From: a virus
Taxonomy: Duplodnaviria; Caudoviricetes
DNA length: 33,361 nucleotides
Reading direction: 5' to 3' (one strand)
IMG/VR virus record: IMGVR_UViG_3300033076_000766
Location: 1-33,361 of that record
The position numbers were made by a program, and so were the translations under genes. Positions 1 to 33,361 of this stretch are shown piece after piece. Positions within the stretch are counted from its first letter, which is position 1, and every line of letters starts with the position of its first letter. The notes under the pieces are model-generated. The model ran no database searches. It was not told the origin of the DNA and saw only the letters and a program-made list of their open reading frames with translations.

Positions 1-595
1 GCAGCAGGAACGAACAGGTCGCCTCGAAAGGAAGGTTCTTGTCGCAAATCGGAATCCAGCCGTCCTTGCCGGTGAGGGAGTGTTTTTTCTGGATTTCGAG
101 TTTGCCGTTGACCTTGACCATCTCGATCTTTTCCTCGGCACGCAGGCACAGGATGATGTGCATCGGGCTGTTGAGCAGCGCCGACATGAATTTCTTGTGT
201 TCGGACTTTGCCTTGTTCCAGTTGGGCAAACGGGGATTGCCGGCTTCGGCAATGTCCTGAATGCCGCCGATGCCCTCGAACTCGTGCGAGCCGCTGTCGA
301 TGATCAGGACCTCGACGCCAGCCTTGGAAAATTCCTCGATGGCCTGGATGTAGCGGGCGGGGCTGAATGGCGGCTTGAGTTCGCCGTAGAGGAATGGCTG
401 GGGCACGGTGTCGGCGTAGAACTTGCCGCGACCATTCTCGGTGTCGAGGAAGCCCACTTTATTGGCGTCACCGTTGGCCATGCCGTAGGCGAGCTGGATG
501 GCCGTGTAGGTTTTGCCGCAGCCGCTCACACCGGCCAACATGATGAGGATGCGAGCGCCTTCGCGCTGAACTTTTTGAATCTGAATGATGCTCAT
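1..595 (-). CDS. AAA-family ATPase, Sak4/AAA_24-like phage recombination protein (3' end outside window)
   Basis: Not in the ORF track because it runs off the left edge. ATG at 595 with SD AAGGAG at 602-607. Translates MSIIQIQKVQREGARILIMLAGVSGCGKT (Walker A)...GFLDTENGRG...LIIDSGSH (Walker B). Lies downstream of the RecE-like nuclease. Confidence 0.8.
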   Translation of the reverse strand, partial: MSIIQIQKVQREGARILIMLAGVSGCGKTYTAIQLAYGMANGDANKVGFLDTENGRGKFYADTVPQPFLYGELKPPFSPARYIQAIEEFSKAGVEVLIIDSGSHEFEGIGGIQDIAEAGNPRLPNWNKAKSEHKKFMSALLNSPMHIILCLRAEEKIEMVKVNGKLEIQKKHSLTGKDGWIPICDKNLPFEATCSFLL

Positions 596-605
596 GGAAA
601 TCTCC

Positions 606-869
606 TTAGAAGTTGGAATTGAGGAATTTTTCCTCGAATAATTTGAGGCCTTTGTCTGCGCAGTTCTTCGCGTCATTTGTGTTGACCCCTACGCAGTTGA
701 GGGATGCGCAATAGACTTTGAGCCACACGTCGGCTCGCACCTTGTCTCGCTCGGACAAGACCGGCGCGGTGATCATGCCGGCGATGCGGTTGGCGTCGCG
801 GCCGTTCTGGGCGATTGCTTCCAGGCACTCCACCAGGCGCAGATCGAGGTCTTTATCGGCGGCACTCAT
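606..869 (-). CDS. hypothetical protein, 87 aa
   Basis: Start re-assigned to ATG 869 (MSAADKDLDL...), which overlaps the TGA of the upstream gene (ATGA). Its stop overlaps the SD of the ATPase gene. Confidence 0.65.
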   Translation of the reverse strand: MSAADKDLDLRLVECLEAIAQNGRDANRIAGMITAPVLSERDKVRADVWLKVYCASLNCVGVNTNDAKNCADKGLKLFEEKFLNSNF

Positions 870-1888
870 GCTGCCTCCGCATCGATCTGCTTTTGCGCCC
901 AGACAGGCATCGCCAGCTCGGTGACGGTCTCGGGGTAGCCAGGCCACACACCAGCCTCTTGGCAGCGTGCGATTGCGGGCAGCGTCTCGGCGATGCGCTT
1001 GTCCCAATAGGCCATGAGGTCAGCGCCGGCGCTGTGGTAGGCGGCGGCGTGCGGGGCCTCTTTCTCCTGCGCCAGCCACATGAAAGGCGGACGCGCGGCG
1101 GTGTTGAAAATCGACTGAAACACGCTGGTGTAGAACGAGGCCTGCAGACCGTAATCGAGGTTCCAGACTTGGCGCGCGAAGCCTTCCTTGCTGGCGTCGG
1201 TCGTGCTCTTGCCGTCGATGATCAGCCCGTTGGGAAACATGGCGCAGGGCTTGAGCATGAAGTCGGGGCGAATTTTCAGACGCACACCGGTGGTGGGATC
1301 GACCGACAAAATCGACACCTCGGTGAGGCTGTGCTCGGCGAGCTGCTCGAACACCACGCGACTGATCGGCAGCGCGCGAGCGATGCGCGCCATCTTCTCG
1401 ACGCCGGCAATATGGTCGGCGCTCAGCACATCGCGGCCGGTGAGCTTGGGCATCCACTCGGTGATGAAATCGAGGTCTGACTGCTGCACAGGCGTACCGC
1501 CTTCGGCCTCAATTTCAGCGGCCAGGGCTTTGCCTTCTTTTGTGCTGAGCTTGATATCGTCGGGGATGCCGCGCATCGCTGTGAAGCGATCGCCGTCCGC
1601 CAGACAGTCGGCGAGCAGCTTGGCCCTCGTGGTGGCTGGGTGCACATCGTGGTTGGTAGCGAAGCGCTCGCCAAAGGCGTGCGGCTCGAACACGGCACAG
1701 TGCCAGGCGCGGCCAATGCGAAAGTGCTTTTTGTCAATCTTCTCGCGCTCGGGGTCGAGGTATGCGGCCCAATAGTGCAGCGGTGAAACGAGAAAGCGCT
1801 TGATGCCGCTTGAGCCCAGCGCTGCGTCGTCGTGGTAGGTTTCGTTAGGTAGGTCGGGAAAGACCCCCATCAGTGCATTGTTTTCCAT
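866..1888 (-). CDS. PD-(D/E)XK exonuclease, RecE/ExoVIII-like (DUF3799-type)
   Basis: Motifs YH..ALGSSGIK, GRAWHCAVFEP, KIRPD, IIDGKST, YGLQASFY, WPGY. SD AGGAG upstream. Confidence 0.85.
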   Translation of the reverse strand: MENNALMGVFPDLPNETYHDDAALGSSGIKRFLVSPLHYWAAYLDPEREKIDKKHFRIGRAWHCAVFEPHAFGERFATNHDVHPATTRAKLLADCLADGDRFTAMRGIPDDIKLSTKEGKALAAEIEAEGGTPVQQSDLDFITEWMPKLTGRDVLSADHIAGVEKMARIARALPISRVVFEQLAEHSLTEVSILSVDPTTGVRLKIRPDFMLKPCAMFPNGLIIDGKSTTDASKEGFARQVWNLDYGLQASFYTSVFQSIFNTAARPPFMWLAQEKEAPHAAAYHSAGADLMAYWDKRIAETLPAIARCQEAGVWPGYPETVTELAMPVWAQKQIDAEAA

Positions 1889-2033
1889 GTTGCTCCTAGG
1901 TTATGCGTGAGCCGTATCAGCTCACGGAGCAAATAATAACACAAACCCGCGCAATTCATCTGCTCAGTGAATAGTGTATATTACGGCGGCGGAATAAAAA
2001 GCCGTGAACTATTTACACCCCGAAAGGAATACC

Positions 2034-2468
2034 ATGCAAATGATTGGACTGGCCCGCCTGGGCCGTGATGCGGAACTCCGCAAGACACAGAGTGGCGAAA
2101 GCGTCTGCAGCCTGTCGCTCGCTTTCAATTACGGCCGTAAGGCAGAGGACGGCAGCCGCCCCGTGCAATGGGTCGAGGGCACGCTGTGGGGACGCCAGGC
2201 CGAGGCGCTGGTGGACTACCTGCTCAAGGGCAAGCTGGTGTGCGTGACGATCGATGACCCGTATCTGCAGACATACGAAGGCCGAAACGGTCCCGGCACC
2301 AAACTGTCAGGCCGCATCAGCTCAATCGAATTAGCTGGCGGCGCAGAGGGCCAACAGCAGCAGCGCCAGGCGCCAGCACAGCCAGCAGCTCAGCGCCCGC
2401 CGGCACCAGCACAGGCAGCCAGCCGACCAGCTCCGGCCGACGATATGGACGACGACATTCCGTTCTAA
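2034..2468 (+). CDS. ssb: single-stranded DNA-binding protein
   Basis: RLGRDAELRKTQSGESVCSLSLA OB-fold start, Q/P/A-rich linker, C-terminal DDDIPF. SD AAAGGA before ATG 2034. Confidence 0.95.
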   Translation: MQMIGLARLGRDAELRKTQSGESVCSLSLAFNYGRKAEDGSRPVQWVEGTLWGRQAEALVDYLLKGKLVCVTIDDPYLQTYEGRNGPGTKLSGRISSIELAGGAEGQQQQRQAPAQPAAQRPPAPAQAASRPAPADDMDDDIPF

Positions 2469-2495
2469 AGCGCAACGCCCAAACTGAGCACATTC

Positions 2496-2516
2496 AAGCC
2501 CGCTTCGGCGGGCTTT
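2496..2516 (+). terminator. intrinsic terminator after ssb
   Basis: AAGCCCGC-TTCG-GCGGGCTT hairpin with a short T run. Confidence 0.75.
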
Positions 2517-2652
2517 CCAATTGACAGACCCACGAATCAGTAAGCCGACAAATTATTCACACGCAATTACTTACCTCCTGTTCAAGCGTTCACGGGAGCG
2601 CATACGTTGCTTCTGTCTCCCCCGGCGAATCAGCACACGAACGGAGAAATAT

Positions 2653-2880
2653 GTGAATACAACGACAACAATAGACATTGTCGCTATTCAGCAGCAGTTG
2701 GGGCTTTCGGATGGCAAGCTAGGGACGGCCATTGGAGTGCAGCGCCAGACGGTGAGGAATTGGCGCGTCGGACGGCCCTGCCCTGACCTGGCGCAGAATG
2801 CGCTGCGGTGGGTGCTTGAGCTTCGCCGCCTGGACCCGTCGAACGATAACCTGCCCGACGGGCTCAGGGTAAAGCTATGA
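2653..2880 (+). CDS. small XRE/Cro-like helix-turn-helix protein
   Basis: LGLSDGKLGTAIGVQRQTVRNWRVG HTH pattern. Likely start is GTG 2653 with SD GGAG at 2643-2646, in frame with track ORF 2521..2880. Confidence 0.7.
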   Translation: MNTTTTIDIVAIQQQLGLSDGKLGTAIGVQRQTVRNWRVGRPCPDLAQNALRWVLELRRLDPSNDNLPDGLRVKL

Positions 2881-2978
2881 AGATCGATGACGACGCCCTA
2901 GAGGTTGGCATGCTGATCGCGGTCAACAACGTGATCTGCTTCGCGATCGGCTTTATCGGCGCCTACCTTCTGCTGTAA
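2877..2978 (+). CDS. 33-aa hydrophobic (single-TM) peptide overlapping the integrase 3' end
   Basis: ATG overlaps the HTH stop (ATGA). MKIDDDALEVGMLIAVNNVICFAIGFIGAYLLL*. Below the ORF-track cutoff. Confidence 0.5.
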   Translation: MKIDDDALEVGMLIAVNNVICFAIGFIGAYLLL

Positions 2979-4136
2979 CCACGCCTCCCACTTGGCGACC
3001 GCCTGGCGCTTTTCGGTCAGGTACTCGTAGCGGTCATAGTGACGCGATGAGACGTCGCCCTCGGTGTGGTTCTGGAGCAGGTCGCGCTCCACCTTCGTCA
3101 GCCCTGCCGCGCCGGCCAGTGTCTTCCAGGTCCGGCGCAGGTCGCGCCCATTGAACGGCGCCAGTGCACGCTCCGCCGCATACCGCTTGAGGAACACCAG
3201 CACGGCACCGTCGGGCTGGTGCTTTCCTGCCTTCTCGCTCGGAAACAGCCAACCTTCTCGGCTCGGCTGGAGGCCGTCTAAGATTGCCGCCGCACGCCTG
3301 CAGACAGGCAGCACATGAGGCTTGCCGTTCTTCGTCTTCTCCCAGATCAGCAGGCGCTCGGCGCTGTTCCACTGGTGCGCCTTGAGCTGCAGGATTTCGC
3401 GCACGCGCTGGCCGGTGAGCATGATGAGCGCGATCGCCTCTCGCACCTTGGTGCGCCTCTGACCGAACCCACGCAGCGAGTTGAGCAGCTGCTTGTACTC
3501 CAGCTCGGACAGCCACCGATTGCCCACGCCCTCGGCCTCGGTGTCGCGTGCCACCGCCTCGATCGGGTTGGTCTTGATGCCCCAATCGCGGGGGTTCTCG
3601 ACGCGGTAATCGTGGGTGGCCTTCATGGCCCAGCGGAATGCCGCGCCGATGTACATGCGGAACTTGTCGGCCTGCACACGGGAGCCACGATCGTAGACGG
3701 GCTTGATCACCGACACGATATCGTCGGGGGTGACCTCGGCCGCCAGCTTGTGGGCGCCGATTTTCTTGGAGGCCGCAGCAAGAATTTTCTCGGCTTGCTT
3801 GACCGCTGGCTTGCCGGCCTGGCGCAGGCTGTCGAGGTAGCCGTTGAACATTTCGCCCAGGGTGGCCTCTGGCTTTGCCGCTTCCTCCTGACCAGCAGCA
3901 GGGTCGGCAAACTTCGCCCTAGCCTGCGCCAACGTCATGTCAGGGAAGGCGCCGAGCTTCTCCATCCGCTTGGCACCGAGCACGTATTTGGCCGAGTACC
4001 ACTCGGCGCGGTTGGGCTTGACTACGAGGGTCAGCCGGCCGGCTCCCTTGGGCGCTTTGTCGGTCAGGGTGATCGCGGTCTTTTCGCCCTTCTTGATCTC
4101 GCGCAGGGCGGCCCGGATGGATGCGTCGGTGAGCAT
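2898..4136 (-). CDS. int: tyrosine integrase, P4-like with N-terminal arm-binding domain
   Basis: MLTDASIR N-terminus, LGAFPDMTLAQAR, catalytic LTGQRVREI, KTKN, RDLRRT, LQNH, HYDRY. SD GAGG. Confidence 0.95.
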   Translation of the reverse strand: MLTDASIRAALREIKKGEKTAITLTDKAPKGAGRLTLVVKPNRAEWYSAKYVLGAKRMEKLGAFPDMTLAQARAKFADPAAGQEEAAKPEATLGEMFNGYLDSLRQAGKPAVKQAEKILAAASKKIGAHKLAAEVTPDDIVSVIKPVYDRGSRVQADKFRMYIGAAFRWAMKATHDYRVENPRDWGIKTNPIEAVARDTEAEGVGNRWLSELEYKQLLNSLRGFGQRRTKVREAIALIMLTGQRVREILQLKAHQWNSAERLLIWEKTKNGKPHVLPVCRRAAAILDGLQPSREGWLFPSEKAGKHQPDGAVLVFLKRYAAERALAPFNGRDLRRTWKTLAGAAGLTKVERDLLQNHTEGDVSSRHYDRYEYLTEKRQAVAKWEAWLQQKVGADKADREADHVVDRDQHANL

Positions 4137-4150
4137 GGAAACCTCGAACT

Positions 4151-4395
4151 TGGTAGCGGTTTAGTAGCGGTATCAGAAAACAATCACGCTCCAAAGGCTT
4201 ATTTGTTCGGGTTTCCACTTGGTAGCGGTTTGGCCTGTAAACCGTTGTCTGTCTTGCAAAATCCTTTTACCAACTCGGTAAAGGGATTTGATGTTCGGCT
4301 CTTGCTCGGGGAGCCATTTCCAGCCCAAAAAACTCAACAAAATCAAAGTGTCGCTAAGGGTTGGACGGGGTTTTGGTAGCGGTTACGGTAGCGGT
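4151..4395. promoter_or_regulatory. putative attP: five arm-type direct repeats flanking a tRNA-3'-like core
   Basis: GTAGCGGT-containing 10-mers at 4151-4160, 4162-4171, 4220-4229, 4374-4383 and 4386-4395. Core TCGGGGAGCCA at 4306-4316. AT-rich with IHF-like boxes; adjacent to the int start. Confidence 0.75.
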
Positions 4396-4407
4396 ATGCC
4401 AGACCCG

Positions 4408-4437
4408 AAAAAAAGCCCCGATCGAGGTCGGGGCTAA
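4408..4437 (-). terminator. intrinsic terminator of the lysis operon
   Basis: Minus strand reads AGCCCCGAC-CTC-GATCGGGGCT followed by a T run, about 35 nt after the Rz stop. Confidence 0.85.
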
Positions 4438-4470
4438 GTGGGTCCAAACGAACCCAAGAGACAACCGGCG

Positions 4471-4956
4471 TCAGTTTTTGCAGACGGTCGTGGCGTAGCC
4501 CTGCAGGCCGCTCACTTGGTCGCGGAGTTCGTCAGCGTCCTTTGCCATCCTTCGATATTCGTTTGCGCACGCTCCAAGTAGCTTTCGGGCTGCACGGGCT
4601 TGGCCAGTGAGGGCGGCAGCGGTGGAATCTGCGGGGGTTGGACCGGCATTGAGTCGCTCGATCTCGTCGCGCAACCCGCCAGCCACAGCGTCAGCATGCT
4701 CAGCGCGAGCCAGCAGCTCGGCTTCCTTCTTGGCTTGTTCATTGGCAATCCTGTCTGCGTCTGCACGCATGGTCTTTTCTTTGGCCCGCGCCGCTGCCTC
4801 GGCCTTGCGGGTGTTCTCGGCCACATCGGCCTGGTAGCTGGCGAACTCGGCCTGCACCCACGCCAGGCGCACCGTCTGCACGCCGAGCAGCCCCACCAGC
4901 ACGCCGACAACGGCCAGCGGCACCCATGGGGGTATCAGGCCCAATAGGCGGCCCAT
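4471..4956 (-). CDS. Rz: inner-membrane spanin (Rz-like)
   Basis: Start re-assigned to ATG 4956 (TGATG overlap with endolysin stop). N-terminal TM (WVPLAVVGVLVGLLGV), then an Ala/Glu-rich coiled coil with two C-terminal-half Cys. Confidence 0.85.
   Translation of the reverse strand: MGRLLGLIPPWVPLAVVGVLVGLLGVQTVRLAWVQAEFASYQADVAENTRKAEAAARAKEKTMRADADRIANEQAKKEAELLARAEHADAVAGGLRDEIERLNAGPTPADSTAAALTGQARAARKLLGACANEYRRMAKDADELRDQVSGLQGYATTVCKN
4512..4742 (-). CDS. Rz1: outer-membrane spanin lipoprotein (Rz1-like), embedded in Rz
   Basis: Alternate frame inside Rz. MNKPRRKPSCWLALSMLTLWLAGC (lipobox LAGC) followed by Pro-rich PVQPPQIPPLPP. Confidence 0.85.
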   Translation of the reverse strand: MNKPRRKPSCWLALSMLTLWLAGCATRSSDSMPVQPPQIPPLPPSLAKPVQPESYLERAQTNIEGWQRTLTNSATK

Positions 4957-5669
4957 CAGACCTTCCCCTTGTATTTCGGCATGCGGGTGACCAGGACGTC
5001 CTCGACGTGGTGGCGGTTGATGTCGCAGGCCGATCGGCCGGCGTAGAGCGGCTTGGTCGATTTGAGACAGACCTTCTCGACGTTGCCGAACCACTTGTTG
5101 GGGTCGCAGCCGGTGCGCAGCGAGCAGGCGCGGCGCTCGTTCATCACGCCCCCTACCCCGCCGTTGTAGGCGGCGTCGGTCATGGCCAGCTTGCCATCCT
5201 GGTCTGGCACCAGCGGGTCGAGCCGGTTCCAGTTGGCGCGCGTCATCAGGATGAGCACGCGCATCTGGAGGTCGGGCCGCGAGTAGACAGTCTCCCAGCG
5301 CAGATCGTTGAGCCCCTTGCGGTCAAGGCGCTTGGCATCCTCCAGGGCGTCGAACCTGGTGGAGCCGTCAGCCTTGAAAGCGCGGGTGAGCTGGCCCAGG
5401 CCGGCGCCCTCCTCGCGGTCGGACTTGAGCCGCGACTTCGGGTTCCAGCACTTGGAGTGCTTGAGGCTGATGCAGCTCTCATGCTCGATCAGGGCGCCGA
5501 AATAGTTGGGCGCAAAAAAGCTCGGCCACACCTCGGCCACCTGGGCCTTGAGGGTCGGCAGGTGCTCCTTGGCCTGCTCGGGAATGTAGGTCTTGACGTC
5601 CTGGGCGTGGGCGGGATGCCACCACGCCAGGATGACAGCCGCCATGCAGACGGCGAGCCAGCGCTTCAT
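4956..5669 (-). CDS. endolysin, SLT-type lytic transglycosylase with N-terminal signal peptide
   Basis: Start ATG 5669 (ATGA overlap). Motifs IEHES, GAGLGQLT, AAYNGG. N-terminus MKRWLAVCMAAVILAWWHPAHA|QD. Confidence 0.85.
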   Translation of the reverse strand: MKRWLAVCMAAVILAWWHPAHAQDVKTYIPEQAKEHLPTLKAQVAEVWPSFFAPNYFGALIEHESCISLKHSKCWNPKSRLKSDREEGAGLGQLTRAFKADGSTRFDALEDAKRLDRKGLNDLRWETVYSRPDLQMRVLILMTRANWNRLDPLVPDQDGKLAMTDAAYNGGVGGVMNERRACSLRTGCDPNKWFGNVEKVCLKSTKPLYAGRSACDINRHHVEDVLVTRMPKYKGKV

Positions 5670-5995
5670 CGCTGCACCTGGGCAAAGAACGACAGCAGGC
5701 CCCACAGCACCATGGCGCGAAGCAGACACACGCCCAGGTAGGCGATGCCGGCGGCGTAGTTGCCCATGATGGACTGCTCGTAGAGGTCCTCGCTCTTGGC
5801 GCTGCCGAGCATGGCCTTGGCGATGAGATACGCCACGCCAGTCACGAGGAAGGCCTGACCCCAGAGCTGGAGACGCAGCAGGGTGTCAGCATAGCGGGGA
5901 GACGGGTCGGTCCAGATGAACCACGTGAGCACGATGAGCGGCACGATGGCGAACTGGAAACTGCGAGAACCGAGGAAACTCAAAAACTTTTTCAT
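5666..5995 (-). CDS. putative holin, 3 TM segments
   Basis: 109 aa with three hydrophobic segments and a GNYAAGIAYLG motif; immediately upstream of the endolysin. SD AGGAG. Confidence 0.65.
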   Translation of the reverse strand: MKKFLSFLGSRSFQFAIVPLIVLTWFIWTDPSPRYADTLLRLQLWGQAFLVTGVAYLIAKAMLGSAKSEDLYEQSIMGNYAAGIAYLGVCLLRAMVLWGLLSFFAQVQR

Positions 5996-5999
5996 GGGG

Positions 6000-6503
6000 T
6001 CAAACTCCTATTTGGACGTAGAGGAAAAGGGCGGCGCCGATCGTGCCGGCGCCCACGGATGCCCAGAACAGCGGCATGGCCACTGCCAGGATTGCGGCGG
6101 TCGAGAGGACGATGCCGATCTGCAGCGCAGCACCGGCGTAGGTATAGAAGGGCGAGCGAGCCGAGGCCTTGGCGCGCTCGGCCTCCAGCTCCTTGGCCTT
6201 GGCGGCGATCTCGTCCATGTCGGCCTTCATGCGGGTCGCTTCGGCTCGGTACTTGTTGGCCACCTGCTTGTCGGCGGTGGTGTCGGCGGTGGTGGCGTAG
6301 ATGCCAGCGCGCACGTTCTTGGCCTGGTACCAAGACCATTGGTTGTTGGCCGCGATGGTGTTGGACATGACCTTGGAGCTGTTCGAGCCACCAATCATAG
6401 TGTTGATCGCCAGCAGGGCGGCGAAGGCAGTCACGACGATGGCCGCGCGCTTCTTGATCATGATCTCCAGCTCACTGCGGGTCAGGGTTTTCTTTTCGCT
6501 CAT
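6000..6503 (-). CDS. DUF4337-like membrane protein
   Basis: N-terminal TM, the NNQWSWYQAKNVR signature, a coiled coil and two C-terminal TMs. Start likely ATG 6503 (SD AAGGA). Confidence 0.7.
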   Translation of the reverse strand: MSEKKTLTRSELEIMIKKRAAIVVTAFAALLAINTMIGGSNSSKVMSNTIAANNQWSWYQAKNVRAGIYATTADTTADKQVANKYRAEATRMKADMDEIAAKAKELEAERAKASARSPFYTYAGAALQIGIVLSTAAILAVAMPLFWASVGAGTIGAALFLYVQIGV

Positions 6504-6810
6504 TAGCAATCCTTTCTTCAAAATCTTTGCGGAGTTTACGAAATTCTCGCGCCTCCATTACAAAAACAGCTCTGTCGGCTCTAAATTTCTGCTTGTCCTT
6601 GAGGTGATCGACAACGATCAACACAACGACGATCAGGAAAAACAAAACGAACACCACCAAAAAGGCGATGAACCACTGCGCTACTCGTGTGTCTTGACGA
6701 GCCAGCTCAACGACAACATCAGCGCCCACATCCACGCGACTACGAGCACCGACGCCACCAGCGCCAGTGCCCGATCGATTAGAAAACTGCGGGCCTGATA
6801 CTTTCGCCAT
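6472..6810 (-). CDS. single-TM membrane protein (start uncertain: 6810 or GTG 6735)
   Basis: WFIAFLVVFVLFFLIVVVLIVV TM followed by a charged helical tail. Fills the gap between neighbours and overlaps both. Confidence 0.6.
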   Translation of the reverse strand: MAKVSGPQFSNRSGTGAGGVGARSRVDVGADVVVELARQDTRVAQWFIAFLVVFVLFFLIVVVLIVVDHLKDKQKFRADRAVFVMEAREFRKLRKDFEERIANERKENPDPQ

Positions 6811-7424
6811 CTCTCGTTCAATTCCTCACCCCGCTGTCTTTCTTTCCTTGCTCGCTGCTCCTCGGTGACTTGCCCGTAGATCGCGTTGAAGTTGTCCCAC
6901 AGGGGCCCAAGCTGATGCGGGACATGAGCCCCGCGCATCATGCTGCTCAGGCGGCCATAGGCTTGGTCCGTCTCATGCTTGAAGGCGCTGAGCTGGAGGA
7001 TGACGTCGGGGTCTGGTTCGTCCTTTGCGTATTCGGCCTCCAGCGACACTTCGACCTGGTGGTTGATCTGCTTGTGTGCTCGGAAAAATGCGCCCACGTG
7101 ACCGAGGAACTGCTGGACGATCTCCTGCTCGGTTGGGACGTGGTTGATGTACTCGTCTTTGGCTTTACCGGCTGGCTTGGTTGGCTCGGCGACTGCGTCG
7201 GGAATGGCCAGCGGGGCGGGAGCTGATGAGGGCTTCGGAGCGAGGCCGAACAGGCTTTTGAGGGTGCCCCAGATAGACCGAGCGTCCTTGACGATGGTCT
7301 GAGCGTTCTCGGCTGCCTTCTTGATTTTCTGGACCTGGACGGTCCCCTCAGACAGGCACTCGCAGCAATACTCGATGCCGGCATAGGCTGCCCGAACCCC
7401 TTGGATGAGCAGCATGAGTTCCAC
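6681..7424 (-). CDS. hypothetical protein, helical with C-terminal TM
   Basis: 247 aa: amphipathic N-terminus with CCEC, Pro/Ala linker, coiled coil, TM ALALVASVLVVAWMWALMLSLSWLV. Abuts the upstream gene. Confidence 0.7.
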   Translation of the reverse strand: MELMLLIQGVRAAYAGIEYCCECLSEGTVQVQKIKKAAENAQTIVKDARSIWGTLKSLFGLAPKPSSAPAPLAIPDAVAEPTKPAGKAKDEYINHVPTEQEIVQQFLGHVGAFFRAHKQINHQVEVSLEAEYAKDEPDPDVILQLSAFKHETDQAYGRLSSMMRGAHVPHQLGPLWDNFNAIYGQVTEEQRARKERQRGEELNERWRKYQARSFLIDRALALVASVLVVAWMWALMLSLSWLVKTHE

Positions 7425-7425
7425 A

Positions 7426-7674
7426 TCAAATGCGCAGCCCGTGGTTTTTCAGGAAATCGAGCACCATGTAGCCGATGCCGCAGAGCGCCATCCAAACCAG
7501 GCCGGTCACGGTCTTCTCAATAACGGCGTCTCGAAACTTGATTTTTCGGCCCTCGGCCTCGATGGCCAGGCGCACCCACTGACGTTCTTCCTCGGTGAGC
7601 TGGTTGGTGTTGGCGCACGCCAATGCCTTAGTGAGTTCCTGGACCAGCTCGGCGCGTTCTTCGGCCGTCAGCAT
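7426..7674 (-). CDS. small membrane protein (holin/antiholin-like), first gene of lysis cassette
   Basis: 82 aa with a charged helical N-terminus and a C-terminal TM TVTGLVWMALCGIGYMVL. Confidence 0.7.
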   Translation of the reverse strand: MLTAEERAELVQELTKALACANTNQLTEEERQWVRLAIEAEGRKIKFRDAVIEKTVTGLVWMALCGIGYMVLDFLKNHGLRI

Positions 7675-7767
7675 AGGTTGAATGCGGCCATGTGACCGGG
7701 TGAAGGTTGGTAATTCATTGGCGTATTCGGCGGGTCTGTTAGCGGGGGCGCGACGAAGGCTTGCGAT

Positions 7768-7818
7768 ATTCTAAAAGGCGCCGCGCCGCGATACATCCGG
7801 GGTCGCTATCATTGGCCC
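7768..7818. promoter_or_regulatory. putative divergent promoters (lysis cassette leftward, gpZ-like rightward)
   Basis: Minus-strand TAGAAT at 7768-7773; plus-strand TATCAT at 7807-7812, 6 nt before ATG 7819. No good -35 boxes. Confidence 0.4.
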
Positions 7819-8460
7819 ATGAATATCTCAGTCCAGACCGATATTGAGAATGCGATGCGCAAGCTGCGCAGCATCACCGAGCAGCAGCAGTTTCGCTTCG
7901 CTGTGGCCAAGGCCCTGACCAACACCGCCTATGAGGTGCAGCAGGAGGTCCGCAAAAACATGCCACAGCGGTTCGTGCTTCGCCGCCAGTGGATTGTGCA
8001 GGGCATCCGGGTCGAGAAAGCCACCAAGGGCAAGCTGGAGGCCGTGGTCTACAGCAAAGACCAGTTTATGAGCCGCCAGGAGACGGGCGGCACCAAGGCC
8101 CCGAAATTCGACCAGCACTTGGCCATTCCGATGCGCGCCGTGCGCCGCACAAAGTCGGACCTGATCAACGCCGCTGACCTGCCATCGAATTTGGGCAAGG
8201 CTGAATTCACGGTGCGCCGTGGCCAGAAAACGATGCAGCGTCGTGGTGCCGGTGGCTCGGTGTTCAAGCTGGTGGCCAATGGCAAGACGTATCTATGCCG
8301 CCGTCGAAACGGCAAGGTCGAGCTGCTGTATTTGCTGGTGCCGCGCGCCGAGGTACGAAAGCGCCTGCGGATGGGTGACGATGGCCAGCGCGTGGCTCGC
8401 GCCAGGTTCGTGCAGAACCTGGAGGACGCGCTGGAATACGCGGTTAGGACTGCGCGATAG
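7819..8460 (+). CDS. lambda gpZ-like tail completion/neck protein
   Basis: Very basic; N-terminal MNISVQTDI...QFRFAVAKALTNTA and C-terminal ..LEYAVRTAR patterns typical of gpZ-like proteins. Opposite strand to the late operon. Confidence 0.6.
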   Translation: MNISVQTDIENAMRKLRSITEQQQFRFAVAKALTNTAYEVQQEVRKNMPQRFVLRRQWIVQGIRVEKATKGKLEAVVYSKDQFMSRQETGGTKAPKFDQHLAIPMRAVRRTKSDLINAADLPSNLGKAEFTVRRGQKTMQRRGAGGSVFKLVANGKTYLCRRRNGKVELLYLLVPRAEVRKRLRMGDDGQRVARARFVQNLEDALEYAVRTAR

Positions 8461-8620
8461 GTGGTTCGTCCGCTGGTAGGGGCGTGTTGCCCGCCTCCAG
8501 CCACTTTAAATAGGCTTGGTAGTCTGTATTGTTGGGGTCGAATGGGATGAAGGCGCTATCGGACAAACGCTCGACAGACGCAACTTCGTTCGTAAGTGGG
8601 TTCTTAAATAGCTTGTACAT
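8444..8620 (-). CDS. small tail-fibre-associated protein (putative chaperone), 58 aa
   Basis: Not in the track. ATG directly follows the fibre stop. MYKLFKNPLTNEVASVERLSDSAFIPFDPNNTDYQAYLKWLEAGNTPLPADEPPIAQS carries the IPFDPxNTDYQAYLxW motif common downstream of phage fibres. Confidence 0.8.
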   Translation of the reverse strand: MYKLFKNPLTNEVASVERLSDSAFIPFDPNNTDYQAYLKWLEAGNTPLPADEPPIAQS

Positions 8621-10072
8621 TTATAGCTCCGCTGTTGCTGTATAGCCTGTGATGTAGGCTTCTACAGAAGAATTTCCGGACACAAAGACATAGTCACTGA
8701 TTGGCGAAGCACTTGGCCCAGCGCTAAATCCTGTAGAGCCTGTAAGGGAAACAGTTGGCGCTGCTCGCATTGGAGCAATCAAGGGCACGTTCATGCGCAC
8801 CGCAACGTCACTTTGAAACGCACGGGTGGCAGAGATCTGTGTGCCACTTCGAACTTGGTAGTACCGTTTGCACAGCGCGTCCTCGACACCATACGGACGC
8901 CAATCAGCAGACGGCGCGCTGGTGTAAGTGCCTTTGCGAAAGTCCACACCAGTCAGGTTAAATGTGGCTGCATTGTTGGCAACAAGGTTCACCTGCCCCG
9001 TGACGCCTCGGTAGAACGTAGAGCCCCATGCCCCAGCAGTTCCAACAACGCTGGCTCCAGCGCCAAGGCTAAAGAAAATAGAAATTCCTTTGCCGTTTGT
9101 CGTGAGCCATGTTCCTGCAGTGTCACCTGCGATGTTTATTACTTTTTGCTCCCATGTATTAGCAGCGTTAACCGTGTATGAGAACGGATAGCAGCGCGAA
9201 CCATCCGAGTTAATGATGCTGCCGCCGAAAGTTCCGGTCAAACTCGACTGTACCCAAAATGACAAAGTAACTGGTTTCGCGCTTGCCGTGCCCCATGCGA
9301 GGTCAACAATGTTGGCTCCTTCGATATTCTGAATAAACTCAAACTCGTCGGTGCTGCCAACCGTATAAGCCGACGACGATGTGGCTTTAAGACTGTTCTT
9401 GTATCCGGCAGGGGCCGCAGTGACCTGCTGGGCCGTGAATTTTGACGCGGCGGTCAGGCCACAGCGCCAGCGGTCAACGGGAAAACTCCCATCGACTGGG
9501 GTGATGCTTGCTCCGTTGTTTCGCTGGTCAATCTCCATGTTTGGGTTGATTAGGCGGTTGACCATGCCAAACTCAGCACCGCCGTTCGCCATCATGGATG
9601 GCTTGATTGAGGCGGCTGCAGGCGCTGGCATATCCTCGACTAGAGCCTGTGTGGCGCTGATCAAAGTGACCCGGCTGCGGTGGTTGGCCGGAATGTCGTT
9701 GGCGCTGACGTTGGCGTAGCTGCCATCACCGAGCTGGCGCACCAGGTTGGGAGGTGATGCCACGCCGCTGATCTGCAGCGTCGGGCTCGCGCCGCAGGCT
9801 GCATGGAACGTAACCCAGAACGTCATGCCGGCTGTGTAGGCCGGAATCGAAGTGGATGGCGTCAGCGTGTAGGCGGTGCTGGTTCCACCGGTCGTGCCGC
9901 TATTGAAGGCCTGCTGGAGCGCTGCAAGCGCGCTCGTCCAGGTCGAAGGCACAGCCGCATCGGGTGTGCCGCCGATCACGCCCTTGAGCACGCTCAGGTC
10001 GTTGACGATCTTGGAAATGTCCTGCGCCGGCGATGTGGTGGCCGGATTGATGGTCGATGTTTGCCAAGCCAT
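8621..10072 (-). CDS. tail fibre / receptor-binding protein with carbohydrate-binding-like C-terminal domain
   Basis: S/T/G/A-rich; NRLINPNMEIDQRN..DRW, VTLSFWV and LCKRYYQ motifs; downstream of J. Confidence 0.8.
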   Translation of the reverse strand: MAWQTSTINPATTSPAQDISKIVNDLSVLKGVIGGTPDAAVPSTWTSALAALQQAFNSGTTGGTSTAYTLTPSTSIPAYTAGMTFWVTFHAACGASPTLQISGVASPPNLVRQLGDGSYANVSANDIPANHRSRVTLISATQALVEDMPAPAAASIKPSMMANGGAEFGMVNRLINPNMEIDQRNNGASITPVDGSFPVDRWRCGLTAASKFTAQQVTAAPAGYKNSLKATSSSAYTVGSTDEFEFIQNIEGANIVDLAWGTASAKPVTLSFWVQSSLTGTFGGSIINSDGSRCYPFSYTVNAANTWEQKVINIAGDTAGTWLTTNGKGISIFFSLGAGASVVGTAGAWGSTFYRGVTGQVNLVANNAATFNLTGVDFRKGTYTSAPSADWRPYGVEDALCKRYYQVRSGTQISATRAFQSDVAVRMNVPLIAPMRAAPTVSLTGSTGFSAGPSASPISDYVFVSGNSSVEAYITGYTATAEL

Positions 10073-10075
10073 AGG

Positions 10076-10966
10076 TTACGTCTTGATGATGGTGTTGGTG
10101 ATGAGCGTCGGCTGCACATTGGGGTGCGCCTGACCGCCGCCCGCGCTTTGGACGCCAGTGGATGAGCTGGTGAAAGGCAGAGCGCCAGACGTCCAGCCGA
10201 ACGTGCCTGAGCCGCTGGAGCGCAGCATGTAGTAAGGGTTGCCACTCGCATCGAAGTTGTGCGTGTGGGCCGGCATCTGGGGCGTGGTAAGCGTGTGAAC
10301 CTGACCACCACCTGCCGCGCCTAGAGTGGCCCCATCAATCACGCCGAAGCGGATGGAGGCCGTGCCAGCCGTCACACTGGTGCCGCTGTTCAGCGTGATC
10401 TGCGTGGCGCTGTCGATGCTTGCGATGGTGCGTCCGGACGGAATGTTGGCGCCGATCGCGCTCATGCCGACAGCCAGGCCAGCCGTGCTAGACAGGCCGG
10501 TGATGACGGCGCTTCCAGCCGTTGTCGTGCCGCTCAGCGTGACGTTCAGGACGCCGGCGGCCGTGCCACCCATGTCGTCCTTGCCGGCAAGCACGCGACC
10601 GCGCGCGTCGGGAAGATTGAACGTAGTCGAGCCGTCGCCGGCGCCGTAGGTGGTGCCGATCGCCGAGAACAGGTCGGAATAGGTCGAGCGGCTGACGGCC
10701 TGGCCATAGCACAGCAGGAAGCCCGTCGGGGCTGTCGAGCCGCCGTAGGGCAGCATCACGCCAGCCGGGATGATGCCGCTGGGGAGCTGAGCCGAGGGTA
10801 GCTTGCCGCCGCTGTCGAGGGATGCCGCGCCGCTGGGGACGCCGAGCGATGCAGCTATATCGTTGACGGCCTGGACGGCAAGATAAAGCGCAGCGCGAGC
10901 AGACGCGACCGAATCGGCGCCAGCATCAAGATCAGCAGTTGAAATTCCGCCAGAAGGCCATGCCAT
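10076..10966 (-). CDS. tail fibre protein with tail-collar domain
   Basis: PAGVMLPYGGSTAPTGFLLCYGQAVSRSTYSDLFSAIGTTYGAGDGSTTFNLPDARGR, HTLTTPQMPAHTH, HPNVQPTL. Confidence 0.9.
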   Translation of the reverse strand: MAWPSGGISTADLDAGADSVASARAALYLAVQAVNDIAASLGVPSGAASLDSGGKLPSAQLPSGIIPAGVMLPYGGSTAPTGFLLCYGQAVSRSTYSDLFSAIGTTYGAGDGSTTFNLPDARGRVLAGKDDMGGTAAGVLNVTLSGTTTAGSAVITGLSSTAGLAVGMSAIGANIPSGRTIASIDSATQITLNSGTSVTAGTASIRFGVIDGATLGAAGGGQVHTLTTPQMPAHTHNFDASGNPYYMLRSSGSGTFGWTSGALPFTSSSTGVQSAGGGQAHPNVQPTLITNTIIKT

Positions 10967-10969
10967 AAA

Positions 10970-13900
10970 TTACCCCAGAGAGCCGTAACCAAACACATCG
11001 ACGTCAACGACGCCTGCCTTGGCCGCACCGGCGCTGTCGAAAACCTTGATGGTAACCTGAGAATTGCTCTTGCCGGTCACGGTGTAGCGGTCGCCACTGA
11101 CGGCGGATTGTAAAGTGGCCTGCACCGTCTTCACACCAACGAAGGCCGGTGAGAACGAAATAGTCACACCGCTCGTGGTGACTGCGACATCCTTGAAATG
11201 ATCAACCCGGTCCGGCACATCGATGTGCGTGATCAGCTTGGTCATGTAGGGCAAATAGTTGAGGTCCGTAGTGGACAGCGTCGCGCGCACCTTGAGGTAT
11301 CGGAAGCGATAGGCGCCTTGCACGAAGGGCTGCCACTGCGACCAGGTCGTGCCGTCGGTGCTTGTGGCCACCTCGAAATATGCTGAGATAGCAGACGCCC
11401 TGCCCTGCCAGGTCCATTCGGGCGCGGCATAGCTCGCCCATGGGTCGGTGAAGTCCGACCATGGCGGATTGGACTTTGCCAGCGTCTCCACACTGCACTC
11501 GATCGCCAGCGTCGATGTGGCGATGAAGCCGATATCGATGGGAGCCGTGACATAGGCGCCCACCTCGATCGGGTCCGTGAAAATCCAGGGCGCCGTGTAG
11601 CTCGCCCAGGTGCCGGTCAGGTCGCTCCAATGCTTATCGCCCACCAGGGTCACGCCGCCCTTGAAGGTCGTATCGTCCCAGGTGCCGGCACTATCCCAGC
11701 TTCCGAGGTCGGCCCATTGCTTGGTCTGGGTGATGCCGAGCTGGAATGTGTTGTCGTGGGTGCCAGGGAAACCGGCCACGCTGTCGTTGTAGTCCAGCAC
11801 AACGTTGATGCCCGATACATCGGCCACGATCACAGCGGCCTCGCTGACCGAGTAATTGCCGCTGGTGTCCACGGCCTTGATCAGGAACGTGCCACCGCGC
11901 TGCGTGGTGAAGGCGAAGCTGTTGGCAGCCGTCGAGCCGATCTGCGTGGCAGTGTTCCAGACTTCGCCCAGGCGCATCTCGTAGCGGTCCAGGTCAATGT
12001 CGCCGACATGCTGCCAGACGAAGTTGAGCACGTTGCCGTTGCGGGCCACGTAGAAGTTCTGGACACTCTCCGGTGGCGTGGCCTTGCCAATCACCTGGTA
12101 GGTGGTCGAGGCTTCTGGCCCGCGCGTGCTGAGCGCGTTCACGGCGCGCACGCTGATTGTGTAGAGCTGGCCATCTTCGACGTCGTTCAGGTCGATCGAA
12201 GGGGTGTTGGCGATGATTTCAGGTGAGCGGTTGCCGTAGGCCTGCTGGTAAGTGATGACGTAGCTCGTGGCCGTGACCACCGGCGACCAGGACACCTGCA
12301 GGCGGGTCTTGACCGCCGTGCCCGACAGATACAGAGCCTCGGTAACCTGCAAGTTCTGCGGCTGGGCCGGTACCGCCGTGAGCACGCTGAATGAGCGCGC
12401 CTCGAGTTTCAGGTTGTTCTCGACGGCCGCGAATTTCGACGGTTCATGCGCGAGCGCCACCACCTCAAATTCGTTGCGCTCGTTCTCGGCCACGCTGATG
12501 ACGCGGAAGGTCTGCGGGTTCACGGCCGCGCTGGTCAAAATCCAGACGCCACCTTGGGCTGGCGCCTCGCTGAATGCCGGCGAGACGTTGAGCGTGGTCA
12601 GGGCGCCGCCGCTGTGGCTGACGCTCGTTTCCTGCACCGTGCCGTCGGCCTTGAGGGTCGCCAGCGTGTAGGCCTGTCCAGCGGTCAGCGTGACAGCGGC
12701 ATCGATGGTGATGGACGATGTGCCGGTGGTGACGATGCGGCCGCCATAGCGCACGCCAGCCCGCACCGGGTCGGCCACTTTGATGACCTGGCCAGGGCGG
12801 CAGATCATGCCCTCAATGCCGGTCTTGAAGCTCACCGTCTCGGTTTCGAGGCGCTCGCTGTAGAGCAGCCAGCGGCCGGCGCGGTGGGCCTGACCACGGC
12901 TCGTGCAGCCGATCGCCGCAATCTCGGTGGTGATGACGCCGTAGCGCGCGATGCCGTCGGCGTCCTCCACATATTCGACCTTCTGCGTGTAGCGGTCGCT
13001 GGGGTCGTTCCATGTCACCAGGGCGACGGTGTGCCGTGCCTTGGCCGAGCTGCCCGAATAGGTGAAAACCCCGTCGATGACGTTGGCGGCTGTGTAGAGG
13101 TAGGCGGCGGTCGTGGGCGCGTCCTGGATGGCCGTGATGCTGCCCGATGACCAGAAGGCCATGCCACGGAAGATGGACGCCAGGTCGGAGAGGACCTTGT
13201 AGGCCTCCTGACGGGTCTGCATGTAGACGTTGCAGGTGAAGCGGGGCTCTTGGCCACCGAGGCCGTCGGGCACCAGGGCGTCGCAATACTGCCCGATGGC
13301 ATAGAGCGCCCACTTGTCCACCTGGCTAGGGTCGATGAAGTCGCCCAGGCCGTAGCGGTCGGCGGTGACCAGGTCGTAGAAGCACCAGGCGGGGTTGTCG
13401 GTCCACGCAATCTGGAACGTGCCGTCCCAGCTCCCGGTGTAGGCGCGCGTTTTCGGGTTGTAGTTGCTCGGCACCCGCACGCGCAGCAGCTTCATGTCGT
13501 AAGCGCGGCTCGGGATGCTGCTGAATTGGCTGGCATCGACGCTGATCCCGACGATGGCGCTGTTGGGGTAGCGGAGCTTGCTGTCGACGATCTCCGTGAC
13601 GGTGTCCCAGATCGTCTTGTTCTGCAGGTTCGATTGGGTGCTGTCGGCCGTCAGGCGAACCACGCGAACGTCCCACGGACCGGTGCCAGTCAGCGGGATG
13701 AGGAAGCTGCGCTGGTAGCGGCTTGTGGTCTTGCCGGTGATGGTCTCGGCGCCGTTGAGGTTCTGGCGCACAAAACCGCCGCCGTTGGTCTGGACGTCGA
13801 TGGCGATACCGACCGTCGAGCCGCTGACGCTTCCGCTCGATGTGTCCTGGAAGGTGAGCTGCGGGACGCCAATCGTCACGCGCACGGCGTTCAGGTTCGG

Positions 13901-14245
13901 ATTGGTGAATTGCCGGGTGACAGACGCCGAGTATTTGACCTCGACGCCGACATTGGTGGTGTTCTCGACCGATGGGAAACCAGGGATGTAGGCCTGGCTC
14001 TGAGTGCCGCTGCGGGTCACCCAGGTTGCGCCGCCGAAGTTGTAGCTGCCGTCTGGGTTCTGCAGCGGCGTGTCGTCCAGGTAGATCGACTTGGCGCCAT
14101 CCACGAGGCCCTCGATTTCGCCCTCCGACACCAAATCGAGGACGCGCGCAAAAGCCTTGCTGCGCAGGCTGTCGGGCATGATGGAAGCGACCGTGCTGGC
14201 AGCTCCGCCGCCCTTGCCACCGCCGCCGTAACCCCTGATCTTCAT
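10970..14245 (-). CDS. J: central tail tip / host-specificity protein (lambda gpJ-like)
   Basis: IRGYGGGGKGG start, DLVSEGEIEGLVDG, WTDNPAWCFYD, GCTSRGQAHRAGRW, FN3-like regions; 1091 aa. Confidence 0.95.
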   Translation of the reverse strand: MKIRGYGGGGKGGGAASTVASIMPDSLRSKAFARVLDLVSEGEIEGLVDGAKSIYLDDTPLQNPDGSYNFGGATWVTRSGTQSQAYIPGFPSVENTTNVGVEVKYSASVTRQFTNPNLNAVRVTIGVPQLTFQDTSSGSVSGSTVGIAIDVQTNGGGFVRQNLNGAETITGKTTSRYQRSFLIPLTGTGPWDVRVVRLTADSTQSNLQNKTIWDTVTEIVDSKLRYPNSAIVGISVDASQFSSIPSRAYDMKLLRVRVPSNYNPKTRAYTGSWDGTFQIAWTDNPAWCFYDLVTADRYGLGDFIDPSQVDKWALYAIGQYCDALVPDGLGGQEPRFTCNVYMQTRQEAYKVLSDLASIFRGMAFWSSGSITAIQDAPTTAAYLYTAANVIDGVFTYSGSSAKARHTVALVTWNDPSDRYTQKVEYVEDADGIARYGVITTEIAAIGCTSRGQAHRAGRWLLYSERLETETVSFKTGIEGMICRPGQVIKVADPVRAGVRYGGRIVTTGTSSITIDAAVTLTAGQAYTLATLKADGTVQETSVSHSGGALTTLNVSPAFSEAPAQGGVWILTSAAVNPQTFRVISVAENERNEFEVVALAHEPSKFAAVENNLKLEARSFSVLTAVPAQPQNLQVTEALYLSGTAVKTRLQVSWSPVVTATSYVITYQQAYGNRSPEIIANTPSIDLNDVEDGQLYTISVRAVNALSTRGPEASTTYQVIGKATPPESVQNFYVARNGNVLNFVWQHVGDIDLDRYEMRLGEVWNTATQIGSTAANSFAFTTQRGGTFLIKAVDTSGNYSVSEAAVIVADVSGINVVLDYNDSVAGFPGTHDNTFQLGITQTKQWADLGSWDSAGTWDDTTFKGGVTLVGDKHWSDLTGTWASYTAPWIFTDPIEVGAYVTAPIDIGFIATSTLAIECSVETLAKSNPPWSDFTDPWASYAAPEWTWQGRASAISAYFEVATSTDGTTWSQWQPFVQGAYRFRYLKVRATLSTTDLNYLPYMTKLITHIDVPDRVDHFKDVAVTTSGVTISFSPAFVGVKTVQATLQSAVSGDRYTVTGKSNSQVTIKVFDSAGAAKAGVVDVDVFGYGSLG

Positions 14246-14838
14246 ACCGCGATATCCTCCGTCGAGAGGCCCGCGCTGATGACCGCGCTGCCGACCATGA
14301 GGCGGCCATAACCGACCGGCACGGGGTGGCCCTGAGCGCTCGTGTTGACGGCGCCGTTGAACACGTAGCTGGGCGAGTTGCTGTCCTGTGAGCCGGCATC
14401 CTGCTGCGGCGACGGCGACAGCATTTGCACGACACCGCCGAGCGCCAGGGAGACGCCGATCGAGCCCACGAGCGAAGCCACGGTGGTCGAGCCGAACAAG
14501 CCGATGGCACCGATGCTGGCCGGCATGAACACTGCGGCCGCAATCAGGGCCGCGCCCAGCAGCACGGTGCCGAGCGCACTTTTGGCGCCAGCCACGACGG
14601 GGGCGATGCGGATGACCTCGCGCTGGCCGGTTGGCAGGTTGACGTCCTCGACCTCGCTCACGCGCGTTGAGCCCGACCAGACCTTGTAGGCTGGCGCGGA
14701 ATGGATGAGGGCGTGCTCGAAATCCTTGTGGTTCGCCATCAGGGCGCGGATGGCCTCGCCGATCGATTCGACAGCCATGTGGTGGACCCGCCCGAAGCGG
14801 CGCCCGAGTTCCCCATAAAGCCTGATTTCACGCAGCAT
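14242..14838 (-). CDS. I: tail assembly protein (lambda gpI-like)
   Basis: IRLYGELGRRFGR start, central hydrophobic stretch, SYVFNGAVNTSAQGHPVPVGYGRLMVGS. Confidence 0.95.
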   Translation of the reverse strand: MLREIRLYGELGRRFGRVHHMAVESIGEAIRALMANHKDFEHALIHSAPAYKVWSGSTRVSEVEDVNLPTGQREVIRIAPVVAGAKSALGTVLLGAALIAAAVFMPASIGAIGLFGSTTVASLVGSIGVSLALGGVVQMLSPSPQQDAGSQDSNSPSYVFNGAVNTSAQGHPVPVGYGRLMVGSAVISAGLSTEDIAV

Positions 14839-15517
14839 AGCGCAGCACCTTGACTGTATTTTTCCTGAAATAGCCGCCCCACACGTCGCGGCTCGAAAGA
14901 CGTCCGTGCAGGTGGTGCACGATCATATCGCCTTCCAGCCAAATCGCGCCATGGTTGGGCACCGGAGAACCAATCTGCATCAGTAAAACGTCTCCGTGCT
15001 GGGGGGTCTCTGCGACAACAAATCCGGCCTTGCTGAAATTATCCAAATAAAGGTTTTTCCCTTGGTGCCACCAGTCGTCGGTGCGCTCGAAATCGGGCAG
15101 CGTGATGCCGCGCTCGATGCGGTACCAGTCGCGGATGAGCGTGTAGCAATCGAGCACGCCGTGGTGGAACTGCCGACCGATGAGCGGCGCCCTGTAGCCG
15201 GTGGGCTCGAAACTGTGCCAGCGCTCCGCCGGCGTGGCATAGATATGCCAAGGCAGGCCCGAGGCCTCGCACGCGACCAGGTCGGCCTCGCTGGGCTCGG
15301 GGCCCACATTGGTATGGCTGTGCCAGACCGCGACGATTTCGCCGGTGTCCTCGGCGGCCGCATAGTCCTCGTGGCTGATGATGAAGTGGTCCTCGCCCTG
15401 CGCCAGGTTGCGGCAGGGCATGAAGCGCTCGCGGCCCTTGGTGACCACCACCAGGCCGCAGGCCTCGCGCGGAAACTCAGCACGGGCGAAGGCTTCGGCG
15501 TCGGCTTTCCAGTCCAT
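14828..15517 (-). CDS. K: tail tip assembly protein (lambda gpK-like; JAB + NlpC/P60)
   Basis: PREACGLV, HSH..PSEAD (JAB); DCYTLIRDWY, PNHGAIW (NlpC/P60). Start re-assigned to ATG 15517. Confidence 0.93.
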   Translation of the reverse strand: MDWKADAEAFARAEFPREACGLVVVTKGRERFMPCRNLAQGEDHFIISHEDYAAAEDTGEIVAVWHSHTNVGPEPSEADLVACEASGLPWHIYATPAERWHSFEPTGYRAPLIGRQFHHGVLDCYTLIRDWYRIERGITLPDFERTDDWWHQGKNLYLDNFSKAGFVVAETPQHGDVLLMQIGSPVPNHGAIWLEGDMIVHHLHGRLSSRDVWGGYFRKNTVKVLRYAA

Positions 15518-15519
15518 GC

Positions 15520-16215
15520 TCAGCGGGTCAGGCCGGCAGCGGGGAAGCCGCCGAAGGGAAGCTCGGCATATTGGCCGAAGCGGGCCTTGCAGCTCGACAG
15601 GCGCTTGCCGCAAACGTCCTGCGCCAGTGTGCCGACGGGCTGGTCATTCGTGTCGAGATAGGTGGCGCCGGTGTAGCCGCACTCGGCGCCCCGATAGCGC
15701 CAACTGCAGATGTTCTGCACCACCACGCGACGGGGGAGCTGCACGCCGGTCACATCGAAGGCGGCCGCCAGCTCGAACTCGATCAGCACCTTGTTCTCGG
15801 TGGCCTTGCGGTCGATGAAATAAACGTCGTCCGGTAGCGCGGCCGAGGGGTCGGCGGTGGGGTTGGTGCCGCCCGGAAAATTCACGGCGTCCAGGTATTT
15901 CACGAGCGTGCGGCGGCGGGTCAGCTTGGCGCCGACCAGGTCCTGGTAGCTGCGCACCAGAGCGCCGAGCAAGCCGGTCACGTTGGCGACACGCAGCGTC
16001 GGGCGTGGGAGCTGGCCCTTGCCGCGAAACTCGAACCCGGAGGCCTCGATGGGAAAGGCGCTGTAGGCGTTGCCATTCCACACGACGTCGGAGCCGAGCG
16101 CGTTCTTGCCATTGTGGAAGCGCACCACGGTGCCGCCGAGGGTCGTGCAGTCCAGCTCGAACAGCTCCACGATGGAGTTGGGCGCGAGCTGCTGAAGGTC
16201 TGCCTGGATGGTCAT
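15520..16215 (-). CDS. L: minor tail protein (lambda gpL-like)
   Basis: VELFELD, PRPTLRVANV, four conserved Cys (CSWRYRGAECGY...CGKRLSSC), FGGFPA. Confidence 0.95.
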   Translation of the reverse strand: MTIQADLQQLAPNSIVELFELDCTTLGGTVVRFHNGKNALGSDVVWNGNAYSAFPIEASGFEFRGKGQLPRPTLRVANVTGLLGALVRSYQDLVGAKLTRRRTLVKYLDAVNFPGGTNPTADPSAALPDDVYFIDRKATENKVLIEFELAAAFDVTGVQLPRRVVVQNICSWRYRGAECGYTGATYLDTNDQPVGTLAQDVCGKRLSSCKARFGQYAELPFGGFPAAGLTR

Positions 16216-16553
16216 TCGCCGAACACCTCCTCAAAGGTGCAGGACAGGTTGTTGACGCCATACTGGACCAGCGAGCGTCGCCACTCGGCGCACTTGAACA
16301 CGCCGGCGTTGCCGTCTGGGTCGGTCCAGTTGAAGGCCTCGACACCGTTGCGGGCCCGCAGAAACGCCAGGATGGGGGCGATCTCGGCGGCCGTGCGGGT
16401 GTTGAAGCTGAGCGACCAGGTGCGCGGACGGATGTTGATGCCGTCGCCGACGCGCTGCTGGTAACCGTCGCCGAATTTGGATTGCAGCACGCGCGGCTTC
16501 TCGGTCAGCTCGGCGCCGAAGTCGGGGGTGAAAGTGAAGGTTGTGGATGCCAT
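16212..16553 (-). CDS. M: distal tail protein (lambda gpM-like)
   Basis: KFGDGYQQRVGDGIN, FNWTDP, TFEEVF. Confidence 0.95.
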   Translation of the reverse strand: MASTTFTFTPDFGAELTEKPRVLQSKFGDGYQQRVGDGINIRPRTWSLSFNTRTAAEIAPILAFLRARNGVEAFNWTDPDGNAGVFKCAEWRRSLVQYGVNNLSCTFEEVFGE

Positions 16554-16556
16554 AGC

Positions 16557-18893
16557 TTAGGCCGCCAGCAAGCCGCCGGGGCGTTTCTGGTTGATGAGTT
16601 CCTGACGGATGGCCGCGCCGATTGCCGCGCCGAGCTGGCCGGGGTTGCCCGCGCCGTCCTTCTCGACTTGGCCGGTCTGCGCGTTGACGGTGACGTTCAC
16701 CGACACGCCGCCCGAGCCCTGGCCACGGTAGTGGTCCACGACGCTCTCCTGCGGGTGCAGCATGGCCAAGAAACCGCCCTTGCCATCCATGCCGCCCGAG
16801 CGGCTGCCGCTACCCGTGTAGCCGCCACCATCGAGCGACGGCAGTGCCGTTGCTGTGACGCTGCCAGCGGCCACAGGACTGGCCACAGCGCCAGTGCCAC
16901 CGAACCACGAGCCGGCCATGCCCTTCATTGCGGCAGCCAGCGGACCGGTGATCGAGGACTGAATCTGAATGCGGATGAGGTCCTTGATGATGCTGGTCGC
17001 CAGGTCGCGGAAGTTGAACTTGCCCGTCATGGCAAATTCCACGAGCGCGTCCTCCATGCCCTTGAAGGCATTGGTCATGGCGTTCTCCACCAGCTTGGCG
17101 GTGTTGCTCGCCTCATCGGCGTATTTCTTGAGGGCCTCCTTGGCGCCGTACTGCCAGGTGCGCGACTGCTCGTAGTTCACCTTCTCGATCTCGGTGCGCA
17201 GCGTGCCGGCAGCCTCGGCGGCCTTGCGGTAGCCCTCGGCTTCATCCGACGTCATGCCGCGCGTTTTGACGCGCAGGTCGTATTCGCGCTGCTTCGTCTC
17301 GACCAACTGCTTGTACTCGAAATCGGTCATGTCGACCTTTTCGGCCTCCAGACGCAGCATGTCGTTTTGCTGGGCGAGGTCGTCGATGTAGTAGCGCAGC
17401 GCCTTGGACTTGCGGTCATCGATCACCGACACATCGAGGTCGGCTTTCTTGCGAGCGGTAATTCCCTCCTGCTCCAGGCGGCGCACTTCGGCCTGGGCCT
17501 CGGCAATCTTGCGGGCCTTGTCGATTTCCTGGGCGGCGTCTTTGGTTGGCTGGGCTTTCTCGCTCAGGATGCGCTCCTCAGCGAGGCGCTTTTCCTCCGC
17601 GATCTGCTTCTGCTTGATCTCGGTGATGCGGCGCACATAGTCGCCGTCCGACAGCTCGTTCTTCTGGTGGTAGCTCTCGATGACCTGGCGCTCAAACTCC
17701 AGGTTGCGGATGCGCTCCTGCGTGGCCGCCTGCATTTCGGCGAGGCGCTTGGCGGACGATGCGACGAGCTTGCGGTCATTGAGGCCGCTGGCTTCTTCCT
17801 CGACCTGGCGGCGACGCTCGGCCTGAATGTCGGCGTCCTTCTGGGTCAGGCGCTCCATCTCGCGCTGGTTGTCTTTCAGCGTCTGCAGACGGGCACGCGC
17901 GGCCTGTAGCTCGGGGCTGTCCGCCGAGATATTGGCGCCACGCTTGGACGCCGCCGCGCGCATTTCCTCGGCGGCGTTGAGCGACTTCTCTAGGGTGGCG
18001 ATCTGGTCTTTGAGGGTTTCGGGGCGGCCGACATTGGCGATCTTGTCACCAGCCCAGCTTGCCGCTTCGCCTACCGATTTCCATGCGCGCTCCAGCCAAC
18101 CGAGCTGGGGCTTGCGTAACTCGAGTTCCTGGCCCAGCAGGCGCGAGTTCAGCGCCACAGCCTCCTCGATGCGGCCCTGCTGTTCGAGCTGCTTGATGTA
18201 TTTGAACTGGTCGAGCGTGAGGTAGCCGATCGCGCGGTTGTGCGCGGCAGCCCAGGCGGCCACACCATTGGCCATCTGCGCAAAATCCTTGATGACGGCG
18301 TCGGCCGTTTGCCCGCTGATATCCTTGAAGCGGGTCATGGCCATGACCACGGGTTCGAGCGACTGCTGGCCAAACAGGCCGGTGCCGATCGCACCCATCA
18401 GCAGCTCCTTGTTGCCGCCTATCGTGCCGTTGTTGGCCGACATGGTGCCGGCGAGCTGCTGAAACTTGTCGTAGTTGAGCGCGGCGATGTTGCCGGTCAG
18501 GGCGAGCTTCTTGTTGAACTCGTTGACCTCGGTCTGGCCGTCGTAGAAGCCCTTGACCAGGATGCCGACTGCGGCCGCCACGCCACCGATCGCCAGGCGC
18601 ACAGGCGTCAGCGCAGACGCCAGCGAGCGGAACATATTGCCGAAACCGCCAAAGCTGTCTTTGATCTGGCCGCCCTGTTGCAGCAAGATCATGAAGGGGT
18701 TTTGGCCGCCGGCGAGCTGTGTGGCGATATCGGTGAACTGAGCCGGCAGCATGCGAAACGCCATGGCCGTCTGGGCCGCGCTCACCTGGCCGGCAGCGCC
18801 GACATTCTTGATGCTCTCGGCGAGCTTATCGACCTGCGCCTGACCTTGTGTGGTCGCGGTAATGCGGAAAAATGCGCCGGTCTCAATCGCCAT
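16557..18893 (-). CDS. H: tail tape measure protein (lambda gpH-like), 778 aa
   Basis: [18 protein letters not shown], long helical region, [13 protein letters not shown]-terminal NQKRPGGLL. Confidence 0.95.
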
Positions 18894-18894
18894 A

Positions 18895-19209
18895 CTATTC
18901 CTCTCTCAGCACCTCTAGGGCAGCGCTTTCCATCGTTTGAATTTGCCGGAACAACTCAGGTGTCGCCGGTGTCCCCATGAATTCTAAGGCCGCCCGCACC
19001 CCCGCGTAGTCCATGCCGACCGGTCCCTGTGGCCCGTGACGCCATTGCGTCTGCAGGCGGTGAAACAGGTTGAGCGGCTCGACGTTTTCGGCCCACAACT
19101 CAAAGTCCTCAGCCTGCATGGCTGCCACGAATTCTTCGGGCGGTGCACCGAACAAGCCGAAGTCCTGCTCAATCTCCTTTGTTCCGCCATGGCTCAGGAG
19201 GTAAGCCAC
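18895..19209 (-). CDS. tail assembly chaperone gpT-like (probably made as a G-T frameshift fusion)
   Basis: LQTQWR..GMDY..V..METE-like (QTMESAAL) pattern; lies in the -1 frame relative to the upstream chaperone. Confidence 0.8.
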
Positions 19210-19217
19210 GGCGTCAC

Positions 19218-19562
19218 TCAGTTTTTTTCCTGTGCGGCCCCAGAGTTCGCCTGCGTGAACACTCGAAAGATCGCCAAGCCGACGCCTGGGATTTCCAGGA
19301 AGCGCTCACGGTTGGCCTCGCTGAACGGGACCTCCTCGTTTTCGCCCAGCACGCCAGACCAGCCGACCAGGATTTGACGCACGGCATCGAGGCCGGTCAT
19401 TTCGCCAGCCGTCACACGGTTGCCGAGGTCCTCGGCTTCCGAGCGCGTCAGGCGCTTGAACACGGCGTCGAATGTTCCGGTGTCATAGCCACCGCCGTCC
19501 TTCGGAATGCTGACCTTGACGGGCCAGCGGAAGGTGTCGCTTTGCGTGATCTTGATGGCCAT
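19218..19562 (-). CDS. tail assembly chaperone gpG-like
   Basis: Between tail tube and tape measure; ILVGWSGV..EVPFS; ends ..EKN on a slippery sequence. Confidence 0.85.
   Translation of the reverse strand: MAIKITQSDTFRWPVKVSIPKDGGGYDTGTFDAVFKRLTRSEAEDLGNRVTAGEMTGLDAVRQILVGWSGVLGENEEVPFSEANRERFLEIPGVGLAIFRVFTQANSGAAQEKN
19221..19227 (-). other. -1 programmed ribosomal frameshift site A_AAA_AAC
   Basis: Minus strand CAG GAA AAA AAC TGA; the -1 frame continues [14 protein letters not shown] into ORF 18895..19209. Confidence 0.85.
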
Positions 19563-20497
19563 TACTTCACGCTGATCAAGAGTTCATCGTTGCCCGCGCT
19601 GGACGGGATGTAGTTCGTACCGAACTGCAGCATCGAGACGCCGTCCATGTCCTGGTACTGAGGCTTGGTGAGCTGCACGCGCGAGCTGGTGATCTGCACC
19701 TTGTTGCCGCCGGTGATGCCGTGCGTGATATCGAGCGCGCCGAGCGTTGCGGCCTTGGCCAGCGACCACCAGTCCTTCGCGGTCACGGTGGTGGCCTCGA
19801 TGGTCATGCTGCCCTGTGGCTCGCGGTCGGTGATGAGCACGGCTTCGGAGCCACCCACCAGCGTGCGGTGCACGATGGAGTTGGTGAGGTCGAGCTGGAA
19901 GTCGGACAACACGGCCGAGTAGCCATGCAGCGTGAAGGGCGTGGTGTTCACGTTGGTGACGGTCAAAGGCGTCTGGAATGCCGAGTAAGTCGGTGCGGGC
20001 AAGGCCACATCGCTCACGGCGTTGTAGAGGCCGGTGAACTGGAACTTGAACACCGGAATGTCCTTGACCTTCATCTGGATGGACACGGTGCCGCGAGCGC
20101 CAGTGAGCTTGTGCAGCACGCCGTCGTTGTTGAGGTAGATCGTGACCGATTCAAACGATGCGCTGATGGGCGCGTAGTCCACCTTGGTGCTAGCCGTGAT
20201 TGTCTCGGACAGACCGCAGGCACGCAGCAGAGGGCCGTAGCCGGGGACGGTACCAGCAGCACCAGCGCCGGCAATCTCCACCTCGAAATCGACGGTGGCG
20301 CGAATGGCGGCGGGCAGCTGCTCAGAGCGGCCGAGATAAGGGCGGACCAGGTCGCGGTCGACGAAGTCGGCATCCTGGGGCGACACGTTGAGGTTGCGCA
20401 CCAAGATCGCGTTGGCCGCGCCAGTTGGGACGGGGTCGGTGCCGTAAGTGGTTTCGATTTTGGCGAGAATTACTCGCTTCCGTTGCAGCAAAGGCAT
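19562..20497 (-). CDS. major tail tube protein
   Basis: RKRVILAKIETTYGTDP, YGPLLRACG, GARGTV, GNDELLI; position between terminator and chaperones. Confidence 0.85.
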   Translation of the reverse strand: MPLLQRKRVILAKIETTYGTDPVPTGAANAILVRNLNVSPQDADFVDRDLVRPYLGRSEQLPAAIRATVDFEVEIAGAGAAGTVPGYGPLLRACGLSETITASTKVDYAPISASFESVTIYLNNDGVLHKLTGARGTVSIQMKVKDIPVFKFQFTGLYNAVSDVALPAPTYSAFQTPLTVTNVNTTPFTLHGYSAVLSDFQLDLTNSIVHRTLVGGSEAVLITDREPQGSMTIEATTVTAKDWWSLAKAATLGALDITHGITGGNKVQITSSRVQLTKPQYQDMDGVSMLQFGTNYIPSSAGNDELLISVK

Positions 20498-20500
20498 GGT

Positions 20501-20653
20501 TTACTCCTGCACCGGCTCGGGCGCGTCAGTGGGTTGTTGATCAGGTTGTGCATCGGCATGTTGCGTGCGCTCTTGGAGCGTGCGCTTGCCGGTTTTCGGG
20601 TTCAGAACGTAGCTTCCGCCATGTCCTTCGTGTTCGTCATTCAAATCACTCAT
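20501..20653 (-). CDS. small phage protein, 50 aa
   Basis: Not in the track. ATGA-coupled to the upstream gene; MSDLNDEHEGHGGSYVLNPKTGKRTLQERT...; its end provides the SD (GGAG) of the tube gene. Confidence 0.7.
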   Translation of the reverse strand: MSDLNDEHEGHGGSYVLNPKTGKRTLQERTQHADAQPDQQPTDAPEPVQE

Positions 20654-21072
20654 GTGGTCATATCCCCATAACTGTGGCGAAATTTTACGGAATAGTTGTG
20701 CGTGACTTTCGCAGCGGGAAAGTCTGCTGCGATTATTTCGCTGTTTGCGTCCTCTAAACGCATATCGATGGCCAGGCCACCGAGCGATGTGTCGGACATG
20801 ACCAGGTTGTGCACCGACACCAGAATATCGTCGGCCGCCTGGTCGGGAGTGTCGTCGCGGGTAAAGACGGCCACCTCCACCATGAGCACGCGCTCAAGCT
20901 GCGGGACCGTCTCGGGCGCGGCCTGTTCGCTGGTCCACTGGACGGCGACAAAGGGCGCAAGTTCGCGGGGGTTGGGGTCGGCCTGGCTGCGATAGACGCG
21001 ACCGCCTACGCCGACGGTGTCGGCCAGCTTGGCCATGATGGCCTGGACGATCTGCTCGCGCTTGCTTGCCAT
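20650..21072 (-). CDS. tail terminator (gpU-like)
   Basis: SKREQIV..GRVYRS..SDTSLGGLA pattern; position before the tail tube gene. Confidence 0.75.
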   Translation of the reverse strand: MASKREQIVQAIMAKLADTVGVGGRVYRSQADPNPRELAPFVAVQWTSEQAAPETVPQLERVLMVEVAVFTRDDTPDQAADDILVSVHNLVMSDTSLGGLAIDMRLEDANSEIIAADFPAAKVTHNYSVKFRHSYGDMTT

Positions 21073-21074
21073 GG

Positions 21075-21371
21075 TCAGAGTTTTGAGAGCGTAGCGGTCA
21101 CCAGTTGTCCGTCGGCCTTCAAGCGGACGTCACGGACACGGAATGCGATGCCGTCGACCGTTCCTTGGTCGCCGGATTTGACCCCCACCAGGGAGGTCAC
21201 GGGGTAGACGATGCTGTATTCGTTGGTGAGCACAGAATCGCCGAAAATGTCTTGAGTCTGGGCATTGAACATGACCAGAGCAGATACCGGCGCACCTCCA
21301 GCAGAGGTGAAGGTCGCCTGGACGGCGAACTCTGCCCCGCTGAAAAATGCGCTGATATCCTCGGAGAACAC
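21075..21371 (-). CDS. head-tail joining protein (gpFII-like)
   Basis: MFSEDISAFF..EFA, GDQGTVDG..FRVRDV..DG; size and position. Confidence 0.75.
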   Translation of the reverse strand: MFSEDISAFFSGAEFAVQATFTSAGGAPVSALVMFNAQTQDIFGDSVLTNEYSIVYPVTSLVGVKSGDQGTVDGIAFRVRDVRLKADGQLVTATLSKL

Positions 21372-21373
21372 GA

Positions 21374-21547
21374 TCAGCCTTCGGCAGTATCGGCCGCCTT
21401 GGCGGCTTTCTTGCTGGCGGCTGCGGCCTCAGCGGCACCGCTGGCAATCAGGGCTTCGGCAGCTGCCTCGTCCTTGAGTTCCAGGGTGTCGCCTTCGGCG
21501 TAGTCCTTCCCGTCGTGGTTGACGGGGGAGAGCACGGTCAATTTCAT
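21374..21547 (-). CDS. small post-capsid protein, 57 aa
   Basis: Not in the track. MKLTVLSPVNHDGKDYAEGDTLELKDEAAAEALIASGAAE...; SD GAGG. The HDG..Y..GD motif is typical of small genes that follow the capsid gene. Confidence 0.75.
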   Translation of the reverse strand: MKLTVLSPVNHDGKDYAEGDTLELKDEAAAEALIASGAAEAAAASKKAAKAADTAEG

Positions 21548-21561
21548 GCTATCCCCTCGCC

Positions 21562-22515
21562 TTACGCCACGGCGTTGGTGATCAAGTAACCAGCGCCAGC
21601 ACCTGCGATCACAGGAGCCTCAGCGCGGGTCACTGGAACGAACCAGGACTTGGCGTTGCGGTCGAAGTAGGGCTGCTCAACGATTGGGTAGCCGTTCAGG
21701 TTGTAGGTGTAACCGAAGGTCGGTGTACCCATGTCGGCCAAAGCGGCTGTCTCGGTGAAGCCCAAGACAACGTCCTTGCCCCACACATCGCTGAATGCTG
21801 TGCCGGCGTCGTTGGAGTAGATCGCGTCGCCCACGAGCACCTTTTCCACGCCGAACAAGCCGGCCAGGATATCGGCAGTCGCCACGTCGCGGCCTGTGTA
21901 CTTCATGCGGTCCACGATCACGGGGTGAGCGCGGAGCTTGGCCATCACAGCCGCACCCATGATCAACACGTTGGGACGCTTGCCGGTGGCAGCGCGGATG
22001 GCTTCCTTGGCGGTCTCAACGTTGTTGATGGGGTTGGACGTGCCGCTGTAGTCGCTCCACTGACCGGTACCGGACAAGGTGACCTTGTTGTTGGAACCGT
22101 AGTTGCCAGCAGTGCGAGCCAAGTCGGCCTGAGCTTTCTCCAGGCGCAGAGCCATGATGCTCGACACCTTCTTGATCGCCATGGCCATGTGGTCGATAGA
22201 CCAGCCGTTCGCGCCGTTCGCGCCTTCTTGGTACACCTCGATTGGCACTGCGCCTTCCAAGCTGTAGTCCACGAGCGCGAAGTTCGAGCCAGAGTAGCCG
22301 AACTGGATGCGCTTGGTGTTTTCACCAGGTGCGCGTGCGCTGTTGTACAGCATGAAGTCTTCTTTGCCGAAGGTGATGATCTTGCCAGCGCGGAGGCTGA
22401 CAGGAACCTGTGGGAACAAAGCGCCGCCGACGAAGTCGGGCTGCTTGTAACCCTGAGCAACGTTGGTCAGGACGGGGTCGATTACCCGTACTTGGGAGAG
22501 GTTCAACTGAGACAT
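21562..22515 (-). CDS. major capsid protein (HK97 fold)
   Basis: IDPVLTNVAQGY..LFPQVPV, LSGTGQWSDY..SNP, RPNVLIMG, GYLITNAV; strong SD TAAGGAG; 317 aa. Confidence 0.9.
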   Translation of the reverse strand: MSQLNLSQVRVIDPVLTNVAQGYKQPDFVGGALFPQVPVSLRAGKIITFGKEDFMLYNSARAPGENTKRIQFGYSGSNFALVDYSLEGAVPIEVYQEGANGANGWSIDHMAMAIKKVSSIMALRLEKAQADLARTAGNYGSNNKVTLSGTGQWSDYSGTSNPINNVETAKEAIRAATGKRPNVLIMGAAVMAKLRAHPVIVDRMKYTGRDVATADILAGLFGVEKVLVGDAIYSNDAGTAFSDVWGKDVVLGFTETAALADMGTPTFGYTYNLNGYPIVEQPYFDRNAKSWFVPVTRAEAPVIAGAGAGYLITNAVA

Positions 22516-22537
22516 TTGGAATGCTCCTTATTTGAAA

Positions 22538-22876
22538 TTAGTTAGGGATGATCAGCACTTCGACGATATCGCCGGCGGCCGATGCTGCGTTGAGCGCGCG
22601 ACCGATTGCGACACCAGCGGACTTGGTGACCACCTGAGTGACAGTCGAACCGACTTCGACCAGCGAGCCGGCGGTGATGGCGGCGCCAGCAACAGCCAAG
22701 GCGGTGCCGAGGACAGTCACGGGAACCAAGTCGCCAGAGGCGGCTGCCACGTTGGCGAAGCCCACGGCGTTACCAGCGGCCGTAGCTGCTGCACCGGATG
22801 CCTGGACGGGCTGATACTGAGCCAGCGCGGCGCCGGCGGTGACGCTCTTTACGAGCAGAGGGATGTTACCTTGCAT
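22538..22876 (-). CDS. capsid cement/decoration protein (DUF2190-like)
   Basis: Ala/Gly/Val-rich; AGAAITAG, GRALNAASAAGDIVEVL; SD TAAGGAG; immediately before the capsid gene. Confidence 0.85.
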   Translation of the reverse strand: MQGNIPLLVKSVTAGAALAQYQPVQASGAAATAAGNAVGFANVAAASGDLVPVTVLGTALAVAGAAITAGSLVEVGSTVTQVVTKSAGVAIGRALNAASAAGDIVEVLIIPN

Positions 22877-22888
22877 GATGAAAACTCC

Positions 22889-23329
22889 TTATTTGGAAAC
22901 GGCTTTGACGGCGGCGAGGTAGTCGGTACCGGGGTGCTTGGCCATGTAGGCTTTTGCGTCGGTGTCGAGCTTCGCTGCGGTGGCATCCACCTGGAAACCT
23001 TCGGGCACGCGCATGCCGGTCTTAGCGGCAGCGGGTTCTTCCTCGATCTCGACGGATGTTGGGACGGGCGCGGGTGCGTCGTTCTGGCGTGCGCTGGCAG
23101 CACCAGCGACGCGGCTGCGTTCAGCAGCGAGCACCTGCACGGCGGCCTCTGGGCCAGTGGTCTTGCCGTCGAAAGCCAAGGCTTCGATCAGCGCTTCGTG
23201 GCCGGGCATGGATTGCTCACGCACGGCCTGGATGCGGGCGCGTTCGGCCTCAGCGCCTTCTGCGCGCAACATAGCTGCGGCATCAGCGTTTTCGGCGACG
23301 AACTTGGCCGCGAGTTCTTTGGGGTCCAT
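22889..23329 (-). CDS. nested in-frame scaffold protein (Nu3-like)
   Basis: Internal ATG 23329 (MDPKELAAKF) preceded by AAGGAG at 6 nt spacing; AEGAEAERARI motif. Confidence 0.75.
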   Translation of the reverse strand: MDPKELAAKFVAENADAAAMLRAEGAEAERARIQAVREQSMPGHEALIEALAFDGKTTGPEAAVQVLAAERSRVAGAASARQNDAPAPVPTSVEIEEEPAAAKTGMRVPEGFQVDATAAKLDTDAKAYMAKHPGTDYLAAVKAVSK

Positions 23330-24298
23330 AGACACTCCTTGAATGGTTGGTTCAATTTCGACGTGCGGCACCGGCTCGTCGGTCAGGTTTTCATCAGCAG
23401 CAGCACCGGCTGCCAGATGATCGGCGCCAGCCGCAGCGATCTTTGCCTTGCGGCGCGATGCGAATTGGCTGGGGTTATCGGCCAGCTTGGCGACCATCGC
23501 GTCCACGGTGGCGACACCGTCCACGAGGCCGGCGTCAATCGCCTGCTGCCCGATGAAAATGCGACCGTCGGCCATGTGCTGCAGCACCTGGTCGGCGCTG
23601 ACCTTGCGGTTCTGCGCGACGGTCTCGACAAAGACGCGGTAGATTTCGTCCACCTGCGACTGGATGTAGGCCTTGCCCTCGGCGCTGAGCGGCGCGCTTT
23701 CGCTGCCCATGCGCTTGTATTTGCCGGCCGTGATTTCGGTGGTCTGCTTGGCGGCAGTGCGTGGGTCATACGCATGCGTGGCCACCACGCCGATCGAGCC
23801 GACATAGTCGGTCAAGCCGCTGATGTAGACCGCATTGGCCGCGCTGCCGAGCCAGTAGCCGGCGCTGGCCATCGTGCCCGTGCAGCAGGTGACGGTGGGC
23901 TTCTCGGCCGCCAGAGATTTGATGCTCGCGGCGAGCGCGGGGATGCCCAGCACGTTGCCGCCGGGGCTGTCCATGTCGATCACCACGGCGCGCACCATGG
24001 GGTCAGCGCGCATGCTCTCGACCTGCTGCTGCAGGAGCTGCGCAGAGGCGCCGCCAGAGACGCGGGTGAACATATTGGCCTTGTTGGAAATGACGCCGCT
24101 GATCGGCAGCACTGCCACGCCGTTGTCGCGGATTTCGTAATCCTGCTGTTCGTTGGCCAGCGGTCGGCCCAGGCGAGCTTCAATCGCCTCAATGTCGATC
24201 TTCTCGCCACGGAAATGAGACGAGTACACCGCCTGAATTTCGCGCAGCTTCTCGGGCATGATCGCCCAGGGGCTGGTCAAAACGTCAATGAGTTTCAT
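22889..24298 (-). CDS. prohead protease, S49 family (lambda gpC-like), with C-terminal scaffold region
   Basis: PWAIMP, DMDSPGG, MASAGYWLGS, VGSIGV, AGKYK, AIDAGLVDGV. Confidence 0.93.
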   Translation of the reverse strand: MKLIDVLTSPWAIMPEKLREIQAVYSSHFRGEKIDIEAIEARLGRPLANEQQDYEIRDNGVAVLPISGVISNKANMFTRVSGGASAQLLQQQVESMRADPMVRAVVIDMDSPGGNVLGIPALAASIKSLAAEKPTVTCCTGTMASAGYWLGSAANAVYISGLTDYVGSIGVVATHAYDPRTAAKQTTEITAGKYKRMGSESAPLSAEGKAYIQSQVDEIYRVFVETVAQNRKVSADQVLQHMADGRIFIGQQAIDAGLVDGVATVDAMVAKLADNPSQFASRRKAKIAAAGADHLAAGAAADENLTDEPVPHVEIEPTIQGVSMDPKELAAKFVAENADAAAMLRAEGAEAERARIQAVREQSMPGHEALIEALAFDGKTTGPEAAVQVLAAERSRVAGAASARQNDAPAPVPTSVEIEEEPAAAKTGMRVPEGFQVDATAAKLDTDAKAYMAKHPGTDYLAAVKAVSK

Positions 24299-24337
24299 GG
24301 TTGCGAATTGTATTGATGGGCGCGTTGCAAAACGCGC
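24299..24337 (-). promoter_or_regulatory. putative internal late promoter for protease/capsid genes
   Basis: TACAAT (24307-24312) 8 nt before the ATG with no SD; inverted repeat GCGCGTT-GCAA-AACGCGC at 24320-24337. Confidence 0.45.
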
Positions 24338-24351
24338 GAACCCTGAGAATT

Positions 24352-24696
24352 TCAGGGGCCTACTGGAAGCACGTTGAGCAAAGCCTTTGCGACCAGCGTG
24401 TTATTGAGCGACGTCGTGAAAGTCGCGGTCACTGCGTAGCGGCGCGGGTCCTTGGTGTTGAGCGCCGTGCCACCGCTGATGCGGACCTGCACCACCTTGC
24501 CGGCGGCCACCGTGCGGCCATCGGGATAGGTCACGGCGGTGACATTCACCACTGGCGAGCCGAAGGTCAGCGCATCGGGCGATACGTTCGGCAGGCCCGC
24601 CACCGTCGGTGTGCCCGTGATGGTTTCGCCAGCCGCGAGCAATTCGCTGCAGTCGATATCGAAAAGGGCGCTTTCGCCCGGATATTTTTCAAGCAT
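24352..24696 (-). CDS. putative fibre adaptor/base protein
   Basis: Beta-rich, 114 aa. EKYPGESALFDIDCSELL..GETI and VQVRISGGT resemble the KxPxE..(F/Y)xxD..L..GETI virion adaptor family (recalled, not searched). Confidence 0.5.
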   Translation of the reverse strand: MLEKYPGESALFDIDCSELLAAGETITGTPTVAGLPNVSPDALTFGSPVVNVTAVTYPDGRTVAAGKVVQVRISGGTALNTKDPRRYAVTATFTTSLNNTLVAKALLNVLPVGP

Positions 24697-25735
24697 GGAA
24701 GGTCCTCTCTGGTGCGCTTGGCACCCACACGCGACCCAGCGCGTCGGTGGTCACGACGCGCACCGTGGCGCCCGCGACCCATCGGCGTTCGAGGTCATTT
24801 TTCTGAATGTCGGTGAAGGCTCCGCCAGACGCGGCGAAGCGGTCGGCCCCGATCTCTGTCGCTGCCATCAATCCAAGGCGCGGAGCCTTTGCGCTGGCGG
24901 CGAACGTGTCAGCGCCCTCGCTTGTGGCCATGGTACCGCGCACCGCCACCTTGCCGGCGGCCGTGGCTGTATCGGTGCCCGTTTCGCTGGCGCTGAGGGC
25001 ACCACGCACGGCGACTGTGCCCGACGCTGCCAGGGTGTCGGCGCCAGTCTCGGTGGCCGCCATGGTGCCTGTTCGGGTCGAGGCGGCCGCGCTGGTGTTG
25101 AACTCCACAGCCACAGCGCCGAACGATGTGGCCGAGGTGCTCGCCCAGGTGATGGTCGAGCCGCTGAAACCTGAATCGATCGACACCACTTCCAGGCCCG
25201 TCGTGGGTGATGTGAAGCCGGTGCCGTCGAATTGCTCGGTCCAGCCGCTGGGCTGCGTGATGCCCGCCGGCGACGACGCATTGCCGACGAAACCAATCAG
25301 CGGGTTGGATGAGCTGGCCGCAGCCCCGAGCGTGATGCTCGGCGTGCCGCCTGACGAAATGTTGTTCTGCACGCCGGACTGCACCACCGCCGATGCTCCG
25401 GCACGCGATAGACCTTGCACCGACAGCACGTCGATGAAAGCGCCCGTGGCTGGGTCGCCCGTGCAATCGAAAGTGGCGGTCTGCGACACCGCTGAGGCCA
25501 CCAGGCTGTCGGCGACAAACAGATACAGCGTGTCGTTGGACGACGCCTTGGTGGCGCTCGTGATCTTGGTGAAGGTGATGCCGGCCGAGGTGGTGAAACT
25601 GCCAGGCGCCACGCAGGACGGCGCGACGACGCAGGCCACCAACAAGTCACCGACGGCAGGCGTAAACGCACCCGTCGTGTAGCTCGTGACATTCGAGCTG
25701 TCGGCGAGCGTGACGCGCTGGACTACGGTTGCCAT
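24689..25735 (-). CDS. S/T/A-rich virion protein with globular N-domain and C-terminal repeats
   Basis: AVGDLLVACV and TQPSGWT motifs; four ~22-aa repeats near the C-terminus. Confidence 0.6.
   Translation of the reverse strand: MATVVQRVTLADSSNVTSYTTGAFTPAVGDLLVACVVAPSCVAPGSFTTSAGITFTKITSATKASSNDTLYLFVADSLVASAVSQTATFDCTGDPATGAFIDVLSVQGLSRAGASAVVQSGVQNNISSGGTPSITLGAAASSSNPLIGFVGNASSPAGITQPSGWTEQFDGTGFTSPTTGLEVVSIDSGFSGSTITWASTSATSFGAVAVEFNTSAAASTRTGTMAATETGADTLAASGTVAVRGALSASETGTDTATAAGKVAVRGTMATSEGADTFAASAKAPRLGLMAATEIGADRFAASGGAFTDIQKNDLERRWVAGATVRVVTTDALGRVWVPSAPERTFHA
24818..25080 (-). repeat. four tandem ~21-22 aa coding repeats
   Basis: TRTGTMAATETGADTLAASGTV / AVRGALSASETGTDTATAAGKV / AVRGTMATSE-GADTFAASAKA / PRLGLMAATEIGADRFAASGGA. 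Confidence 0.85.
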
Positions 25736-25759
25736 GTCGGGGCGCCTTTACCCGACGGC

Positions 25760-26131
25760 TCAGGCGTGAGTGATGCTCGCGCTGCTGATGGTGACGGTCT
25801 GGCCGGCGGTGATGCTCACGCTGTCCAAATTGATATCGGCGCCCGAGGTGCCGACGCTCAATCCCGTCACGACGTCCGTGCCGCCACTTGCCGTGCGGAT
25901 GCGCGCGGCAGCCGCTGTGCCGCTGGCATCGGCCGAGGCGTCCGACTGCGGCATGGTAAGGGTCAGCACACCACCCGACGCCGCAGGCGCCGCAGGGTTG
26001 GCCAAGGGGATGGTCGCCAGAATGGTGGCCATGCCGGCCGTGCCGATTTCCAGCACGCCGGTGCTACCGATGGCCGTGGTGACTGCGTTGAGGCGGGCGT
26101 TTTTGACTGCGGTGGTGTAGGTGACGGACAT
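25760..26131 (-). CDS. small beta-rich virion protein, putative fibre/filament subunit
   Basis: 123 aa, A/T/S/G-rich: YTTAVKNARL, ADASGTAAAARI, SVGTSGADINLDSVSITAGQTVTISS. Confidence 0.6.
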   Translation of the reverse strand: MSVTYTTAVKNARLNAVTTAIGSTGVLEIGTAGMATILATIPLANPAAPAASGGVLTLTMPQSDASADASGTAAAARIRTASGGTDVVTGLSVGTSGADINLDSVSITAGQTVTISSASITHA

Positions 26132-26150
26132 ACAGGCTTTCAGTGAGGCA

Positions 26151-26639
26151 TCAATCGTTTCCCATTTCCTGGTCGATCAGCAGCACGCCACAGGCGTCGC
26201 CTTCGACACGCTCCAGACGGGCCAGGAGGTCGCCATATTCGCCGACCGACTTGCGCTGGATTTCCAGGAATTGCAGGAGGTGCTGCTGAGTGAGCACATC
26301 CACTTGGCCGTACCAGGTGGCGTAGTCGCTCTGTAGCGCGAATTCGGTGTCATAGGCGAGCTGCAAGGCGTCGCGCAGTGAGCCCACGGGGTCCACGGCA
26401 TCAGCCAAGGCCGGCAGGCCAGCGACACCGCCACGGTCGTTGATGTAGTCGACATGGCGCTGGTAGTGGGTCAGCTCGTCAGCGCTCTCGCTCAAAAAGA
26501 ACTTCTGCGCGCCGAAGTAGCCCAGGCGCTGCAGCTGGTTGGCCACGTGCTTGTAGAGGTGCGAGGCAAACAGCTCGGCGTGCACGGCATCGGACAGGAT
26601 GGCTTCGACTTCCGGGGTCAGTTGGTTGGGTACGGGCAT
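26151..26639 (-). CDS. ftn: ferritin (four-helix, ferroxidase centre conserved)
   Basis: E22, Y29, D54/E55, H58 and E99 match E. coli FtnA E17/Y24/E49/E50/H53/E94 with a constant +5 offset; Q128 matches Q127. Also KFF, YINDRGG and LLIDQEM (helix E). SD GGAG. Confidence 0.9.
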   Translation of the reverse strand: MPVPNQLTPEVEAILSDAVHAELFASHLYKHVANQLQRLGYFGAQKFFLSESADELTHYQRHVDYINDRGGVAGLPALADAVDPVGSLRDALQLAYDTEFALQSDYATWYGQVDVLTQQHLLQFLEIQRKSVGEYGDLLARLERVEGDACGVLLIDQEMGND

Positions 26640-26651
26640 GATCTCTCCAGG

Positions 26652-28322
26652 TCAGGTGCTGGCGCGCACGGCCTGAGCGCGGCGCAGGCCACGCAGGGCG
26701 TCGGCCTGCTCGTCGTTTTCGTTGTCGTCGTTCTGGGCTGGCGCTGGCGCGGGTGCATCAGGCAAGGCGGGCATTCCAGGCGTGCCAGGTGGAGGCGCAA
26801 CGGGCGCCTGCAGGCCGCTCTCGACGCGCTCCTCGGTGATGCGGACATTCTCGCGGTGCTTGTCGTCCCAATCTCCGCCGTCATAGGCGCTGATTTCCTC
26901 GGCCAGCGTTGTGAGGCCCATGTCCACACGGGCCTTGGCGGCTTGCACTTCCTTGAGCGGGTCGATGGCGCCGGGCCCGTCACCGCTCCACTGCGCACCG
27001 GTCCAAGCCATGCGAACAGCGGGGTCCGCAAAGAAACCAGGTGCGCTGATGCGGCCAGAGGCCACGGCGTCGGCGAGCCATTCCTCGTAGACGGGCTGGC
27101 AGAACTTCACGGCCAGCCATTCGCGGCGGATTTTGAACGTGCGCCAGGCATCGAGCAGGGCCGCGCGGGCCGCGCTGTAGCTCGACTGGAAGTGCTTGGT
27201 CAGCACCTCCTTGGGGATGTTCAGCGCCATGCCGATCTGGGTCATCACGGCATTGACGAAGGGGTCGAAATTCGGATTGGGGCGGCCCATGTCGGGCGAC
27301 TGGATTTCTTCGCCGGGCAACAGGTTGACGGCCGCGCCGGACTTGATCGTGCCGTCCCAGCGCTTGGCGGCGTCGATGTAGGACTGCTGCGCGCCGTCGT
27401 CGAAGGTGTCGGCGAAGGTGTCGGGGTCCATCTTTACGAACATGGCGAACACCGCGCTGTTCACGGCTGCATCCACCTCGGCGGTGCTGTAGCGGGTGAG
27501 CTGCTTGAGCAGTTCGATGATGGGCGCCAGTGCAGGCACGCCTCGGGTCTGACCGGGGCGCAGCTTGCGCATCAGGTGCAGCACGTTGCGGCGACCGGAC
27601 TTGCCGCGCATAGCGACGCGCGTCCACTTGAAGTCGGTCGGCGTGATGTAGCGGCCGGGGTGTCGGTTGCAGACATGAATGGCGACAGGAAAGTGCGACT
27701 TGTCGCGCTCGATGCCTGCCGTCATGTCGTCGGTGTCGGCCACCCAGCCTGGATTGCTGACACGATCGGCCTCGATGATCTGCACGGCCAGTGAGTAGGG
27801 CCAGTCGGGACGCTTGACCTGCGCCAGCACCACGAAGGCGTCGCCACTCTCGAGGTGCGTGCGGAAAGCGAGGTCCTGCATTTCGGCCCAATTCTGCTGG
27901 CCGTAGGCGTCGGCATATTCGCTCATGGCCCACAGGCAGAACTCGCGCTCGACGTTATCCTGCCATTCCTCGGCGGCCTCTGCGTCGAGGCCGAGGCGGT
28001 CGGCATCGATGCGGGAAATCAGGCGCAGGCCTGAGCCCACGACGTTGGTGACTTCGGTCTCAATCGCGCCGCCGGCAATGGCCGAATTGCGCACCAGGTC
28101 ACGCGAGCGGGCGCGCAGCTCGCGCAGGTCGCGCAGCGTGTCGGCGTCACTGTCGCCAATGCCGGGTTGGAAATACGCCAGGCGCTCGTGGTAGCCGGCG
28201 CCGCTGTAGCCGCCACCCCCTGCTGATGCGCTGATGCGGGCCTTGTAACGGTTGCCGGCGGCATTCGGGCTGAATACCGCGATGGCGCGTTCGACAAAGT
28301 TGGGCGGTGGTAATTTTTTCAT
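26652..28322 (-). CDS. portal protein, lambda gpB family
   Basis: LRARSRDLVRN, RPGQTRGVPAL, SSYSAARAALL, IDPLKEVQA. Start re-assigned to ATG 28322. Pro/Asp-rich C-terminal tail. Confidence 0.95.
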   Translation of the reverse strand: MKKLPPPNFVERAIAVFSPNAAGNRYKARISASAGGGGYSGAGYHERLAYFQPGIGDSDADTLRDLRELRARSRDLVRNSAIAGGAIETEVTNVVGSGLRLISRIDADRLGLDAEAAEEWQDNVEREFCLWAMSEYADAYGQQNWAEMQDLAFRTHLESGDAFVVLAQVKRPDWPYSLAVQIIEADRVSNPGWVADTDDMTAGIERDKSHFPVAIHVCNRHPGRYITPTDFKWTRVAMRGKSGRRNVLHLMRKLRPGQTRGVPALAPIIELLKQLTRYSTAEVDAAVNSAVFAMFVKMDPDTFADTFDDGAQQSYIDAAKRWDGTIKSGAAVNLLPGEEIQSPDMGRPNPNFDPFVNAVMTQIGMALNIPKEVLTKHFQSSYSAARAALLDAWRTFKIRREWLAVKFCQPVYEEWLADAVASGRISAPGFFADPAVRMAWTGAQWSGDGPGAIDPLKEVQAAKARVDMGLTTLAEEISAYDGGDWDDKHRENVRITEERVESGLQAPVAPPPGTPGMPALPDAPAPAPAQNDDNENDEQADALRGLRRAQAVRAST

Positions 28323-28324
28323 GC

Positions 28325-28552
28325 TCAAAAGTTCGGACGGGGCACGATGGCGGCACTGCGGCCGGCAGCTCGGGCGCTCAGGCGCTTGACGCGCTGGTCC
28401 CACACGTTGATGCCCGCCTGAATTTCGGCGAGGTTGGCTCGCTGGAGCATGCGACCTTCAATTTCGTACCGTTGACCGGACAAAACGGCAGTCTCGGCCG
28501 CCAGATAGGCTTCCAGTTTTGCTTGTGCGATTGCGAGGGTAATTCCAGCCAT
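28325..28552 (-). CDS. head completion/adaptor protein (gpW-like)
   Basis: AYLAAETAVLSGQRYEIEGRMLQRANLAEI; between TerL and portal. Confidence 0.85.
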   Translation of the reverse strand: MAGITLAIAQAKLEAYLAAETAVLSGQRYEIEGRMLQRANLAEIQAGINVWDQRVKRLSARAAGRSAAIVPRPNF

Positions 28553-28560
28553 TTGGGCCC

Positions 28561-28857
28561 CTATTCTGAACTGTTCGGCGTCTCAGCGCCCGGCTTCTTG
28601 CGATTTTTGCGACCCAGCATTCGGTAAATCGTTGCCCGAGACAGTCCGACCTCGGCCGCAATCGTGGCCACGGGCTTTCTCTGCCTCAATCCGGCGTCAA
28701 TCTGGTCGATTGTGACCGGTGCACGCGGCTGGATGCGCATCGCAGTGCCACCAAACTCACGCCTGATGGCCTGATCGGCACGCGAAAGCGTGACGGCGTC
28801 GACCTTGGCGACTGTTCCGACGATTTCGAGGATTTGCTGCACTGCATCTGGCTTCAT
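28561..28857 (-). CDS. HTH DNA-binding protein (Mor-like candidate late regulator)
   Basis: IRREFGGT followed by VATIAAEVGLSRATIYRML. ATG 28857 is coupled to the TerL stop (ATGA). Confidence 0.7.
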   Translation of the reverse strand: MKPDAVQQILEIVGTVAKVDAVTLSRADQAIRREFGGTAMRIQPRAPVTIDQIDAGLRQRKPVATIAAEVGLSRATIYRMLGRKNRKKPGAETPNSSE

Positions 28858-30818
28858 GCTGACCGCCCCCACCCGCTTAGGTTGACCCGACCGGCGACAA
28901 CCGATGCCGGTGTCACCTCGCTTGCTGTATCTCCGTCAGATTTTACGGTATTTGCGGCGCCCGTAACTAGCCTGTGAGCCATTTGCATGTAAAACGTTGC
29001 CCGATTGTGTCGGGTTTTCACGTATTCCAGGGCTGCCAGCGCCAGAACTTCGCAGTCCAAGTCTTCGTTGTATTCGCTGTCCTTCTTGACCCAGACCCGC
29101 TTGGGGAAACCATTGACCAGCTTGACCACCTGGCGCTCGCTGGTGAGCTGTTTCCAGTAGTCGGCATCGAGGCCGAGCGGCCAGTGCATCACGCCGGCAC
29201 CCGTCGGGGCGTCCATGCGCAGCCGCGCGTAAATCAGCGCCTTGCCGGTGTCGCTGCCGACCGGCCACAGGTCCACGCCGCGCTTGATCTTCTGCTGGCG
29301 GATGTTGATGTCTTGCTTGGTCGGCTTACCGAGCAGCGCTTTGCCGGGGATGCTCTGGCCCTTGGTGGCCAGCACGTGGCGGGCGCGGTTGCTGCGCGCG
29401 AAGGCGTAGACCAAATGCGTGGTTTCGCCGTCGCCCGAATCGATCGCGGCCGCATAGGGCCGGAGCATGCCGCCACCGGCCACGGGGTATTCCTGGTTGA
29501 TGGCTTCGAGCACCTGGCGCCACAGCTCGGGCTGGGTCTGGTCGCCGTGAATGATCTTGCGGTCTACCAGCCAGCTCTCGTCCCCCTCGCCCCAGGCGCG
29601 AATGATGATCTGCGCGTAGCCACCTGCTCGGCGCTGCAAGTCGATGCCGGCCGTGAGCACCACGCCGCCGGCGGGCACCTCGCCCAGGCTGTAGCCACCG
29701 GCGCGGCTCTGCAGGCCGTCTGAATCGAGGCGGACCGTGTTCTGGTCCTCCCAGGTCTCGGCCAGCACGGTGTTGACGAACACTTTGAGTTGCGCGGGGT
29801 CGCCGGCGCAGGCCTCGAACTCCTGCAGGACCTCGGCCCATGATTTCCAGCCCAGCGGCGAGTAGAGCGAGGACAGGTGATAGCCGCGCGTCTTGCCGTC
29901 GCCAGTTGCGGTGGGCAGCCACTCGCCACCGAGCAGCATCTTGGTCTTGTGGTGCTCCTCGATGATGGCGCCGCAGTCGTCGCCGGCGCACTTGTAGCCG
30001 GCCTGGGTCTTGCCCTCATCCATCCAGATCAGGCGGTATTCGCGCGCCCTGGGGTCGTTCTGTACATCGTCGGAGTAGCCGCGCCAGCGCAGCCACTGGC
30101 GGTGGCCGCAATGGGGGCAGGACACAAAAAACCGGCGCTTGTCGCTGCGCTCAAATTCCTTCTCGATGCGGCTAACGTCCTTGACCGTGGGCGTGCTCGT
30201 GATGAGCACCTTGCGGCGACGGCCGAAGGTGGTGGTCCGCTTGATGGCCAGCGATACGGGGTCGCCTTCGTCATCGACGTCGAGCGGATAGGCGTCGACC
30301 TCATCGAGGAACAGGTAGCGCGCTGGCATCGAGCGCAGGCCGCTGGCGCTGTTGGCACCGGCGAGCACCAGGACGCCGCCGGGGAATTCCTTGCTCAGCA
30401 GCGTGTTGCCGCTGTCGCGGCTGCGGGCCTGCTGGAAGCGGTCACGCAGCGCCGGCGTCTGGTCGATCATGTCGGACAGGCGCTGCTTGCTGAGACGCTT
30501 GGCCATGTCCACGGTGGGCTGCACGGCCATCATGGGGCCCGGCGCGTGATGCGCGACGTAGCCAATCCAGTTGTTGCCGGTTTCGGTCTTACTGGTCTGC
30601 GCGCCCCACATCAGCACCACCACCTCGGTGGGGTCCGACACCGACAGGCTGTCCATGGGCTCGCGCGCATACGGGGCGCGGTCGGTGCGCCAGTCGCCAG
30701 GCTCGGCCGAGGACTTGCTGCCGAGCTTTCTGTGCTGGTCGGCCCACTGGCTGACGGTCAGGCGCGGGTCAGGGGTCCAGCCATCGGACCACCCTGCGAC
30801 AAAGGCATCCCGTTTCAT
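28854..30818 (-). CDS. terL: terminase large subunit, lambda gpA family
   Basis: TVSQWAD, GAQTSKTE, FLDEVD (Walker B), STPT, CPHC, SSLYSP, AGIDLQ, IDSG. Start ATG 30818 (ATGA with TerS). Confidence 0.97.
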   Translation of the reverse strand: MKRDAFVAGWSDGWTPDPRLTVSQWADQHRKLGSKSSAEPGDWRTDRAPYAREPMDSLSVSDPTEVVVLMWGAQTSKTETGNNWIGYVAHHAPGPMMAVQPTVDMAKRLSKQRLSDMIDQTPALRDRFQQARSRDSGNTLLSKEFPGGVLVLAGANSASGLRSMPARYLFLDEVDAYPLDVDDEGDPVSLAIKRTTTFGRRRKVLITSTPTVKDVSRIEKEFERSDKRRFFVSCPHCGHRQWLRWRGYSDDVQNDPRAREYRLIWMDEGKTQAGYKCAGDDCGAIIEEHHKTKMLLGGEWLPTATGDGKTRGYHLSSLYSPLGWKSWAEVLQEFEACAGDPAQLKVFVNTVLAETWEDQNTVRLDSDGLQSRAGGYSLGEVPAGGVVLTAGIDLQRRAGGYAQIIIRAWGEGDESWLVDRKIIHGDQTQPELWRQVLEAINQEYPVAGGGMLRPYAAAIDSGDGETTHLVYAFARSNRARHVLATKGQSIPGKALLGKPTKQDINIRQQKIKRGVDLWPVGSDTGKALIYARLRMDAPTGAGVMHWPLGLDADYWKQLTSERQVVKLVNGFPKRVWVKKDSEYNEDLDCEVLALAALEYVKTRHNRATFYMQMAHRLVTGAANTVKSDGDTASEVTPASVVAGRVNLSGWGRSA

Positions 30819-31405
30819 GCGGCCTGGGCGTCCTGCGCGATGCGCAGGCACGTGCGTTCAATGTCCTCGATGAGCAGGCGGTGCACCTCCTGCACATCGG
30901 TGCTGCTGGCCAGGATGGGCGCCAGGCGGTCGGGCATCGTCAGCAGCGCATCACGCGCGCTGCGGGCCATCCTGAATGCGCGCGCCTTGACCTGGTCGGC
31001 CTCGATGAGCTTGCCCACCTTCTGCTCGTATTCGAGCTTGGCCAGGCGAGCCTGGTACACCTCGCGCACCGCACGGCTGGTGGCCAGCGACGGAGCAGCG
31101 CCAGCCACACTGGCCTCGTTCTCGGCCTCATCCGATGTGGTGCTGAGCCTCACCTCTGGCGGCGCGTCGTCGGTGTAGCCCTTGCGGCGCTCGCTGCCCT
31201 GGCTGCCCACGTGCGTGCGCCGGCCGGCGTCGGTGTTGCTCATCCATTCGTCGCGCACTTTTGGCCAGGCCATCAGCGGGCGGTCGTTCTTCGGGTGACG
31301 CGACGCGATGCTGACGCGCCCCGCCTTGATCGCCTTGTGCACGGCTGTGTCCGAGACGCCCAGGCGGCGGGCGGCTTCTCGGACGGCAATCAGCTCCTGC
31401 GTCAT
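30815..31405 (-). CDS. terS: terminase small subunit (Nu1-like)
   Basis: N-terminal HTH (REAARRLGVSDTAVHKAIKAGR), ARLAKLEYEQKVGKLI, RDALLTMPDRLAP. Confidence 0.88.
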   Translation of the reverse strand: MTQELIAVREAARRLGVSDTAVHKAIKAGRVSIASRHPKNDRPLMAWPKVRDEWMSNTDAGRRTHVGSQGSERRKGYTDDAPPEVRLSTTSDEAENEASVAGAAPSLATSRAVREVYQARLAKLEYEQKVGKLIEADQVKARAFRMARSARDALLTMPDRLAPILASSTDVQEVHRLLIEDIERTCLRIAQDAQAA

Positions 31406-32751
31406 GCCGTCCGTTGGGCGGCGAACGTGTCGTCATTCGCTGCCGTCAAGCGCTGGGCGCTCATGGTTTCAAACGTGCGGCCGTTGCTCTCCATCGTCGC
31501 GGCCTTGCCGGTGTAGTCCTGCCACCGGCGCACGATCACATCGACGTAGGTTGGCTCCAGCTCCATCACCCGAGCCGCGCGGCGGTTCTTCTCGGCCGCG
31601 ATCAGCGTGGACCCGCTGCCACCGAACAGGTCGAGCACTACCTGGCGCTCGCGGCTGCTGTTCAGGATGGCCGCCTCGCACAGCGCGACGGGCTTCATGG
31701 TGGGGTGCAAATCGTTGACCGCCGTGCGCGCGATTTCCCACACGCTGGGCACGGCCACCTCGACCACATCGACGGCGCCCTTGGGCCCATAGAAAACGTG
31801 GTCATGCGACCAGCCGTAGAGGACCGGCTCATAGTCCGAGCGCCAGCCAAAGATGATGGGCTCGTAGATCGACTTGTAGTCGCTGTTGGACAGGTTGAGG
31901 TGGTTCTTTTTCCACACGATCAGGTTGCGCCAGCGCAGGCCGGCGGCGGTGAGCGCGGCCATCATGCGATCGATGCCGAGCCGGTGAAAACAGATATACC
32001 AGGCGCCCTGGCAGTGCTCGGCCACGGCCGACGCGATCTCGCGCAGGAAGGCGTCGCCTTCCGAGCGGCCCAGGTTGTCGTTCAGGATGGGCCGGTGGCG
32101 GCCGTTGGCGTTGCCCTCGCCATCGATGGCGCCCTGGTAGTTCATGAGATACGGCGGGTCGGTGAACACCATGTCCGCCTGGTTGCCCTGCATGAGCGCG
32201 GCCAGGTGGCCGGCATCGGTGCTGCTGCCGCACATCACGCGATGGCCACCCAGCAGCCAGACGTCGCCCAGGCGCGACACCGCCACGACGGGCACCGCCG
32301 GCACGGCGTCGGGGTCCGTCTGGGGCTCGGGCCCGCAGTCGATCGGCGCCAGCAGGTCGGCCAGCTCGTCATCGCTGAAACCGGTGAGCGCCAGGTCGAA
32401 GCCCTCGGCCTCCAAGGCGCTCAGCTCCTCAGCCAGCAGCTCGTCATCCCACCCGGCGTCGAGCGCCAGGCGGTTGTCGGCCAGGATGTAGGCGCGGCGC
32501 TGGGCATCGGTCAGGTGGTCGAGGACGATCACCGGCACTTCGGTGAGGCCAAGCTGCTTGGCTGCCTCCAATCGACCATGGCCGGCCACGATGCTGTCGC
32601 CGCTGGCCACCAGGATGGGCTGAGTAAATCCAAACTCCGCCATGGAGGCGGCAATCTTGGCTATCTGCTCGGGGCTGTGGGTGCGGGCGTTGCGCTCATA
32701 GGGCCGCAAACGTTCAACCGGCCACAACTCAATGCGTGATGCGAGGTTCAT
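31402..32751 (-). CDS. ParB-like N-domain fused to N6/N4 DNA methyltransferase
   Basis: PYERNARTHS..FGFTQPI..AGHGRL..ADNRL (ParB-like); FTDPPY, HPTMKP, DLFGGSGSTLIA (beta-class MTase). Confidence 0.95.
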   Translation of the reverse strand: MNLASRIELWPVERLRPYERNARTHSPEQIAKIAASMAEFGFTQPILVASGDSIVAGHGRLEAAKQLGLTEVPVIVLDHLTDAQRRAYILADNRLALDAGWDDELLAEELSALEAEGFDLALTGFSDDELADLLAPIDCGPEPQTDPDAVPAVPVVAVSRLGDVWLLGGHRVMCGSSTDAGHLAALMQGNQADMVFTDPPYLMNYQGAIDGEGNANGRHRPILNDNLGRSEGDAFLREIASAVAEHCQGAWYICFHRLGIDRMMAALTAAGLRWRNLIVWKKNHLNLSNSDYKSIYEPIIFGWRSDYEPVLYGWSHDHVFYGPKGAVDVVEVAVPSVWEIARTAVNDLHPTMKPVALCEAAILNSSRERQVVLDLFGGSGSTLIAAEKNRRAARVMELEPTYVDVIVRRWQDYTGKAATMESNGRTFETMSAQRLTAANDDTFAAQRTA

Positions 32752-32797
32752 GGCGCGATTCTAACGGTTTGCAAACCTGGGTTGCAATCTGTAACCC
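32752..32797. promoter_or_regulatory. leftward sigma70-like promoter with palindromic operator
   Basis: Minus strand TTGCAA(32782-87)-18 nt-TAGAAT(32758-63)-6 nt-ATG. Perfect palindrome GGTTTGCAAACC at 32766-32777 in the spacer; imperfect inverted repeat at 32779-32797. Confidence 0.6.
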
Positions 32798-32833
32798 TTT
32801 GCCATGTCAATGATTTCCCGGAGGGCCAGGTTC

Positions 32834-33283
32834 ATGAGGCTCGAGTGCGGATGTGCGACACCTGAGCAGCTCAGGGCAGACGGTCCATCGGTCGAGGTCG
32901 ACATTCACGCGCCTGACGGCGAGCTGCTGCGCACGGTCACGGCGCTGCTCGACACGGGGTCGGGCGTCACGGTGATCAACATCAACCTGGCGACCGAGTT
33001 GAAGCTGCCCGAGGGCGAGCGCCACGTCACCGAAGCGATCGGCGGAAAGCACGAGGGCACGCTGTTCGGCGCATGGGTCGTGCACCAGGGCATCGACGTC
33101 GGACTGCGTGGCCAGTTCCTGGGCGTCAGGATGGAGCCGCCGCTGATCTTGGGGCGCGATTTTCTGTCTGCGTGCCGCATGGACTATGACGGCGCGACCG
33201 GGCGGGTGTCGCTTCGTCGGTCATCAAGCGCCAGCCGTGAGCGTCAGCCCGTTGCGGGCACCGCGCCGTCGTCCATTGGCTGA
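32834..33283 (+). CDS. retropepsin-like (clan AA) aspartic protease
   Basis: ALLDTGSGVTVI catalytic motif, flap-like EAIGG, ILGRDFL. SD GGAGG at 32820-32824 before ATG 32834. Confidence 0.8.
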   Translation: MRLECGCATPEQLRADGPSVEVDIHAPDGELLRTVTALLDTGSGVTVININLATELKLPEGERHVTEAIGGKHEGTLFGAWVVHQGIDVGLRGQFLGVRMEPPLILGRDFLSACRMDYDGATGRVSLRRSSSASRERQPVAGTAPSSIG

Positions 33284-33361
33284 TTGTCGCCGGCAGGCCC
33301 ACCCAAAGACAAACCCCGCCGAAACCCTGACGCTAGACAAATATCGGGGTCGCGCGTCACC

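Follow-up and report, generated by a model that had tools for sequence, protein, structure and literature searches.

Proteins of the ferritin superfamily have been reported from several tailed phages. Dps is encoded in Gratiaviridae and in a Lactobacillus phage (PMC8008677), particle proteomics has detected ferritin-fold proteins in phage G (gp346; PMC12484599) and in Vi01-like phages (gp217; PMC10892097), and a myxophage ferritin is in print (bioRxiv 10.64898/2026.09.14.751636). A study whose main text has no mention of ferritin describes polyvalent and MuF proteins as late and packaged (Iyer et al. 2017, PMC5512222), and a terminal disulfide links ejection proteins of cyanopodophage A4 (PMC12002296). 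In the accessible part of a preprint on encapsulins, ferritin is named only as encapsulin cargo (10.1101/2025.06.18.659913).

The ferritin gene considered here lies in 33,361 nucleotides of viral DNA, a stretch referred to below as the window. Sequence comparisons indicate a real, selected ferritin that has lost site C; its family is large, phage-borne and strongly linked to genes for the portal and for head-internal proteins. A literature search of main texts, few of them from subscription journals, turned up no account of the family, although supplements could list such genes.

A ferritin gene behind the portal gene

By its gene content, the window is a fragment of a lambda-like temperate siphophage, 75% complete according to CheckV. 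Its minus strand carries every one of these genes, which comprise an integrase, lysis genes, a lambda-type tail module, head genes and terminase genes, and the best cultured match of its portal reaches 43% identity. A fusion of ParB-N with a DNA methyltransferase (31402-32751) directly precedes the terminase small subunit gene, a small HTH gene that is Mor/late-activator-like (28561-28872) stands between terminase and head-tail adaptor, and a tyrosine integrase gene (2898-4136), on the same strand as the late genes, is found between the lysis genes and a RecE/RecT-like pair. The features around the ferritin gene are listed in Table 1.

Table 1. Late head genes and sequence features surrounding the ferritin gene of the window
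Feature	Position	Strand	Remarks
Lambda-family portal, 557 aa from ATG	26652..28325	minus	Pfam PF05136, E 6e-96; phrog_21
Linker from portal body to tail motif	26691..26800	minus	Pro-rich and acidic, variable
Basic helix motif GLRRAQAVRA at portal C-terminus	26661..26690	minus	Candidate docking peptide, co-occurring with ferritin
Shine-Dalgarno-like GGAG	26645..26648	minus	5 nt 5' of ferritin ATG, just past portal stop
Ferritin, 162 aa	26151..26639	minus	Calculated pI 4.5; Pfam Ferritin, E 8e-15
Variable three-gene cassette sharing the ferritin's slot	24352..26131	minus	123 aa (phrog_3758 virion protein), 348 aa, 114 aa (Gp77-like)
S49 head maturation protease/scaffold	22889..24298	minus	Closes the slot
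Cement gene	22538-22876	minus	After protease/scaffold
Major capsid gene	21562-22515	minus	After protease/scaffold

The local description given by the initial annotation holds throughout. The portal stop (26652-26654) is 12 nt ahead of the ferritin ATG, with a ribosome-binding site for the ferritin in the gap, and the similar codon style it reported is seen in a GC3 of 0.80, against 0.77-0.85 in 11 other window genes. It had seen no flanking promoter or terminator, and none emerged: a search for sigma-70-like promoters between 22000 and 29500 found nothing, and seven terminator-like matches (6.1 expected by chance) include none between portal and ferritin genes or directly past the ferritin on the minus strand.

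The AlphaFold model of the ferritin (pLDDT 96.7) has helices at 9-39, 42-68, 88-110 and 115-145 and a short helix E at 149-159, and the chain stops three residues later. It superposes on TmFtn and FtnA with a TM-score of 0.93 and an rmsd of 1.0. A four-helix bundle, a long BC loop and a C-terminal helix E fit a non-haem 24-mer ferritin (Ftn), and on the question of 24-mer versus 12-mer put by the initial annotation this fold points to a putative 24-mer. The protein also matches phrog_16594 (unknown function) and solved ferritins; its score against the NCBIfam FtnA model (PRK10304) is 31.6 bits, below the cut-off of 178.

The ferroxidase residues named at first reading, E22, Y29, E55, H58, E99 and Q128, are all present and align with E17, Y24, E50, H53, E94 and Q127 of E. 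coli FtnA. They provide the intra-subunit di-iron A/B center (Glu, Tyr, Glu, His, Glu, Gln) of the Ftn class and are unchanged in all of the best 120 of 1,157 homolog clusters. What had been missed is the loss of FtnA site C, with E49 replaced by D54, E126 by I127 and E130 by S131; position 131 is Ser or Ala in each of the same 120 homologs. Animal H-type ferritin chains likewise lack site C ligands. Compared with the seven other copies that follow a lambda-type portal, dN/dS is 0.15-0.45 by simple counting, indicating that the ferritin is under purifying selection.

Other class assignments fail. A Dps mini-ferritin is ruled out by helix E, and every listed PDB match is a ferritin. Bacterioferritin, whose haem-binding Met lies in helix B, is ruled out as well, since Bfr is absent from the listed matches and Met occurs only at positions 1 and 159. 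Encapsulin cargo is excluded by the lack of a terminal extension and by a shell gene that encodes a phage major head protein alongside terminase, portal and tail genes. The encapsulin analogy drawn earlier is thus loose: a predicted iron-oxidizing protein is indeed encoded beside HK97-fold shell genes, but it has no extension able to serve as a cargo-loading peptide. Neither a ferritin with an added terminus nor a longer fused form turned up among 8,000 candidates, which is weak evidence. Two further proposals were rejected: a Cys near the ferritin C-terminus is not essential, as many copies have lost it, and read-through fusion with the upstream gene is contradicted by intergenic gaps of -10 to +18 nt in all frames.

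Genomic settings of the ferritin family

The window ferritin matches 1,157 homolog clusters. Scans with sequence patterns gave 118, 188 and 178 confirmed stretches from IMG/VR and 125 from metagenomes, with the best 80 of each taken. The loci surveyed are the best 80 of 118, 125 and 188 matches, ordered by similarity to the query; the additional IMG/VR scan with the close clade, of whose 178 matches the best 80 were taken, added no further locus with a lambda portal. In 185,579 genomes only five contigs, of 4-18 kb and all from MAGs, carry the family, and 50,697 GenBank phage records gave no match. Within these collections the family is therefore phage-borne and uncultured. One MAG contig (L172:6010-8285) holds a broken cassette consisting of a Sir2-like gene, a 385-aa protein with a C-terminal tag and a ferritin cut at 94 aa.

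The 173 loci collapse to 67 clusters at 90% identity, and 15 added later bring the distinct loci to 82. In 80 of these the ferritin gene adjoins a portal gene, a MuF gene or putative head-internal (ejection/polyvalent) genes, so the survey of its position relative to the portal, suggested by the initial annotation, reveals a non-random placement. The commonest setting, in 59 clusters, is between the two halves of a split giant gene with Cys-tipped tags. Eight clusters have the ferritin after a lambda-type portal, as in the window. In four more it follows a portal of another family, which is phrog_12082 in two of them (one having a 100-aa gene in the gap), phrog_6547 in the third and phrog_113 in the fourth. 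Another eight have it after MuF in a Mu-like order, two of them with an intervening gene of about 50 aa; five of these MuF settings were checked by PHROG and three by likeness. One cluster places it between putative ejection genes, and two, L015 and L170 (a broken ferritin), are unassigned.

A quick ferritin tree of 80 rows (L170 and L172 omitted as short) needs eight changes of setting, and its starred branches force at least three changes for the giant setting, four for MuF and two for other portals. The eight lambda-portal ferritins form one group (SH-aLRT 89) among giant-type copies and may represent a single capture. Because the root is a midpoint root only, the direction of such moves is no more than suggested.

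Some loci have additional genes near the ferritin. In eight, including L006 (4428-5069), the downstream giant is directly adjoined at its end by an oppositely oriented phrog_3704 "ferredoxin" gene. In L081 (5307-5798) the ferritin and the downstream giant are separated by an inserted HNH endonuclease gene, an arrangement known from fractured genes that harbor a free-standing endonuclease. L016 (1894-4032), L091 (5409-5711) and L001 have a second cement-like gene after the ferritin, in L016 fused to a 712-aa protein; the usual cement gene still precedes the capsid gene.

Among lambda-like phages, a portal-based search recovered the ferritin in 3 of 80 loci (L001, L002 and L178); a few others of the 80 (L173, L186 and L228) end too soon past the portal to judge its presence. 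Whole-record searches, backed by a positive control, found it encoded in none of 21 records, five of them at least 90% complete and four of those five close portal relatives. The gene is evidently optional in lambda-like phages and dispensable for head assembly, because it is absent from complete close relatives. The view that it is an integral gene rather than a moron is not supported; what is supported is that the ferritin is real, under selection, part of the late head operon and placed non-randomly in relatives.

The neighbors vary as well. In L088 and L112 the ferritin stands alone between portal and protease, and in L089, L016 and L017 it is accompanied by genes other than those of the window cassette. 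L180 has an L089-type cassette without ferritin, and L174, with a portal 80% identical, has a different cassette in the slot and lacks both ferritin and tail motif. The slot is therefore an insertion site, and the link to adjacent appendage genes put forward by the initial annotation does not stand.

Cys-tipped tags and the portal tail helix

The giants that flank the ferritin carry ART-PolyVal, LPD38, PBECR and SLT domains, and one of the two corresponds to the N-part, the other to the C-part, of a single giant PHROG family. A conserved tag of four helices with Cys at its tip closes the upstream giant in 52 of 66 loci, the downstream giant begins with a Cys-tipped tag in 50, and 46 have both. 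Upstream giants longer than 800 aa all have the terminal Cys (39/39), with four internal Cys in 72,928 residues; homologs of the tag are C-terminal with a terminal Cys in 93 of 93 cases, and the Cys of the N-terminal tag is unchanged in 48 of 48. Giants of L018, L052, L118, L008 and about 55 other loci are nearly free of Cys apart from one at each facing end. All 38 matches to the tag pattern, mostly on contigs already known from the ferritin search, have a stop codon and then the ferritin. None of the 93 tag-bearing proteins contains a ferritin or N-tag domain.

The tags have no Pfam or PDB match. Interpretation as a split intein was rejected, as the model of the C-terminal tag is all-helical and no Pfam family scores above cut-off. 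A helix-hairpin-helix assignment was also set aside and serves as a lead only, with ESM feature matches of just 0.77-0.83 and no Foldseek match at E 0.001.

A new finding concerns the eight lambda-type portals followed by the ferritin: each closes with a linker, either acidic or rich in Pro/Gly, and then an Arg/Ala-rich helix. This basic helix resembles a helix of the giants' tag. GLRRAQA is found in five of the eight, and looser versions in L001, L017 and L112. Read by eye, none of 31 ferritin-less portals with a closed end has an intact tail helix, and in L180, which has no ferritin, the tail is decayed. When a profile was made from nothing but the second helix of the giants' tag, the window portal tail came first of 570 windows, and the profile separates the eight linked from the 31 ferritin-less tails (Mann-Whitney p 1.6e-4, kin not being independent). 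The linked portals span three portal lineages, and their label requires three changes on a 39-row portal tree (L017 omitted as too short). The tail motif is kept at the protein level, its codons in five copies showing 3-7 synonymous versus 1-3 replacement changes, of 12.

Other observations temper the resemblance. An HMM of the whole tag gives only negative bit scores on portal tails, a shuffle test reaches p <0.05 for four of the eight linked tails, and one ferritin-less tail, that of L247, scores 0.2, level with some linked tails. The strict motif pattern has 17 matches in IMG/VR: one ferritin-linked tail, eight N-termini of distant lambda portals and eight elsewhere. None of the eight records of distant portals with an N-terminal motif encodes ferritin, and the motif is consequently not ferritin-specific. 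These portals, in L369-L372, L376, L378, L379 and L381, share a conserved basic helix at their start that differs little from the window portal tail. In L001 and L091 the N-terminal helix of the portal looks degenerate and the tail is present. Inspection by eye of the ends of MuF proteins and other portals revealed no similar helix. The likeness to the tag and the N-terminal matches together leave two candidate origins for the tail, the tag itself or a repeat of the helix with which the portal starts; portal tail and ferritin gene are adjacent DNA, able to travel together. The crown of the lambda portal, gpB, lies at the C-terminal end, where the structure does not resolve the final 20 residues (PMC10721106).

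Possible roles and relation to known systems

The best explanation, held tentatively, is that the ferritin is a late-made ferroxidase that serves as an optional iron trap, docked at the portal vertex or loaded there. Its subunits would form a 24-mer cage, made late and in amounts similar to the portal. The acidic cage would be caught by the basic helix ending the flexible portal tail, on the crown side, which faces the head interior; in other phages a similar helix in the C-terminal tag of the giants would catch it. Once inside the head, the ferritin would oxidize and store Fe(II), and this could lessen Fenton damage to DNA being packaged or stored. Ferroxidase activity is predicted because the ligands are invariant, packaging is proposed because placement beside portal and head-internal genes recurs, and docking is proposed because of the portal tail helix. 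The ferritin-fold proteins seen in particle proteomics of phage G and Vi01-like phages are precedents, and in the viral structure library BFVD several uncultured-phage entries named "Prohead protease" or long Dps match the ferritin fold weakly (about 150 columns, E 0.05-0.1), hinting at Dps-protease fusions. Virion association is plausible.

A serious competitor, though a somewhat less probable one, is that the protein never enters the particle. It would then be a cytoplasmic iron sink, a late-made passenger in a permissive slot that lowers free Fe(II) during packaging, and the portal tail would be a hitchhiker or a copy of the N-terminal basic helix. The optional nature of the gene, the unrelated cassettes accepted by the slot in L174, L180 and L089, the motif at N-termini of portals without ferritin, and the persistence of the tail in L001 and L091 beside a degenerate-looking N-terminal helix all agree with such a passenger, as does, weakly, the lack of any ferritin extension or fusion. 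It leaves unexplained why, in unrelated head modules, the gene lies next to portal or head-internal genes (80 of 82 loci) when any site in a late operon, or one downstream of a highly expressed gene, would serve, and why it follows every tag-pattern match, mostly on contigs from the ferritin search.

Docking at the portal vertex could also be one instance of a more general design, which we consider rather unlikely in its full form: a widespread family of uncultured phages would install a cage of ferritin at the portal vertex inside the head, held by a short basic helix that has been grafted onto whichever internal protein is available, the portal tail here and a split ejection giant elsewhere. 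Such a particle would be a genuine virion enclosing an encapsulin-like iron compartment, and the loading peptide would belong to the partner and not to the cargo.

It is improbable that the ferritin acts as an oxidase helping to staple the split giants, its iron center supplying oxidizing equivalents for a disulfide between the terminal Cys residues and the window copy being a cassette leftover. The almost exclusive restriction of Cys to the facing ends, constant in the long upstream giants, the tag homologs and the N-terminal tags, invites this idea, as does the gp27-gp26 disulfide of phage A4 (PMC12002296). Against it, the main text of the A4 paper nowhere mentions ferritin, the window portal tail has no Cys while its ferritin is under purifying selection, and the tags are absent from the MuF and other portal settings.

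A ferritin cage is about 12 nm across and a portal channel a few nm, and a cage too large for the channel would need unfolding and then reassembly from few copies. That the ferritin is an early effector, packaged together with polyvalent or MuF proteins and injected with them to bind iron in the host as infection begins, is on this account very improbable, even with neighbors from families described as packaged and injected (PMC5512222). Equally doubtful is the second idea of the initial annotation, an outer iron-displaying appendage built with the three neighboring structural genes, akin to the "Ferrojan horse" hypothesis: one neighbor is indeed a phrog_3758 "virion structural protein" and such a role was proposed for a ferritin-like gene of Vi01-like phages, but these neighbors are absent or different beside every other lambda-portal ferritin, and the Vi01-like phage study reports that, in the host it tested, there was no dependence on the pathway (PMC10892097).

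If the ferritin is packaged, phage particles would carry an active iron-handling enzyme. Such an enzyme would matter for virion resistance to oxidative damage of DNA, for the iron that viruses contribute to aquatic systems and for how HK97-fold capsids relate to encapsulins. A docking role of the portal tail, if real, would provide a means of loading cargo into heads. If the protein is instead cytoplasmic, it still represents a large undescribed phage ferritin family and warns against reading such genes as randomly placed auxiliary genes.

The closest structural relatives are the non-haem 24-mer ferritins of T. maritima (1VLG/6TXJ), E. coli (FtnA, 1EUM), Synechococcus (SynFtn) and invertebrates, which share the bundle and helix E (TM 0.88-0.94), the A/B ferroxidase ligands and a C-terminal IDxE motif with the window ferritin. 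The latter differs in being phage-borne and coupled to head genes, at only 18-26% identity. The published phage Dps and ferritin-like proteins are likewise encoded in tailed phages, with proposed roles in oxidative stress, but they are Dps-like, have remote folds or are listed as auxiliary genes, and in the passages covered there is neither a docking tail nor a family of maxi-ferritins associated with portal, MuF or ejection genes. Polyvalent and MuF fusions have the same domains as the commonest neighbors of the ferritin (PMC5512222), whereas here the giant is split around the ferritin and has Cys-tipped ends. Family 1 encapsulins with ferritin-like cargo also combine an iron-oxidizing protein with an adjacent HK97-fold shell gene set. 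In the present case, the capsid of a real virion takes the place of the shell, the ferritin subunit has all five helices and lacks a cargo-loading extension, and any tag would sit on the partner, the portal, which is the reverse of encapsulin cargo.
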